DNA of 64,000 nt, taken from the NCBI GenBank assembly GCA_963664225.1, contig OY760937.1, forward strand, positions 3,616,001 through 3,680,000. Direction: 5' to 3'. Both the position numbers and the translations under genes were made by a program. Positions 1 to 64,000 of this stretch are shown one piece after another; positions within the stretch are counted from its first letter, which is position 1; every line of letters begins with the position of its first letter. The notes beneath the pieces were generated by a model, which worked only from the letters and a program-made list of their open reading frames with translations, was not told the origin of the DNA and did not search any database. This DNA is from Verrucomicrobiia bacterium (GTDB taxonomy: Bacteria > Verrucomicrobiota > Verrucomicrobiia > Limisphaerales > UBA1319).

Positions 1-72
1 AACAATGGCTCCGTGTATCTGAATGGCGTGCTGAACTCCCTCTCGCTCGAAACCAACGCTCCCGCCCGCTGA
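1..72 (+). CDS. 3' end of an upstream CDS (partial)
   Basis: Frame 1 is open from the window edge (NNGSVYLNGVLNSLSLETNAPAR) to TGA at 70-72; too short to identify. Confidence 0.4.
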   Translation, partial: NNGSVYLNGVLNSLSLETNAPAR

Positions 73-414
73 CGCGTCCGCCCTGCGTCCGGGATCAGCG
101 GGATTGCCGACGATCTGCGTCACACCGCTTCCATAAGCCCCGTTTATGGGGAGAAATGGCGCTTTTCAAGGTCTGTAAGTGCTTAAAAGCGAGCTAAAAC
201 GCGTTATTCCGGGCCGAAAAAAATTCCACAAATTTTGTTGCATTGGGAAACGAACTGTGGTCATATATTGGACAGTTCCCAATAAACCAATCAGTTGATT
301 AGCTTGATAACCAGAGCCGAAGTGCGTTTTTCCGACGTGCGAGAGCATGGGCGAGTGCCATTGCTTGCTTTGGCGTTTGGGCTGGTCACGTAGCAACCAG
401 ACAGAGGATAACAT

Positions 415-3400
415 ATGCGATACACGCGACTCAAAGTGCTCGCGCTGGCGCTCGGGATGGCTGGGTTAGCCACCTTCGGGGCCAAAGCAGCGGGCGAGGT
501 GTTCATAGACGCAGATATTGGAGCCCCGACTTTTGTGGGTTCATCGACCGTATCTGGCACTCAAGTAACCATAAAAGGCGGCGGTTCCGATATTTGGGAC
601 AGTGCGGATCATTTCCATTATTATTACACCGTTAAAGACGGCGGTTTCGATGTCATTGTGCGGGTCGTTGACCTTCAGGGTCCGGATAATTGGACCAAGT
701 TTGAAATCATGGCGCGCGAAGCGCTGGATGACGGCACAGGAACCCTGGTTCCCGCAGCCGGTGATCGCCACGTCAGCTTGATGACCACTCGCGCGGCCGG
801 TCAAAACCAGATTGGTCTTCAGGATCGTCTCGTCAGAGATGGCGGCTCGGGCAATCCTGGCAGCACGGCGACTCCCTCCTATCCCAATACATGGCTGCGT
901 CTCACCCGTTCGGGTGCCGTGATCTATCTGTATAACGGAACAGATGGCGTAAACTGGAATGCGTTGGGTAATGTGGACACCAGCGTGACCGCCGGTGGCG
1001 CCTTCCCCAGCAAATTGCTCCTCGGTTTTGCCGTCACAGCGCATAACGACGGGGATGTGAACGGTGCGACCGCCGTGATCGACAACGTGCAATTCCTGGT
1101 TGCTCCGCCGGAAGTCACCGCTTCCACTCCGGCCAACCATGCTTCCTACGTGAGTCCTTCCACCAGTTACGCCTTCACGATGAAATCCGTGCCAGGCGTG
1201 GACGTGACCAACATTGTCTTCAAGGTCAATGGCGTGGACAAGAGCTCTTCGTTGACGTTCACTGGAACACCCAATGAGCGCATTGGAACTTACCCTGGTC
1301 CGTTCGTCGAGAATCAGGTCTATAATTTCCAGATCACCCTCAAGGATGTCACCGGTCTTTCGAGCACCGCCAACCTCTCTTTTGACACCTTCCTGCAAAC
1401 CAACTACAGCGTTGAAGCCGAGGATTTCAACTTCAGTGGCGGCCAATATGTGGATAATCCTCCCATTGGCTCGCTTTCTCCTTATGCGCCCGCGATCGGC
1501 ACGCCCAACATCGACGAGTTTCGTCCTGATACCGGTGGTAATCACGATTACCGCACCTTCACAGATGTCAACGGCATAACGACCTCAGATGTCGTCGGTG
1601 TGCGCGTGCGGCCCGGCAACGAGATCCTGCGCAAAGCTTATGTGGATGCTGCGGTTAGCGATCCCCTCGCCGAAGATTACATCGTCGGCTGGCTCGCTAA
1701 CACCGAATGGCTCAATTACACCCGCACATTCCCGGCCGGCACATACCAGATGTATGCCCGTATCGCGCATGGTGACGGCAATGGCTCGGTCAACCGCATG
1801 GACTGGGTGACCAGTGGTGCGACCACCGCCAACCAGGTCACCGCTCCGATGGGTATCGTCCAAGGCCCCACAACCGGTTCTTATGATGTCTTCACCTTCA
1901 CTCCGTTGACGGATGCAGTGGGCAACAAGCTCGTTCAGCGCATTACCGCTGGTGTCAAAACCATGCGTTATACCAAGCTCTCGGGCGGATGCGACATGAA
2001 CTTCTTCTCGTTTGTGCCCGTGGCTGATCCCGGCACCCTGGCCCCGTTCCTGTCTTCCGTTTACCCGACGCCCAACCTGACGGGTGTCAGCCCTGTGGCG
2101 GATATCACAGCCTCGATCACGGATCGCGACACCAAGGTCAATTCCGCCAGTGTTCAATTGATCATGGACGGAACCAACGATATCACTGCTGGATTGGTGA
2201 AAACCACCGTGGCCAGCGGGTTGAACCTGACCTATTCCTCGACGAACATCTATCCCGCCAGCAGCGTGCATACCCTGACGCTGATCTATGCGGATAATGC
2301 GGCCACGCCGAACAAGTTCACCAACACCTGGCAATATACGATCACGGGCGGTTACACCATTCTGCCCGCCTCAATCGCCCTGCCTGTGGGCAGCGGCCAA
2401 ACCCCTGGTTTCACGACCCGCCTGGTCCAGACCAGCACCGGCAGCGCGAACACGACAGCGTTCACCGAAGAAGAACTGATGGGCGTCTATCCCATCATTT
2501 ACAGCTCGGCGGATTTCACTGCCCAGGTGATCAATTATAACGGCAATGGCAGCTCCGGCAACTTCGCCAACGACACGCTCTTCTCGACGGCGTTTGGTGC
2601 GGCCATTGTGGACGCCAGCGCAGCCAACCTGGCCACGGAAACCGTGACCTATCTCGCCCTCAAACGCGGCTTCTACCGCATGGGTGTGAACAGCGATGAC
2701 GGCTTCCGCGTGACTGCGGGCACCCTCCCTGGCAATACCGCCATCAAGGTCGGTACCGTCCTCGGAGAATACAGCGGTGGCCGTGGCGTTGCAGACACGG
2801 ACTTCGACTTCGTCGCCCCGTTGGACGGCGTCTATCCGTTCCGCCTTGCCTATGAACAGGGCGGTGGCGGTTTCGGCTTCGAGTGGTTCTCGGTGGATCC
2901 CGTGAGCGGCGTTCGCACGCTGATCAACGATTCGGCCAGTGCGACCTCGATCAAGGCCTATCGTTTCAGCTCCGGGATGCCGCAGAATGTCGTCACCATT
3001 GTGAGCAATCTGCCTCCGACGCTGCCGGTGGTTGAAAACACCAAGCTCTCGCTCTCCGCGACAGCCACGGCGTCCCTCTTCGGGGACACCATCACGAACA
3101 ACGTCCTGTTCGTCTATCACTGGACCCGGGACGGCGCTGAAATCGTGGGCGATACCGCCATCAAGGGCACATCCGGCCCGATCTTGAGCATCGACCTAGC
3201 CCAACTCTACCAGGGCGGTCTCTACCAGTGCGAAGTTTCGCTTCCTGGTTTCCCGTCCATCAAGAGCGTCGCCTGCCAGGTGACCGTGGCGGCTGATACC
3301 ATCATTCCCACTGTGACCTCCATCAGCGGCAACGGCGCGTTGAACAGCATCACGATCAACTTCTCGGAGCCTCTCAATGCGGGCACGCTGGTCGCCTCGT

Positions 3401-5544
3401 CCTTCTCGGTCGATGGCGGGCTTACGATTACAGGTGTGACGCCGACCGTGGATCCCAACACGGGCAACACCATGCAGGTGGTTCTGTCCACCATTCCTCA
3501 GACCGAAGGCAAGCGCTACACGGTCAACATCAACAACGTGACCGACAGCGTTGGCAACACGATGGTCAATGTGAAGGCGTCCTTCAACGCCTATATCACG
3601 GATCCCACAGTCAAGATGCTCTGCGAGTTCTATGATAACATCGGCAGCATCGCCGCCCTGCAGGCCAGCGCGAAATTCCTCGCCGACATTCCGGATCGGG
3701 TTACTCCCGCGCCTGACTTCCAGACACCGACTTGGGAAAACGGTTCGACCTATGGTGGCCGCCTGGCCTCCGTGGTGACGGCTCCTGTCACAGGAAACTA
3801 TGTGTTCCACCTCGCCACTGACGACGGCGGTCAGCTCTATGTCAGCCAGGATGAGACTCCGGGTAACTGGGTTCTCGCTGCGGATGGCGTGACGACCTTT
3901 GTGGCCTCTGTTACGAGCTGGACCAATCAACGCGAGTGGGGAAATGCCTCCTCGATTCCTTCGGCTCCGATCCCCCTGGTTGCGGGCAAGAAGTACTACA
4001 TCGAAGCGCTCTGGAATGAGGGCGGCGGCGGCGACGGTTGCGCGGTTGGCTGGGCGATCCCCGGTAACACGAACATCGTCGTCATCCCTGCCAGCGCCAT
4101 GGGCGCCCAGAAAGTGGATATCAGCAACGCCAAGATCATGATCGGCCAGCAGCCTGTGGCTCTGACGGTCGCTGAAAACGGCGCTGCGAGCTTCTCGGTC
4201 ACCGTGACCAATGCCGTTTCGCAGTTCAGCACCAATGCAGCGGTGGACTATCAATGGCAGAAGAATGGCGCGAATGTGGCCGCGAATGGCAACAGCGCCA
4301 CTTACAGCATTGCAGCGGCTGCGCTGGCTGATAGTGGGGCCACCTTCCAGGTCATCATGCATGTGCCCGGCCTGAGCGTGACCAGCGCTCCTGTCGTGTT
4401 GACGGTGACCAAGGATTCGACCGCCCCGGTGGCCGTTTCCGCGGGAACATTGGCTACCGCGCCCACAACCGTGGGTGTGCTGTTCAGCGAGTTCGTGGAT
4501 ACTGCCAGCGCGCAGACCATCGCGAACTACACGGTCTCCGGTGCGACCGTCACCAGCGCGACACTCCTGCCCAGCGGCAAGGCGGTGGCACTGGCATTGA
4601 ACGCGGCTGTCGTGAGCGGCGCCACGGTCAAGGTTGAGAATGTCAAGGATATGGCGGCCACGCCTAATACGCTGGCTTCCACGACGCTGACAATCGCCTT
4701 CAACGACCTGACATCCAAGGATGTGGGCACAGTCAACACGACCAACAGCGCGCTCTTCACCGATCCCATCTATGTGGGTTCGACAGTGGCGCTCGGTAAT
4801 GGTGCGTTCGAAGTGAAAGCCGGCGGTACCGACATCTGGGATGTTCGCGATGGTTTCCACTTCACCTATAAAGAAGTGACCGGTGACTTCGAAGCGAAGG
4901 TTCGCGTCGAGAGCCTCCTGATCACCTCCACTTGGACGAAGGCTGGTTTGATGGTTCGCGAATCGCTGGATGCCGGCTCACGCAACCTCAACACAGTGGT
5001 GGATCCGACAGCGGGCGCCAACGTCTGGGAGCCGAACTACCGCGCCGAAACCAATGGCGCCAGCTCCGGATGGCCGGGTGAAATCGCCCGCGTCAGCCCG
5101 GTGACCTATCCCGACGCCTGGATCAAGCTCAAACGCGAAGGTCAGGTCATGACCAGCTTCAAGAGCACCAATGGCGTGGATTGGGTGACCCTGGCCACCT
5201 ACACCAACACGTCCACCACCAACCCATACCCGGCGAAGATGCTGGTGGGTATGTGCGTGACGGCTCATGACAACGGCGGCACGAACACCGTCGCCGAACT
5301 CCGTGACTACACCTTGACAACAGGTGGAACCGTCGAAGTGCCGACCATCACGGTCAGCCGCGTGAAGCCCAATATGGTCATCACGTGGGATGCCGCGAAG
5401 GGTGCTGGCTTCCAGCTCTACAGCGCGCCGACGATCAAGGGAACGTGGGCCGTGGAAGAGACGTCTCCTGTGACCGCCAACGGCGTGGTTACCGTGACTC
5501 TGCCGACGACCGAAGACAAGCGGTTCTTCCAACTTAAAAAGTAA
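415..5544 (+). CDS. Large secreted multidomain carbohydrate-binding/surface protein (2x ConA-like, CBM6-like, 2x PA14, Ig-like repeats, C-terminal sorting-type domain)
   Basis: RBS-like GAGGA; signal peptide (AKA-AG); GGxDIWD..DxFH module at both ends; EAEDF...WLNYTR CBM6-like; SDDGFRV and TDDGGQL PA14 motifs; YQWQKNG Ig; ends RFFQLKK. Confidence 0.8.
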   Translation: MRYTRLKVLALALGMAGLATFGAKAAGEVFIDADIGAPTFVGSSTVSGTQVTIKGGGSDIWDSADHFHYYYTVKDGGFDVIVRVVDLQGPDNWTKFEIMAREALDDGTGTLVPAAGDRHVSLMTTRAAGQNQIGLQDRLVRDGGSGNPGSTATPSYPNTWLRLTRSGAVIYLYNGTDGVNWNALGNVDTSVTAGGAFPSKLLLGFAVTAHNDGDVNGATAVIDNVQFLVAPPEVTASTPANHASYVSPSTSYAFTMKSVPGVDVTNIVFKVNGVDKSSSLTFTGTPNERIGTYPGPFVENQVYNFQITLKDVTGLSSTANLSFDTFLQTNYSVEAEDFNFSGGQYVDNPPIGSLSPYAPAIGTPNIDEFRPDTGGNHDYRTFTDVNGITTSDVVGVRVRPGNEILRKAYVDAAVSDPLAEDYIVGWLANTEWLNYTRTFPAGTYQMYARIAHGDGNGSVNRMDWVTSGATTANQVTAPMGIVQGPTTGSYDVFTFTPLTDAVGNKLVQRITAGVKTMRYTKLSGGCDMNFFSFVPVADPGTLAPFLSSVYPTPNLTGVSPVADITASITDRDTKVNSASVQLIMDGTNDITAGLVKTTVASGLNLTYSSTNIYPASSVHTLTLIYADNAATPNKFTNTWQYTITGGYTILPASIALPVGSGQTPGFTTRLVQTSTGSANTTAFTEEELMGVYPIIYSSADFTAQVINYNGNGSSGNFANDTLFSTAFGAAIVDASAANLATETVTYLALKRGFYRMGVNSDDGFRVTAGTLPGNTAIKVGTVLGEYSGGRGVADTDFDFVAPLDGVYPFRLAYEQGGGGFGFEWFSVDPVSGVRTLINDSASATSIKAYRFSSGMPQNVVTIVSNLPPTLPVVENTKLSLSATATASLFGDTITNNVLFVYHWTRDGAEIVGDTAIKGTSGPILSIDLAQLYQGGLYQCEVSLPGFPSIKSVACQVTVAADTIIPTVTSISGNGALNSITINFSEPLNAGTLVASSFSVDGGLTITGVTPTVDPNTGNTMQVVLSTIPQTEGKRYTVNINNVTDSVGNTMVNVKASFNAYITDPTVKMLCEFYDNIGSIAALQASAKFLADIPDRVTPAPDFQTPTWENGSTYGGRLASVVTAPVTGNYVFHLATDDGGQLYVSQDETPGNWVLAADGVTTFVASVTSWTNQREWGNASSIPSAPIPLVAGKKYYIEALWNEGGGGDGCAVGWAIPGNTNIVVIPASAMGAQKVDISNAKIMIGQQPVALTVAENGAASFSVTVTNAVSQFSTNAAVDYQWQKNGANVAANGNSATYSIAAAALADSGATFQVIMHVPGLSVTSAPVVLTVTKDSTAPVAVSAGTLATAPTTVGVLFSEFVDTASAQTIANYTVSGATVTSATLLPSGKAVALALNAAVVSGATVKVENVKDMAATPNTLASTTLTIAFNDLTSKDVGTVNTTNSALFTDPIYVGSTVALGNGAFEVKAGGTDIWDVRDGFHFTYKEVTGDFEAKVRVESLLITSTWTKAGLMVRESLDAGSRNLNTVVDPTAGANVWEPNYRAETNGASSGWPGEIARVSPVTYPDAWIKLKREGQVMTSFKSTNGVDWVTLATYTNTSTTNPYPAKMLVGMCVTAHDNGGTNTVAELRDYTLTTGGTVEVPTITVSRVKPNMVITWDAAKGAGFQLYSAPTIKGTWAVEETSPVTANGVVTVTLPTTEDKRFFQLKK

Positions 5545-5575
5545 TTCCGGGATAACCGGTTTAACTTAAATCACG

Positions 5576-5614
5576 AGAGGCCGGGCCCTAAAAAGCCCGG
5601 CCTCTTTTCTTTTT
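5576..5614 (+). terminator. Intrinsic terminator
   Basis: AGAGGCCGGGC/GCCCGGCCTCT stem followed by a T-rich tract. Confidence 0.85.
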
Positions 5615-5911
5615 CAGTAGGCACTCACGGGCCTCGGAAAACCAATCCCGGATTGGGATCTGAAAAAAAGTTGGTGAGAGTTGTTGACATGGTTTCGTTA
5701 AATTGTTTCCGTTCATTCCATGAGACGGGCATCCGGCTGCCGCGGAACCATTCTGAGGTTCCGCTCGGGGCAGGCGCGTCAGGCGTTGAAGCGATAACGC
5801 CGGAGCGCCGGGAGTATTTCTGTCAACAGGTTCCCGGACAAGAGGGCGGCATTCCATCGGTCCATTATTCCCGCCGCCATTATTTTTTGTAACTGGAGTT
5901 GAGTGATTTAA

Positions 5912-7219
5912 ATGAAAGAGTCGATTAGGAAAATAACCGGAGCCATCACGGCTCCTCGCGGATTCCATGCGTCGGGCGTGTTCTGCGACATCAAAAAACT
6001 CGGCACGGGCAAGGGCTCGAACAAGGGACGCAAGCGCGACCTGGGCCTTCTGGTGTCCGAGGTGCCCGCCACCGTCGCCGGGCTGTTCACCACCAATCAG
6101 GTTTGCGCCGCGCCGGTCAAGGTGAGCCTGGTCCGCGCCCAGCAGGAGACCGCGCGCGCCATTGTGGCCAACTCAGGCAACGCCAACGCCTGCACGGGCG
6201 CCGTTGGAATGCGCGATGCCGAGGCCATGACGGAAATGGTCGCCAGCCGGTTGGGACTGCCCGCCCGCGAGGTTCTGGTGTGCTCCACCGGGCGCATCGG
6301 CGTGACGCTGCCCATGACCAACGTGGAGCAGGGCATTGCCTCCGCAGTCGCCCTGTTGGACAAAAGCCCCGACAGCGCGCATCACCTCACAGAGTCGATC
6401 ATGACCAGTGACACCCGTCCCAAAGAGGTGGCGGTTGAATTTGTTTTGAACGGACGGAAGGTGCGGCTGGCGGGAATTTGCAAGGGCGCGGGCATGATCC
6501 AGCCCGGTATGAGCGTCACGGGTCGTCGGCCCGCGGCAATGCCCCTCCATGCCACCATGCTTTGCATGCTCACCACGGATGCCGCCATCGAATCCCCCGC
6601 TTTGAAGGCCGCATTGGAAGCCGCGGTCGCGCAGAGCTTCAACCGGATCACCGTGGACGGCGACATGAGCACGAACGATTCGGTCATCATCCTGGCCAAC
6701 GGCCTTGCCGGGAATAAGCGTTTGGAACTGGCCCGACGGCCGAGCGCCGATTTTGTCCGGTTTCAGGAGGCATTGGATTATGTCACGCTGGAACTGGCGA
6801 AGATGATCGTCCGGGATGGCGAGGGGGTCTCGCGGTTCGTCACGGTGCGGGTCTCGGGCGCGGAATCGTTCGCGGACGCGGATGCCGCGGCGCGGGCGGT
6901 GGCCAACAGCGCGCTGGTCAAGACCAGTTGGTGCGGCGGCGATCCCAACTGGGGCCGGATTCTCGATGCGCTGGGATATTCATCCGCGCATATCGTGGAG
7001 GAGAAGGTGAGCATGGGATACAGCCTGCCGGGAAAGGATACCGTCATGCTGGCGTTGCAGCAGGGCCAGCCGTCGTCCACGCCTTTGGCCGCCCTCAAGA
7101 AAATCACCGGACTCAAGGAATTCGACCTGCACATCGACTTGAACCTGGGTTCCAGCGAGGCCGTCATCTACACGGCGGACCTGACGGAAGAATACGTCGA
7201 TTTCAACAAGGGAGAGTGA
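5912..7219 (+). CDS. argJ: Bifunctional ornithine acetyltransferase/N-acetylglutamate synthase
   Basis: NSGNANACTG, CSTGRIG, KGAGMI, HATML autocleavage site, DGDMSTND, DGEG, DPNWGR. Confidence 0.96.
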   Translation: MKESIRKITGAITAPRGFHASGVFCDIKKLGTGKGSNKGRKRDLGLLVSEVPATVAGLFTTNQVCAAPVKVSLVRAQQETARAIVANSGNANACTGAVGMRDAEAMTEMVASRLGLPAREVLVCSTGRIGVTLPMTNVEQGIASAVALLDKSPDSAHHLTESIMTSDTRPKEVAVEFVLNGRKVRLAGICKGAGMIQPGMSVTGRRPAAMPLHATMLCMLTTDAAIESPALKAALEAAVAQSFNRITVDGDMSTNDSVIILANGLAGNKRLELARRPSADFVRFQEALDYVTLELAKMIVRDGEGVSRFVTVRVSGAESFADADAAARAVANSALVKTSWCGGDPNWGRILDALGYSSAHIVEEKVSMGYSLPGKDTVMLALQQGQPSSTPLAALKKITGLKEFDLHIDLNLGSSEAVIYTADLTEEYVDFNKGE

Positions 7220-7223
7220 GCCA

Positions 7224-8096
7224 ATGCAGACGTTGATAGCCAAGGCGGACACCCTCCTCGAGGCGCTTCCCTACATCCAGCGATTTCGGAATCAGGTTTT
7301 TGCCGTCAAATACGGCGGCAGCTTCATGGATTCCCCGGACCCGGCGGTGCGGGACGGCGTGGCGCGGGACGTCGTGTTTTTGGAGGCCGTGGGCATCAAT
7401 CCCGTGGTCATCCACGGCGGAGGCAAGGCCATTACCCGTGCCATGGCTGAGGCCGGGATCAAGGCCCAGTTCATTCAGGGAATGCGCCTGACGGATGAGA
7501 AAACCGTGGAAGTGGTGGAGCGGGTTTTATCTCGCGAAATCAATCCCCAGGTGGTTGCTGCAATCAACGCCTTTGGCGGCAAGGCCCGCGGCTTCAGCGG
7601 CACCGAAATATTTCGCTGCCGTCGTGTCGGGGCGCAGACTCCGACCGGGCCTGTGGATGTGGGATTTGTCGGCGAGGTGATCTCCGTGAATGTTAAGCCC
7701 CTCCTGGACTGCATTCAGCAGAACATCACGCCGGTAATCAGCCCCACCGCCATTGGCGAGGACGGCCATGTTTATAATTGCAATGCGGATGTGGCGGCGG
7801 CGCAGACGGCCATTGCATTGAAGGCCCGGCGGCTGGTGTTCATGAGCGATGTGCCCGGCCTGATGCGCAATCCCAAGGATCCCTCCACGGTCATAGCGCA
7901 CTTGCAGACCGATGAGGTGCCGGCATTGAAGGCGGCGGGCATTGTGGATGCCGGGATGATTCCCAAGGTGGACAGCGCCGTGGCGGCGGTGCGCGCCGGT
8001 GTGAGCAAGGTCTCGATGGTTGATGGCCGGGTGGCGCACGCGGTGATGCTGGAGATTTTCACGGATGCCGGATTGGGCACGGAGGTGGTTTTATGA
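7224..8096 (+). CDS. argB: Acetylglutamate kinase
   Basis: EALPYI, KYGGS, HGGG, NCNAD, GMIPKV. Confidence 0.96.
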   Translation: MQTLIAKADTLLEALPYIQRFRNQVFAVKYGGSFMDSPDPAVRDGVARDVVFLEAVGINPVVIHGGGKAITRAMAEAGIKAQFIQGMRLTDEKTVEVVERVLSREINPQVVAAINAFGGKARGFSGTEIFRCRRVGAQTPTGPVDVGFVGEVISVNVKPLLDCIQQNITPVISPTAIGEDGHVYNCNADVAAAQTAIALKARRLVFMSDVPGLMRNPKDPSTVIAHLQTDEVPALKAAGIVDAGMIPKVDSAVAAVRAGVSKVSMVDGRVAHAVMLEIFTDAGLGTEVVL

Positions 8097-9379
8097 AAGA
8101 AATCGTACCGTCGGAGCCGACGCCCATTGTGCATAATGCGGCGGCGGCCATTCAAAGCCTGTTCAAAGAGAACGTCATTCCCTCGTATGGGCGTTTTGAC
8201 CTGGTGCTGACCCGCGGGCAGGGCAGCTATGTATGGGACGTGGCGGGCAAACGCTATCTGGACATGGGTTCCGGCATCGCGGTGTGCTGCCTGGGGCACG
8301 CGCATCCGGCCATCGCGCAGGCGCTGTGGGATCAGGCCCAGAAACTGGTGCATGTCTCCAACCTCTATTACACGGAGCCCCAGGGGCGGCTGGCGCGCGA
8401 GCTGGTCAAAAGAATCGGTCCGGGCAAATGCTTCTTTGGCAACAGCGGCGCGGAGGCCAACGAAGGGTTGTTCAAACTGGCGCGACGGTTCGGCCATGAC
8501 GAAGGGCGCTTTGAGATTCTCACCGCGTTGAATTCCTTTCACGGACGGACCATGGCGGGCATTGCGGCCACAGGCCAGGACAAGGTCAAGAAAGGCTTCG
8601 AGCCGATCATGCCCGGATTCCGGCATGTGCCCTATAACGATCTGGAGGCGATGCGGCGGGCGATCAGCCCGGCCACCGTTGCGATCATGATCGAAGGCGT
8701 GCAGGGCGAGGGCGGCATCACGCCCGCCACCCCGGAATACCTGCTGGGCCTGCGGCAATTGTGCGACGAGAAAAAGCTGCTCCTGTTCATGGATTGCGTG
8801 CAATGCGGGCATTTCCGCACGGGCCGGTTCCAGAGTTTTCAACGCATCCTGGAAGGCGTGCCGGGCGGGGAATCGTTTTTGCCGGACGGCGTCAGCATGG
8901 CCAAATCGCTGGGCGGCGGTGTGCCCATGGGGGCCTTCTGGGTGCGAAAGCCGTATGCGGATCTGCTTGGGCCGGGCACCCACGCGAGCACGTTTGGCGG
9001 CACACCGCTGGCGTGCGCCGTGGCCCTGCGGATTCTCGAGGTCATCGAGAAGGAGAATCTGATCGAGAACGCCCGGACCACGGGCGCTTATCTGCAGGAT
9101 GAACTGCGGCAGTTGGTTCAGAAATATCCTGAAGTGATCAAGACCGTGCGCGGACTCGGTTTCATGACCGGGTTCGAGCTGGCCGCAAATGTTCCCGGCC
9201 TGTCGGGGACTCCCAAAACACCTGCGGCGCGGTTTGTCGATCTGCTCCACCAGGCCGGAATGCTGGCCATACCCGCCGGCACACAGGTCGTGCGCCTGTT
9301 GCCCCCGCTGAACCTGAGCCGGACCGAGGCGAAGGAATGCGTGACCATCGTCGAATCGGTCATCGAAAAAGTAATGTAA
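8093..9379 (+). CDS. argD: Acetylornithine aminotransferase (class III PLP)
   Basis: NSGAEANE, SFHGRT, EGVQGEGG, AKSLGGG, HASTFGG; 4-nt overlap with argB. Confidence 0.92.
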   Translation: MKEIVPSEPTPIVHNAAAAIQSLFKENVIPSYGRFDLVLTRGQGSYVWDVAGKRYLDMGSGIAVCCLGHAHPAIAQALWDQAQKLVHVSNLYYTEPQGRLARELVKRIGPGKCFFGNSGAEANEGLFKLARRFGHDEGRFEILTALNSFHGRTMAGIAATGQDKVKKGFEPIMPGFRHVPYNDLEAMRRAISPATVAIMIEGVQGEGGITPATPEYLLGLRQLCDEKKLLLFMDCVQCGHFRTGRFQSFQRILEGVPGGESFLPDGVSMAKSLGGGVPMGAFWVRKPYADLLGPGTHASTFGGTPLACAVALRILEVIEKENLIENARTTGAYLQDELRQLVQKYPEVIKTVRGLGFMTGFELAANVPGLSGTPKTPAARFVDLLHQAGMLAIPAGTQVVRLLPPLNLSRTEAKECVTIVESVIEKVM

Positions 9380-10278
9380 TGAAACATCTGTTGAGCCTGG
9401 AAAAAATGGACGTTCGGGACATGAATGACATCGTGTCCTCGACGGCGTCGATCAAACATGACCGCGGGCGCGGGATGAAACGCCCGCTGGAGGGTCGCAC
9501 GTGGGCCATGATTTTCTCCAAGGCCTCCACGCGCACTCGCGTCTCCTTCGAGGTCGGCATTCGCGAACTGGGCGGCCAGGTGATTTTCCTCAACGCGGGG
9601 GAAATCCAGCTCGGCCGCGGCGAGCCAATCAAGGACACCGCGCGGGTTTTGGGCCGCATGACCCATGGCGCGGTGATCCGCACCTATGCGCAAAACGATG
9701 TGGAGGAATTTGCAAAATACTCCGGCATTCCGACCATCAACGCCCTGACCGATGACGAGCATCCCTGCCAGATTCTGGCGGACATCTTCACGTTTCAGGA
9801 GAAGCGCGGTTCCATTGCCGGCAAGTCCGTTGCCTTCATTGGGGACGGCGCTTGCAATGTGCCGATTTCCTGGATGTTTGCCGCCGCGAAACTCGGATTC
9901 GAGTTGCGCATTGGCGCGCCCAAGGCTTACCAGCCCTCGGCGGAATTGCTCAAGCGGGCCGGTGGACGCATCACCTGCCATGAAGACCCGCGCAAGGCCG
10001 TGGAAGGCGTGGACTTGATCTATACCGATGTGTGGGTGTCCATGGGCAAGGAAGCCGAGGCCGCCGAGCGCATTCGCCAGTTGGGGCCTTACCAGATCAA
10101 TGCGGACCTGGTGAAACAGGCCCGGCCCGGCGCGCTGGTGATGCATTGCCTGCCCGCCTATCGCGGCAAGGAAATCGACGAAGCCACCTTCGAAGCCAAC
10201 GCTGAGACGATTTTTGACGAGGCCGAAAACCGGTTGCACGTTCAAAAATCCATTCTGAGCTGGATCGTGAAGTCCTGA
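9379..10278 (+). CDS. argF: Ornithine carbamoyltransferase
   Basis: STRTR, HPCQ, HCLP, AENRLH; ATG at 9379 overlaps the argD TAA. Confidence 0.95.
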   Translation: MKHLLSLEKMDVRDMNDIVSSTASIKHDRGRGMKRPLEGRTWAMIFSKASTRTRVSFEVGIRELGGQVIFLNAGEIQLGRGEPIKDTARVLGRMTHGAVIRTYAQNDVEEFAKYSGIPTINALTDDEHPCQILADIFTFQEKRGSIAGKSVAFIGDGACNVPISWMFAAAKLGFELRIGAPKAYQPSAELLKRAGGRITCHEDPRKAVEGVDLIYTDVWVSMGKEAEAAERIRQLGPYQINADLVKQARPGALVMHCLPAYRGKEIDEATFEANAETIFDEAENRLHVQKSILSWIVKS

Positions 10279-10304
10279 AAATGGCGTGGTGGTTGCAACC
10301 GTTT

Positions 10305-10332
10305 GTAGACCGGGTCCCCTGACCCGGCGTCC
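10305..10332 (+). repeat. GTAG-type REP-like hairpin
   Basis: GTAGACCGGGTCCCCTGACCCGGCGTCC; relatives at 52950-52977 and inside the 53.7-55.9 kb array. Confidence 0.6.
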
Positions 10333-10373
10333 GGTTCATTGTAAATCCGTTGCCATCGGCCACATGCAAAGGA

Positions 10374-10401
10374 AGGGCGTGCAGTCCTCTGCGCGCCGCG
10401 A
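10374..10401 (+). repeat. REP-like 28-bp dispersed repeat, copy 1
   Basis: AGGGCGTGCAGTCCTCTGCGCGCCGCGA, identical at 17702-17729. Confidence 0.7.
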
Positions 10402-10414
10402 TGTTTCAGAATAA

Positions 10415-10792
10415 ATGCAACCCGATTGGAAACTTTTGCTGGGCCTGGCCCAGGAGGAAGTCAGGGCCACGCTGCACAAGCTCCCGCTTCGTCTGCGTGA
10501 AGAGGCGCGCCGATTGCCCGTGAGCTACGAGCGCCGCCCCAACCGCGCCCTGATCGCCGATGGCATTGAGCCGGACACCCTCGGTTTATTTGTCGGGCCC
10601 GGCTTTGACGAGGAGGAAAGCAGCGTCGATCCATTGCCGCCCCAGATTTTGTTGTTTTTGGAGAATATCTGGGATGCTTCGAAGGGGGATCGCGCGATAT
10701 GCCGGAAGGAAATTCGTGCCACGTATCTTCACGAACTGGGGCATTACCTGGGACTGGACGAGGACGACCTGGACGAGCGGGGTTTGTCCTGA
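10415..10792 (+). CDS. Minimal zincin-like metallopeptidase
   Basis: LGLFVG, I.LF.ENI, HELGHYLG (HExxH). Confidence 0.85.
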   Translation: MQPDWKLLLGLAQEEVRATLHKLPLRLREEARRLPVSYERRPNRALIADGIEPDTLGLFVGPGFDEEESSVDPLPPQILLFLENIWDASKGDRAICRKEIRATYLHELGHYLGLDEDDLDERGLS

Positions 10793-10861
10793 TTTAAATT
10801 ATGGCTGCCCGATGCCTTTTTTGCGTGCGACGCGGGTTTTCCGGGGTTAACAATTAAGGAC

Positions 10862-12010
10862 ATGAGCAACGTTCGCTTCGGCATCATCGGAATGGGGAAC
10901 ATGGGGCGATTCCACGCGGCCTATTTGAAGGACCGCGCGGTGCCCCGGGCCGAACTGACGGCGGTGAGCGACGCGTTTGCCGCAAACCTCGAACCTTACC
11001 GCGATTTGAAGACGTTCGAGAAGGGCGAGGATCTCATCCACTCGGGCGCCTGCGACGCGGTGATCATTGCCACCCCGCATTTCCTGCACACCACGCTGGG
11101 CATCGAGGCGCTGCAAGCCGGTTTGCATGTCCTCGTCGAAAAACCCATCTCGGTGCACAAGGCCGATTGCGAGCGGTTGCTGGCGGCGCATACGAATCCG
11201 AAGCAGGTCTTTGCCGCGATGTTTCAAATGCGCACCGATCCACGGTTCGCGAAGATCAAACACCTGATCGACAGCGGCGAACTGGGCGAACTGGTGCGCG
11301 TGGGATGGACGATCACCGATTGGTTTCGCACGGAGGCTTATTTTGCCAGCGGCGGATGGCGGGCGACATGGAAGGGCGAAGGCGGCGGGGTCCTGCTCAA
11401 CCAGTGCCCGCATAATCTGGATCTCCTGCAATGGCTCTGCGGTCGGCCTTCGCGCGTGCGCGGGTTCTGCCAGTTGGGCCGCTATCACGACATCGAGGTG
11501 GAGGACAACGTGACCGCCTACATGGAATTTCCCAATGGCGCCACAGGCACTTTTGTGACCTCCACCGGCGAAGCGCCCGGCACGAACCGTCTCGAGATCG
11601 CCGGAGAGCGCGGCAGGGTGGTTCTGGAAAATGGACGCATCACTTTCACGCGCAATGAAGTGTCGATGCGGGAGTTTTCCCGCACCGCCAAAGGCGGCTT
11701 CTCGAAGCCCGATGTGTGGAATGTGGAGATTCCGTTCGACGCCTCGGGCGCAAAGCATCACACCATCACGCAGAATTTTGTCGAAGCGATTCTCGACCAC
11801 GCGCCGCTCATCGCACCCGCCACCGAGGGGCTTTACTCGGTGGAATTGGCCAACGCGATCCTGTATTCTTCCCTGATGAAGCAGACGATTGAATTGCCAC
11901 TCGATGGCGAAGCCTACCAGCGGAAACTGGAGCAGTTGATCGCCGAATCCAAGTTCGAGAAAAAGCCGGTTCGGGCGGCGGTCGATGATTTTACCAAGTC
12001 TTTTCACTAA
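10862..12010 (+). CDS. Gfo/Idh/MocA family oxidoreductase
   Basis: GIIGMGNMG, ATPHFLH, EKP, GGGVLLNQCPH. Confidence 0.92.
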   Translation: MSNVRFGIIGMGNMGRFHAAYLKDRAVPRAELTAVSDAFAANLEPYRDLKTFEKGEDLIHSGACDAVIIATPHFLHTTLGIEALQAGLHVLVEKPISVHKADCERLLAAHTNPKQVFAAMFQMRTDPRFAKIKHLIDSGELGELVRVGWTITDWFRTEAYFASGGWRATWKGEGGGVLLNQCPHNLDLLQWLCGRPSRVRGFCQLGRYHDIEVEDNVTAYMEFPNGATGTFVTSTGEAPGTNRLEIAGERGRVVLENGRITFTRNEVSMREFSRTAKGGFSKPDVWNVEIPFDASGAKHHTITQNFVEAILDHAPLIAPATEGLYSVELANAILYSSLMKQTIELPLDGEAYQRKLEQLIAESKFEKKPVRAAVDDFTKSFH

Positions 12011-12021
12011 CAAACACTCCC

Positions 12022-12918
12022 ATGTATTTAACCGGAATTGCTGACGAAGCGGGAGTCTCGCTCGAGACCCAGATTCGCGCCACCAGGACTCTTGGATGGT
12101 CGTGCATTGAAGCCCGCCAGGTGGGGCTGCCCGGTTTTGACGCCGCCAACATTCACGATCTGCCGGACGCGGCGTTCGAGCGCGTGGTGGAGCAACTCGC
12201 CCAGGCCGGTGTGCGCGTGGATTGCTTCGCCTCCGCGATCGGGAACTGGGGCAAGAAAATCGATCAGCCCTTCGATACTTCGCTGGCCGAAGCCCGGCGG
12301 GCCATTCCCCGCATGCGGCGCTTGGGCACACGCCTCGTGCGCGTGATGAGCTTTGCCATTCGCGAGCATGACGATCAAATGGAGGAGGAACGTTTTCGCC
12401 GAATGCGTGAGATCACCCGCATGTTCCTGGGGGAAGGCATCCAGCCCGTGCATGAAAACTGCATGAACTATGGCGGCATGGCCTGGCCGTTCATGCTCAA
12501 GCTCCTCGAAAACACCCCGGGATTGAAAGTCGTTTTCGACACGGGCAACCCGGTGTTCAATCCAGACCGCACGAAGCCCAAGCCGTGGCCACGCCAGGAC
12601 GCGTGGGAGTTTTACAGCCATGTGAAGGAATTCATCGCGCATGTGCACGTCAAGGACGGCATCTGGAATCCGACGCGTAATGACGTGGACTACACCTACC
12701 CCGGCGAAGGTCAGGGCCAGGTAAAACGGATTTTGGAGGATTTGCTGGCGGGCGGTTACAACGCGGGCATTTCCATCGAGCCGCATCTGGCGAAGGTGTT
12801 TCACGATGCCAAATCCGAAGCCTCCGCCGAAAAGCAATTCGACACCTACATCGAGTATGGTCGGCGGCTGATGAAGCTCCTGGCGGAGATTCGCGCGGGG
12901 ATCAAACAGGACCACTGA
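12022..12918 (+). CDS. Sugar phosphate isomerase/epimerase (xylose-isomerase-like TIM barrel)
   Basis: HENC, FDTGN, HVHVKD, SIEPH metal ligands. Confidence 0.88.
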   Translation: MYLTGIADEAGVSLETQIRATRTLGWSCIEARQVGLPGFDAANIHDLPDAAFERVVEQLAQAGVRVDCFASAIGNWGKKIDQPFDTSLAEARRAIPRMRRLGTRLVRVMSFAIREHDDQMEEERFRRMREITRMFLGEGIQPVHENCMNYGGMAWPFMLKLLENTPGLKVVFDTGNPVFNPDRTKPKPWPRQDAWEFYSHVKEFIAHVHVKDGIWNPTRNDVDYTYPGEGQGQVKRILEDLLAGGYNAGISIEPHLAKVFHDAKSEASAEKQFDTYIEYGRRLMKLLAEIRAGIKQDH

Positions 12919-12957
12919 CCGGTGCGTGCCGAGTGAAGTCGTCCGCAGATTGCATCC

Positions 12958-13872
12958 ATGTATTTTCTAAAACGCCTGATCACGCTGGTGCCAGTGCTGC
13001 TGGTCATCAGTTTTCTGGCGTTTCTTCTGGTCCGGCTCGCGCCGGGCGGGCCCTTCGACAAGGAGCGCAAACCCGCATCCCCTGAGGTCGAAAAACGGCT
13101 TCAAGCCAAATACCACCTCGACGAACCGATTCTCGTTCAATACGGACGCTTCCTGGGCGGACTGGCGCGCGGGGATTTGGGGCCGTCGCTGAAGTTCCGC
13201 AATCACACCGTCACCGACATCATCCTCCAGGGATTGCCCGTGTCGTTGACGTTGGGATTGATGTCATTCTGTTTTGCCATGGGGCTGGGATTGCCGTTGG
13301 GCTTTTACGCGGCCATCCGGCGTGGAGGCTGGCAGGACCATGCGTCGAGTTTCGCCGCGATGCTGGCCGTGTGCATCCCGGGATTTGTGATGGGCCCCTT
13401 TCTGGTCATGGTGTTTGCGGTGCATTTGGGCTGGTTTCCGGTGGCCCTGTGGGAAACCCCCATGCACGCCGTGCTGCCCGTGATCGCCCTGGGCATTTAT
13501 TTTGCGGGCAAGATCGCGCGGCTGACGCGCGAGGGCATGACGGGCGTCCTGCAGGAGCCGTTCATCACCACGGCGCGGGCCAAGGGTTTGAGCGATTGGG
13601 CCGTCTATTGGCGGCATGCCTTTCGCCTGGGGGTGTTGCCGGTGGTTTCCTATTCGGGACCGTTGCTGGCGGATTTGCTGACGGGTTCGTTTGTGGTGGA
13701 AAACATTTTTCAAATCCCGGGCATTGGCGTGTTCATGGTGAACAGCTCGTTGAATCGCGATTACCCGATGGTGGTCGGTTTGGTGATGGTCTATGCGGTG
13801 TTGTTGGTGGGCCTGAATCTGGTGGTGGACGTCGTCTATGCGGCGTTGGATCCCCGGGTTCGTTACTCATGA
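12958..13872 (+). CDS. oppB: Oligopeptide ABC transporter permease
   Basis: LAPGGPF, GDLGPS, TARAKGL EAA loop, RDYP, LDPRVRY. Confidence 0.88.
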   Translation: MYFLKRLITLVPVLLVISFLAFLLVRLAPGGPFDKERKPASPEVEKRLQAKYHLDEPILVQYGRFLGGLARGDLGPSLKFRNHTVTDIILQGLPVSLTLGLMSFCFAMGLGLPLGFYAAIRRGGWQDHASSFAAMLAVCIPGFVMGPFLVMVFAVHLGWFPVALWETPMHAVLPVIALGIYFAGKIARLTREGMTGVLQEPFITTARAKGLSDWAVYWRHAFRLGVLPVVSYSGPLLADLLTGSFVVENIFQIPGIGVFMVNSSLNRDYPMVVGLVMVYAVLLVGLNLVVDVVYAALDPRVRYS

Positions 13873-13909
13873 TCTTCTCAATGCAAATTCAATCCAGGCG
13901 GGGCGCGGC

Positions 13910-14806
13910 ATGAGTGATGCCAGCGCCTGGGGAAGATTTTTGCGGCAGCGTGTGGCGGTGGCCAGCGTCTGCTATCTGGTCGTTGTCATTCTATGGGTGC
14001 TGGCGGGGCCGTTCTGGAACACCTACGGCCCCGATCAACTTTCCGACGCGCAATTCCAGCCCCCCAGCGCGCAGCACTGGTTTGGAACCGATGTGCACGG
14101 GCGGGACTTGCTGGCGCGTGTGATTCACGGCGCGCGCATTTCGCTGCTGGTTGGCGTGGTAGGCGCGGGGGTGAGTTTGGTGATCGGGGTTTCATGGGGT
14201 GCCACGGCGGGTTATAAGGGAGGACGTCTGGACGGGGCGATGATGCGCTTTGTGGACATACTCTATTCGATGCCCTCGATTATTTTCGTAATCGTGTTGA
14301 TCACGGCGCTCGAACAACTCGTTCGCCACGGTCTGGCATGGATGATTCCCGCCAGTGGTGGCGGTCTCGCTCGGCTGCTGCTGTTGTTTGCGGGGCTGGG
14401 GGCCGTGTCGTGGCTCACGATGGCGCGGATCGTGCGCGGGCAGGTGCTATCCCTGCGTTCGCGGGGATTTGTCGAGGCCAGTCGCGCCATGGGGGCGGGC
14501 CACGCGCATATCATCTGGTATCACATTCTGCCGCAAATCACCGGCATCGTGATCGTGTATCTGACGCTTACGGTGCCCTCGGTGATCCTGAGCGAATCAT
14601 TCTTGAGCTACCTCGGGTTGGGCATTCAACCGCCGCAGGCCAGTCTGGGCTCGCTCATTGCCGATGGTGCGGGTCAGATCAACCCCATTCGCATCTATTG
14701 GTGGCTGCTGGTGTTTCCGGGCGGGTTCCTGGTGAGCACGCTCCTGGCGCTTAATTTTTTCGGGGACGGCCTGCGCGACGCGCTCGATCCCAAGAGCGGA
14801 GTCTGA
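13910..14806 (+). CDS. oppC: Oligopeptide ABC transporter permease (start uncertain; ORF open from 13838)
   Basis: HWFGTD..GRD, FVEASRAMGA, ESFLSYLGLG, GDGLRDALDPK. Confidence 0.88.
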   Translation: MSDASAWGRFLRQRVAVASVCYLVVVILWVLAGPFWNTYGPDQLSDAQFQPPSAQHWFGTDVHGRDLLARVIHGARISLLVGVVGAGVSLVIGVSWGATAGYKGGRLDGAMMRFVDILYSMPSIIFVIVLITALEQLVRHGLAWMIPASGGGLARLLLLFAGLGAVSWLTMARIVRGQVLSLRSRGFVEASRAMGAGHAHIIWYHILPQITGIVIVYLTLTVPSVILSESFLSYLGLGIQPPQASLGSLIADGAGQINPIRIYWWLLVFPGGFLVSTLLALNFFGDGLRDALDPKSGV

Positions 14807-14839
14807 GCTCGGAGGCGGGGTGTATGTCAAAAGTCTGCG

Positions 14840-14992
14840 CAAGCCGGGAAACCCTTAAACCGACATGGAAGCATATAGGCCGGACTGACTCGCGCAACCG
14901 AATGACTACAGGCAGCCGAAAGAACCAATCGCGCGACTTTATTCTCTCGCCCCGCGAGGCACGAGTGGGGAGAGAGCTAGAGAGAGGGGGGG
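14840..14992 (+). repeat. Dispersed ~150-bp palindromic element (REPIN/MITE-like), copy 1
   Basis: Blocks AAACCCT, ACTGACTC..GCAAC.GAATGA, CCAATCGCGCGA and CCCGCGAGGCACG recur in order at 28067-28230; partial copy at 53004-53068. Confidence 0.55.
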
Positions 14993-15035
14993 CCAAAAAG
15001 AAGTCTGTCTTGCACCCCGGCGGCTGGCGGCGTTC

Positions 15036-17540
15036 ATGCCTGAATTTATGACGGTTCCCGCCAAATCCACTAGTCCCGATAAACCCATCGTCAGCGTGCC
15101 AGTGCGCAAGCTCGTGGATTACGTGCTGCGCACCGGCGGTCTGGGAGGGGAGGGCGGGTTCAGCAGCCTGGATCGCGCCCGTGCGGGCATGCGCGGCCAG
15201 AAGCAATTGCAGGACGCGCGTCCCGCCGGTTATCAAACCGAGGTTCCGGTGGCCTGTGAAGTCGAGTGCCGTGATTTCATTTTGCGCGTGCAGGGGCGCA
15301 TCGATGGTTTTCTGCGCACGGAAACCTTCGTTCACATCGAGGAAATTAAAACCGTGATGAGCTTCGATGCCTCGGGTCCCGACCCGCTGCATCAGGCGCA
15401 GTTGAAAATGTATGCCGCCCTGTGGGCGCGTCAGGAGCCGGGCGTGCGCATCGAAACGGTCCTCACCTATCTGAACCTCGAGACAAACGAGGTGCGCGAT
15501 TACGCCGAGACTCCGGCCCTGGACGCCCTCGCCACTTTCTTCGAAGAGGTCACTTCAGCCTACGCGCAATGGGCGGAGGAGTTGCAGAACTGGCGCACCT
15601 TGCGCGATCATTCTTTGCAAGCGCTGGCGTTCCCGTATCCCGCCTACCGCGCCGGCCAGCGGGAATTCGCGGTCGCGGCCTACCGGACACTCGTGCGCGG
15701 CGGACGTTTATTCGCCGAAGCGCCCACGGGCATTGGCAAGACCATTTCCGTTTTGTTCCCCGCGCTCAAGGCCCTGGGCGAGGGTCGGTTTGTGCGGCTG
15801 TTTTATCTGACCGCCAAAACCATCGGGCGTGTGGTTGCCGAAAAAGCCCTGTCCGATCTTCGCGACGCCGGGGCGCGCTTGCGCAGTGTCACGCTGACCG
15901 CGAAGGAGAAAATCTGTTTCAATTCCGGCGCGCCGTGCGACCTGAACACCTGTCCCTACGCCATTGGCTACTACGACCGTCTCAAACCCGCCCTGGGCGA
16001 GGTCCTCAGCGTGGGCGCGCTCACGCGTGCGGCCATCGAGGACACGGCGCGCCGACATCAGGTCTGCCCGTTCGAACTGTCGCTGGACGCCGCGCTCTGG
16101 GTCGATGTCATCGTCTGCGATTACAATTACGTGTTCGATCCCTCCGCCTATCTCAAACGATTCTTTGCCGAGGACGTTGAGGACTGCGCCTTTTTGATCG
16201 ATGAGGCCCACAACTTGATCGATCGTGCCCGCGAAATGTTTTCGGCCTCACTCGACAAGGCATCCGTGCTCGAGATTAAAAAGGCGGTGAAGGATGCAGC
16301 CCCCGATTGTGCCAAGGCGCTCGGGCGGGTATCGCGCGCGATGAATCTGTTAATGCGCGAGGAGAAGGAGGACCAGACCCAGGATCAGGAAAAGGACCTG
16401 TTCACGCTCTCTGATGGCTCGGTGGAAGACCCGGAAGCGGCGCGCAGAAGTCCGGAACGGCCACGATTGGGGCGCGAGGAGGGGTTGCGCGCGGTCATGG
16501 AATTGCCGGAGGAACTTTTGTCGCCGTTGCGCCACTTTCTGACCGCCGCCGGAGCCTGGCTCATGCGCAACAAACCGGCCCCGTGGCGCGAGGCCCTGCT
16601 GACTTTGTATTTCGACGTGTCCGCATTTTTAAGGATTGCCGAAATGTATGGCGATGGCTACGCAACCCTCATTCGATCGGGCCGCAAAGACGCCGGGGTG
16701 CGTCTGTTTTGCATGGACCCCTCGGGGCCGCTGCGTCAGGTGCTGGAGCGCGCGCGGGCCGCGGTGTTCTTCTCAGCCACACTCGCGCCACTGGAATATT
16801 ACCGGGACTTGCTTGGCGGCGGGCCCAGGGACGAGGCGCGCACATGGCCCTCTCCATTTCCGCGCGATAACCTCCGTCTCCTGATCCAGGATCGTATTTC
16901 GACTTTGTACAAGGAGCGCGCCAATTCCGTCGATGAAGTCGCCCGGTCGATTGCCGCGCTGATCCAGCCGCATCGCGGCAATTACATGGTCTATTTCCCA
17001 TCCTACGAATACCTGAAGCAGGTGTGCGCGCGTTTCGAGGTGATTCAACCCTCGGAATGCCGGGTCATGACGCAAACATCGGGCATGAGCGAATCCGAAC
17101 GGGAGGCGTTCATGGCCGCGTTCGACGCGCCGCAGGCGGGGACTCTGCTGGGCTTCGCGGTCATGGGCGGCGTATTTGGTGAGGGGATCGATCTCACCGG
17201 TGACCGCCTGGTGGGCGCAATCATCGTGGGGGTGGGCATGCCGCAGCTTTGTTTGGAGCGGGATTTGATTCAGGACTATTTCCAAAAAACCAGGGGAACC
17301 GGGTTTGATTTTGCCTACACCTTTCCCGGGATGAACCGCGTGCTTCAGGCGGTGGGTCGCGTCATACGCGGTGAAACCGACCGGGGCGTGGTGATGCTGG
17401 TGGACACCCGCTTTGCTCAGGGGCGTTACCGGCGGCTCTTTCCCGCCTGGTGGCAGCCGCTTGCGGTCCGTGGCGACGAGGAAATCCTGTGTCAGGCCCG
17501 TCAATTCTGGGAGGGCGGTGACATGACAACAATACAATAG
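15036..17540 (+). CDS. XPD/DinG-type FeS DNA helicase with N-terminal PD-(D/E)XK nuclease-like domain
   Basis: GRIDG..EEIKT..QLKMYA; APTGIGKT; four FeS Cys (ICF, PCD, TCPY, VCPF); DEAHN; SATL; QAVGRVIR. Confidence 0.88.
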   Translation: MPEFMTVPAKSTSPDKPIVSVPVRKLVDYVLRTGGLGGEGGFSSLDRARAGMRGQKQLQDARPAGYQTEVPVACEVECRDFILRVQGRIDGFLRTETFVHIEEIKTVMSFDASGPDPLHQAQLKMYAALWARQEPGVRIETVLTYLNLETNEVRDYAETPALDALATFFEEVTSAYAQWAEELQNWRTLRDHSLQALAFPYPAYRAGQREFAVAAYRTLVRGGRLFAEAPTGIGKTISVLFPALKALGEGRFVRLFYLTAKTIGRVVAEKALSDLRDAGARLRSVTLTAKEKICFNSGAPCDLNTCPYAIGYYDRLKPALGEVLSVGALTRAAIEDTARRHQVCPFELSLDAALWVDVIVCDYNYVFDPSAYLKRFFAEDVEDCAFLIDEAHNLIDRAREMFSASLDKASVLEIKKAVKDAAPDCAKALGRVSRAMNLLMREEKEDQTQDQEKDLFTLSDGSVEDPEAARRSPERPRLGREEGLRAVMELPEELLSPLRHFLTAAGAWLMRNKPAPWREALLTLYFDVSAFLRIAEMYGDGYATLIRSGRKDAGVRLFCMDPSGPLRQVLERARAAVFFSATLAPLEYYRDLLGGGPRDEARTWPSPFPRDNLRLLIQDRISTLYKERANSVDEVARSIAALIQPHRGNYMVYFPSYEYLKQVCARFEVIQPSECRVMTQTSGMSESEREAFMAAFDAPQAGTLLGFAVMGGVFGEGIDLTGDRLVGAIIVGVGMPQLCLERDLIQDYFQKTRGTGFDFAYTFPGMNRVLQAVGRVIRGETDRGVVMLVDTRFAQGRYRRLFPAWWQPLAVRGDEEILCQARQFWEGGDMTTIQ

Positions 17541-17701
17541 AAACCCGGATCCATCGCTGAACCTGTCATTTTGATTTTCCGTGGCAGGGTGTCGGGCAGG
17601 ACTCTTGTTCCTCGTAGCGGCGAACTGGTGTTCGCCGGTAATATCTGAGCGTTCATCGCAATCCCCAATCGGACTAAACCATGCATGCGGATTCAGTAGG
17701 T

Positions 17702-17729
17702 AGGGCGTGCAGTCCTCTGCGCGCCGCGA
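17702..17729 (+). repeat. REP-like 28-bp dispersed repeat, copy 2
   Basis: Identical to 10374-10401; the preceding GT completes a GTAG start. Confidence 0.7.
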
Positions 17730-17785
17730 AAAGCAGCACCCCTGCCTGGGGATTTCGAACGATCCCCGCTTCGAATTCAACATGC

Positions 17786-17836
17786 AACCGCCGCTTCAAA
17801 CCGCAAAAAAAGGCAGGCTTTTCAGGCCTGGCTTTT
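17786..17836. repeat. ~51-bp direct repeat containing a terminator hairpin, copy 1
   Basis: AACCGCCGCTTCAAACCGC-AAAAAAAGGCAGGCTTTTCAGGCCTGGCTTTT; near-identical at 20581-20632. Confidence 0.8.
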
Positions 17837-17881
17837 GGCTTCGGTAAAATCCATTTCGCCTTTACGTTTTAATGAACCCGG

Positions 17882-20134
17882 TCAGTCAAGGGACGGTGTC
17901 CTTGGTTTAAACGTGATTGTGAGAGCGCCAATATCGCCCAGCGGACGATCGAAGATTCCGTACCCGGCCATGGCATTGTCGGACGTGGCTGTTCCGTTTC
18001 CCACGGTCATCAGCGGAAGCTCTGTCCCCTTCAAATCCACGCCGGTGAAAACTGGCGTGCCAAGATTCATCCCGTCGCATTCGTAGATAAGCGTTGAGTA
18101 TTTGTCCGCATTGGTTCCTCTATCTTCTGCAAGGCTGATGGTGCATTGCCTGGGCCCGGCCGACGTCCCTGTTGCGGCGCGTCCCTTGAGCACGCGAATC
18201 CGTATGGGCACAAGCACATCGTTGACCAGATCGACCTCCTTGCCACGAACCGCCGTGGTGATGGGCGGCGTCGCGCTGAGATTGCTGCCGTGGCGCACCG
18301 GTAATCGGACTCCGGGGAAGTAGAAGACATGGCGTCCGCCAAAGGGTCGGATCTCGAAATGGCTGATCTCAGAAAGTTCCACGGGGCAGTCGAACGAAAT
18401 CACCGGATTGTATCTGCCATTAAAAAAATGCGGAGTGTCCGGGAACACCTTCACGCCTTGCTTTGTGACAACGCAAATCTGGCCCTGGCCGAAATCCTGC
18501 AAACCTTCTCCAATAATGCTGTAAAGAGAACGCCTTGACCCTGGCTGAGAAGGCGGGCCCAGTGGTTGTATGTGTCCATTGGCGCCGACGGAATAACTCT
18601 GATAGACGTGCGGATGAAGGTCGAGAACTCGGAGCGTCCCCGCGCCCATCTGCACGGAAGCGTCCACCTGACAGGGAAGCCGGTAAACGGGATCCTTGGC
18701 CGCATAACTATGAGCGCGAAACCAGATATCCACCTTATCCGGCAGCGCGGTGGTTCCGCGCAATAGGACCGAGCCATTGGTGCAATAGCTTATGGCGGCA
18801 TTATCGACGGACTGGCCAGTCTCGGAATTGAAAAGGCGCAGTTCAAGGACATCGTAAAATGCCGGTCCTGGACTGAGAAATACCTGTGCCTCATCCATCC
18901 AACTCGCGCAGCGGGTGATCGTCGGATCAATTCCTGACTTCGGAACAGGAACGGGATGTCCAACGCCGTCTTCCGTTGTGAGCGTGCCATCGCCATTATT
19001 TCGCACAACGGTGCTGATGGCGAATGTGTTTGGTCCGACTTTGATCTTGAGATTACGGGCTGCAGGCGCTTTCTCGTAGTTCCTATTCCCTGCGGCAACC
19101 AGGCTCGCAGGCCCGAGAATAAGAAGAAATGCGATGCTCATAACCCCAGTCAAAATCGGGGCCCATTTGACCATGCGACCAAATCGAGGCGTCTTTTCCA
19201 AACGGTCCAACCGCCGTCCCAAATTCGAGCTTTCAGCCATGGCAAAGCTCGTCCGGGTCCGGCCCGGTTCGACAATGCTCAAAGCGAACCGCGCCAGACT
19301 GCGCAAGTAGGTCTGGGTGTCGCCGAGAGCCTCGACCGCCTCCGCATCGCTGGCCTCTTCGCACGCGGCCTGGTGCGCCATGGGCATCCGCCAAACCAAA
19401 GGGTGAAACCAGCACAAAGCCTGGATCCACCGCAGCAGGTCATTCCAGAAAAGGTCCCGGTTGCGCACATGGGCTGATTCGTGGGAAAGAATCGCCGCCC
19501 AATCTTCCTGCCACTGGCTTTCCAGAAGATGCCGGGGAACCAGCAGGACCGGGTGTCGCCAGCGGGCCACGCAGGGCGAGGCAAGCGCCGGGTGACTCAG
19601 AATATGAATCGGTTGCACTGACACATGCACTGGCAATAGATCAGGTTCATGGCGTCCGCCTTTTATCAAAAGGTGAACCATCCACTTTCCATACAGAATA
19701 CGGAAAATCATGAGTACCGCTCCAATGCTCCAAAGGAACACCATAATCTCTTCCATGCTCCACGCGGCAAGATCGCGTGCGGGCGCGGGCAGACCATTGC
19801 GATTGGGGGGTGCGGTTGTTTGTGGAATTGACGAAGGATGAACATCGGAATGGGTCAGACTGGCCGGAGGAGTTGTCGGAGCATGAGCGGTTTTGGACGC
19901 TGGAACCCGCCATTCCCAGGCGGGCAACTCATGACAAAGAAGAGGCAGGAGTACGATCATTAGGGCCGCCCCCCGCCACACCGCCCTGCGCCAGCCGGGA
20001 TGAAACTTGTCACATATAAAATGGGCCATCCAGAACAGAATCAGTGCCAAAGTCATTTTGCACAGAACCACCGCCACGAATGGCCACTGGTCCAATTGTC
20101 TGGCGACTTCGAATAACAAACCATGGGTGTTCAT
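17882..20134 (-). CDS. BlaR1/MecR1-like peptidase M56 sensor with an unrecognised extracellular C-terminal region
   Basis: TM segments, HESAHVRNRD (HExxH), WFHPLVW, CEEASD, LGRRLDRL; ATG at 20134 overlaps the repressor TGA (ATGA). Confidence 0.88.
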   Translation of the reverse strand: MNTHGLLFEVARQLDQWPFVAVVLCKMTLALILFWMAHFICDKFHPGWRRAVWRGAALMIVLLPLLCHELPAWEWRVPASKTAHAPTTPPASLTHSDVHPSSIPQTTAPPNRNGLPAPARDLAAWSMEEIMVFLWSIGAVLMIFRILYGKWMVHLLIKGGRHEPDLLPVHVSVQPIHILSHPALASPCVARWRHPVLLVPRHLLESQWQEDWAAILSHESAHVRNRDLFWNDLLRWIQALCWFHPLVWRMPMAHQAACEEASDAEAVEALGDTQTYLRSLARFALSIVEPGRTRTSFAMAESSNLGRRLDRLEKTPRFGRMVKWAPILTGVMSIAFLLILGPASLVAAGNRNYEKAPAARNLKIKVGPNTFAISTVVRNNGDGTLTTEDGVGHPVPVPKSGIDPTITRCASWMDEAQVFLSPGPAFYDVLELRLFNSETGQSVDNAAISYCTNGSVLLRGTTALPDKVDIWFRAHSYAAKDPVYRLPCQVDASVQMGAGTLRVLDLHPHVYQSYSVGANGHIQPLGPPSQPGSRRSLYSIIGEGLQDFGQGQICVVTKQGVKVFPDTPHFFNGRYNPVISFDCPVELSEISHFEIRPFGGRHVFYFPGVRLPVRHGSNLSATPPITTAVRGKEVDLVNDVLVPIRIRVLKGRAATGTSAGPRQCTISLAEDRGTNADKYSTLIYECDGMNLGTPVFTGVDLKGTELPLMTVGNGTATSDNAMAGYGIFDRPLGDIGALTITFKPRTPSLD

Positions 20135-20502
20135 GCCTTGGCGCCCCCGGTTTCTTTTTGGGTCAGTTTTCTCAGGCGCAGCAGTTCCTTCTTCGAGTAT
20201 TTCTCCTCGGCGATCAGATGCTGCAACATGGCCTCCTTCGATCCGTTGAAAAAGGTTTCCGCCAATTGCTGGCACATGGTCTGAAAGGCGGATTTCGGCT
20301 TTGTTTTGGCTGTATACAGGAAGGCCTTCCCCACAAGCCGCCGGGTCACATGCCCTTTCTCAACAAGAATGGCCAGATAGGACCGGAGCGCGGGATTTTT
20401 GATGGGCTCGGAAAATTCCTTCTGGATGTCCGCGGGTTTGAGTTCTCCTTGCCGCCAAAGGATGCGCATGACTTTGATCTCTCCATCGGTGAATTTCACC
20501 AT
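20131..20502 (-). CDS. BlaI/MecI/CopY family transcriptional repressor
   Basis: EIKVMRILW, LVEKGHVTR..GKAFLY, FFNGS; upstream of and coupled to the M56 gene. Confidence 0.92.
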   Translation of the reverse strand: MVKFTDGEIKVMRILWRQGELKPADIQKEFSEPIKNPALRSYLAILVEKGHVTRRLVGKAFLYTAKTKPKSAFQTMCQQLAETFFNGSKEAMLQHLIAEEKYSKKELLRLRKLTQKETGGAKA

Positions 20503-20563
20503 GCAGATAATATGCAGATACATCTGCACATAGGCAAGCTCAAATGCAGATACATCTGCACAT
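20502..20563 (-). promoter_or_regulatory. Tandem palindromic operators for the BlaI-like repressor
   Basis: TGCAGAT-AC-ATCTGCA at 20513-20528 and 20545-20560, plus a degenerate copy at 20502-20516 touching the ATG. Confidence 0.8.
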
Positions 20564-20580
20564 CATCCTTGGAACCTGAA

Positions 20581-20632
20581 AACCGCCGCTTCAAACCGCA
20601 TAAAAAAGGCAGGCTTTTCAGGCCTGCCTTTT
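20581..20632 (-). terminator. Intrinsic terminator of the nifJ/pyrD-like operon (direct repeat copy 2)
   Basis: AGGCAGGC/GCCTGCCT stem with a T-tract on the minus strand. Confidence 0.8.
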
Positions 20633-20659
20633 CAATTAACAGCTACTTCGCGAACCCGA

Positions 20660-21655
20660 TCAGGCGGGTTTGAAGTTGTGGATGGCGCGCATGTAGTGCG
20701 CGCGTTCGAACGCGCTGGGATCGGGGCAGTTCTTCTGGCTGACGCTTCCCATCATCTGTTGAACGGACTCGTATTCGTGCTCCGTCATCCAGGCCGCCAT
20801 GTCGTTTTCGATGACGCGAATCTGGTCGATGCCGTGCTTGTAAAGAACCGAGCAGAGCATGGTGACATTGGCGCCGGCCATGAGCATTTTGATCACGTCC
20901 TGCGCGGTGTGAATGCCGCTGGTCGCCGCGAGGTTGGCTTGCACCCGGCCATAGAGCATGGCGATCCAGCGCAAGGGCAGGCGGCGGGCCTGCGGCGTGC
21001 TCAGCAGCACGTTGGGCTCGACTTCGAGCGTTTCCAGATCGATGTCCGGCTGATAAAACCGGTTGAACAGAACCAGGCCGTTCGCGCCCGCGTCATCGAG
21101 CCGCTTGGCCATGTTGGCAAAGCTGCTGAAGAACGGGCTGACTTTCACGGCGACAGGCAGTTTCACGGAGGCCTTCACAGCCTTGAGAATATCCAGGTAG
21201 GTCTGCTCCACCTGGACGGACGTGAGATTGAAGTCCGTGGGAATGTAATAAATGTTCAGCTCGATCGCGTCGGCTCCAGCCTCCTGGATTTTCTTCGCGT
21301 AGTCGATCCATCCGCCCGTGGAGGTGCCGTTCAAGCTCGCGATGATCGGAATCTTGACCGATTTCTTGGCCTTGGCGATGTGCTCGAGATAATCCTCGGG
21401 CCCGAGGCGGTATTCGGAGGATTCGGGGAAATAGCTCAGCGCTTCCGCGAAGCTTTCCGTGCCGTGCTCCATGTGATGATCCAGCTCATACTGCTCGAGG
21501 GTGAGTTGCTCCTCGAAGAGCGAATGCAGGACCACGGCGCTGGCGCCGGCGTCTTCCATTTGTTTGATGTTGGACAGATCGGCGCAGAGGGAGCAGGCCG
21601 AGGGCACCAGCGGGGTGCGTAATTTTAAGCCGAGATAGGTTGTGCTAAGATCCAT
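20660..21655 (-). CDS. Dihydroorotate dehydrogenase-like flavoprotein (NifJ-associated type)
   Basis: YLGLKLRTPLV, SLFEEQ, ELNIY, PVAVKVSP, LFNRFYQPD, FERAHYM. Confidence 0.85.
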   Translation of the reverse strand: MDLSTTYLGLKLRTPLVPSACSLCADLSNIKQMEDAGASAVVLHSLFEEQLTLEQYELDHHMEHGTESFAEALSYFPESSEYRLGPEDYLEHIAKAKKSVKIPIIASLNGTSTGGWIDYAKKIQEAGADAIELNIYYIPTDFNLTSVQVEQTYLDILKAVKASVKLPVAVKVSPFFSSFANMAKRLDDAGANGLVLFNRFYQPDIDLETLEVEPNVLLSTPQARRLPLRWIAMLYGRVQANLAATSGIHTAQDVIKMLMAGANVTMLCSVLYKHGIDQIRVIENDMAAWMTEHEYESVQQMMGSVSQKNCPDPSAFERAHYMRAIHNFKPA

Positions 21656-21690
21656 TGGGTTCCTTATTTCAATAATATTTTATAAATTAT

Positions 21691-21720
21691 GTCCGGCCCG
21701 CGCTAATGGGCGGGCCGGAC
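21691..21720. other. GC-rich intergenic hairpin
   Basis: GTCCGGCCCGC/GCGGGCCGGAC perfect stem between nifJ and the pyrD-like gene. Confidence 0.55.
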
Positions 21721-21732
21721 CTGATATTTATC

Positions 21733-25330
<3,598 letters not shown>

Positions 25331-25341
<11 letters not shown>

Positions 25342-25582
25342 TTTCTATTTCTTCCAGTTCCTGAATTTGCTCCAAGTATTTGAACACCTGCCGGGCTTCT
25401 GCCTCATCGACAATGCTGATGGCAAACCCAACATGGACCACTACGTAATCACCCACCTTGGCTTCGGGCACGTAGGCGAGGTTTATTTCCTTGATGACAC
25501 CGCCGAAGCTCACCTTGCCGGAGCGCAACAACGCGTCCTCATTGGACACCTCTAAAATCTGACCTGGTACGGCTAAACACAT
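25331..25582 (-). CDS. hypC: Hydrogenase maturation chaperone HypC
   Basis: MCLAVPG N-terminus, VGDYVVVHVGFAI; overlaps the nifJ start. Confidence 0.95.
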
Positions 25583-25589
25583 AATAAAC

Positions 25590-27968
25590 TTACTGAGCGG
25601 ACAATCCCGCAGGCTTGTCCTGACCGGTTTCCCGGCGCAGTGCGGCTTGCGACCATCCGGCCGCTGCCAACTGGCCCAGCGCAATCCCTCCATCGTTGGG
25701 CGGAATCCGTTGGTGCCAATAGGGACGGAACCCCTCGCGGACCAGCCGCCCCACCGCCCGTTCTGTCAAATACCGGTTCTGAAAACACCCGCCCGTCAGC
25801 ACCACCCGTTCCTGCCCCACCAGCCTTGCCACCCCGATCACAGCTTCCACCATGGAATTGTGAAATCTGGCCGCGATGATGCCGACCGGTATTTTTCTGC
25901 GCACGTCCTCCAAAATACCCCATATCAGTGGTTCCCAGTCAACTATAATAGATGCTTGTGGGTTTCCCGCCGCGCCATGAGCATTGCTTATATTATGGAT
26001 TACCTCCTGCGGATCCATCTGCCGATCCAGCCGCATCGGGTAGGCCGCCTCCGTCGCCACCCCCCTGAGCGACCACTCCAGCCTTTGCGCCGATTGCCCT
26101 TCGTAACGCGTTTCCTGCCCCAAACCAACGAGCGATCCCACCGCGTCGAATATCCGCCCCGCGCTGGTCGTCACCGGCGCGTTCAGATCTTTCTCGAGCA
26201 TGGCTCCTATAATGCGCAATTCCGTGGCCGAAAAGGCTTTGACCGGCGCCAGGTCCCCCATGGTCAGAACCTCCGGGCCGAACATTTCGTAAAGCAGCCC
26301 CAGCGCCGTCCGTCGCGGCTCTTTGATGGCCTTTTCCCCACCCGGCAGGCGAAACGAACGAAAGGTCGCCAACCGTCGAAACGAAACGCCGGTGACGCTC
26401 AAAAACTCTCCGCCCCAAATGGTTCCGTCCAGACCGTAGCCGGTCCCATCCCAGGAAACTCCCAAAACCGGCGGTTCGAGATCGTTTTCCGCCATGCACG
26501 CCGCCACGTGCGCATGATGATGCTGCACGGCCACCACCGGCAGACCGTTCTTTCTGGCGAACTGCGTCGATTGATAATCCGGGTGCGCATCGCAAACGAT
26601 CGTTTCGGGGTGGTGCCCGTAAAGCCCCTGCAGGCTTACAAGGGTGGTTTGGAACGCCTCGAAGGCGGCTGCCGTTTCCAGATCGCCGATGTGCTGGCTC
26701 ACAAAAATCGCCTTGCCCCTCGAGAGGGCGATGGTGTTCTTGAGTTGGCCGCCCACAGCGAGCATCGGGGGCAGGGAACGGCGCACCATGATCGGTAAAG
26801 GTGCATAACCACGCGCCCGGCGCATCACCAATTCCCGCCCAACCATGATCCGCGCCACCGAATCGTCCACCTGCCGCACCACCGGTCGGTTATGGACGAG
26901 ATAAAAGTCGGCGATCCCTCTCAACCGCTCCAGCGCCTCGTGTTCATCGATGCAAATAGGCTCATCAGAGAGGTTTCCACTCGTCGCCACAATGGGTCCG
27001 CCCAGGTCGGCCATTAACAAGTGATGCAGCGGGGTATAGGGGAGCATCGCGCCGATGAAGGGATTATTCGGAGCCACTCCGGGTGCAATGGCGCTGTTCA
27101 ACCCACTGCTAAGTATTTCAAGTAGAACGATGGGCGCTTCCGGCGATTTCAGCAATCGCTCCTCCAGCGCGGAGACATCACAAACCGCGCGAATGGATTC
27201 CATGGAGGGAAACATCAGCGCGAAAGGCTTCTCCTCGCGGTGTTTACGCTGACGCAGTTTTTGCACCGCCACCTCGTTGCGGGCATCCACCAGCAGTTGA
27301 AATCCTCCCAGGCCTTTGAGTGCGACCACATGACCCGCCTGGAGGGCTTGGACCGCAGTCCTTAGAGCTTCATCCTTCTGCGCCAATGGTTTGCCATCCG
27401 AATCCCACCATTCCAATTGCGGCCCGCAAACCGGGCAGGCATTGGGCTGGGCATGAAACCGCCGATTGGCCGGATCCTCGTATTCCTTCTGGCAATCGGG
27501 ACACATGGGAAACCCCTTCATGCTGGTATGCGCGCGATCATAAGGTAGCGCCTCAATAATACTGTAGCGCGGACCGCAATGGGTGCAGTTTGTAAAAGGG
27601 TAACGATAACGCCTGTTGGAAACGTCAAATATGTCGCAAAAACAGTCCTTGCATGTGGCAATATCGGGTAAAACGAGCGCGGTTTTTTCACCGGCTTCAC
27701 TGGGGCGAATCTCGAAAGTGGAATGACCCACGGGGTCCAGCCAGGAGTGTTCCAGACTCGTAATGAAGGCGTGCGGCGGTTTTTCGGCCTCCAGACGCAG
27801 GAGAAATACTTTTAAAACATCCTGCGCCCCTTCGACTTCGATCCAAACGCCTTGGGAATTGTTGTTCACCCACCCCTTCAGCGCGAGTTCCTGCGCGAGT
27901 CGGAACACAAAGGGTCGGAATCCAACGCCTTGCACCGCGCCGCCAATGAGGACTTTGAGGCGAATCAT
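25590..27968 (-). CDS. hypF: Carbamoyltransferase HypF (start 27968, 27974 or 27986)
   Basis: VQGVGFRPF acylphosphatase domain, zinc fingers (CKDC..CTHCGPR; CPDC..CPVCGP), KGLGG, RRARGYAP, QHHHAH, DGTGYG, PPNDGG. Confidence 0.96.
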   Translation of the reverse strand: MIRLKVLIGGAVQGVGFRPFVFRLAQELALKGWVNNNSQGVWIEVEGAQDVLKVFLLRLEAEKPPHAFITSLEHSWLDPVGHSTFEIRPSEAGEKTALVLPDIATCKDCFCDIFDVSNRRYRYPFTNCTHCGPRYSIIEALPYDRAHTSMKGFPMCPDCQKEYEDPANRRFHAQPNACPVCGPQLEWWDSDGKPLAQKDEALRTAVQALQAGHVVALKGLGGFQLLVDARNEVAVQKLRQRKHREEKPFALMFPSMESIRAVCDVSALEERLLKSPEAPIVLLEILSSGLNSAIAPGVAPNNPFIGAMLPYTPLHHLLMADLGGPIVATSGNLSDEPICIDEHEALERLRGIADFYLVHNRPVVRQVDDSVARIMVGRELVMRRARGYAPLPIMVRRSLPPMLAVGGQLKNTIALSRGKAIFVSQHIGDLETAAAFEAFQTTLVSLQGLYGHHPETIVCDAHPDYQSTQFARKNGLPVVAVQHHHAHVAACMAENDLEPPVLGVSWDGTGYGLDGTIWGGEFLSVTGVSFRRLATFRSFRLPGGEKAIKEPRRTALGLLYEMFGPEVLTMGDLAPVKAFSATELRIIGAMLEKDLNAPVTTSAGRIFDAVGSLVGLGQETRYEGQSAQRLEWSLRGVATEAAYPMRLDRQMDPQEVIHNISNAHGAAGNPQASIIVDWEPLIWGILEDVRRKIPVGIIAARFHNSMVEAVIGVARLVGQERVVLTGGCFQNRYLTERAVGRLVREGFRPYWHQRIPPNDGGIALGQLAAAGWSQAALRRETGQDKPAGLSAQ

Positions 27969-27981
27969 TTGCATACTGTAT

Positions 27982-27997
27982 TGCAATCAAAGTGCCC
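27982..27997 (-). promoter_or_regulatory. Candidate sigma-54 promoter for the hypF operon
   Basis: Minus strand GGGCAC-TTTGA-TTGCA matches GG-N10-GC spacing. Confidence 0.4.
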
Positions 27998-28066
27998 GCA
28001 ACTTTCGTCCGACTCAAGGGTGGTATTTGCGGAAAACGCGATTTGGTTGCAGGACGAAATTCTTTG

Positions 28067-28230
28067 GCAAACGGCAAACCCTAAAAACGCCATTTAGGTA
28101 TGTGGGGCGAACTGACTCATGCAACGGAATGAATGGCGGGGGCAGTCCCCTGCAAGCTGCCAACGCAACGTCACCAACCGCGCGATTCCATTCTATCGTC
28201 CCGCGAGGCACGCGCGGGCGGAGCCAGACA
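28067..28230 (+). repeat. Dispersed palindromic element, copy 2
   Basis: Shares ordered blocks with 14840-14992. Confidence 0.5.
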
Positions 28231-28307
28231 GGGCCCGCTTTGTTGAGTTGACAGAATGTGGCTTTGGCCATTGACGTCAGGCAACCATATTGCGCATAAG
28301 TTACGCA

Positions 28308-29276
28308 ATGGCCCCCATCATCAAATTCGATCGCATCACGAAGGTTTATCAGGGCCGTCAGATTGGCTTGGCGGATGTCTCCTTTTGCCTGCCATCGGGG
28401 TCAACCATCGGGCTGTTGGGTGCCAACGGTTCCGGAAAATCGACCGTGATGCGCCTGGCGTTGGGATTAATCACGCCCAGCGCCGGCGAAGTCGAGGTGT
28501 TTGGGCAGCGCATGAAACCTGCCTCCAAAGCGCTTCGGCAGCGCATTGGGTTTCTGTCGGACGACCCGGTGTTCCCAAAGGACTTGAGCGCCATTGGTTA
28601 CCTGACCTTCGTCGGAAAATGTTTCGGATTGGACAGCCGGGAACGGCATTCAAGGATGGGATCGCTGCTCCGGGCGGTGGGCCTTATGGATGACGCCGGT
28701 CGGAAAATAGGGACGTATTCGACCGGCATGAAGACACGCCTTGGCATCGCCGCGTCGCTCATGAACGATCCCGAGCTGTTGGTTTGGGATGAACCCACGG
28801 CGGGGCTTGATCCCATCAGCCGTCGCCAAACCCTGGAGTTGGTGGAACAATTTCGCGGCAAGAAAACCGTCCTTCTCAGCTCGCATATCCTGGGTGACAT
28901 CGACCGGGTGTGCGATCGGTTGCTGGTCCTCAACAAAGGCCAGCGTCTTTTTGAGGGATCTCGTTCCGAACTGGAGGATTTGCTGCCCAAGAGCGTCCTG
29001 GAGTTGCGCATGTCCGGAGCCACCGATGTTTTTCGCGCCGCCGTGCGGGACCGGCTCCAACGCGTTGACTACTCCCAGGATAATCGGCGATTGCGCATTG
29101 AGATGGGCTCGGGCGAGTCCGTGGGCGATGTCGTTGAGTCGCTATTGAAGCTGGCCCGGGAAACCGATGTCCAGATCGAAGGAGTGAACTCGACTGGCAG
29201 ACAACTTGAGGACGCCTATTTGAAACTGATCAGCGAGGACGAATTCAGCGGATTCCTCCGAGTCACCAAAAAATGA
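28308..29276 (+). CDS. ABC-2-type transporter ATP-binding protein
   Basis: GANGSGKS, YSTGMK signature variant, WDEPTAGLD, SSH. Confidence 0.9.
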   Translation: MAPIIKFDRITKVYQGRQIGLADVSFCLPSGSTIGLLGANGSGKSTVMRLALGLITPSAGEVEVFGQRMKPASKALRQRIGFLSDDPVFPKDLSAIGYLTFVGKCFGLDSRERHSRMGSLLRAVGLMDDAGRKIGTYSTGMKTRLGIAASLMNDPELLVWDEPTAGLDPISRRQTLELVEQFRGKKTVLLSSHILGDIDRVCDRLLVLNKGQRLFEGSRSELEDLLPKSVLELRMSGATDVFRAAVRDRLQRVDYSQDNRRLRIEMGSGESVGDVVESLLKLARETDVQIEGVNSTGRQLEDAYLKLISEDEFSGFLRVTKK

Positions 29277-29280
29277 TCCC

Positions 29281-31030
29281 ATGACCCCCAGGAATCCAAC
29301 GATGACTCCCGATGCTGAAGGCCTGAAGAGCGTTCCTGACACTCTCTCCTCCCTGAACGGCGGCCGAAAAACGCCCTCGCGCTGGCAGTCGATCGGGCTC
29401 TTTGTGCGCGCTGACATGGAGGCGATCTGGCGGTCATGGCTCTGCCGTGGCTTTTTTTGTGGCAAGCGCTCTGATCTCGCTTTTGTTGCTTAAGGGCATG
29501 CAGGCAGAGCAAAAAGCAGCCAGCCAGATGCTCGAGGCCGTGTATGCCACCTATCTTCTGGTCTGGATGCATGGCGTGGTTTTCATCGCCGGCGCCGCAC
29601 TGATGCGCGAAGCCGATTGCCTGAACGAGGCGATCCTTTGCCGGGGCGTCACACGCGGCGAATACATCACGGGCAAACTGATCGCCCGATGCCTCGCGGT
29701 CGTCATCATGATCGCCGGTGTATTGCTTCCATCGAGTTTCTGGGCGATTCGACAGGACAAACTGGTGCGCACCCAGGATGGCTTCGTCACTTCCGCCGCG
29801 CGAAACATCAAGGTGGAAGCCTGGGAGCCGAAGAAGATTTTCGTCGAGGTCAGCGGCACGATCAAGGAGATGAAACTCCAGGTCGGGGACGCCGTGCGGG
29901 CCGGGGATGTCCTGGCGACGCTGGATGACCGCACCATATTCGATGAACTGGAAACCGAACGGCGCAACGAGGAGAACGCCCACAACGAGGTGGTCAATGC
30001 CGGACGCCGCGTGGAAGACGCCCGACGCAATGTGGCCCAGGCCGAGGACGCCATGGAACGCGCGGAACGCGGCCTGATCAACAAGGACATGCTCAGCCAG
30101 GCCGAACAGGCGGACCGCCAGACCGACATCCGTGCCCGCAAACGGGACCTCAAGAATTCCGAGAGCCTTCTTCGGGTGGCTGAGGACGCCATCGCTCCCG
30201 CGGAGCGTGCGGTCGAGACCGCTCAGGCCCGGGTGCGCGAATCCCGGCGTCGTCTTGGCCATGTTTCCGTAACCGCTCCGATCCCAGGCTACGTGACCGA
30301 GGTCCTGGCCAACCCCGCGCAGTTCGTCAACGTGGGAACACAACTGGCCACCATCGCCCCTTTGGACGAATACCTCGTGCGCGTGCCGATTTATAAATAC
30401 GACGAGTTCAAGCGCCTGAAAACCGGCCTTACCGCGTACGTGAAGATCGAGGCCAGCGAATACAAGGGCACCATCGAGCGGCTTGGCGCGATGACACAGC
30501 CGGACCGCTGGGGTCGCGACAGCAATTATGCAATCGTCCGTTTCAAAGGGGACGGCGCGCTCGGGTTGCTGGGATTACCGGCCGATGTCAAACTGATCCT
30601 GCCCCCACCCAAGGAGGTGCCCAACCGGATGATGGCCATGTTGAACACGCTCACGGGACAAAACGCCGACAGCGCAATCGGGCGTTCCGCTTCGGTCACC
30701 ACGGGTTGGATGTTCATTGGACTTGGGAAGGTCATCGGCAGCGCCTGTCTGCTGGTGACGCTGACGCTGACGCTTCTGACACTCTTTCGCAACTCCCTCA
30801 CGGCCATTCTCAGTGTCATCGGGCTCTATCACATTTCCAATCTGTTGTTCGATTTCGTCGGTCTGCGGGACATTTCGTATCTGGAAATGGTCGCCAACAT
30901 GGCCAAGGTCCTGGGCGGAGTCGCCAAGCCTGTCGATGAGCTCACTGTCCTCGCGTGGCTCTTTGGACTGGCGGCGGCCTTCGGCGCATTGACCATCGGG
31001 CTTTTCATCTCGAGGGATCCGGTGAAATGA
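29281..31030 (+). pseudogene. ABC-2-type permease with an inserted HlyD/MFP adaptor domain, frameshifted at a T7 run (29452-29458)
   Basis: Removing one T joins ...RSWLCRGFF to VASALISLLLL...; permease TMs flank lipoyl half-motifs (VSGTIKEMKLQVGDAV, APIPGYV) and a coiled coil; ends FISRDPVK. Confidence 0.7.
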
Positions 31031-31037
31031 GGAGCGA

Positions 31038-31311
31038 ATGAAGTATTTCCAAATCATCTTTTTCAGCCTGGTTCTTGCGGGGCTTTCAGTGTTGGCAGAA
31101 CCGGCAGCCAGACCGCCAGGCGAGGTCTTCGGCATTCAAAGGTCTCATGACGCAGACCTGTTGGTGCTTCTGGATGGAAGTCGATTGACGGGCACGCTTC
31201 TGAACAAAACCTTCGCCTTGAGGACGGCCTATGCCCCATTGAAGTTCGAGAGCGGGATGCTGGCCGGAATCGATTTGGAGAGCGGTGACCAAAAGGGCGA
31301 GGTCATTTTAA
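31038..31311 (+). pseudogene. 5' fragment of a secreted FGE-sulfatase (SUMF1) domain protein, interrupted
   Basis: Signal peptide; ...EVIL joins in frame to TVNNNRF at 34820+ once the IS, intron and one TTTAA copy are removed. Confidence 0.85.
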
Positions 31312-32843
31312 CCCGAACTCCGAAGTTAGGTCGGTTTTTTTAGGGAACCGCTAACCCCTCCGGTCATATTCCGCCCCCTCCGAAAGCTTGCCGGGCTTCC
31401 GGTGGCACCAACTTCGGCGACGCGCTTTTCAACCAGTTCAACGTGGTTTCTATCAACGGCTTGTGTTTAGCCAGTCCACCCCAGGCCGCCGAGAGCCTCA
31501 CCACCACATCACGCCCCATCGTTCCCAAGAGGGCTCCCGCCAGAAAAACCGTCGTCCGCAATGTTCCTGGCTGGCGGTATGGCTGGGTTGGAGTGGTCTG
31601 ATGCTGGTAAAGACTCAGCAGGTTGAATGTGAAGAGCACCGCCAGAAACGCCGACTCGGTGGCGAAAAACGATTTCAGGCAAAAACCGTTGGCAGCCAGA
31701 TCATTCTTCAGCTCCTCGATCCGCTGCTCGATGGTGGCCCTTCCGTTGTAGTCCCTCCACAGTTCCAGCGCGCCTTCACTTCGGTTGGTGACGCACACTC
31801 GAAAGGTGTAACCGGGCACATCAATGAGCTTGCGACCCAGAGCCTCCTTGTCTTCCCTGATCCGCTCCCGCAGCACCACGAATCGCCGGGCAGTGGACCA
31901 GCCAAAGAGTTGGGCTCTAAACTCCCCCACGGCATGATTTTCATCGATGGCTTTCCAGTTCTGGATTCCCACGCAATGGTATTTGATCGTGGAGGTCATG
32001 CGCGCCACCACAATGTAGGTTAATTTGCGCATTTCCAAAAACGTCACTAACGCCTCATCGAAGAACCCGCTGTCGGCACGCACGCACCGAATCCACGTTC
32101 CCTCGGGCAACAGGGCCAATGCCTCCTGCAAAAACGGCACCACCCCGCGCGCGGCTCCGGTGTTGCCGCTGCGCAACCATCCATGCAGGATAAACGGCGC
32201 TTCGGCCAGCACCGCCAGGAGCGGATGATGGCTCTTGCGCCCCTTGCGGCGTGGATTGTACCCCTTGGCAGCCCCCTCCTGCGAACCCTCCCGGCAGAAC
32301 ACGGTCGAATCCAGATCCAACGAGAAGCCTGCCTTGGGGCAGGCCAGCAGATTGAGCAGCCATCGCCAGAGCGGTCGCCAGAACGCTTCGATGTGGCCCT
32401 GGCCAAAGTGCAGGAAGAAGTTGCGGATGGTGTCATCGCCCGGGAAACGTTCCATCCCCAGCATGGCGTGCAGAACATGATCGGCACGCAGCCACTGACA
32501 GTGGGCAAAGCGGCGTGCTCCCGCCACCACAGATACGATAAAACTGGTCAGCGTATGGGCTAGAGGAATGGCATTAGGTGAAGTGGGCGCGGCAAACGGC
32601 AAGCACCGCTGCACCGCCTGCGCATAGCCGATCTGACCCAAAAAGGTTATGAATGAAGCCAGACCGCCGAAGGGGGTTATGGCCTTGGGAGTCTCATCCA
32701 GATAGAGCTTGGCTTGGCCGAAAAGAGCGCTAATTTCGACTGGGGTCGTTTTGTGCGAGTCTGAAGCGGGCTTGTTTAGCATCAAACCCTATTGCCTCAG
32801 AAGGTTGCGCATTGCGACCTCTTTTTCTATCTCGGAGTTCGGG
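31312..32843 (-). mobile_element. IS1380-family insertion sequence
   Basis: 12-bp perfect TIRs CCCGAACTCCGA (31312-31323) / TCGGAGTTCGGG (32832-32843); TSD TTTAA at 31307-31311 and T(32844)+TTAA(34820-34823). Confidence 0.92.
31364..32782 (-). CDS. IS1380-family DDE transposase
   Basis: LDLDST, GYNP..HPLL, RADSGF, YNGRATIEQRIEELK. Confidence 0.92.
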   Translation of the reverse strand: MLNKPASDSHKTTPVEISALFGQAKLYLDETPKAITPFGGLASFITFLGQIGYAQAVQRCLPFAAPTSPNAIPLAHTLTSFIVSVVAGARRFAHCQWLRADHVLHAMLGMERFPGDDTIRNFFLHFGQGHIEAFWRPLWRWLLNLLACPKAGFSLDLDSTVFCREGSQEGAAKGYNPRRKGRKSHHPLLAVLAEAPFILHGWLRSGNTGAARGVVPFLQEALALLPEGTWIRCVRADSGFFDEALVTFLEMRKLTYIVVARMTSTIKYHCVGIQNWKAIDENHAVGEFRAQLFGWSTARRFVVLRERIREDKEALGRKLIDVPGYTFRVCVTNRSEGALELWRDYNGRATIEQRIEELKNDLAANGFCLKSFFATESAFLAVLFTFNLLSLYQHQTTPTQPYRQPGTLRTTVFLAGALLGTMGRDVVVRLSAAWGGLAKHKPLIETTLNWLKSASPKLVPPEARQAFGGGGI

Positions 32844-32844
32844 T

Positions 32845-34819
32845 GTGCGCCAGTGAAATTGGTAGCCTCGTGGGTGAAAGTCCCGCCGGTCGAATTAGAC
32901 GGTTCACGACCGAAATGCAGCGTCCGGGACGAGGCCGTGAGGCCGAACCACAAGCGGGACGCTGAAAGAACTGTCGGGTCGTAACGAAAGTAAACCTCAT
33001 CAAATGAGCTCCGAAACCGAAATAACCGGTAAGCCGAGCCGCTACCCGAACGGCGAAGGCAGAAACGCGGCGTCATCAAATCGTCAAATGGGCGCTGTTG
33101 ATTCCGGCGGAGTCAGCGAGGGCGACACGACAGGAAGGGAAACCAAGGTAAGCTGGGAGATCTCTGGAGGCGGGGCGATAAAGCCTCAACCGCCGGTGCA
33201 AGGAGGAACACCCTCCGAGGCCGCACGGGCAGCCAGAGAAGTCGGAGTCTTCCATAGTAGCGAAGAAGCTGGGGCGACCAAAACCCCGGCGGAGCCAAGG
33301 GAAGGCACTTGGATCGAAGCGAATCAAAACAGCGAGGGACAGGGAGATGGCCTTGAGGGAGTGGAAACACTTTTTCAACGGATAACAACCCCGATAAAAG
33401 TTCAAAAGCTGCAGCGAGCGCTATATTGCAAAGCCAAGGCTGAGCCGAAGTATCGGTTTTACAGCCTCTACGGAGAACTGCTGCGGAAGGACGTGCTGGA
33501 AACGGCAATGGCCTCCGTGGCGCACAACAATGGCGCGGCTGGGATCGACGGGCAGACATGCGACGTCTATCTTGCCAGCGACGAAGCCTGGGACCAATGG
33601 CGGAACCAACTGCTGGAGGAGTTACGCACGAAGAAGTATCGGCCAAGCCCGGTGAAGCGTGTGTATATACCAAAAGGAGACGGGAAGCTGCGACCCCTGG
33701 GCATCCCGACAGTGAAAGACCGGGTGGTGCAGACAGCGGTGGTGATTGTATTGCTGCCGATTCTGGAAGCCGATAGTCATCCGAACAGTTACGCCTATCA
33801 TCCCAAACGCAATGCCCACCAAGCAATGGAGGCGATCAAGAAGGCTACGCTGACAGGACGCGTCGAAGTTATAGACGCGGACTTAAGCGGGTATTTTGAC
33901 AGCATTCCCCACAGGCGTTTGTTGCGCATAGTGGCCAAGCGGGTCAGCGATGGAACAATTCTCAAGCTGATCGCAGGATGGCTGCGCGCGCCCGTGAATG
34001 AACCGCAAAGCGACACAGGGAAAGGCGGGACAAAGGGGGGGCAAGGTCAGAATCGACGGGGGACTCCGCAAGGCGGGGTTGTATCGCCGATTTTAGCCAA
34101 TGCATACCTCAACCAGTTGGATTGGGAAGTCAACGAACGCTGCGAACTCAAACCCGTGATGGTGAGATACGCGGATGATTTCGTGATACTCGGACAGCCG
34201 GGGCAGGGACGGGAACTGATGGAACGACTGGAACGATGGCTGAAGCAACGCGAGTTAGTGCTCAACGAGAAGAAGACCCGCTTGGTGGACCTCCGCCAGG
34301 ATGGCATCAAATTCTTGGGATTCGCGCTAACAATGCGACAGGGGAAGGGGAAATGGAAATATCCGCATGTGGAACCCCATCCCAAGAGCCAGAAGAAGTT
34401 TCGAGACGGGATTCGGGAGAAACTCAACCGAAGCACGCTATGGCGTGATATCGGAGAGGTGATTCCCGAGCTCAACAAGAAACTCAAAGGTTGGAAGGGT
34501 TACTTTCACTACGGGAACAGCACCAAGGTGATGGGCCAGATGAACGAATACGTCAGCAGCAAGTTACAACGATGGTTGTGGCGCAAACACGGATGTAGTC
34601 GGGCGCAATGGTCCACATACCCCAAGGAGGATCTCTATGAGCGTTATGGTTTATACCAAATGCCGGAATATGCGGCATGGAAACGATGACGTCGAAGCGA
34701 TGCAACGTATGATCCCCGGAGAGCCGGATGCGGGAAAACCGCCTGTCCGGTTCGATGAGGGGCGAAATGCGACGGTCATTGGCCACGGCCATTCAATCCG
34801 TCCATTTCGCCTACTCTAC
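32845..34819 (+). mobile_element. Group II intron (IIB-like RNA, endonuclease-minus IEP)
   Basis: 5' GTGCG; EBS2 33009-33014 and EBS1 33044-33050; domain V GAGCCGGATGCGGGAAAACCGCCTGTCCGGTTC (34721-34753); domain VI ending CTACTCTAC. Confidence 0.93.
33361..34689 (+). CDS. ltrA: Group II intron reverse transcriptase/maturase (ORF open from 33004; true start uncertain)
   Basis: GIDG, RPLGIPTVKDRVVQ, DLSGYFDSI, GTPQGGVVSPILAN, YADD, FLGF, maturase X (GWKGYF); no HNH domain. Confidence 0.92.
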   Translation: METLFQRITTPIKVQKLQRALYCKAKAEPKYRFYSLYGELLRKDVLETAMASVAHNNGAAGIDGQTCDVYLASDEAWDQWRNQLLEELRTKKYRPSPVKRVYIPKGDGKLRPLGIPTVKDRVVQTAVVIVLLPILEADSHPNSYAYHPKRNAHQAMEAIKKATLTGRVEVIDADLSGYFDSIPHRRLLRIVAKRVSDGTILKLIAGWLRAPVNEPQSDTGKGGTKGGQGQNRRGTPQGGVVSPILANAYLNQLDWEVNERCELKPVMVRYADDFVILGQPGQGRELMERLERWLKQRELVLNEKKTRLVDLRQDGIKFLGFALTMRQGKGKWKYPHVEPHPKSQKKFRDGIREKLNRSTLWRDIGEVIPELNKKLKGWKGYFHYGNSTKVMGQMNEYVSSKLQRWLWRKHGCSRAQWSTYPKEDLYERYGLYQMPEYAAWKR

Positions 34820-36058
34820 TTAACCGTCAACAACAACCGATTCTCTGGATTCCTTGAAGATCCGTTTTTTATCATTCAATCACCTACCGGCCAACAGACG
34901 CAAATACGGCGGGAAAAAGTCGGCAAGGTCGTCTTTGCCAATCACAGCGCGGCGCCTGCCGGGATGCGACAAGGTCACTATATACGCCTTAAAAATGGCG
35001 ACTGGTGCAGCGGCGAGATGACATCGGAGTCTCTGACTTTAACAACTCCAGGCGGTAAGGAATCGTTCGATAGGATGACCATCAAATCGCTTGTATTCAC
35101 AGCGAGCACCCCTCCGCTCGCCATCGTCACGCCGCGCACGGGCGGAACCGTTCAAGGCAAATTGGACGTGGAAGACATATCGATACAGTTGGATGTGGGG
35201 CCGGTGATCGTCATTTACAGGGATAAGATTCAAAGCATTAGCGATGAGTTTTCCCCGGTTCCCACCAGCGCAGCCGCACTCACCGCTTCTCATGAAGCCG
35301 ATGCTCCAACGCAATCGGGCAGGATCGCATCCCAGCCAGGAACCACGAACATCGAAGGAATGGTTTGGATTCCAGCCGGCGAATTCAACATGGGCAGCCC
35401 CATCGACGAGGCGGGACGCGATGGAGACGAGGGACCAGTGACCCATGTGATCATTCCGCACGGTTTTTGGATGGGCAAATGCGAAGTGACCCAGGGCGAA
35501 TACCAGGCGGTCACGGGAAAGCGCCCGAGCAACGCCAGAGGCGAAACGAACGGACCGGTTGAAAAAGTAAGCTGGTACGACGCGATGCAGTATTGTGCCC
35601 AGCGAACACAGCAGGAGAATCTGGCGGCGAAACTGCCTGAAGGCTATGCCTATCGTCTGCCCACCGAGGCCGAATGGGAATATGCCTGCCGGGCGGGGAC
35701 ATCCACGCGCTATTGTTACGGTGACGACAAGGGCGAATTTCGACTGGGCGAATATGCCTGGTTTCTGCGCAATGGCGGTTCGATGACCCACCCCGTGGGA
35801 CTCCTTAAGCCCAATGCCTGGGGCCTCCATGACATGCACGGCAACGTTTGGGAGTGGTGCTTTGACCGCTGGCAGAGCATCCTGCCGGGCGGCAGCATCA
35901 CCAACCTCCCGGTTGCCGGCGAAGGTTCTCTGCGTGTGGCGCGCGGCGGTTCCTGGCTCTATGAAGGGAAGGCATGCCGGTCCGCCAACCGGGATGATTA
36001 CGGCCCATCAAACCGTTGCAGCGATGTCGGATTCCGAGTCGTTCTGGCCCCGCTTTGA
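34820..36058 (+). pseudogene. 3' part of the FGE-sulfatase (SUMF1/EgtB/PvdO) domain protein
   Basis: FNMGSP, EVTQGEY, PVEKVSW, RLPTEAEWEYACRAG, DMHGNVWEW, RGGSW, GFRVV. Confidence 0.88.
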
Positions 36059-36198
36059 CGGGACCTGGCGATCAACACGCATTTTTCCCTCCTTAACCGC
36101 CCCGCCAAGGCTTGCTTGTCCGGATTGCTCTGTCGAATAAAGTTGAAAAAATCCGAATTTAAAAAAGAATCGGTACGTCGAACCTGATTGGACTGCAA

Positions 36199-37449
36199 AT
36201 GAAGAAGTGGATTGTCATATTTATTGTCGTAGCCGTGGTGGCCACTGGAGCTTTTTACAAGCTGCGTAACAGCAAAGCTTTAGGAGTTTCAGTTGCCGAA
36301 ACTGCGCGGCCCACCACCGCGGTCGTCGGGTACACGAACATTCTTTTTGCCATTACCGCCGCTGGCGATATAGGCCCTGCCGATCAAGTCTCCGTGCGAC
36401 CGGAAATCAACGGATTGATTCAGGATTTGCCCGTGGATATCGGCGATAAAGTCAAAAAAGACAGCATTCTGTTCACCTTTAACGATAAAGAACTTCAGAC
36501 ATCGAAGAAATCCCGTCTGGCTGAAATAGCAGGTGCCCAACTCCAATTGGAAAAATCCGAGCGGAATTATAAACGCAGCCAACTTCTTTTTAACGAAAAA
36601 TTGGTTTCGCAGGAAATTTTCGACGACAGCAAAACGGATTTTGAGCTGGCGAAAAATGCGCTGGAACGGGCGCAAACCGTGTTACATCAACTGGAAGAGC
36701 AACTTACAAAGACAAAAATTCTGGCTCCCTTTGACTGCACGGTTCTCACACGTCCGGTTTCCGTGGGGCAGGCGGTTTCCGGATCGGGTGGATTTAACAG
36801 CGGAACGGAAGTGATGACGATTGCGAATCTGAACGACATGATCATCAACACCCACATCAACCAGGCGGATATCACGCGGTTGAAGGTGAGCCAGGAGGTG
36901 GCCATCGAGGTGGAGGCCGTGCCGGGAATGAAACTCAAGGGCGTAATCGAACGTCTTGCGCCGCAAGCCACTGTGCGCAACGGCATCAAGGGTTTTGCGA
37001 CCCGGATCGCTTTGAAAGAACTGGATACGCGAGTGCGTCCGGGCATGACCGCGAACCTGTCCATACCGGTCGCCGCAGCCGATAATGTGCTCACCGTTCC
37101 TCTTTCTGCGGTGTTCACGGAGGAGACCGAGCGGTTTGTGCTGGTGAAAAAAGAAGATGGGACGCTGGATAAGCGGCCCGTGACGATAGGAGTGGCGGAT
37201 TTTTTCCAGGTGGAGATTCAAAGCGGATTGAAGCCTGGCGAAGTGGTTCTGATCGAGCCACCTGCGAATTTGGAAGGGGAACTGGCAGCCGCTTCAAAAC
37301 CCGGAGATACGAAGGGAATCGGGCGTCCTTTGGGGAGCCTGGGGTTGACGAGCACAGCCTCCGCAGCCACGGTGCCAAAAACCAATCTGGCCATCGCAAA
37401 GAGTCCCGCTTCGACCAACCGGCCTGCGACAACTCCAGCGGCCCGCTAA
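36199..37449 (+). CDS. MacA-like periplasmic adaptor
   Basis: N-terminal TM, lipoyl motifs, coiled coil, APFDCTV, RPGMTA. Confidence 0.9.
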   Translation: MKKWIVIFIVVAVVATGAFYKLRNSKALGVSVAETARPTTAVVGYTNILFAITAAGDIGPADQVSVRPEINGLIQDLPVDIGDKVKKDSILFTFNDKELQTSKKSRLAEIAGAQLQLEKSERNYKRSQLLFNEKLVSQEIFDDSKTDFELAKNALERAQTVLHQLEEQLTKTKILAPFDCTVLTRPVSVGQAVSGSGGFNSGTEVMTIANLNDMIINTHINQADITRLKVSQEVAIEVEAVPGMKLKGVIERLAPQATVRNGIKGFATRIALKELDTRVRPGMTANLSIPVAAADNVLTVPLSAVFTEETERFVLVKKEDGTLDKRPVTIGVADFFQVEIQSGLKPGEVVLIEPPANLEGELAAASKPGDTKGIGRPLGSLGLTSTASAATVPKTNLAIAKSPASTNRPATTPAAR

Positions 37450-37460
37450 ATTCCAAATTT

Positions 37461-38219
37461 ATGGCCCTGGTAGAGCTGCGCAACGTCAGTAAAATTTATA
37501 CCGTCGGCGATGAGGAAATCCGGGCGCTCGACGATGTGTCGCTGGATATCGGCCCCGGGGAATTCATTTCCATCATCGGACCTTCGGGCAGTGGAAAATC
37601 GACCCTGATGCACATTCTGGGTTGTCTGGACACGCCGACCAAGGGAACGATCTGTCTGGACGGAACGATGATTCACAACGCCACGCCCCGGCAACTGGCC
37701 TCGATTCGCAATCAGAAGATCGGGTTCGTTTTTCAGTTTTTCAATCTGCTGCCCAAGTTGAGCGTGCTTCAAAATGTGGAGCTGCCGATGGTGTATGCGG
37801 GGGCTTCGGCTGCCGAGCGGCGGGAGCGGGCCATGGCGGCGCTCAAGATGGTGGATCTGGAGAATCGCAGCAAGCATCGCCCCATGCAGCTTTCCGGCGG
37901 ACAGCAGCAACGCGCGGCCATCGCCCGGGCGCTGGTCAATAATCCACGCATTGTCTTTGCTGATGAACCCACGGGCAATCTCGATTCCCACACCGGCGAG
38001 GCCATTCTCACGCTATTTCACAAGTTGAGCACGGAGGGGCATACGATTGCGCTGGTCACGCACGATCCCGAGATCGCGGCGGTGACACCTCGGCGCATTG
38101 AGATTCGGGATGGAAAGATCGCCAAGAATGTCGATGCGCGGCTGGCGGGTTTGGATCGCACCGGCTTCACACTGCCCAAAGTCGAGGGTTCCGCCGCTGC
38201 GGCGCCCGGTCCCGCGTAA
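37461..38219 (+). CDS. MacB/LolD-type ABC ATP-binding protein
   Basis: [30 protein letters not shown]. Confidence 0.93.
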
Positions 38220-38254
38220 GGATCGATGAAGGATCGGAATCGCCTCCCGCACAC

Positions 38255-39625
38255 ATGAATTTCTCGACCACCATCCTGATCGGCTTCAAGGAAATCTGGG
38301 CGCACAAGTTCCGCTCGCTCCTGACGATGCTGGGGATCATCCTGGGCGTGTCGAGCCTGGTGGCGATGTCGGCCATGGTGAAGGGGATGGAGAACGGGAT
38401 GAAAGAGGCGCTGATCGCGATCGGCGGCCTGGAAAAAATATCGGTCGAGGCGCAGGCGGTTCCTGTTTATCAAAAACATCTGGCGGATCAGGCCATGGGC
38501 GTGACGATGAATGACGTGTATGCGCTGCAAAAAAGCGCGCCGCTCGTCCGCTTGATCCAGCCGACCATGGGAATGCGGCAGCCGACGATCACGCGCGCGG
38601 GCAAGTCCTTCAATCCCTGGGTCTGCGTGGGCACCTGGCCGAGCGCGTTGGAGATGAATGAGCATGTCATCCAGTATGGGCGCATGTTCAATGACATCGA
38701 CGACGAGCAGGCGCGCAACGTGTGTGTGATTGGCACGGCGGTGCGCGACGCGCTGTTTGGCGATCCCGAGGAAACCGGCAGGGAGATCATTCCACTGGGC
38801 GAGCGAATCAACATCAACGGGCGTCTTTTCACGATCATCGGAATGTTTGAGCATTACGAGGGGGAACTGGAAAAGAAGCAGCGGTTGCTCGCCAGGGAAG
38901 CCGGTCCGGCCCCCGCAGCCACCGGTCCGGCGCGCCGTCGCGGCGGCGGTGGTGGGAATAACCGCCGGGGCAGCTTTGTTTTTTATCTGAAGAACGCCAC
39001 GGTTTACATTCCGCTGAACACCATGTGGGTGAAATTCAGGGCTTCCGCCGGCACGAACAACATTCCCGATCCGCGTCTGACCCTGTTGAACTTCAAGATT
39101 ACGGATGTGGAGAAGATGGAGCCGGCCTTGCAACAGGCGCGCAATGTGCTAATGCAAACGCACAAGGGCGTGGAGGACTTTTCGTTTCGCACGCAGGAAA
39201 GCTGGGCCGAGAACATCACCACCTCCATTCGCAATGCCCGGATGAGCGGGGGAATCATCGCGGCCATCAGCCTCATCGTCGGCGGCATCGGCATCATGAA
39301 CATCATGTTCGCGAGCATCACCGAGCGGATTCGCGAGATCGGAATTCGCAAGGCGATTGGGGCGACGACCTTCGCCGTGTTCATTCAAATCCTGGTGGAG
39401 AGCCTGGTGATCGCAATACTGGGCGGGATGGCCGGATTGGTGACGTCGTTTGGCCTGGTGCGATTGCTGGCGTATTTGTCGCCGGGAGACAACGCCCCGC
39501 AAATCACGGCGTTCTCCATGGTCATCGCCTTTGTGTTCAGCGCGGCCGTGGGCGTGCTGGCGGGGATTTTGCCGGCCATCAAGGCGGCGCGGTTGGATCC
39601 GATCTCCGCACTGCGCTACGAATAA
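38255..39625 (+). CDS. MacB/FtsX-type ABC permease
   Basis: RSLLTMLGIILG, GGIGIMNIM..ERIREIGIRKAIGA, LDPISALRYE. Confidence 0.93.
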   Translation: MNFSTTILIGFKEIWAHKFRSLLTMLGIILGVSSLVAMSAMVKGMENGMKEALIAIGGLEKISVEAQAVPVYQKHLADQAMGVTMNDVYALQKSAPLVRLIQPTMGMRQPTITRAGKSFNPWVCVGTWPSALEMNEHVIQYGRMFNDIDDEQARNVCVIGTAVRDALFGDPEETGREIIPLGERININGRLFTIIGMFEHYEGELEKKQRLLAREAGPAPAATGPARRRGGGGGNNRRGSFVFYLKNATVYIPLNTMWVKFRASAGTNNIPDPRLTLLNFKITDVEKMEPALQQARNVLMQTHKGVEDFSFRTQESWAENITTSIRNARMSGGIIAAISLIVGGIGIMNIMFASITERIREIGIRKAIGATTFAVFIQILVESLVIAILGGMAGLVTSFGLVRLLAYLSPGDNAPQITAFSMVIAFVFSAAVGVLAGILPAIKAARLDPISALRYE

Positions 39626-39631
39626 CCCGCC

Positions 39632-40993
39632 ATGAACTTATTCAACGCCATCGTCGTCGGTCTGAAGGAGGTTTGGGCGCACAAGTTCCGCTCGTTCCTC
39701 ACCATGCTCGGGATCATCCTGGGCGTGTCGAGCCTTGTGGCGCTGGCGGCGACGCTCAACGGCATGGAAAATGGCATGAAAGAATCGATGATCGCCATGG
39801 GCGGCCTGGACAAGGTGCTGTTGCGCCAGCAGGAGGTGCCGGCGTATCAGGAGCACCTGGCCGATCAGGCCCCGGGACGCACCTTGCGGGATGTGAAGGC
39901 GCTCATGCATAACGCATCGCTGCTGCGGGTCATTTCACCGGAAATGGGGATCGACGAAGGTCTGGTTTCCCGCGGGGACAAGTGGACCGAGGCGTCGGAA
40001 GTCGTGGGTGTCTGGCCCGCGGCCCTGGACATGAATCTGCACGAGGTTCAATACGGCCGTTTTTTCACGCCGCTGGATGAGGAATTCGCCAACAACGTCT
40101 GTGTGATTGGAACGGGCATCCGGGATGAATTATTCGGATCCCCCGAGGAGACCGGGCGCGAGATCATTCCCACCAACCAGGTCATTCGCGTCTGCGGCCA
40201 GTTGTTCACCGTGGTCGGGATGTTCAAGCAATACGAGAGCGAGCAGGACCGGAAGACACGCGAACTGGCGAAGACGCAGAAGAAGGTCGAGCAGGTGCAG
40301 AGCGGTCCCCCGCGGCGGCGCGGCTGGGGCGGGCGCGGCGGCTGGGCGTTCCGGCGCAAGAATAACACCGTGTATATGCCGCTCAACACCATGTGGCTGC
40401 GGTTTCGTTCCGCCACGGGCGACACCGATGTGCCCGATCCCAAGCTGACCGACATCGATTTGAAAATCGTGAGCATGGACAAGATGGAACCGGCGCTGCA
40501 ACAGGCCCGCAACATTCTCATGATTTCCCATAACGGCATCGAGGATTTTACTTTTGGCACGCAGGAAGGCGCCACGGAAAATATCAACAACGCCATGCGC
40601 AACGCGCGCATGAGCGGGGGAATTATCGCGGCCATCAGCCTCATCGTGGGCGGCATCGGCATCATGAACATCATGCTGGCCAGCATCACGGAGAGGGTGC
40701 GCGAGATTGGATTGCGCAAGGCCATCGGTGCGACCGACGTGGCGGTTTTTACGCAGATATTGGTCGAGAGCGTGGTGATCGCGGTGCTGGGCGGGCTCTT
40801 CGGTCTGGCCACCTCCTACGGGCTGGTGCATCTGCTGGAGGTGCTCACCCCCGCGCAAAACTCGCCGGTGATCTCCCTGCAATCGATGCTGTTCGCCTTC
40901 GCTTTCAGCGCCGTGGTGGGCGTGCTCGCGGGGATCTATCCCGCGGTGAAGGCCGCCCGGCTCGATCCGATCCAGGCCCTGCGCTACGAGTAG
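39632..40993 (+). CDS. MacB/FtsX-type ABC permease (tandem paralog)
   Basis: Same motifs; long near-identical stretches with the preceding gene. Confidence 0.93.
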   Translation: MNLFNAIVVGLKEVWAHKFRSFLTMLGIILGVSSLVALAATLNGMENGMKESMIAMGGLDKVLLRQQEVPAYQEHLADQAPGRTLRDVKALMHNASLLRVISPEMGIDEGLVSRGDKWTEASEVVGVWPAALDMNLHEVQYGRFFTPLDEEFANNVCVIGTGIRDELFGSPEETGREIIPTNQVIRVCGQLFTVVGMFKQYESEQDRKTRELAKTQKKVEQVQSGPPRRRGWGGRGGWAFRRKNNTVYMPLNTMWLRFRSATGDTDVPDPKLTDIDLKIVSMDKMEPALQQARNILMISHNGIEDFTFGTQEGATENINNAMRNARMSGGIIAAISLIVGGIGIMNIMLASITERVREIGLRKAIGATDVAVFTQILVESVVIAVLGGLFGLATSYGLVHLLEVLTPAQNSPVISLQSMLFAFAFSAVVGVLAGIYPAVKAARLDPIQALRYE

Positions 40994-41001
40994 TTTGGGG
41001 T

Positions 41002-41253
41002 TCAGTTGAGAGCGCTGAAATTGTTAAGGACTTCTGACCAGTAGCGCCAGCCCAGCAACAACCCTCCCAAAACGACTAGCCCCAGCGTTCCCGGCTCTGG
41101 ACCCGGCTGGATGATGGTGAGCGTTCCCGCGTAGAATCCGTCGCCGCCATATACCATTGCACTATCGAGCACTTCAGTCGTGTTGTTAATGTTCGCGAAT
41201 TCGCCTCAGCTAAAGACGGGATATTGATAGACCTGACCGATGTGCTGACTCTT
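41002..41253 (-). pseudogene. C-terminal remnant of a PEP-CTERM protein (absent from the ORF track)
   Basis: YPVFS*GEFANINNTTEVLDSAMVYGGDGFYAGTLTIIQPGPEPGTLGLVVLGGLLLGWRYW; in-frame TGA at 41206-41208; no plausible start before that stop. Confidence 0.65.
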
Positions 41254-41262
41254 TTAGCCTGG

Positions 41263-41366
41263 TATCCCGAAGGGATTAAATCAATTAGCCCGGGGTTGCG
41301 AGGAACGAGCTACCCCGGGTGGCGTCCTTATGGCGTCTCCAACACTGTAAGTGTTGAATCAATTCC
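41263..41366 (+). repeat. ~105-bp REPIN-like element, copy 1
   Basis: TATCCCGAAGGGATTAAATCA...CCCGGG..GCGAGG.ACGAGC.ACCC.GGG...CAAC.CTGTA.G.GTTGAATCAA; copy at 53602-53706. Confidence 0.7.
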
Positions 41367-41481
41367 AGTTGGGCTTTGGAAACCAGCCCTTCCTGACGTT
41401 TTTTGTCATACGCCTGCAACGCCTGGACGTGATAAAAAGTCATAAAAACTAGAACCCGATTCCCAGCCTCTTTGAGAGCCG

Positions 41482-42132
41482 CTATGGTATAGCCAGGCGA
41501 TTCGTGGCGCCATCGAGAACCATGATGGTGGCGCCAGCTCTGGCATTACTGAGTTGACTCACACTGCCGTCAGCGAAGGCAACGTTTCCTTTCTCAGAAT
41601 GCATTTCCTTGTTCCAGCCGATGGTGGAGTTGGTTGTGATATTAATCCACCGACTGTTGGCCGGTGCAATGTTGGTAAGATTTCGGTCTCCAGACATCAC
41701 AGCGGAAGGGAAATCCTGCCGTGCATCCAGGTTTAAGAAATAACTGACATTTGCCTCGGTCAGGCCGGATGAAAAAGTGGTTGCTCTACGTTTGGTCTTG
41801 TCTGCAGGACAACGCAGGATATACGGCGTGCTCAATTCGTTGGACATGACCAGGAAATGCGGGACGACCGAACCGTTGGTGGTCCATTCCATGGTGCCTC
41901 CATTGGTCACGGATACCTGCATTGGATAATTTTCGTAGTGGTCTGTGGCCCAGACCCGAAAAGACAGACCCACATTTTTTAAAAAGCTGATGCATCTTAT
42001 CCTTGATGCTTTGGCTTTTGCATTTTGGAGCGCGGGCAAGAGAATTGCCGCCAACAGCGCCAGACACGCGACGGTGACGAGAAGTTCGGTTCTGGTAAAC
42101 GCCTTTGTCAGTCTGGTTCGTGCCGAGCGCAT
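41482..42132 (-). CDS. Prepilin-type N-terminal methylation / H-X9-DG domain protein
   Basis: AFTRTELLV..LLPAL..AK; C-terminal HSEKGNVAFADGSV. Confidence 0.88.
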   Translation of the reverse strand: MRSARTRLTKAFTRTELLVTVACLALLAAILLPALQNAKAKASRIRCISFLKNVGLSFRVWATDHYENYPMQVSVTNGGTMEWTTNGSVVPHFLVMSNELSTPYILRCPADKTKRRATTFSSGLTEANVSYFLNLDARQDFPSAVMSGDRNLTNIAPANSRWINITTNSTIGWNKEMHSEKGNVAFADGSVSQLSNARAGATIMVLDGATNRLAIP

Positions 42133-42409
42133 ATATTCTTCAAGTTGATCCGACGCGATAGGGTGTGCAGATGATCAACCGTTATCGTTGGTTTGGTTCG
42201 TCCTGACAATATTCATTTTACAGCCTCTAACGATTGGTGCACAGGACAAAATTCAGGAAGCTGGTTAAAAGCCAAAACCGTACGAACCCAGCCAGGACGC
42301 CAGTCGGCGGTGTGGGGCATGTAGTCCGGCGCGGTGGCATCCTCCAAACCGTGCAATAAATCCAGCGCTCGCAATACTTCTCCTTCTCCTGGGGGAGAAG
42401 GAAGGGAGG

Positions 42410-43800
42410 GGTATGTTCTAAGGTGATGGGTAACAGTTTCTCCCAAGCACATGGGTTACACTTTGCGAATGTCATGGAAGGAAACCAGTGTGAAGGACGA
42501 ACGAACAATAATGATCAGCGAGTATCTCAGCGGAGACTATTCGATAGCCGAGGTGGCGCGGCGTAGCGGGGTCGCTCGCAAGACCGTTTACAAATGGATT
42601 CGCCGTTATGAGGAAGGGGAGGATCAGGGACTCCAGGATCAGTCCCGGGCTGCGCACCATCATTCCAACGCTATTTCCGAGCAGATGGAGGAGTTGATTT
42701 TGGAATGGAAAGCCAGGCACCCTTTGTGGGGAGCCCCCAAGATTCAGAGCAAGCTCACCGGGTTGGCGGACTGTCCGGCTGAGAGCACGGTGAGCAATGT
42801 GCTGCGTCGGCACGGGTTAACGCGCCAGGTGCGTCGCAGGATCCGTTCCCATGGCAACGCGCAGCCGATGGCCGGCCTGCTTGGACCCAATGAGCTATGG
42901 TGTGTGGATTTTAAAGGATGGTTTCGCATGGGCAATGGAGAGCGCTGCGATCCGCTGACGATTAGCGACGCCTACAGCCGTTACCTGCTAGGCTGTCAGG
43001 GGATTGTTGGGGCGACCGGGCATTTGACAGTGAAACCTCTCTTTGAAGGCATTTTCCGCGAGTATGGGTTGCCCCTGGCGATTCGCAGCGACAATGGACC
43101 GCCGTTTGCCTCACCGGGGTTGGGCCGCCTGAGCCTGTTGTCGGTTTGGTGGATGCGGTTGGGAATCAGATTGGAACGCATTGATCCTGGGCATCCTGAA
43201 CAAAATGGCCGGCACGAGCGGATGCATCGCACTTTGAAAGAAGCGGCGATAACGCCTCCGAAGGCGAACAAAGCGGCTCAACAAAAGGCATTTAACGCGT
43301 TTCGGCAGGAATTCAATCAAGAGAGGCCGCACGAGGCGTTGAACCAACACACGCCGGCCAGCGTGTTTACGCCATCCGTGAGGAACTATCCCGATCGGTT
43401 GATGCAGCCGGAGTATCCTGAGAGATGGGAAAAACGAGGGGTGCGCACCAACGGAGAGATCAAGTGGCAAGGAGGCATGATCTATGTCAGCCAGGCGTTA
43501 ATTGGCCAGTGGGTCGGGCTGGAGCCGACCGGGGATGGATTATGGAAAGTGCATTTTATGAGTCAGGAACTGGGCCATGTGGACGAGAAGCGAAGGCGCG
43601 TGCACCTCTGGAACAAGAAAAAACGTGAGCCAAACAAGAATCAAATGTTCCCCGTCCCCTCGGTTCCACTGCGCCTTTGTCGCTACGCTCCAAAGGCTCC
43701 GTTCCACCGAGGGGACGGGGGCGAGTTGGGTCAAATGAAACCTCAAAAAGTGTAACCTATGCGCTTGGAAGAAAGTGTTACCTATGTGCTTGAACATACA
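42410..43800 (+). mobile_element. IS481-family insertion sequence
   Basis: Imperfect ~55-bp TIRs with internal GGT(A/T)ACA repeats; right end GAACATACA, left end GGTATGTTC; no clean TSD. Confidence 0.8.
42469..43755 (+). CDS. IS481-family transposase
   Basis: HTH (RKTVYKWIRRY), WCVDFKG, SDNGPPF, QNGRHERMHRTLK, RPHEAL. Confidence 0.92.
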   Translation: MSWKETSVKDERTIMISEYLSGDYSIAEVARRSGVARKTVYKWIRRYEEGEDQGLQDQSRAAHHHSNAISEQMEELILEWKARHPLWGAPKIQSKLTGLADCPAESTVSNVLRRHGLTRQVRRRIRSHGNAQPMAGLLGPNELWCVDFKGWFRMGNGERCDPLTISDAYSRYLLGCQGIVGATGHLTVKPLFEGIFREYGLPLAIRSDNGPPFASPGLGRLSLLSVWWMRLGIRLERIDPGHPEQNGRHERMHRTLKEAAITPPKANKAAQQKAFNAFRQEFNQERPHEALNQHTPASVFTPSVRNYPDRLMQPEYPERWEKRGVRTNGEIKWQGGMIYVSQALIGQWVGLEPTGDGLWKVHFMSQELGHVDEKRRRVHLWNKKKREPNKNQMFPVPSVPLRLCRYAPKAPFHRGDGGELGQMKPQKV

Positions 43801-44049
43801 GTTGAGGGCGGTCGTCCTTTCAAATCTGACTCTTGCCGGACCCTCAATCGGCGCCCGGCCATTCCCGAAACTCTTGCTATATTTGTATCGTATATACTCA
43901 CATGCCCTTTTTAAGGACTTTTTCGCTTGTCGAAGAAATATGTCCTGCGCCCAATCATGTGATTTATCATTGTGCAAATTCGCTATAATGCTCTAATACT
44001 CCCACATTGCCGCTCGTCGGGGTGCGGCCTCTACGCAATGGGATCTCTG

Positions 44050-45474
44050 ATGAAAATGCTTAAATCAATCATCGCTCTGGCCGCCCTATTGGGCTGCCTG
44101 ATCATTCCCAGCCTTGCGCGGGCCGAGGAAGCCCATCCCGTGGTAACAGCCCTGGCCTCCACGACGCTGAGCGGGTATGTGGATACAAGCGCCATCTGGA
44201 ATTTTGGACCGGGGATTGGATTATTGCCTGTTACAAATTCAAATCCCACCGGCACATTTCCCGGAATTCCAGATCCGTGGTATTTCACCAATCGGCCCAC
44301 TCATTTCGTATCAATGCTCTCCTTCAGCACGGCCACAAATGCGTACTTTGCGGGAATGGGTGATTTTGTAATTGGATGCGACGGGCTTCAATTCAGCCTC
44401 GATGTTCCCGGCAACATCGTTTCTATTGCCGGAGCTACTTTATCGTCACCTTCCCGCCAGGTAAGCGTTGATCTCGGCCCGGCTCAGTTCTCCCCCATTT
44501 CCACCAATTCCTTCTGGCCGCCTTTCTATTCCGTTGACGGGGTTTGGCACTTCTCCGGCTCGGTTCCGCTTGGCGAAACCTTGCGCAACGCCCTGCAGGA
44601 TGGACAAGGTCAGCTCACCCTATACTTAAGTCGCAATATCTGGGACCAGCAGCAAGAGGTCCTCCGGGGAAACCTCCTGGGTTTATCAGATCCCAATTTA
44701 ACCAACTCCTCCGCCTGTTGGCTGCGCCATCCCCGCTCCATTTCAGCGCGCTATACACTGGCGTCGTCTGAAAGGATTCCGGCGCTTTACGAAGATGACC
44801 TGTTGGACTTGGATCACGACGGTCAACCTGATTACAGCCTCTCTGGTGGTTCGCTCTGCACCGCTTCCATCCCGCCATTCTGCACAACCTTTTTCGACAT
44901 TTCCTGTCTGGTCAGCAACGAACTGCTCTTAAACAACTACTCTTCTGCGATTCTCGAAATGGGCATCGAGATCGGTCCACAACAAACAACCAATGCCACC
45001 TGGGGGTTTTCCAACTCGGCAAACATCACTAGCGTCGGCTTTGGCGCAGGCGAATACTCCTACTGGGCCGGTCCTCTGGGTTTCGCAGGCGAGGGTTACC
45101 TGGGCATACGCATGCCTTTGGCCGACGGCTGGCATTACGGATGGATCCACATCCGCCTCCCTGGTGCGGCCGAAGAGGGTTTTCTGATTATCGAAGACTG
45201 GGCCTTCGAGCCACAGCCCAACACCCCCATCCTCGCGGGTGCCAAACCGTTTACAGTTCCAGAGCAGTTTCTGGGCATCGTGCGCCCGGGCTTTCTGCGC
45301 GTCTTAATCCCCACCGAACCAGGTCGCAGCTACATCGTCCAGCGCAAGCAAGCCCTCGCCGCCCTCGATTGGGAAAACGCCACCTACTTTTTCATCGCCA
45401 CTTCAACCGCCATTCAGATCGATCTGCCGCTGGGCGAGACCACGGGTTTCTACCGCGTTTTGGAAGCGGATTGA
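44050..45474 (+). CDS. Secreted protein with a C-terminal sorting-type domain
   Basis: Signal peptide (ARA-EE); DLDHDGQPD; YLGIR..HYGWIHI..DWAFE..I.AG module; ends GFYRVLEAD. Confidence 0.7.
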   Translation: MKMLKSIIALAALLGCLIIPSLARAEEAHPVVTALASTTLSGYVDTSAIWNFGPGIGLLPVTNSNPTGTFPGIPDPWYFTNRPTHFVSMLSFSTATNAYFAGMGDFVIGCDGLQFSLDVPGNIVSIAGATLSSPSRQVSVDLGPAQFSPISTNSFWPPFYSVDGVWHFSGSVPLGETLRNALQDGQGQLTLYLSRNIWDQQQEVLRGNLLGLSDPNLTNSSACWLRHPRSISARYTLASSERIPALYEDDLLDLDHDGQPDYSLSGGSLCTASIPPFCTTFFDISCLVSNELLLNNYSSAILEMGIEIGPQQTTNATWGFSNSANITSVGFGAGEYSYWAGPLGFAGEGYLGIRMPLADGWHYGWIHIRLPGAAEEGFLIIEDWAFEPQPNTPILAGAKPFTVPEQFLGIVRPGFLRVLIPTEPGRSYIVQRKQALAALDWENATYFFIATSTAIQIDLPLGETTGFYRVLEAD

Positions 45475-45618
45475 TGCGCCACCGGGTTGTGCTGGCAGGC
45501 TGTCGCGAAGGATTATTCTCCGTGCAAGTGGGTGTTGCACCCAGGACCGAACCTGCGTAAAGTGAAGCTCCGTAAACAGTATCACCAACAATTAATTCAA
45601 CCAAAACAGGATACCGCC

Positions 45619-46464
45619 ATGATTTCTTCATTGAATCAGCAAGCTTCCCGCCGCGGATTTCTCAAGACAGCCGCCCTGGGCGCTGCCGCTCTGCAATTCG
45701 GCCTGCCCGCTCTTCTGGCCGCCGACAAGAAAATCCCCATCGGCCTCCAGCTTTACTCTGTGCGAAAGGATTGCGAGAAGGACCTTCCCAAGGTTCTCGA
45801 AACGGTGGCCAAGATCGGCTACAAGGGCGTCGAGTTTGCCGGCTACTACGGACGCAAAGCCACCGAACTGCGCAAGATGCTCGATGATAATGGCCTGGTC
45901 TGCTGCGGCACCCATACGCCGCTGGACACCATCAAGCCCGAGAATCTCGAGGCCACCATCGAGTTCAACAAAACGATCGGCAACAAGAACCTGATTGTTC
46001 CCTACATGGATCCCAAGACCAAGGAAGGCTGGCTCGAGATGGTCGAACTTTTCAACAAGCAGGCCGAGAAAGTCAAACCCGCCGGAATGCGCGTCGGTTA
46101 TCACGCCCATGCCCATGATTTCCAAAAGCTCGACGGCGTTTCCTGCTGGGACATTTTCTTCGGCGGTACTCACGATGACGTCGTCATGCAGTTGGACACG
46201 AGCAACTGCATGGACGGCGGTGCCAACCCCGTGGAAGTCCTCAAGAAATACAACAAACGCGCCGTCACCATTCACATCAAGGAATGGGGTGGCAAGAGCG
46301 ACGCGGTCATTGGCGAGGGCAAGGTCGATTTCCCGGCCGTCTTCGACATCTGCGAGCATAACGGCGTGACCGAATGGTACGTCCTGGAGCACGAGCGTGA
46401 AGAGGATGCCATCGAGAATGTCCGCCGCAGCTTCGAAGCCCTGAAGAAACTGGGCAAAGTTTAA
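45619..46464 (+). CDS. Tat-exported sugar phosphate isomerase/epimerase
   Basis: SRRGFLK twin-arginine signal, GLQLYSVR, QLDT, IHIKE, VLEHE. Confidence 0.9.
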   Translation: MISSLNQQASRRGFLKTAALGAAALQFGLPALLAADKKIPIGLQLYSVRKDCEKDLPKVLETVAKIGYKGVEFAGYYGRKATELRKMLDDNGLVCCGTHTPLDTIKPENLEATIEFNKTIGNKNLIVPYMDPKTKEGWLEMVELFNKQAEKVKPAGMRVGYHAHAHDFQKLDGVSCWDIFFGGTHDDVVMQLDTSNCMDGGANPVEVLKKYNKRAVTIHIKEWGGKSDAVIGEGKVDFPAVFDICEHNGVTEWYVLEHEREEDAIENVRRSFEALKKLGKV

Positions 46465-46494
46465 TCGCGCCAGTTCATTCTGGAAAAAAATATC

Positions 46495-46529
46495 AACCCC
46501 GTCCTGGATCTTCCCAGGCGGGGTTTTCA
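46495..46529 (+). terminator. Intrinsic terminator
   Basis: AACCCCGTCCTGG/CCAGGCGGGGTT stem plus T-tract. Confidence 0.7.
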
Positions 46530-46614
46530 TTGGTCACCGTGAATTTCAGGATTTCGCGAACAGGGAATATCATGTTCGCTTGCGGCCATGCGTCCCTTGT
46601 CCGCCGCACCCGCC

Positions 46615-47130
46615 TCATCGCTTGAATTCCCTGAATCCTAAAGCCAAAAGCTGCTTCCGCGCGGCATCTAGATTCGTTGCGGTAAAAAGCCGATAATATG
46701 GCTCCGACGGTTGTCCAGGTTTGAAGTAGAAGGAATCTGACTCTTTCGTGAAATGTTCAGGAATCTCAGCACGATACCGGCGCTCGCGGTCCAACATGTC
46801 ATGCGTGCTCTGAAACACGCCGCAAAAATGCTTCTCGCTCTCGAACCAATGGCCTTCGCTATCGAGCGCGACGGACTTGGAAACTGGTCCAAGAGTGTGG
46901 CTGTCGCGATACCGGATTGCCATCCACCCGCCGTTCGCTGGGGTGATGAACGCGCCCAGTTTGGTGACAACCTTCTTCAATTCATCTGGCGTCTTCGCGG
47001 CACTGAGCAGGCGAATGGATTCCCGCCTCTGCTGCCCCGGCCAGAGCGAAGGCTCAACGTAGGTCATAAACCCGACAAAACCGACCGCCAGCAGAACGAC
47101 CGTCAAAAATGTGATTTTTAGAATGCGCAT
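46615..47130 (-). CDS. Hypothetical membrane-anchored protein
   Basis: N-terminal hydrophobic helix; co-oriented with upstream genes. Confidence 0.6.
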   Translation of the reverse strand: MRILKITFLTVVLLAVGFVGFMTYVEPSLWPGQQRRESIRLLSAAKTPDELKKVVTKLGAFITPANGGWMAIRYRDSHTLGPVSKSVALDSEGHWFESEKHFCGVFQSTHDMLDRERRYRAEIPEHFTKESDSFYFKPGQPSEPYYRLFTATNLDAARKQLLALGFREFKR

Positions 47131-47158
47131 AATGGTCGCCTGATGCCACACGTTTCGC

Positions 47159-47947
47159 TCAAGTGTCCGTGGGCGTCTCATCCCATCGGTTGCCGGGGGC
47201 GTATCCGCAAAGCCAGTTCAGAGCGAAGTGCCGTTCTACAGTGATGGACGTGACCTCGGACCACTCCTCTTCGCTCAAATCGCGATACGCCTTTCCTTTC
47301 GCCGGGAAATCCTCATCGATGCATTTTGGAATTAGCCCCTCCTGCACCCCGTTGGATGCCGAAATTCGCACCACATCGTCATAGCAGCGCAATCCCGCTG
47401 TCTTCAAATCCTCTTCATCCGGGAATGGTTCTCCACGTTCAATCAATTCACGGGTGCGACTGCGCCAGTGCCAGAACTCCGCCGTTTCGCGCGCGGCATC
47501 GATCTCGGACTCTTCGCGCAATCGGGCGGATCCAATGAAGGCGTTGAGGCCATCGGTTGGAACCTGTTCGAGGAAGTCGAAGCTGACCCGCGCGTCGTAG
47601 GGAGGCAACTGAGGCAGCATCCCAAGCGCCCATGCCAGCATTTGCGCGGCTTCAATCCTCCATGTTGCATTAATGACCTGCTGTTCAGTCATCGTCATGA
47701 TGGTGCATGCGGCGTGCGCTTTTTCGAGGGGTGACAAATGCGGCCAAAGCCCGACATCGCGCAACCCCTGCCAGAATTGCCGGTATTGCGCTTCCGACGA
47801 CCGTTGAAACTTCTCACGCTCCTCCGCGCTCCACTGGCCGGATATTTCCAGCACAGGCGCAATCACGACAGACGCCGCCACATGTCGTAGTATGAGCAAC
47901 CGCCGCGCGGCATCCTCTGATGAGGGTCGTGAATGATTTTTTTCCAT
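47159..47947 (-). CDS. DUF4272-like protein
   Basis: WRIEA...LAWALG, ERHFALNWL, terminal WDETPTDT. Confidence 0.75.
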   Translation of the reverse strand: MEKNHSRPSSEDAARRLLILRHVAASVVIAPVLEISGQWSAEEREKFQRSSEAQYRQFWQGLRDVGLWPHLSPLEKAHAACTIMTMTEQQVINATWRIEAAQMLAWALGMLPQLPPYDARVSFDFLEQVPTDGLNAFIGSARLREESEIDAARETAEFWHWRSRTRELIERGEPFPDEEDLKTAGLRCYDDVVRISASNGVQEGLIPKCIDEDFPAKGKAYRDLSEEEWSEVTSITVERHFALNWLCGYAPGNRWDETPTDT

Positions 47948-47959
47948 AACAGGGGATTC

Positions 47960-50377
47960 TCATTGCACCACGTACGAGGGCGGAAGTTCCGCCGGATCTG
48001 AGCCCCAGGACCGGTTCGGTTCAGCGCCCATTTCCAGTTCCAAAACCCCGCCCGCCACGATCTCCCTGTAATTCAGCCAGGCCCGATTCAGCGGTTTTCC
48101 ATTCAATTTCGCCTGCTGAATATAAATGTTCTTTTCGGAATTGTTATGCGCGATGACGGAGAATGTTTTGCCCGCCGAATATTTCGCATCCAGCCGGAGG
48201 GTCACCTTTTTAAACAGGGGACTGCCGATCACATAAATGCCGTCCACGGGCGATACGGGATGCAGGCCGATCGCGCTGAGAATATACCAGGCGGACATCT
48301 GCCCGACATCCTCGTTCCCGCACAGTCCCTTGATGCCGGGACCGTAGGCGTGGTCCATGATGAAGCGCGACCATTTCTGACTCAGCCACGGTTGGCCCGC
48401 ATACACAAAAAGGTAGGGCACATGGTGAACCGGTTCGTTGGCATGGTTGTAATAGTCGTTCCATTTGAAACTCGTCGGGGTTTTCTCGAAGAATTCCGTC
48501 AGGTGTTTCAGGAAATAATCCCGGCCCATCATCTCGATCATTCCGCGCACATCCTGCGGCACAAACCATCCCTGCTGGTAGGGATCGCTTTCCACGCAAC
48601 CCTGGCCCTGCGTCGTGGCGCCCTGCCATTGGGTCCAGGAACCATCGCTGTTTTTGGCCCGCATGTTTCCCACGGTGGGATCGTAAATATTCCGGTAATT
48701 CAGCGACCGCTTGAAGAGCCTCTGCGCGTCGTTGGTTTGCCCCAGCGCCTGTGCAAAACGACCGGCGCAATAATCGAAATAGGCATTTTCCAGCGTCACA
48801 GAAATACTGCCCGGCACGAAACCCAGCGCTTCGTATTCTTTGCGATTGTTGCGCCCGCTTTTGGTTTCATCCACCGAGCGCAGGCATAGTTGATAGGCCT
48901 TTTGCGCATCGTATCCGCGTATGCCGCTCAGATAGGCCGCCGCAAACACCGACACTGCGGGATCCCCAACCATGCAGCCGGATTCGGCCGCCACAATTTC
49001 CCAGCGGGCCAGATAACCGTTGCCGCTCAATTCCGCCTGTTGCATCAGCGAATTGACCGTGTCATTGACGACATCGGGCCGGATGATGGACAGCAGTGGA
49101 TACTGGCTGCGGAAAACATCCCAGCCGCTAAAGATCGTGCGATAGGTAAATCCGCTCGTTTTATGCACCTTGTGATCGGCGCCCGTATAGTCACCATCGA
49201 CATCCGAGAAGGCCCGGGGATCGATCATCGAATGATACAGCGCGGTGGCAAATGCTTCCCGCTGCGCGTCCGTTTCGCCTTCGATCGCCACATTGGCCAG
49301 TGCCGTATTCCACGATGCGAGCGCGCTCTTGTGAACCGCCTCGAAGTTCCAGCCGCTGATATCGTGCTTCAAATTGGCCCGTGCTCCTTCGACGCTGGCA
49401 AACGAAATGCCGCATTTGAGCAAAACCTGTTCGCCTTCTTTGGTTGCGAACTCGGTGAAAAACCCAAGGTGATCGCCTTCCATTTCCCGGCAGTTCTCCA
49501 GGACCTTGGCCGCCGCCACCACTTTCCGATAACGCGGGCTTTCGATATCCTCGCGCTTCCGTTTCCAGTCCGCCGGAATGTCCGCCGACCAGACGCCAAA
49601 TTTTGTCAGCGGCTTGCTGAACCGGGCGGAAAAATAGACCGTGTAGTCCGCCTTGCCATCGCCGTTGCCCCAGCCGCCCCCCGCCGGTGGGCACTTCATC
49701 CAACCTTCAATCGTGTCCGCACCCACCACTTTTACATACTGCCGGATGGAGGTTCCGCCCACACGATGCGCCAGATCGATCTGGATGCGCGATTGTTCGG
49801 ATTGTGGATACGTGAATCGGAGCATGCCCGCACGCGGCGCGGCCGCCATCTCCGCGCGAATCTTATAGTCGTCCAGTGTGACCGCATAATATCCCGCCCT
49901 GGCCACCTCGGTCCCGTGATTAAACCGTGATCGGAAGCCATCTTCAGCTCCCTTGTCACCGCGTTCCGTCTTGAGCTTGCCCGTGGTGGGCATGACCTGG
50001 AAATTTCCGAAATCCCCATACCAACCCACGCCGCTCATGTGGGTGAAACTGAACCCTTCAATGGATTTGTGTTCCCACGAATACCCCGGCCCGTTGTCGC
50101 CGCCGGTGATCGTATCCGGACTCAGTTGAACCAGGCCAAAAGGCGTGGCCGCCCCGGGAAACGTCTTTCCCTCCCCATACTCCGTGCTCGTGCTGGCGCC
50201 AATCATCGGGTTGATGCTGTCCGCAAGAGTCCGCGCGGCGTGTCCCGGGGAAGCCAATCCCAGCAGGGCAACAGAGGCCATCAGATACGAATTCAGAATG
50301 GCCCGGCGGACGGTCCCGGTGGAACCGTCCCGCCGGTTCTTCAAGGCCGAAGTGACAACCTTATTCATGGCGCGCAT
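47960..50377 (-). CDS. GH92 alpha-mannosidase (start uncertain)
   Basis: TFPGAATPFGLVQLSPDT, FTHMSGVG, WDVFRS, NEPVHH, GNEDVGQMSAWY. Confidence 0.92.
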   Translation of the reverse strand: MRAMNKVVTSALKNRRDGSTGTVRRAILNSYLMASVALLGLASPGHAARTLADSINPMIGASTSTEYGEGKTFPGAATPFGLVQLSPDTITGGDNGPGYSWEHKSIEGFSFTHMSGVGWYGDFGNFQVMPTTGKLKTERGDKGAEDGFRSRFNHGTEVARAGYYAVTLDDYKIRAEMAAAPRAGMLRFTYPQSEQSRIQIDLAHRVGGTSIRQYVKVVGADTIEGWMKCPPAGGGWGNGDGKADYTVYFSARFSKPLTKFGVWSADIPADWKRKREDIESPRYRKVVAAAKVLENCREMEGDHLGFFTEFATKEGEQVLLKCGISFASVEGARANLKHDISGWNFEAVHKSALASWNTALANVAIEGETDAQREAFATALYHSMIDPRAFSDVDGDYTGADHKVHKTSGFTYRTIFSGWDVFRSQYPLLSIIRPDVVNDTVNSLMQQAELSGNGYLARWEIVAAESGCMVGDPAVSVFAAAYLSGIRGYDAQKAYQLCLRSVDETKSGRNNRKEYEALGFVPGSISVTLENAYFDYCAGRFAQALGQTNDAQRLFKRSLNYRNIYDPTVGNMRAKNSDGSWTQWQGATTQGQGCVESDPYQQGWFVPQDVRGMIEMMGRDYFLKHLTEFFEKTPTSFKWNDYYNHANEPVHHVPYLFVYAGQPWLSQKWSRFIMDHAYGPGIKGLCGNEDVGQMSAWYILSAIGLHPVSPVDGIYVIGSPLFKKVTLRLDAKYSAGKTFSVIAHNNSEKNIYIQQAKLNGKPLNRAWLNYREIVAGGVLELEMGAEPNRSWGSDPAELPPSYVVQ

Positions 50378-50407
50378 AACGGATGATTTGCAATTATGAA
50401 CAGTGGA

Positions 50408-52780
50408 TTACTTTTTCAGCTCGGCGTTCAGACGGAGGGTTTCTCCGGCTTTAAGTGTCAAGGCTGCCGTCTTCTCTCCATAACGCGCCTTGAAGGCTCC
50501 GCCGGTCACGCTATGAATTTCCGCCGTTTGAAGTTTCCCATCCTTCCACTGGAGATTGACTTCCAGGCCGCCACGGGCCCGCAAGCCCTTCACACTGCCC
50601 GTGGGCCACGCCGCAGGCAGGGCGGGCAGAAGTTCGATCAGGTCGTTCTGGCTTTGCAGCAGCATTTCGGCAATGCCGGCCGTGCCACCGAAATTGCCGT
50701 CGATCTGGAAGGGCGGATGCGCGTCGAACATGTCGGGATAGGTGCGCTCCGGACTGAGCAGATATTGGAGAATGCTGTAGGCGTGATTCCCATCATGCAG
50801 TCTGGCCCAGAGGGCAAACCGCCAGGCCGTGGCCCAGCCCGTGGCCTTGTCGCCGCGCAGTTCCAGGGATTTTTTCACCGCCGCCGCAAGCTCGGGCGTC
50901 GTGCGCAAATCGATTTGCCCGCTGGGATACAAACCGTAAAGGTGCGAAACATGACGGTGATGACTGTCCGTTCCCGGCTTGTCATCCCAATCCTTCAACC
51001 ATTCCTGAAGCTGACCCTCCCACCCGATCTGCATGGGAGCCAGTTTCTCGCGCGTGGCGGAAACCTTGTCGCGAAACTCCTTGTCCACGCCCAGTGTTTC
51101 CGAGGCTTTGATGCAATTGGCAAACAGATCGCGCAGGATCTGCAGGTCCATCGTCGGACCGGCGCAAACGCTGGTTTTGCCTTCAGGATGGCCGTTTTCC
51201 GGTGAAACGGATGGGCTGGTCACGAGCCAGTGGTGGGTCGGTTCTTCAACCAGTGTGTCGAGGAAAAACTCCGCGGCGCCCTTCATGGCGGGATAAATCC
51301 GCTTCAAATATTCCGTATCGCCAGTGAACAGGTAGTGATCCCAGAGGTTCTGGCAAAGCCACGCGCCCCCGGTGGGCCAGATGCCGGAGAACGGCCCATC
51401 GATCGGAGCCGAAGCCCGCCACAAATCCGTGTTGTGATGAACCACCCAACCGCGCGCGTTATACATTTCCCTGGCCGTGCGGGCGCCCGTCTGCGTCAAA
51501 TCCAGCACCATGGCCGTCAGCGGCTCGATGCATTCGCCCATGTTGGCCGTGTCCACCGGCCAGTAATTCATTTCGGTATTGATGTTGATCGTGTATTTGC
51601 TGCCCCACGGTGGATTCATCGAATCATTCCAAATGCCCTGCAAATTCGCCGGCTGGCTGCCGGGACGCGACGAGCAAATGAGCAGATAACGGCCAAACTG
51701 GAAATACAGCGCGGCCAGTTGCGGATCGCCGCCCTCGGCGAAATGCGCAATGCGCTCATTGGTCGGCAGCTTCATCGCATCGGTTTCACCCAGATTCAAC
51801 GTGACACGGCGAAAGAGCCGTTGATGTTCCTTGGTGTGCGCCGCGAGCAGGGCCTTGAACGGTTTCTTCAGTGCGGCCGCAATCTGTTTCTTTGTAATCG
51901 CCTCGGGATCGGCGCTGGTGTCTTGAAAGCTCTTGTAGCTCGTGGCCGCGGCAACAAACAACGTCGCGGAATTGGCCCCGCTGACGCTGAGTGTGTTATT
52001 GGTTCCCGCCACGATTTTTCCTCCCTGCGCCAGAATATGAACGCGGGACTGGAACTTCAGCGCGCCCTTGATGCCTCCAGCCGATCCATTGACGCCGCTC
52101 ATGACCAATTCATTGGATTCGGCGGAAACCGTCGCCTTCTGCGGCGTCTTCATGCTGGCGACAAAGGAAATCTGGCCGGGCTTGTTTGCCGTAAGCCGCA
52201 CCACAATCACCTGGTCCACTGGGCTGGAAAACACTTCGCGCAAATACTCCACGCCGCCCGCGGAATAACTCACCTGGCTCACAGCGGTGTCGAGATTCAA
52301 GTCGCGGTAATAATTTTCAGGGGATTGTGCTCCTGGAAATTCGAGGAACAAATTACCCACCGTCTGATAGGGCATCTGACCGATCGGTTTGGCCATCATA
52401 TTCCGGCCAATCAATTTGTCGGCGTCATCGTACTTTCCATCGAAAATCAACTTCCGGATTTCCGGCAACGCGGCCAGCGTATTGGTGTTGTTGGGATTAT
52501 AGGGACCGCCCGCCCAAAGCGTGTCCTCATTGAGCTGGAGTTGCTCGCGTTCCACCCCGCCAAAAACCATCGCGCCGAGCCGGCCATTGCCCAGTGGCAA
52601 CGCCTCCGTCCAAACCTTGGCCGGCTGGCGATACCACAGGCTCAGCGGCGTGCGCTGCTTGGCAAGCTCCCTTTTGGCGGGGGTTGATGAACTGGGATCG
52701 GAACTGCCCTGTGCAGCATATGCGCCGTTGACCAACAGCGTGAATCCGAAAACCAAAATCGCGACTTTACAGTATTTCAT
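50408..52780 (-). CDS. GH95 alpha-L-fucosidase-like glycosidase
   Basis: EALPLGNGRLGAM, FGRYLLI, NINTEMNYW, SPEN, HRHVSHL, FQIDGNFG. Confidence 0.93.
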   Translation of the reverse strand: MKYCKVAILVFGFTLLVNGAYAAQGSSDPSSSTPAKRELAKQRTPLSLWYRQPAKVWTEALPLGNGRLGAMVFGGVEREQLQLNEDTLWAGGPYNPNNTNTLAALPEIRKLIFDGKYDDADKLIGRNMMAKPIGQMPYQTVGNLFLEFPGAQSPENYYRDLNLDTAVSQVSYSAGGVEYLREVFSSPVDQVIVVRLTANKPGQISFVASMKTPQKATVSAESNELVMSGVNGSAGGIKGALKFQSRVHILAQGGKIVAGTNNTLSVSGANSATLFVAAATSYKSFQDTSADPEAITKKQIAAALKKPFKALLAAHTKEHQRLFRRVTLNLGETDAMKLPTNERIAHFAEGGDPQLAALYFQFGRYLLICSSRPGSQPANLQGIWNDSMNPPWGSKYTININTEMNYWPVDTANMGECIEPLTAMVLDLTQTGARTAREMYNARGWVVHHNTDLWRASAPIDGPFSGIWPTGGAWLCQNLWDHYLFTGDTEYLKRIYPAMKGAAEFFLDTLVEEPTHHWLVTSPSVSPENGHPEGKTSVCAGPTMDLQILRDLFANCIKASETLGVDKEFRDKVSATREKLAPMQIGWEGQLQEWLKDWDDKPGTDSHHRHVSHLYGLYPSGQIDLRTTPELAAAVKKSLELRGDKATGWATAWRFALWARLHDGNHAYSILQYLLSPERTYPDMFDAHPPFQIDGNFGGTAGIAEMLLQSQNDLIELLPALPAAWPTGSVKGLRARGGLEVNLQWKDGKLQTAEIHSVTGGAFKARYGEKTAALTLKAGETLRLNAELKK

Positions 52781-53070
52781 AATTTTTTTGTAAACGATCC
52801 GGCGGCGTGCATATAACAAGTAATCTGGCCACCTCCAGAATCACAGCTCTTTTTTCGGGGATGCCGCTCCGGGGGTGCATGGCAAAATTCTTCAGCATGC
52901 CGAAAAAGGCTTTATAACGACATGGAAGTGCGTCCGATGCTTTGTCCTTGTAGTCCGGGTGCCCCCACCCGGCGTCCGGAGAACAGCCCCTCAACCGAAT
53001 AATCCAATCGCGCGATTCGTCACTCCCGCCCTGCGAGGCACGAGCGGGGAGGGAGTTGGAGGGAGGGGAT

Positions 53071-53253
53071 TCATTTTGGCTTTGAAAACACGTCTTTGTT
53101 CCAGAAGAATTTTCTCTCACTCCCGCGCTCCGGGGTGGGGGATCTGGCCAACGCCCTTGGGGAGGTCCGAAGATTTTCTCGAATCCGCTTGCCCCTGATT
53201 TTTAGTCTGCCATAGTCTTCACCGTTGTTGACGAACCCAAACAGGTTCGGCAT
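53071..53253 (-). pseudogene. Possible integrase N-terminal remnant
   Basis: PNLFGFVNNGEDYGRLKIRGKRIRENLRT resembles, from recall, integrase arm-binding N-termini; truncated near REP-like repeats. Confidence 0.35.
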
Positions 53254-53273
53254 CTTTTCTCGTTGTGGACATT

Positions 53274-53358
53274 GCCCGCGTGGCGGAATTGGCAGACGCG
53301 CTAGATTCAGGTTCTAGTGTTTAACGACGTACAGGTTCAAATCCTGTCGCGGGCACCA
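53274..53358 (+). tRNA. tRNA-Leu (CAG)
   Basis: GCCCGCG/CGCGGGC acceptor stem, CTAGA-TTCAGGT-TCTAG anticodon arm, long variable arm, GTTCAAATC, encoded CCA. Confidence 0.96.
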
Positions 53359-53459
53359 TCACTTTCCCCCTTTAAAATCAGGGTTTTCAAGCGTAAACAT
53401 CCCCTCCAAAAAGGGCTCGCAGTACACCTACAGTACAATGTTTATTAGGGCTGCGCATT

Positions 53460-53582
53460 ATGGAACCGTCTAATCCACATAAAAAGGTTCTGGTAGAACT
53501 CTATGGCCATGAATGGCCGGTTTATCCCCTAAAATGCCGCAATTCAACGGTTTATCGCGTCTTCCACCGTGTCGATGGGTAG
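53460..53582 (+). pseudogene. Possible truncated integrase N-terminus downstream of the tRNA
   Basis: MEPSNPHKKVLVELYGHEWPVYPLKCRNSTVYRVFHRVDG*, preceded by CAGTACA-CCTA-CAGTACA (53420-53437). Confidence 0.35.
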
Positions 53583-53601
53583 CACCGGATTTCCATCTCA
53601 T

Positions 53602-53706
53602 TATCCCGAAGGGATTAAATCATTCAGCCCCGGGTCGCGAGGCACGAGCCACCCGGGGTCCCCGTCCCCCAGGAAATCCCAACGCTGTAGGCGTTGAATC
53701 AAATCC
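53602..53706 (+). repeat. ~105-bp REPIN-like element, copy 2
   Basis: Homologous to 41263-41366. Confidence 0.7.
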
Positions 53707-53724
53707 CATCCTCCAATCCCGTCC

Positions 53725-55872
53725 ATTCCCCCTTTCGTTTCCGCCACACGCAATGGCCCGTAGCGTGACGACGGTTGAAACACCCATGGCGGAGCGCCGA
53801 CTTTTAGTCGGCTTAACGCCTCCGATAAACCAGTTTGCGGGTATCGCTGCTCATCGGTTAAAACCCATCCCGTCCTGACTTTTTGTCTTATTCACTACTT
53901 CGCGCGAACCTTAAATTCCATTTTATTAGCGTCTATTACCGAGGATTAGCGGTTTCCTCCCTTCCGGCTCACCCCAGTCTCCCTCGGTATGGAGTCTCGG
54001 CTTCAGCCTGCGTGGACCGCTATGAAATCGAGCGGCTTGTAGCATTCGCAGCCTTCCAGCCGTAGCGCAGACATCCTGTCTGCTGTATCGCAGATTTCCA
54101 ATCTGCAATCGTTGATCCTCCTCAATCGTGCTTAAATGAACAGGTCTGTACCTCTGCTTCAGCCAGTCAGATCATCATATTATCCGCCGCATCAACTTGT
54201 AGGCCGTGTCCCCCGACCCGGCGTCCCTCGGTATGGAGTCCCGGCTTCAGCCGGTTCGGTCACCGTATCGCAGAGGCATTTGAACTCGCGCAACCCTTCG
54301 AAATTCAAAATCCCTCCTGCATTCCCCCTTTCGTTTTCGCCACACGCAATGGCCCGTAGCGTGACGACGGTTGAAACACCCATGGCGGAGCGCCGACTTT
54401 TAGCCGGCTTAACGCCTCCGATAAACCAGTTGGCGGGTATCGCTGCTCATCGGTTAAAACCCATCCCGTCCTGACTTTTTGTTTTATTCACTACTTCGCG
54501 CGAACCTTAAATTCCATTTTATTAGCGTCTATTACCGAGGATTAGCGGTTTCCTCCCTTCAGGCTCACCCTGGCGTCCCTCGGTATGGAGTCCCGGCTTC
54601 AGCCTGCGTGGACCGCTATGAAATCGAGCGGCTTGTAGCATTCGCAGCCTTCCAGCCGTAGCGCAGACATCCTGTCTGCCGTATCGCAGATTTCCAATCT
54701 GCAATCGTTGATCCTCCTCAATCGTGCTTAAATGATCAGGTCTGCACCCTGCTTCAGCCAGTCAGATCATCATATTATCCGCCGCATCAACTTGTAGGTC
54801 GTGTCCCCCGACCCGGCGTCCCTCGGTATGGAGTCCCGGCTTCAGCCGGTTCGGTAATCGTATCGCAGAGGCATTTGAACTCGCGCAACCCTTCGAAATT
54901 CAAAATCCCTCCTGCATTCCCCCATTCGTTTTCGCCACACGCAATGGCCCGTAGCGTGACGACGGTTGAAACACCCATGGCGGAGCGCCGACTTTTAGTC
55001 GGCTTAACGCCTCCGATAAACCAGTTGGCGGCTATCACTGCTCATCGGTTAAAACCCATCCCGTCCTGACTTTTTGTCTTATTCACTACTTCGCGCGAAC
55101 CTTAAATTCCATTTTATTAGCGTCTATTACCGAGGATTAGCGGTTTCCTCCCTTCAGGCTCACCCTGGCGTCCCTCGGTATGGAGTCCCGGCTTCAGCCG
55201 GTTCGGCCATCGTATCGCAGAGGCATTTGAACTCGCGCAACCCTTCGAAATTCAAAATCCCTCCTGCATTCCCCCTTTCGTTTCCTCCACACGCAATGGC
55301 CCGTAGCGTGACGACGGTTGAAACACCCATGGCGGAGCGCCGACTTTTAGCCGGCTTAACGCCTCCGATAAACCAGTTGGCGGGTATCGCTGCTCATCGG
55401 TTAAAAACCCATCCCGTCCTGACTTTTTGTCTTATTCACTACTTCGCGCGAACCTTAAATTCCATTTTATTAGCGTCAATTACCGAGGATTAGCGGTTTC
55501 CACCCTTCCGGCTCACCCTGGCGTCCCTCGGTATGGAGTCCCGGCTTCAGCCTGCGTGGACCGCTATGAAATCGAGCGGCTTGTAGCATTCGCAGCCTTC
55601 CAGCCGTAGCGCAGACATCCTGTCTGCCGTATCGCAGATTTCCAATCTGCAATCGTTGATCCTCCTCAATCGCGCTTAAATGATCAGGTCTGCACCCTGC
55701 TTCAGCCAGTCAGATCATCATATTATCCGCCGCATCAACTTGTAGGCCGGGTCCCCCGATCCGGCGTCCCTCGGTATGGAGTCCCGGCTTCAGCCGGTTC
55801 GGTCACCGTATCGCAGAGGCATTTGAACCCGCGCAACCCTTCGAAACTCAAAATCCCTCCTACATTCCCCCT
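53725..55872 (+). repeat. Tandem array of ~596-bp non-coding units (module order ABC-ABC-AC-ABC)
   Basis: Unit starts at 53725, 54321, 54916 and 55268, with a final junction at 55864; units nearly identical. Confidence 0.95.
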
Positions 55873-56151
55873 TGCCGCCCATCCTCCGGGCTATGCGGAA
55901 CGCACTGCAATCATTCAGCCCACGTTGCCGTGGAAATGCTACCCCGGGTCGCGCGTTACAGTTTTTTGCGGTCAGCTGCAGTCAATCGGAATTTAACCGG
56001 TTGACCGATATCGTGCCTGGATGTCGCCCATACAAACGCCCTGTCCCGATTCGTTTGACAAATCCGATCGATGACGCGTATTTCTTAAATACGCCGGACG
56101 GCCCACGGCAACGCTGGCCATAACGGTAATTTATTCCATAAAGGTGACGCT

Positions 56152-56802
56152 ATGAATCGAAAAAATCTCCTCTTTCTTTTGTTCGGGCTGGCAAGTCTCC
56201 TGGCCTCAATCCAGGCTTCCGCACAGGGAACCTTGACGCCACCTGGAGCCCCTGCGCCCACCATGCGATCGCTCGATCAGATTTATAACGAAGTCACCAA
56301 ACTTACACCGGCCAGCCCGCTGCTCCTGACGTCGCCTCTGAGTCCCACCCAGCAAGGCGTCATCCATATGGCCGCCAGGGGCCAAAAGCAGGGTGACATC
56401 AAAGGCGAATGCACCATTACAGGATTGGAAAACACCACCGTATGCATTGGCTTCACGCATGAAGTGGTCAGTCCACGGGATGCAACGACGGGCCTGCCCA
56501 CCGGCAAGCGCCAGCATAAACCACTGACCATCACCAAGTATATCGACAAAACCACACCCTTGTTCTACAGCGCGCTGGTGAACAACGAGATTCTGACCGC
56601 GGTTTCCTTCAACTTCTTCCAGACCGACTCGAAAAACCAAACCACCAATTATTACCGGATCAAACTCACCAACGCCAGCCTGGTCGATATTCGCAGCAGC
56701 GATCCCAGCCAGGAAACCTTCCAATTCACTTACCAAAAGATCGAATGGAATTACGTGCCTTCAGGAATATTCGCCACGGATGATTGGTCGGTTTCGCCCT
56801 GA
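56152..56802 (+). CDS. hcp: Hcp/TssD-family tube protein with N-terminal Sec signal peptide and Pro-rich extension
   Basis: GQKQGDIKG, HEVVSPRDATTGLPTGKRQHKPLTITK.IDK.TPLFY.AL..NE.L, YY.IKL.NA, F.YQKIEW, DDW; signal MNRKNLLFLLFGLASLLASIQASA. Confidence 0.88.
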   Translation: MNRKNLLFLLFGLASLLASIQASAQGTLTPPGAPAPTMRSLDQIYNEVTKLTPASPLLLTSPLSPTQQGVIHMAARGQKQGDIKGECTITGLENTTVCIGFTHEVVSPRDATTGLPTGKRQHKPLTITKYIDKTTPLFYSALVNNEILTAVSFNFFQTDSKNQTTNYYRIKLTNASLVDIRSSDPSQETFQFTYQKIEWNYVPSGIFATDDWSVSP

Positions 56803-56829
56803 TTGCCCGGTCCGGAATTGGGATGGATT

Positions 56830-57720
56830 ATGAAACGATCTATCGTTTGGCTGTTGGTTTCAATCTGCCTGACTTTCTCCACACGGGCCGCCACCACGGT
56901 CAGTCAGACCAACCACTTTGCCTATGCCTCCAACCTGGGCTGGGTGGACTGGCGCGGAGACATCAGCAATGGGGCCACCATTGGCGACTACCTTTGCTCC
57001 GGTTACCTCTATGCGGCCAACGTGGGTTGGATCAACCTGGGAAGGGGGATGCCGCGAAACGGGATCCGCTACGGCAATCTCGCCGCGGCTGATTTCGGGG
57101 TGAATCACGACGGGGCGGGCAACCTCCAGGGCTATGCCTGGGGCGCGAACATCGGCTGGCTGACTTTTACCAACCGCGACGCCACCGGGAAGATTTACGA
57201 CGGGCCGCGCGTCAATCTCATCACCGGCCAGCTCAGTGGCTGGGTATGGGGCGCCAACGTGGGCTGGATCAGCCTTGGCAACGCCGTCGCGTTCGTCCAG
57301 GTGAATCGCCTGCAATCCGGAACCGACGCGGATCGCGATGGCATTTCCGACGCCTGGGAATTGGATCACTTCGGCAACCTGACCACCGCAAATGCCACGA
57401 GCGATCAGGACGGTGACGGCCTTGGCGATCTACAGGAGTATCTCGCTGGCACTGATCCGAAACAGGCTGCCAGCAACTTGAAGGGCGCGCTCGCACCATC
57501 TCCGGCCGGTCCCGTCCTTGTTTTTACCTGGTTGAGTCAGCCGGGCTGCCAATATCGAATTCTGCAAACCGACAGCCTGACGCCTCCAGTTTCCTGGTCG
57601 GACATGGGATTGGGCTGGATAAATCCCGATCCCGGAGGACCCGCCATCCATCAGATCGACATGAACGGAGCGGCCAGCGCTTTTTATCGCCTCGAAGCCA
57701 TCAAACCGCTTGGACCATGA
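56830..57720 (+). CDS. Secreted protein with four (G)xxxxxN(I/V/L)GW repeats, TSP3-like Ca-binding motifs and a C-terminal sorting-type domain
   Basis: AYASNLGW, YLYAANVGW, YAWGANIGW, WVWGANVGW; DADRDGISD, DQDGDGLGD, GTDP; ends AFYRLEAIKPLGP. Confidence 0.8.
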   Translation: MKRSIVWLLVSICLTFSTRAATTVSQTNHFAYASNLGWVDWRGDISNGATIGDYLCSGYLYAANVGWINLGRGMPRNGIRYGNLAAADFGVNHDGAGNLQGYAWGANIGWLTFTNRDATGKIYDGPRVNLITGQLSGWVWGANVGWISLGNAVAFVQVNRLQSGTDADRDGISDAWELDHFGNLTTANATSDQDGDGLGDLQEYLAGTDPKQAASNLKGALAPSPAGPVLVFTWLSQPGCQYRILQTDSLTPPVSWSDMGLGWINPDPGGPAIHQIDMNGAASAFYRLEAIKPLGP

Positions 57721-57912
57721 CACGCAGCACACTTTTGCGGGTGTCGCGGTCAACCGCAGTCAACCGCAGTCAACCGGTTGACCGACGTTTTCATGATGTA
57801 TTCCTCACGTTATGGAATTTATGAGAACTCGTGCATGGTGCTGGGAGTGATAGGTTTACGGATGTGAAAAAACAAGCCGGAGTGAGTTGAACTTTGCAGA
57901 AACAAAGTGAAA

Positions 57913-60900
57913 TTACTCCTTTTTTGCTTCCACCACTTGCAACTCCGCCACTGTGGCAAACTTGCGCCCATGCTGTTCGCTTAACACCACGAATTTCAGG
58001 TAGCGGGCCATGACGGGCTGAGGAAGCTGGATCAATTCTTCGGCGGCATCCCGATCAATCCGCCCTTTGGCTGCAGGGCCACCCCACGACTGTCCATCGT
58101 TGCTCAGATAGATTTCGTAATCCTTCACAAGGCCATTGTCATTGTCGTCTCCCCGCGCCACATACCTGACTGCGGCAATGTTCAGCGGTTGGGCATAGTC
58201 GATCGTCAGGAAATGCGGAGGATTTGCAGGCTCGCCGCTCCAGTGGCTGTGCCAGAATGTGTCCGTGTCGCCATCCACCGCGTGTTCCGCATCCCCTTCG
58301 CCTGCTTCAAAACTGCTGGCGGATACTACCTTGCCCTTGGGACTGGACGACGCGGCGGCCGGTTTTTCCATCTGCGGTTTGGCACGATTCTGCGGCGCCG
58401 TTAATCGTCCAACTGAGGAAAACTCCTTCTGCCCGGCAGGCAGCAAACGCAATATGTAGGAAAATTCCGCCGCCTCTGATCGTAGCATGTACGGCTCCAA
58501 CGGACGTGGTCCGCACCCATTCGAGCCAACGCCCAGTGTGCGACTGGCAAGGGTCACCACTGTGCTGACGCTGGGAGGCAGATCAACGGTATATTCGATG
58601 GGCGTCATCACTTCGTCGGTATAAGGCAAAGCCGAGACTTGAAGGAAGCCTCCTTCGGCTTGCGCCATCAAGGCGGGAAGTCCTTTTCCATACAACGCCG
58701 CCCAGCGGACATCCTCGTGGTTGCCGCACTCCATCGGCTTTTCGTAAGGGGTCATCTGCTGACGCACCGTGCTGTCATAAAAGCCCACATCGGATCCGCG
58801 TTTGCGATCGGAATAATTCTCCATCGGCCCGCGACCTAAATAGGCGAAGCGGTCATACTGCTTATCGAGTTGCAACCGCACACCCAACCGGGCCAGAGGA
58901 ATCCTCTTTCCCTGCGGCATGACTGCGTTGTCTACCGCAATCGATCCATCGCCATTGATCGTGAAAACAACTGAATGACTTACGCTGAAACGATTCTTAC
59001 CCGTTCCCTCCATGACGGATTCAATCCGCACCACAGCAGGAGCCGTTTGTGTGGCTCCCATGCGGACGAGGCTCCACTTCAAATCATCCAGGCCGTATTG
59101 GTGCCAGTCCTTGTAGGCCCACATGTCGTCCTTCTGGTGCGGCGCCCGCCAGAGATGCAACCGTGGCCCGCCGTTGGTAATTAGCAGGCTCTTGCCATCG
59201 CACACCAACTGTGAAATTGTTCCGGTGGCCTTGTCAAAAACGACCTGGAAACCTTTTCCTGACACTGTGATTTGCTGTTCGTTCTGCTCCAACTGAACCG
59301 CCGCCATTTGGGCCGCATCGGCAACAACAGGGGCGGCATTGACCGGCAGTTTGAATTGCGCCGCGGCCACCTCATAACCTTTCCGGGCCCACCGCTCCGT
59401 TTTGGCCAGCGTGAAGGACAGGTTCAGGAAATATTCCGCGCCTGGTTTTGGCTGAATGCGCTTGAATGGAATGGTGACCAACTTGTCCGTGCCGGGAGCG
59501 AGGTCCAGCTCCTCCATGGCTCCCTTGTCCATCACTTTGCCATCTTCGGTGAGAGTCCAATGTCCCTTGAAGCCTTCAAGTGTGATGAAGGCGTATTTGT
59601 TACAAATCTTAACCTGCCCGGTGGAAAGATCACCCGCCTCCATGCCGATCCATTGATATACGCGCTTCATTTCCGGGTAATGAGGCTTGGGCGAACGATC
59701 TGAAAAGATCACACCCTTGTGGATGAAATAATGGTCGTTGGGCACTTCACCGAAACCACCCCCATAGGCGATATACGGGCGTTTGGGATCGCGCCGGTTG
59801 TAAACGCCCTGATCCTCCCATTCCCAAATGGCGGCTCCCATGATGCTGGGATACTTGTCAAAGATGTCGTTGTAATCGCCGATGGACCCCATGGAGTTGA
59901 ACATCGCATGGGCGTATTCGCACATGTAATAAGGCTTGGTGTAATTGGTGCTGGTGGCGATCTTCTCAACCTCAGTGGGATTGGTGTACATCTGACTGTC
60001 CACATCGGCAGGGTTCCTCTTTCCAATCCCGAACGCCTCGTAATGCGCCGGACGGCTCTGGTCTATGGCTTTGATTGCTTTCAACGCGGAAACGAAGTTG
60101 CTGCCGCCTCCGCATTCATTGCCCAGCGACCACATGATCACGGAAGCGTGGTTCTTGAAATTCTCCACATTGGCCACATTGCGGTCCACAATCATCTTTT
60201 CGCAGGTGGGCTCGCGATCCAGAAAACCTCCGTAACCGTGACATTCCACGTTCGCTTCTGCGTTCAGGTAAATGCCCCATTCGTCACACAGCTCATACCA
60301 GCGCGGATCATCGGAATAGTGGCAGGTGCGAACGTGATTGCAATTGCCCTGCTTGAGAATTTCCAGATCGCGGATCATCCGCTCCTCGGTGATGTAATGG
60401 CCGGTGTCCGGCCAGTTTTCATGACGGTTGGCGCCCTTGAGCTTCACCGGCACGCCGTTGATGGTAAACACACGGCCCTTGATTTCGACCTTTCGAAAAC
60501 CGGTTCTGGCCGAAAGAATTTCACCTTTCTTTTCCCCCGATAGCGTCAGCACCGTCGTGTAAAGATTCGGGGTCTCCGCCGTCCATTTGGTTGGATTGTT
60601 GACCGGAAGCTCCAACTCTACCGTTGTTTCCTCGCCGGGCTTCAATCCGGGAACGCTCACTTTCGTTTGCGCCACCGACTGCCCCTTCAAGGTAAAAACT
60701 CCGACTTCCAATTCTCGCGCATTCGCAAGCTCGCCCGAGTAATTACGCACCTTGGCTGTCACTTTGAGCGTCGCATCTTTGTATTGGGTGTCCAAGTCGG
60801 TCTTGATGAAATAATCGCGAATATGCACCTCCGGCGCACTCCAGAGAGTTACGTTGCGGAAAATGCCGCTCAACCGCCACATGTCCTGATCCTCCAGATA

Positions 60901-61590
60901 ACTGCCCGCGCTGTAACGGTAAACCTCCGCCGCAACAAGATTCCTGCCCGGCTTTAAAAACCGGGTGATATCAAACTCCGCCGCGTTGCGGCTGTTCATG
61001 CTAAATCCCACCTTTTCCCCGTTGATCCACAGGAAGAATGCCGAGTCCACACCGTCAAAACAGATGAAGGTGCGTCGGCCTTTCCAATCGGAGGGCACTT
61101 CAAACTCCCGGCGGTAACTCCCCACCGGGTTGCGCTCGGTGTAAGCGGTGTAATTCTTGGGTGGTTCGCTCATGACCCGCGGCCAATCCCGTTGGAACGT
61201 GTAGCCAATGTTGCGGTAATACGGCGTTCCGTAACCGAGCAGTTGCCAGCAGGAGGGCACCGGAATCTCCTTCCAGGCACTCACATCAAATTCCGGTTTG
61301 TAGAAGTCCACGGGGCGTTGGGTCGGATGCGCCACCCAGTTGAATTTCCACTGGCCATTCAGGCTCCGATAAAACGAGGATTCCTGCCGTTTGGCCGCCA
61401 GCGCTTCCTTCAAATTGGCGTAAGGCATCAACGTCGCGTGGGCTGGCTCCTTGTTTACACCAAGGCATTGAGGATTCTCAATTTCAGGAGGCAGCGGGGC
61501 ATCCGCTCTCGATATCAGTGGCAGACAACAAAGAATGCTCAAAAATAAAGCAGCAAACAACCGATCCGCACTTGTTTTTCTCATAGTCAT
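57913..61590 (-). CDS. GH2 beta-galactosidase (LacZ-like) with C-terminal F5/8 type C (discoidin) domain
   Basis: EDQDMWRLSGIFR, GANRHE, NHVRTCHY, WSLGNE, CEYAHAM; AVDGDTDTFWHS. Confidence 0.92.
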   Translation of the reverse strand: MTMRKTSADRLFAALFLSILCCLPLISRADAPLPPEIENPQCLGVNKEPAHATLMPYANLKEALAAKRQESSFYRSLNGQWKFNWVAHPTQRPVDFYKPEFDVSAWKEIPVPSCWQLLGYGTPYYRNIGYTFQRDWPRVMSEPPKNYTAYTERNPVGSYRREFEVPSDWKGRRTFICFDGVDSAFFLWINGEKVGFSMNSRNAAEFDITRFLKPGRNLVAAEVYRYSAGSYLEDQDMWRLSGIFRNVTLWSAPEVHIRDYFIKTDLDTQYKDATLKVTAKVRNYSGELANARELEVGVFTLKGQSVAQTKVSVPGLKPGEETTVELELPVNNPTKWTAETPNLYTTVLTLSGEKKGEILSARTGFRKVEIKGRVFTINGVPVKLKGANRHENWPDTGHYITEERMIRDLEILKQGNCNHVRTCHYSDDPRWYELCDEWGIYLNAEANVECHGYGGFLDREPTCEKMIVDRNVANVENFKNHASVIMWSLGNECGGGSNFVSALKAIKAIDQSRPAHYEAFGIGKRNPADVDSQMYTNPTEVEKIATSTNYTKPYYMCEYAHAMFNSMGSIGDYNDIFDKYPSIMGAAIWEWEDQGVYNRRDPKRPYIAYGGGFGEVPNDHYFIHKGVIFSDRSPKPHYPEMKRVYQWIGMEAGDLSTGQVKICNKYAFITLEGFKGHWTLTEDGKVMDKGAMEELDLAPGTDKLVTIPFKRIQPKPGAEYFLNLSFTLAKTERWARKGYEVAAAQFKLPVNAAPVVADAAQMAAVQLEQNEQQITVSGKGFQVVFDKATGTISQLVCDGKSLLITNGGPRLHLWRAPHQKDDMWAYKDWHQYGLDDLKWSLVRMGATQTAPAVVRIESVMEGTGKNRFSVSHSVVFTINGDGSIAVDNAVMPQGKRIPLARLGVRLQLDKQYDRFAYLGRGPMENYSDRKRGSDVGFYDSTVRQQMTPYEKPMECGNHEDVRWAALYGKGLPALMAQAEGGFLQVSALPYTDEVMTPIEYTVDLPPSVSTVVTLASRTLGVGSNGCGPRPLEPYMLRSEAAEFSYILRLLPAGQKEFSSVGRLTAPQNRAKPQMEKPAAASSSPKGKVVSASSFEAGEGDAEHAVDGDTDTFWHSHWSGEPANPPHFLTIDYAQPLNIAAVRYVARGDDNDNGLVKDYEIYLSNDGQSWGGPAAKGRIDRDAAEELIQLPQPVMARYLKFVVLSEQHGRKFATVAELQVVEAKKE

Positions 61591-61750
61591 ACGGGTTACA
61601 ACTTCATCCTGTCCAAGCGCAGGAAATCTTCAATAAGATATTGCTGATCTGCAGCGCTAAAGCCGGGATATTCGGCTGACCAATGCGGCGTGAGAAAGGG
61701 GGGGCACGAATCCGAATTCATTCCGAGTCGGCGTTCAGAATTAAATTGCC

Positions 61751-64000
61751 TTACTTCGTCGGGTGGCTGGAGATTCTGGTGCCACGAAGCTTTCGCCCGT
61801 TCCAGTTGACCATCACTTGATTCACCTTGCCCTTCCTGTTGCGGACAAACGTCAACCGAATGTCATCCCCGACGGTCGGGCCTGGGATGAAACTTGCTGC
61901 GCCCGTCGGAAAGAATTCTTCCCTGCCAAGTCCCGCCACATGCGCAATAAGATGGCCGCCGAATTCATCGGTCGTCTGTGAGATGTTTAACTTTGGACCG
62001 ACACCGATCATTCCGAATAGCAATGTCTTTCGATACTGACCAACAAAGTCTTTGCATGCAGCCGGATCCATTTGGACCGGAGCAGGCGGCTCAGGAACAT
62101 CCCCGGAGATTTGGGTCATTTCGATGGATCCCTGCCACCCCCAACTGGTCAGAACCATTTTGGAAGCCTGATGATCCGCCACGGGCAGGAACATGAGTTG
62201 GCAGTTCCGAAAGTCGTTGCAGAAGACCGATTCCGATTGCGGAAACATTTCTGCGCTCGGAACACGCGCGCGCTCGTCAGGATGCCCACGCCATTGAATG
62301 ATGAATCGATTCGGCTCAAGGCGGATAATCCAAATCGTGCCATCAGCAGTTTTGTATTGGCCCACATAACGGGCAAGGCGTGCCATGTCCAGCTGGGATA
62401 CGCCTGCGGGTTTTGGATATCGCCCGTCCAGCAATTGCCGCCACAGGCCTGGAACGAATGTGCTGTAGTTGGCGCAATTGGATAGAACAACGACACCCCG
62501 GCGCTTCCTGACATCGAAGCACAGCTCAGTTTGATAGCCATCGACCAGTCCGCCATGCTCGAAAACATCCCCGTATTCCTGCCACGCCAACGGTCGCTTG
62601 TCTCCAGACTCCAGTGAATGGAGCGCCTCCGCCTTCTTCATCAGCGCACTGAGTGGTGAAGGGGTCAATCCCGCATAGGCCGAGACAAATTTGAGCAGGT
62701 CATTCGCAGTCGAACGTATTGAGCCTGCGCCGAGGAGACTCGGCACGTAAGAATTCGTATCGTGATCAGGCGATGAAAAGCTCTGCAGCCGGTGGCCGGG
62801 AATCGCATGACCAATGGCCAGTCGTGCCTTCAGTTCGGGTGGCAGGCTGATTCGCGTGCTGCTCATGCCCAAAGGTTGGCAGATCCGCTCAACGACGAGT
62901 GTTTCATAATCTTTGCCCGCCTTCCGCGCGATGAGATGTCCGAGCAATCCCATCCCAAGATTCGAATATTCCCAGTGCATTCCTGGAGCCTGGCCAAGGG
63001 TGGAATGAGAGAGGAAGGCGTACAAATCTCCATCGCTTTCGCGCGGCAGACCGGAGGTATGCGTGGCCAGATGGAGCAGGGTAATCTCCCTGCCATGCCA
63101 GGTGGGCAATCTGACCGATTCGGGCAAGTATTTCTGCGCGGGATCGTCCAACTTCATTTCCCCTCGCTCAATCATGTCCTGCAGAAGCAGGGCCGTGAAT
63201 ACTTTCGCAACCGAGCCGATGTGGAACAGCGTGTCCCCGTCCACCTCCCGATCGGTGCCATTATCCAATTTGCCATGGCTGATGACCCGCGGGCCATGCT
63301 CATCCACGATTCCCACTGCAAGGCCGACGGTCTGTTTTTCCGTATCGACGTTGTCCTGCAGCATGGTTTTGATTTCGGCATCGCTGAGGAGATTGGTCGC
63401 GCCATTTTCGATGCCCGCGCGGAACATCTTCTGGCATTGAGCCTGCTCCTCATTCAAAATGCGACACGTAAAACCTGATGGTCCTGTGGTGTTCAGAACT
63501 TTCAATAGGAGATGGTTCTTCCCGGCCTGAAGTTCGACCGGGACCACGTCTTCGTCCACGCACACTCCGCGGCAAATCCAGTGTTCGTGGACTGGTTTGC
63601 CATTCAACCAGACTTTCACTCCTTCGTCGCTACCGATGCCGAGATAGGCTGCCTGCTTCTCTGACACCATGAACTCTGTCCAGGCATAAGTGATCGCGTA
63701 ATCCATGGGATGACCGTCATTGGCAGTAAAAAAGACCCCTGTATCCGACTCCAATGGTTGCCACTTCATTGTGCGGCTGGAAATTTTGGCCTTCATTCCG
63801 ACCTGTGGCAGGATCCGGGCCTCGCCACCATTGTCGAGCAGCCAATCCCGGGCGAACATCTGCTTTTGGGCCGCTTCATCCGGTGCCTTGCCACGAACTG
63901 TGGCAATGGGTATGGGCTTCAAAACCAACCAGTGTTTAAGAAACTCGCCGGGCAGCAGTTCCTCTTCGGCAGCCTGGAGAGCAGCCCTGCCTGGCATGAG
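61751..64000 (-). CDS. Serine hydrolase (beta-lactamase/PBP fold) with N-terminal PA14-like domain; possibly 5'-partial
   Basis: GSVAK (SxxK), LATHTSGL, YSN, HGG; GSDEGVKVWLNG..GKNHLLLKV; frame open to the window edge. Confidence 0.85.
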   Translation of the reverse strand, partial: LMPGRAALQAAEEELLPGEFLKHWLVLKPIPIATVRGKAPDEAAQKQMFARDWLLDNGGEARILPQVGMKAKISSRTMKWQPLESDTGVFFTANDGHPMDYAITYAWTEFMVSEKQAAYLGIGSDEGVKVWLNGKPVHEHWICRGVCVDEDVVPVELQAGKNHLLLKVLNTTGPSGFTCRILNEEQAQCQKMFRAGIENGATNLLSDAEIKTMLQDNVDTEKQTVGLAVGIVDEHGPRVISHGKLDNGTDREVDGDTLFHIGSVAKVFTALLLQDMIERGEMKLDDPAQKYLPESVRLPTWHGREITLLHLATHTSGLPRESDGDLYAFLSHSTLGQAPGMHWEYSNLGMGLLGHLIARKAGKDYETLVVERICQPLGMSSTRISLPPELKARLAIGHAIPGHRLQSFSSPDHDTNSYVPSLLGAGSIRSTANDLLKFVSAYAGLTPSPLSALMKKAEALHSLESGDKRPLAWQEYGDVFEHGGLVDGYQTELCFDVRKRRGVVVLSNCANYSTFVPGLWRQLLDGRYPKPAGVSQLDMARLARYVGQYKTADGTIWIIRLEPNRFIIQWRGHPDERARVPSAEMFPQSESVFCNDFRNCQLMFLPVADHQASKMVLTSWGWQGSIEMTQISGDVPEPPAPVQMDPAACKDFVGQYRKTLLFGMIGVGPKLNISQTTDEFGGHLIAHVAGLGREEFFPTGAASFIPGPTVGDDIRLTFVRNRKGKVNQVMVNWNGRKLRGTRISSHPTK

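Follow-up and report, generated by a model that had tools for sequence, protein, structure and literature searches.

An endonuclease-less group II intron that probably homes to the insertion junctions of an IS1380-family element and its MITE in a Verrucomicrobiia bacterium

The window analyzed here is a stretch of 64,000 nt from a Verrucomicrobiia bacterium (assembly GCA_963664225.1, contig OY760937.1, positions 3,616,001-3,680,000, forward strand). In this window, a host gene coding for a protein with an FGE-sulfatase domain is interrupted by an IS of the IS1380 family and by a group II intron (Table 1). When the IS, one copy of the target-site duplication and the intron were deleted in silico by a script, the host frame at 31038-36058 became one continuous frame of 502 amino acids. 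The duplication generated at the target, TTTAA, is split by the intron, with T32844 before it and the remaining bases, 34820-34823, after it. Only 1 nt, base 1 of the duplication, separates the intron from the 12-bp terminal repeat of the IS, and base 2 follows after the intron. The coordinates and the restored frame agree on this arrangement, which the initial annotation of the locus had described in the same way.

Table 1. Features of the interrupted host gene, the IS and the intron (positions within the 64,000-nt window)
Feature	Position	Strand	Remarks
Host gene, 5' part, broken by the IS	31038..31306	+	Protein with FGE-sulfatase domain; frame restored in silico
Target-site duplication (5 bp), left copy, TTTAA	31307..31311	.	
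IS1380-family IS, 1532 bp	31312..32843	-	5 identical genomic copies
Terminal inverted repeat, transposase 3' side, CCCGAACTCCGA	31312..31323	.	12 bp
Transposase gene, 473 aa	31364..32785	-	NF033539 (IS1380 family), 227 bits, cut-off 180; PF13701
Proposed IBS2, positions -18 to -10	32827..32835	+	Putative; 7/9 with the proposed EBS2 at this site
Terminal inverted repeat, transposase 5' side, TCGGAGTTCGGG	32832..32843	.	12 bp
IBS1, TTCGGGT	32838..32844	+	Its final T opens the right duplication copy
Group II intron, 1975 nt	32845..34819	+	19 identical genomic copies
Earlier-proposed EBS2, CTCCGA	33009..33014	+	Conserved domain I helix with 33110-33115
Proposed EBS2, CCGAAAUAA	33017..33025	+	Hypervariable internal loop
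EBS1, ACCCGAA	33044..33050	+	Loop of a GCCG/CGGC hairpin placed by the Rfam model
Reverse transcriptase/maturase gene, 447 aa	33346..34689	+	YADD motif; no endonuclease domain
Domains V and VI	34719..34819	+	RF00029, 49.3 bits, cut-off 40; AGC triad, bulged A at 34813
Right duplication copy, last 4 bases, TTAA	34820..34823	+	First base is T32844, on the other side of the intron
Host gene, 3' part	34824..36058	+	Pfam PF03781 match; frame restored in silico

Members of the IS1380 family are defined in ISfinder by short terminal repeats starting with CC and by a duplication of 4-5 bp. The IS of this locus has 12-bp repeats that begin with CCCGAA, and a 5-bp duplication was present at 5/5 of its copies. 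The genome moreover contains a 162-bp MITE without any gene, of which we found 19 uninterrupted and 3 interrupted copies. As expected of a MITE, it has terminal repeats (at least 16 bp) and is flanked by 5-bp duplications. Its terminal repeat is nearly identical to that of the IS, and the MITE is a miniature derivative of an IS1380-family IS.

The intron starts with GTGCG (32845) and ends with CTAC (34819) in 19/19 copies, in agreement with the 5' GUGYG / 3' AY rule, and its domain I-IV structure is matched by Rfam family RF02005 at 32877-33122 (54.9 bits, cut-off 49). The encoded protein, whose homologues align from residue 1, was recognized by the profiles PF00078 (1.8e-34), PF08388 (1e-13) and TIGR04416 (357 bits, cut-off 300). 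Only reverse transcriptase and maturase families were found at E <= 0.001, and thus no endonuclease or DNA-binding domain after the X domain; about 25 residues remain after the maturase match. A promoter scan yielded 0 sigma-70-like sites at one MITE-intron junction and at the IS-intron junction.

A genome-wide search retrieved 19 full-length copies of the intron with 100% identity. All 19 are preceded by the same 13 nt, TCGGA(G/T)TTCGGGT, an agreement that we judged to be far beyond chance, and they are followed by either TTAA (9 copies) or TAAA (10 copies). Thirteen copies are located at MITE ends (eight at one end type and five at the other) and four at IS ends (three at the transposase-5' end and one at the other end); both end types are used, for IS and MITE alike. 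The two remaining copies lie at a solo 13-mer without recognizable element, one of them about 20 nt past the stop codon of a host gene for a 4Fe-4S protein. A partner repeat or a transposase was sought at these solo sites and none was found; these sites are remnants of element ends or else arose by chance. Removal of the intron left a perfect 5-bp duplication in 16 of the 17 element-borne cases. No element had both ends occupied, and two defective MITE ends, one without a terminal C and one reading TACGGG, were unoccupied. The initial annotation had proposed that the intron targets the IS1380-type repeat together with the first base of the duplication. The shared 13-mer, the 17 copies at ends of IS1380-family IS or MITEs and the 16 perfect duplications support this targeting. 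The IS itself, which had been proposed as the target, is indeed used, but the main target is the MITE.

Because the 19 copies are identical, the intron is probably active or was so very recently, as far as can be judged from the sequence. The contigs of four sequencing runs break at repeat borders and reveal no empty sites and no spliced junctions. Assembly polishing could account for part of the identity between the copies; in run X3, the depth of the intron contig was about 22x that of the unique flank, which counts against a polishing artefact.

The RNA motifs that could recognize the 13-mer were then compared with the flanks. EBS1 pairs with 32838-32844 at 7/7 positions. Moreover, in 5/5 homologues for which a 5' flank was available, each differing in sequence, the EBS1 loop pairs with the last seven exon bases at 7/7 positions. 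The placement of the hairpin by the Rfam model, the complete pairing and this covariation confirm EBS1 where it had been assigned initially. EBS2 had been assigned to CTCCGA (33009-33014), pairing with TCGGAG at -13 to -8, in which case the target would be exactly the 12-bp repeat plus one T. The complementarity holds: at IS ends 6/6 positions form Watson-Crick pairs, and at MITE ends 7/7 (TCCGAAA with TTTCGGA). The U-A pair to which the motif owes its complementarity to the target is, among 7 aligned relatives, found in this intron only. However, the structure model of domain I, whose folding had been suggested as a check, places EBS1 in a loop, but CTCCGA is the 5' strand of a helix of the Rfam consensus. 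This helix (33009-33014/33110-33115) is paired in 7/7 aligned relatives whatever the exon sequence, with one compensatory change. In the helix model, 99.3% of cells are paired and 3 pairs carry compensatory changes, a result matched by 1/500 shuffles. The segment that varies between lineages is instead the loop downstream of CTCCGA, whose pairing is complete at MITE ends (9/9) and has two mismatches at IS ends (7/9). We thus consider it unlikely that CTCCGA serves as EBS2.

From the sequence comparison, EBS2 most likely corresponds to 33017-33025. At the single sampled sites of the homologues, no consistent or clear match of IBS2 to EBS2 was observed. The predicted IBS3, T34820, is a T in 19/19 copies, and EBS3 is predicted to be an A opposite the duplication's second T; one candidate column for EBS3 was found, and it is ambiguous in the alignment.

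The choice of end was compared with the inferred direction of DNA replication. With a valid site defined as the 13-mer followed by T at +1, the genome contains 50 valid sites. Those on the inferred lagging-strand template were occupied in 18/26 cases, versus 1/24 on the other strand (Fisher p = 1.4e-6), so that 18/19 intron copies lie on this template; 8 permissive sites are empty. The origin and the terminus were placed with the help of dnaA at 2.99 Mb, GC skew and the strand bias of long ORFs. The resulting replication map is weak: from 1.75 to 3.7 Mb the GC skew hardly departs from zero, the implied replichores are very unequal (about 1.7 and 4.1 Mb), and an origin at or right of dnaA would put the copy at genome position 2,986,270 on the wrong strand. 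We infer the positions of origin and terminus, as well as the priming mechanism, from these data. The strand distribution points to retrohoming at the replication fork, and the same lagging-strand bias was seen experimentally for RmInt1, according to its published description (PMC5894124), and for RmInt2, according to that of PMC4615759. A strand pattern without fork priming might also stem from later rearrangements or from selection that aligns the introns with host transcription, as gene orientation mildly follows the same genome halves and the GC-skew map is atypical. However, with values of about 0.1 to 0.3, the strand bias of genes is too weak for 18/19, and replication bias of endonuclease-less introns is experimentally described (PMC4615759), which makes such an origin of the pattern quite improbable.

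We therefore favor, with a probability of roughly 85%, the interpretation that the RNA of this endonuclease-less intron homes via EBS pairing to the insertion junction of IS1380 or MITE elements at replication forks. The intron RNA would recognize the junction between an IS1380-family transposon, or the 162-bp MITE, and a target that starts with TT, usually TTTAA or TTAAA. The partner of EBS1 would be the final six bases of the terminal repeat together with the first T of the duplication. For EBS2, which is most likely 33017-33025, pairing would take place inside the element at -18 to -10, leaving a linker of 2 nt, and the putative EBS3, a predicted A, would pair with the second T of the duplication. 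The RNA would then reverse-splice between bases 1 and 2 of the duplication, and the terminal repeat would thus stay whole. As either end of an element bears the identical sequence, but on the opposite strand, each element would offer one site on the lagging-strand template. There, the intron may use the single-stranded DNA and the nascent lagging-strand primers at forks; the lack of an endonuclease and the dependence on fork priming would explain why only one end is filled.

A direct coupling of retrohoming to transposition would give a different route of entry, namely the 5-nt single-stranded gap of a fresh insertion, with the 3'-OH of the gap as primer. Strand transfer by DDE transposases leaves such a single-stranded stretch, and the insertion point of the intron falls inside the duplication, that is, inside this stretch. 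Yet both fresh ends would be gapped, whereas one end is filled and the choice is set by genome position. In addition, the MITE copies diverge by up to 7% while the introns are all identical, and the MITEs are older than the introns. Entry through the gap is for these reasons very improbable. It is hardly credible that the intron was a mere passenger on the transposition of MITE or IS, even with 17/19 copies next to a transposon end. Its position beyond the repeat, within a duplication that it splits, shows that it arrived after each transposon insertion; four different kinds of ends and two solo sites are occupied, and the introns do not share the divergence of the MITE copies.

Class C (IIC) introns insert after terminator hairpins or attC sites, and they use a short IBS1 and a DNA hairpin, with no EBS2. 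Recognition of DNA shape in this manner, with the palindrome of the MITE or some hairpin close to the end of the IS as the signal, would fit the MITE being ~74% self-complementary and a terminator-like hairpin at 32802-32820, near the IS end, but deserves next to no credence, as no hairpin is common to IS ends and solo sites, the pairing extends over 7 nt for EBS1 and 9 nt for EBS2, unlike in class C introns, and both MITE ends are used. Class C introns resemble this intron in their low-cost intergenic sites and in a protein without endonuclease domain. Assignment of the intron to class C was rejected, given the 7-nt EBS1, the 9-nt EBS2 candidate and the missing common hairpin.

Homing to transposon ends at replication forks, as favored here, is not a new strategy. 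In experiments published in 2014, RmInt2 of Sinorhizobium was shown to use the two inverted repeats of ISRm17 as homing sites, with a bias for the lagging strand (PMC4615759). The novelty of the present locus had thus been rated too high, and this intron is a clear, copy-rich example of a published strategy. The likeness to RmInt1 and RmInt2 is drawn from published descriptions. As described, RmInt2 encodes a protein without endonuclease domain, targets the inverted repeats at both ends of its IS, one site always being on the lagging-strand template, has a 2-nt linker (-9, -8) between IBS2 and IBS1, tolerates mismatches in IBS2 and occurs in several copies, all of which is also seen or proposed here. 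In contrast, RmInt2 is described as inserting within the repeat, whereas our intron is not within it but one base outside, in the duplication. What sets this case apart is the insertion outside the terminal repeat, which leaves the transposon intact. The intron further differs from RmInt2, as far as the latter is described, in its target family (IS1380, and mostly a MITE), in its number of copies (19 versus 7), in its IBS3, a T that predicts A-T pairing, and in that no head-to-tail copies were seen in this genome.

RmInt1 of S. meliloti homes into the transposase gene of ISRm2011-2 (PMC5894124). According to this source, it shares with our intron the lack of an endonuclease domain, the lagging-strand bias and a life in another mobile element. 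However, RmInt1 interrupts the transposase gene, which is said to block the spread of the IS, whereas the present intron spares both the gene and the repeats. In the literature searched, no paper described a group II intron located at the end of an IS1380 element or where a transposon meets its duplication, and RmInt2/ISRm17 was the sole precedent found.

Close homologues at unrelated sites had been named initially as evidence that would speak against the proposed targeting. Such homologues exist (75-77% protein identity), but their EBS1 is changed to fit those sites, and the targeting is thus not contradicted. A tblastn search of plasmids with the intron protein gave only matches below 60% identity. 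Relatives at ~42% protein identity match another Rfam family, RF02003, and no Sinorhizobium was found at E <= 1e-100 among the plasmid relatives of those proteins. We searched 60 related genomes with the whole intron and 4 of these then with its 5' part and the IS. The best matches were one of 74%, truncated where its contig stops, and a 695-nt copy that lacks a protein gene. One genome of the same genus (93% complete, 230 contigs) had no match, and the IS of this locus was in none of the related genomes searched for it.

The position one base outside the repeat might be adaptive, in that sparing the repeat would keep IS and MITE mobile in a cooperative system of IS, MITE and intron, possibly with entry at the gap of a fresh transposition; we put this forward tentatively and find it rather doubtful. 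If it were true, the homing site would exist in neither the transposon nor the host before the IS1380 transposase joins an end to a TT-starting target, and the spared repeats would let IS and MITE go on making new homing sites. Such a cooperative system of three layers would run directly counter to the role of RmInt1 and RmInt2, which have been proposed to silence their IS.

For RmInt2, it was proposed that an endonuclease-less intron gains from an inverted target at both transposon ends, one of which is always on the lagging-strand template (PMC4615759, as described there). The present genome is a natural experiment for this idea, as 50 candidate sites can be scored in one genome, and the filled sites follow the rule almost perfectly. 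While it opens no new field, the finding helps to understand the coexistence of retroelements and DNA transposons and to annotate repeat-rich genomes. It indicates that MITEs can serve as the main reservoir of homing sites, and that a homing site can straddle the junction between transposon and host, so that the transposon remains undamaged.

The IS1380-family element and the group II intron beside it interrupt a single host gene. The left end of the IS is flanked by TTTAA, and on its right side T32844 is followed by the intron and then by TTAA (34820-34823). The element carries 12-bp terminal repeats, CCCGAACTCCGA and TCGGAGTTCGGG, and encodes on the minus strand a 473-aa transposase (IS1380-family model NF033539, 227 bits, cut-off 180). 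When a script excised the IS together with one TTTAA copy and the intron, the result was a single 502-aa frame, running from 31038 to a stop at 36058, with an FGE-sulfatase domain in its 3' part. The flanks and the restored frame bear out the intron/IS boundaries, the 5-bp duplication and an arrival of the IS before the intron, all as the initial annotation had proposed.

Coordinates of the elements and introns (window positions, except for the second intron family, given as positions on the single genome contig)
Feature	Position	Strand	Basis or remark
IS1380-family element, 1532 bp	31312-32843		directly upstream of intron
Group II intron, complete	32845 (GTGCG) - 34819 (CTAC)	+	sequence reading and Rfam scan
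Intron domains I-IV	32877-33122	+	RF02005, 54.9 bits, cut-off 49
Intron domains V/VI	34719-34819	+	RF00029, 49.3 bits, cut-off 40
Second intron family, copy	5161411-5163382	+	
Second intron family, copy	1676532-1678503	+	
Second intron family, copy	2329487-2331458	-	
Second intron family, copy	5604127-5606098	-	

The RF00029 match includes the AGC triad and, at 34813, a bulged A. The intron protein comprises 447 aa from an ATG at 33346, the point from which homologues begin aligning. RVT_1 and the maturase domain GIIM were the only family-domain matches of the frame; the protein scored 357 bits against TIGR04416 (cut-off 300), and a YADD motif was read directly from the sequence. The protein continues for about 25 residues beyond the maturase match, so that an endonuclease domain is absent.

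The genome, assembled as a single 5.78-Mb contig, contains 19 full-length intron copies, all 100% identical, and only 5 copies of the IS1380 element. Tabulation of the 5' flanks, a check suggested by the initial annotation, gave the same 13-mer, TCGGA(G/T)TTCGGGT, at 19/19 copies, 17 of which adjoin IS or MITE ends; the 3' flank was TTAA (n=9) or TAAA (n=10). A motif scan (59 hits) and BLAST identified the remaining element flanks as ends of a 162-bp MITE with about 74% self-complementarity, whose terminal repeats (CCCGAAATCCGA..., at least 16 bp) depart from the IS repeats at a single position. Thirteen intron copies lie at MITE ends, split 8 to 5 between the two end types, and four at IS ends, three of these at the transposase-5' end and one at the opposite end, while two follow the same 13-mer, with TAAA downstream, without a recognisable element, one of them about 20 nt beyond the stop codon of a 4Fe-4S protein gene of the host. 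After intron excision, a perfect 5-bp duplication was present in 16/17 element-borne cases, mostly TTTAA or TTAAA; because some elements have other duplications (TTGAG, TTTAT), the T at -1 is supplied by the target rather than by the element. No element carried the intron at both ends, and two MITE ends with defects in the IBS1 region (terminal C missing; TACGGG) carry no intron.

Of the MITE copies, 19 are uninterrupted and 3 are interrupted. Two of the latter are broken by the IS1380 element at the central TTTAA (828002-831675, 2984655-2988328) and one, at L140 (G000:C1 264554-266580), by an IS1634-family element of 1.86 kb (NF033559, 329 bits; 6 genome copies) close to the AT-rich centre of the MITE, which makes the MITE centre a hotspot at which two IS families insert. 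Both IS1380 insertions are three-layer nests, with the intron at one end of an IS that itself lies in a MITE; the IS has the same orientation relative to the MITE in both, and the introns occupy opposite IS ends, always on the genome plus strand. Within the window IS, a terminator-like hairpin with a T-run after it (32802-32820, plus strand) lies 12 nt short of the terminal repeat and 24 nt short of the intron; it is absent from MITE ends and is therefore no part of the homing site.

EBS1 (ACCCGAA, 33044-33050) forms a hairpin loop where the Rfam consensus has a variable loop. The loop sequence differs in the relatives at L061-L065 (75-77% protein identity) and in a 695-nt relative without a protein gene, and it forms 7/7 pairs with the last seven exon bases in 5/5 homologues having a 5' flank, so that position and pairing uphold the assignment; EBS1 thereby shows direct covariation with the 5' exon. 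The EBS2 originally assigned (CTCCGA, 33009-33014) is complementary to the repeat but contributes the 5' strand of a helix whose other strand is 33110-33115. In an alignment of 7 sequences the four tested helices were paired in 99.3% of cells, with compensatory changes at 3 pairs, one of them in this helix; only 1/500 shuffles matched this result, and slid controls were 25-51% paired. The lineage-variable stretch is instead the internal loop just downstream, here CCGAAAUAA (33017-33025). Its pairing with -18 to -10 is 9/9 at the MITE end type bearing 8/13 MITE-borne copies; at the second type of MITE end it is 8/9, and at either end of the IS 7/9 (the last two counted by hand from the flanks). 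This pairing leaves a 2-nt linker before IBS1; a 2-nt linker is reported as experimentally established for RmInt2 (PMC4615759). We propose this loop, with moderate confidence, as a candidate EBS2. A clear IBS2 pairing was not found at the homologues' sites, one per homologue. Position +1 is T in 19/19 copies and EBS3 should therefore be A, but the position of this predicted A was not found in the intron.

The intron copies found at 2.99-5.61 Mb and at 0.05-0.95 Mb are on the plus strand, those at 1.66-2.19 Mb on the minus strand. dnaA is at 2.99 Mb. GC skew stays positive from about 3.7 Mb through position 0 to 1.3 Mb, is negative at 1.45-1.75 Mb and is close to zero between 1.75 and 3.7 Mb. 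Long reading frames lie preferentially on the minus strand at 1.2-3.0 Mb; from 3.2 Mb through position 0 to 0.4 Mb they prefer the plus strand. Taking dnaA as the origin and 1.3 Mb as the terminus, we scored 50 valid sites (13-mer, then T at +1): 18 of 26 on the lagging-strand template were occupied, against 1 of 24 on the leading-strand template (Fisher p = 1.4e-6; binomial for 18/19 copies, 7.6e-5; both for the inferred origin and terminus). The sole exception lies 4 kb from dnaA. The same strand pattern is described as experimentally established for RmInt1 and RmInt2 (PMC5894124, PMC4615759). As the map is imperfect, with atypical skew and unequal replichores, we only infer the mechanism of strand choice. 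The genome-wide skew profile is unusual: about 3.4 Mb of the plus strand is G-rich, another 2 Mb or so shows almost no skew, and cumulative skew fails to return to zero, which indicates very unequal replichores or many rearrangements.

The association with IS1380 ends did not extend to close homologues, which occupy unrelated sites, two of them adjoining host genes and not transposases; the match of their EBS1 loops to their own exons did hold. The specificity for IS1380-type ends thus represents retargeting in this lineage. A second intron family of about 1.97 kb (4 copies, 99-100% mutual identity) resembles the window intron in short stretches only (74-79%); its 5' flanks, with an approximate boundary, share ...TCTTTGAG..., which is not an IS1380 end, and its orientation departs from the replication pattern (about 2/4). 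Distant relatives on a Bradyrhizobium chromosome (L084 and L088; about 43% protein identity, RF02003) are head-to-tail tandem copies, an arrangement reported for RmInt2. The metagenomic run X6 contains variants of the IS and intron (window 31324-34751, 7 differences each) with the same EBS1 and proposed EBS2; one contig stops at the IS end and another begins there.

The occurrence of the intron at transposon ends is thus real, the original EBS2 assignment excepted, and genome-wide flanks and EBS1 pairing support the initial reading that it would home to the junction of IS1380-type ends with host DNA. One clear precedent was found in the literature on group II introns at IS ends: all seven copies of RmInt2 are described as lying inside the inverted repeats of ISRm17, left or right, and its authors argue that inverted-repeat targeting gives twice as many sites and ensures that one of them is on the lagging strand (PMC4615759, PMC5894124). 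Whereas RmInt2 inserts within the repeat, the window intron inserts one base outside it and so leaves the transposon end intact; it also differs in that MITEs are its dominant target and its permissive sites are close to saturated (18/26). The intron therefore represents a known strategy, that of RmInt2 and ISRm17, well documented here and with a modest twist.

Follow-up and report, generated by a model that had tools for sequence, protein, structure and literature searches.

The window analysed here is a stretch of 64,000 nucleotides from a Verrucomicrobiia bacterium of the Limisphaerales (assembly GCA_963664225.1, contig OY760937.1, positions 3,616,001 to 3,680,000 of the forward strand). 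It contains a gene for an Hcp-like protein that is followed, on the same strand, by a gene for a second putative secreted protein, called here the GW protein after its repeated 'GW' turns; the coordinates of both genes, of their parts and of the surrounding features are collected in Table 1. The gene pair sits between glycoside hydrolase genes, a beta-lactamase-fold protein is also encoded in the neighbourhood, and a transposase gene lies further upstream. In the stretch directly upstream of the Hcp gene, about four ~596-bp units are repeated in tandem, and the open reading frames (ORFs) within this array look spurious. A second array, 97–99% identical to the one in the window, lies 1.7 Mb away, and pieces of 43–48 nt of the ~596-bp unit occur at a few further places in the genome.

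Table 1. Features at and around the Hcp gene; positions are those of the window (position 1 is its first letter) unless preceded by a contig or locus label.
Feature	Position	Strand	Description
IS481-type transposase	42451-43755		rve_3, HTH_32; ~12 kb upstream of the cassette
GH92	47960-50377		glycoside hydrolase
GH95	50408-52819		glycoside hydrolase
Tandem array	53724-55996		units of ~596 bp
Shine-Dalgarno-like site	56140..56147	+	AAAGGTGA; 4 nt before the Hcp ATG; read from the sequence
Hcp gene	56152-56802	+	ORF of 216 codons, ATG start
Sec-type signal peptide (predicted)	56152..56223	+	codons 1-24; read by rule
Pro-rich leader	56224..56286	+	codons 25-45; G.L.PP.APAPTM[RK][ST]LD[QE]I[YE]
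Linker	56287..56361	+	codons 46-70; specific to the leader-Hcp family (alignment)
Hcp/TssD domain	56362..56790	+	codons 71-213; Pfam, NCBIfam, AlphaFold2, Foldseek
GW partner gene	56830..57720	+	296 aa; starts 27 nt after the Hcp stop
GW protein parts			signal peptide; GW repeat domain aa ~21-160; TSP3-like repeats aa ~165-215; FN3-like module aa 218-296
C-terminal module of the GW protein	57481-57717		TSP3-like repeat and FN3-like sandwich
GH2	57913-61590		glycoside hydrolase
Second tandem array	C1:1,960,385-1,964,560		
Two adjacent Hcp paralogs	C1:2678960-2680397 (L001 1399-1956, 1985-2836)		185 and 283 aa

The product of the first gene contains a true Hcp/TssD domain, and chance is excluded as the source of the match. 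The Pfam family T6SS_HCP (PF05638) was detected at residues 81–201 with an E-value of 2.2e-30 and 106 bits (cut-off 23.5), and the NCBIfam model TIGR03344 (TssD) at residues 71–213 with 5.5e-34 and 117.5 bits (cut-off 58.9). In an AlphaFold2 model based on an alignment with 26 relatives, residues 71–213 have a pLDDT above 90, and the top Foldseek matches of this model in the PDB are all Hcp proteins, with 4hkh_A at an E-value of 3.4e-15 and a TM-score of 0.90 on the target. Among solved structures the highest sequence identity, 35%, is to Hcp3 of P. aeruginosa (3he1), and canonical 162-aa Hcps from metagenomes are 47–50% identical to the window domain. A loop of about 10–11 residues before the last two strands, present in solved T6SS Hcps, is absent from the window protein; the deletion is apparent in comparison with, among others, Hcp3 (3he1) and V. 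cholerae Hcp (5mxn), and with the canonical rows of our homolog alignment. In a search of PHROGs neither the Hcp nor the GW protein was matched.

Hcp of the T6SS assembles in the cytoplasm and carries no signal peptide. In the window protein, the Hcp domain is preceded by a predicted Sec-type signal peptide, a proline-rich leader and a linker. Signal peptides were judged throughout by rule, by eye and with a hydrophobicity window rather than with a trained predictor such as SignalP, and this reading gives an n-region MNRKN, a hydrophobic core of ~15 residues, and A22-S23-A24 before Q25. All full-length relatives have a hydrophobic N-terminus, the signal-peptide sequence itself drifting, and residues G26, P30 and L41 of the leader are invariant in their alignment. 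When the gene was compared with L117, a metagenomic relative whose protein is 86% identical, codons 1–24 showed four synonymous and four non-synonymous differences, and codons 25–37 six synonymous and no non-synonymous ones. A Shine-Dalgarno-like site precedes the first ATG, and none is found in the sequence before the codon of the internal Met38. The persistence of the N-terminus in relatives down to 38% identity, the substitutions in codons 25–37 and the Shine-Dalgarno-like site at the first ATG only argue together that this segment is real, that is, translated and under purifying selection. In the AlphaFold2 model the leader region has low confidence (pLDDT 46–65), as does the linker (pLDDT 55–65), and a helix is predicted at residues 41–49. 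The initial annotation had recognised a full Hcp domain behind a signal peptide ending in ASA-QG; the first element is confirmed by Pfam (including the T6SS_HCP profile that it proposed to run), TIGR03344, the predicted fold and Foldseek, and the second agrees with the rule-based reading and with conservation.

The best 120 of 1,354 homologs were read for their N-terminal type. About 40 of them are of the leader type, with a signal peptide and the leader, down to 38% identity to the window protein; this count includes five that the regular expression missed and five whose gene calls begin at or near the internal methionine (P0008, P0015, P0019, P0020 and P0034). A further 29 start with a signal-peptide-like segment without the leader, and the remaining 51 have no N-terminal extension. 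In three of the 29 (P0060, P0095 and P0115), the Hcp domain follows a collagen-like G-x-y stretch that is itself preceded by a signal or anchor segment, a third architecture of putatively exported Hcp.

A maximum-likelihood tree was calculated from 118 of these 120 Hcp domains, two rows having been dropped because the core-motif regular expression missed them. In this tree, 39 of the 40 leader rows fall within one group of 48 (support 85/93), together with seven signal-peptide-only and two canonical rows. A separate clade of 12 signal-peptide-only Hcps lies among canonical ones with a support of 100/98, and the well-supported branches require at least four changes of the signal-peptide label. 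The groups of the tree and these forced changes indicate that the leader and signal-peptide forms are clades rather than stray gene calls, and the changes suggest that export signals on Hcp arose several times and were kept.

The host genome is a single contig of 5,783,426 bases, 96.35% complete by marker genes. Profile searches of its six-frame translations, in which a very divergent system could escape, returned no match for TssC, TssB, TssF, TssK, VgrG, PAAR, the phage sheath or gp25 (PF05591, PF05943, PF05947, PF05936, PF05954, PF05488 and PF04965 for the T6SS families), and an E. coli control was positive for each of the eight core families. As neither the tail sheath (PF04984) nor the gp25-like baseplate wedge (PF04965) has a match anywhere in the genome, these searches gave no sign of a contractile injection system or phage tail. 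The initial annotation had found no tssBC, vgrG, PAAR or baseplate genes in the window; this is correct and extends to the whole genome, in which the canonical T6SS that it had named as the counter-case was not found. Two adjacent paralogs of Hcp do occur, ~1 Mb from the window gene. In both, a predicted signal peptide stands directly before the canonical Hcp start, and the second has a C-terminal extension of ~100 aa. Their locus lacks the leader motif and has no GW gene in its vicinity.

We then asked how the Hcp types are distributed among 401 genomes sampled from the phylum of the host. At E≤1e-10, 17 of these genomes were matched by the family profile, and 19 were matched by TssC; the N-termini of 16 matched frames were read. 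Hcp ORFs without an N-terminal extension were found in eight genomes, all of which are TssC-positive, with the gene mostly within ~1 kb of tssC. Signal-peptide-like starts were found in seven genomes including the host, six of them TssC-negative; the seventh (G081) is TssC-positive and has both kinds of Hcp. In two further genomes (G339 and G062), both TssC-positive, the matches contain stop codons and their N-termini were left unread, and in G104 only the leader is matched, as part of a larger protein. No TssC was detected in three metagenome-assembled genomes (MAGs) that have a leader-Hcp, genomes whose completeness is not known.

The leader is shared by thousands of secreted proteins other than Hcp. 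A DNA pattern for the motif core, applied to a collection with one genome per species, retrieved 115 stretches, most of them from MAGs of Verrucomicrobiota, Phycisphaerae/Planctomycetota, Kiritimatiellia and Nitrospirota and a few of them chance matches in unrelated genera. The motif is nearly always located 25–60 residues from the N-terminus and preceded by a hydrophobic stretch. Among 44 complete leader ORFs compared with Pfam, 18 have a Beta_helix domain (two of these below the cut-off), seven Lcl_C and two T6SS_HCP, and 17 have no family. At E≤1e-3, a profile of the leader alone (36 positions) matched 2,626 representative clusters out of 1.84 billion. Its 148 new top matches, less 17 shorter than 100 aa, leave 131 proteins, which comprise 35 with Lcl_C, 14 with Beta_helix/NosD, four with T6SS_HCP, three with FGE-sulfatase, seven with other domains and 68 with none. 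The initial annotation had stated that passenger domains other than Hcp also follow this leader in secreted proteins, and had advised collecting such proteins and listing their domains; the collection bears the statement out, with several head families besides Hcp. Neither Pfam, NCBIfam nor PHROGs holds a model for the leader or for the GW domain. A role of the leader as a genome-wide sorting signal in the host was considered and ruled out, since the motif occurs there once.

Some proteins from other, CPR-like-looking lineages contain two to four tandem copies of the leader motif, followed by Lcl_C, LamG, FN3 or glycine-rich domains (P0121–P0124, P0127, P0131, P0144, P0154, P0168, P0193 and P0201), and one of them (P0123) has a GW turn in the same chain. 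On account of these repeats, the motif may be a structural repeat and not only a docking peptide.

The gene immediately downstream of the window Hcp went unmentioned in the initial annotation; it is a conserved partner, and its presence changes the likely mechanism. We searched all ORFs of the retrieved loci using a GW profile HMM and counted the 59 loci whose leader ORF is credible; 12 loci that did not pass crude criteria for the leader, although five of these contain a GW gene, and five overlapping duplicates were set aside. A GW gene was detected within about ±5 kb in 37 of the 59 loci and was not found within the examined flank in the other 22. In the 37 linked loci it is always on the same strand as the leader gene (37/37), downstream of it in 32, and separated by a gap of ≤200 nt in 28. 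The linkage holds across phyla and regardless of the head domain. As a control, among 80 metagenomic Hcp loci only L117, which has a leader-Hcp, has a GW gene.

The same association is seen at the level of whole genomes. Within the phylum sample, the GW gene occurs in 33 genomes and the leader in 24; 22 of the 24 leader-positive genomes are GW-positive, compared with 11 of the 377 leader-negative ones. In 20 of these 22 genomes a leader and a GW gene share contig and strand and are no more than 2.3 kb apart, with both gene orders represented. The host genome has one leader protein and one GW protein, and they are adjacent. For the leader-Hcp type in particular, an adjacent GW gene is found in the window, L117, G402 and G403, and none in the loci L043, L120/L121, L122 and L123; in G401 the single GW gene has a different leader protein as its neighbour, the leader-Hcp being encoded on another contig. 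Judged by this linkage, the Hcp gene is one half of a two-gene cassette composed of a leader-headed secreted protein and a GW gene.

The GW protein is the only full-length member of its family in the host genome. Its GW domain consists of four to five 'GW' turns (A.GANIGW..W) and is predicted to form an 8-stranded beta-barrel, and its TSP3-like repeats are of the calcium-binding type. The AlphaFold2 model reached a pLDDT of 83.9 and a pTM of 0.78, and Foldseek found no match to it in the PDB at E≤1e-3. Using VIA-align, the barrel (residues 20–160) was matched with the OprF N-domain at Z 9.2 (rmsd 2.7 over 99 residues), PagL at 8.8, NspA at 8.2 and OmpW at 7.8, with Cap15 and hemophilin lower; Z-scores of 7–8 are common for unrelated models with this method, so the barrel matches (Z 8–9.2) are middling. 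The C-terminal residues 218–296 were matched with FN3-like sandwiches at Z 6–7.5. The best ESM Atlas match, with a score of 0.75, is a hypothetical cluster, and the family as a whole comprises 2,960 clusters, all named 'hypothetical', among which identities of 60–70% are common. Along the strands of the family, one face is aliphatic and the opposite face bears invariant Trp together with Asn, Asp, Arg and Gln. Several known families were tried for the partner and rejected: the Amuc_1099 family of pilus-like system proteins (NF042425) reached 17.2 bits against a cut-off of 50, on the TSP3-like repeat at residues 168–214 only, and ChW, MtsD and CglD were likewise below their cut-offs, the sub-threshold matches falling on the TSP3-like repeat or on a single GW turn.

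The C-terminal part of the GW profile has a wider distribution. It matches 41 other ORFs of the host genome, and in 33 of them the match ends within six residues of the C-terminus. The module combines a TSP3-like repeat with the FN3-like sandwich and ends in ..FYR[VL].A..P; extra matches to it were seen in two MAGs (17 in G401 and 26 in G403). Among ten of these ORFs that were scanned for domains are PD40 and NHL propellers, a matrixin, two subtilases, a lamin-tail protein and a GSDH, while two match no family. Its presence on large secreted proteins such as proteases, propellers and lamin-tail proteins suggests a generic tail of secreted proteins, and the module looks like an undescribed sorting or anchoring tail. 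It was found in none of 113 leader ORFs, many of which are cut by the ends of their loci.

Taken together, we favour, with moderate confidence, the reading that the window encodes a Sec-exported Hcp used outside any T6SS, whose leader is recognised by the GW partner. The Hcp-fold protein would be made with a Sec signal peptide and exported across the inner membrane, and predicted cleavage after A24 would leave a mature N-terminus that begins with the Pro-rich leader of ~20 residues. The leader would act as a common handle behind which a variable head is fused (beta-helix, Lcl_C lectin-like, Hcp or others). The GW protein would recognise this handle and hold or escort the head, either within the cell envelope or at the surface, which is where we infer that Hcp resides. 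Exposed aromatic cradles are the usual binders of proline-rich peptides, as in SH3, WW and EVH1 domains, and for this reason the likely contact would be between the Trp-rich face of the small GW barrel and the TPPGAPAP stretch. The Hcp head would have been captured from a T6SS hcp gene into the cassette and probably still forms rings. Recruitment of Hcp for an exported, non-T6SS use had been proposed from the window sequence and is supported here, with a signal that is conserved in homologs and a genome in which a canonical T6SS was not detected.

A broader reading, which we offer tentatively as possible, takes the leader and the GW protein as a widespread, undescribed docking or secretion system of the cell envelope, in which the Pro-rich N-terminal peptide would insert into the Trp-rich face of the small barrel and the partner would display interchangeable heads. 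Such a system would comprise thousands of protein clusters from Verrucomicrobiota, Planctomycetota/Phycisphaerae, Kiritimatiellia, Nitrospirota, Desulfobacterota-type and CPR-like lineages. Its Hcp version would be a phage-tube-derived ring outside the cytoplasm and the first T6SS-free, Sec-dependent use of Hcp, one that has arisen more than once.

Hcp might instead be exported and act independently of its neighbour, for example as a ring, in the periplasm or secreted, in which small proteins are carried or shielded, much as Hcp acts as a chaperone inside the T6SS; the GW protein would then be only co-regulated or engaged in another step such as maturation. Leaderless Hcps with a signal peptide do exist, namely the two host paralogs, the ~29 among the best 120 homologs and the clade of 12, which implies that export of Hcp does not need the leader–GW pair, and several leader-Hcp loci have no adjacent GW gene. 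We nevertheless find this explanation fairly unlikely, given that the co-occurrence of leader and GW gene across genomes is far above background (22/24 against 11/377) and that the two are same-strand neighbours in every linked locus whatever the head, the host itself having a single copy of each, side by side.

A different role for the partner follows if the GW protein is an outer-membrane 8-stranded barrel of OmpA-like layout and the leader, instead of docking at the surface, is a signal for outer-membrane targeting or secretion, comparable to the segment that targets curli subunits to CsgG. The outer-membrane barrels that match residues 20–160 best (the OprF N-domain, PagL, NspA and OmpW) point this way, as does the partner being far more conserved than its clients, which is what a machine part would show. 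However, the Z-scores are in the range that unrelated models reach, the invariant Trp residues belong to the polar face, and the aliphatic face might just as well form the core of a soluble protein. Moreover, an 8-stranded barrel has no channel through which Hcp, folded or unfolded, could pass, and the C-terminal module, being present also on secreted proteases and propellers, is more in keeping with a secreted than with an integral protein. On balance we consider this assignment doubtful and quite unlikely. Finally, an ordinary cytoplasmic Hcp, started at Met38 or used by a T6SS or contractile injection system elsewhere, is extremely improbable: the five database gene calls with internal starts and the 47–50% identity of the domain to canonical Hcps are outweighed by the protein-level conservation of codons 25–37, the single Shine-Dalgarno-like site at the first ATG, the absence of matches to eight core families in a single-contig genome, and the tendency of signal-peptide Hcps to track TssC-negative genomes.

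The favoured reading, of an exported Hcp recognised through its leader by the GW protein, has consequences for annotation. The presence of Hcp, without a signal peptide, in the culture supernatant is a textbook hallmark of an active T6SS, and to our knowledge genome annotation calls every PF05638 match a T6SS tube protein or effector. Coherent clades of Hcps with a Sec signal in genomes that show no T6SS would mean that this annotation is wrong for those genes, and that the tail-tube fold has taken on a further role in the cell envelope. The leader–GW cassette, whose parts are two small proteins and one peptide, would in addition offer a concrete and testable way to learn how phyla that are abundant but little studied display variable heads, binding or enzymatic, at the cell surface. 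A literature search found no Hcp with a Sec signal peptide among the listings and abstract openings that it covered, which does not amount to proof, and a search for papers containing the motif strings returned none.

A short conserved terminal module that serves many heads and meets one partner recalls, by analogy, cohesin–dockerin pairs, the N-terminal anchors of phage receptor-binding proteins, and the curli–CsgG system, in which an N-terminal targeting segment directs the subunits to CsgG. No sequence or fold relation between these docking systems and the leader–GW pair was found, and the binding that we propose for the pair is drawn from gene linkage only. Another parallel is offered by the evolved or extended Hcps, which carry C-terminal toxin domains and are counted among T6SS-delivered toxins (PMC3482391); in the part of that article used here, Hcp is treated only as a component of the T6SS. 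These proteins and the window protein both use Hcp as a module fused to something else. However, extended Hcps have a cytoplasmic N-terminus, depend on the T6SS and are extended at the C-terminus, whereas the window Hcp has its addition at the N-terminus, in a genome where no T6SS was found. With respect to the T6SS Hcp/TssD proteins themselves (PF05638, TIGR03344; 3he1, 5mxn and the EAEC Hcp1 4hkh), the domain and the predicted fold are the same. The window protein differs from them in a 45-residue N-terminal extension with a conserved Sec-type signal peptide (by rule), in the missing loop of ~10–11 residues, in a genome that shows no sheath, baseplate, spike or PAAR genes, and in its position beside a secreted GW partner instead of T6SS genes.
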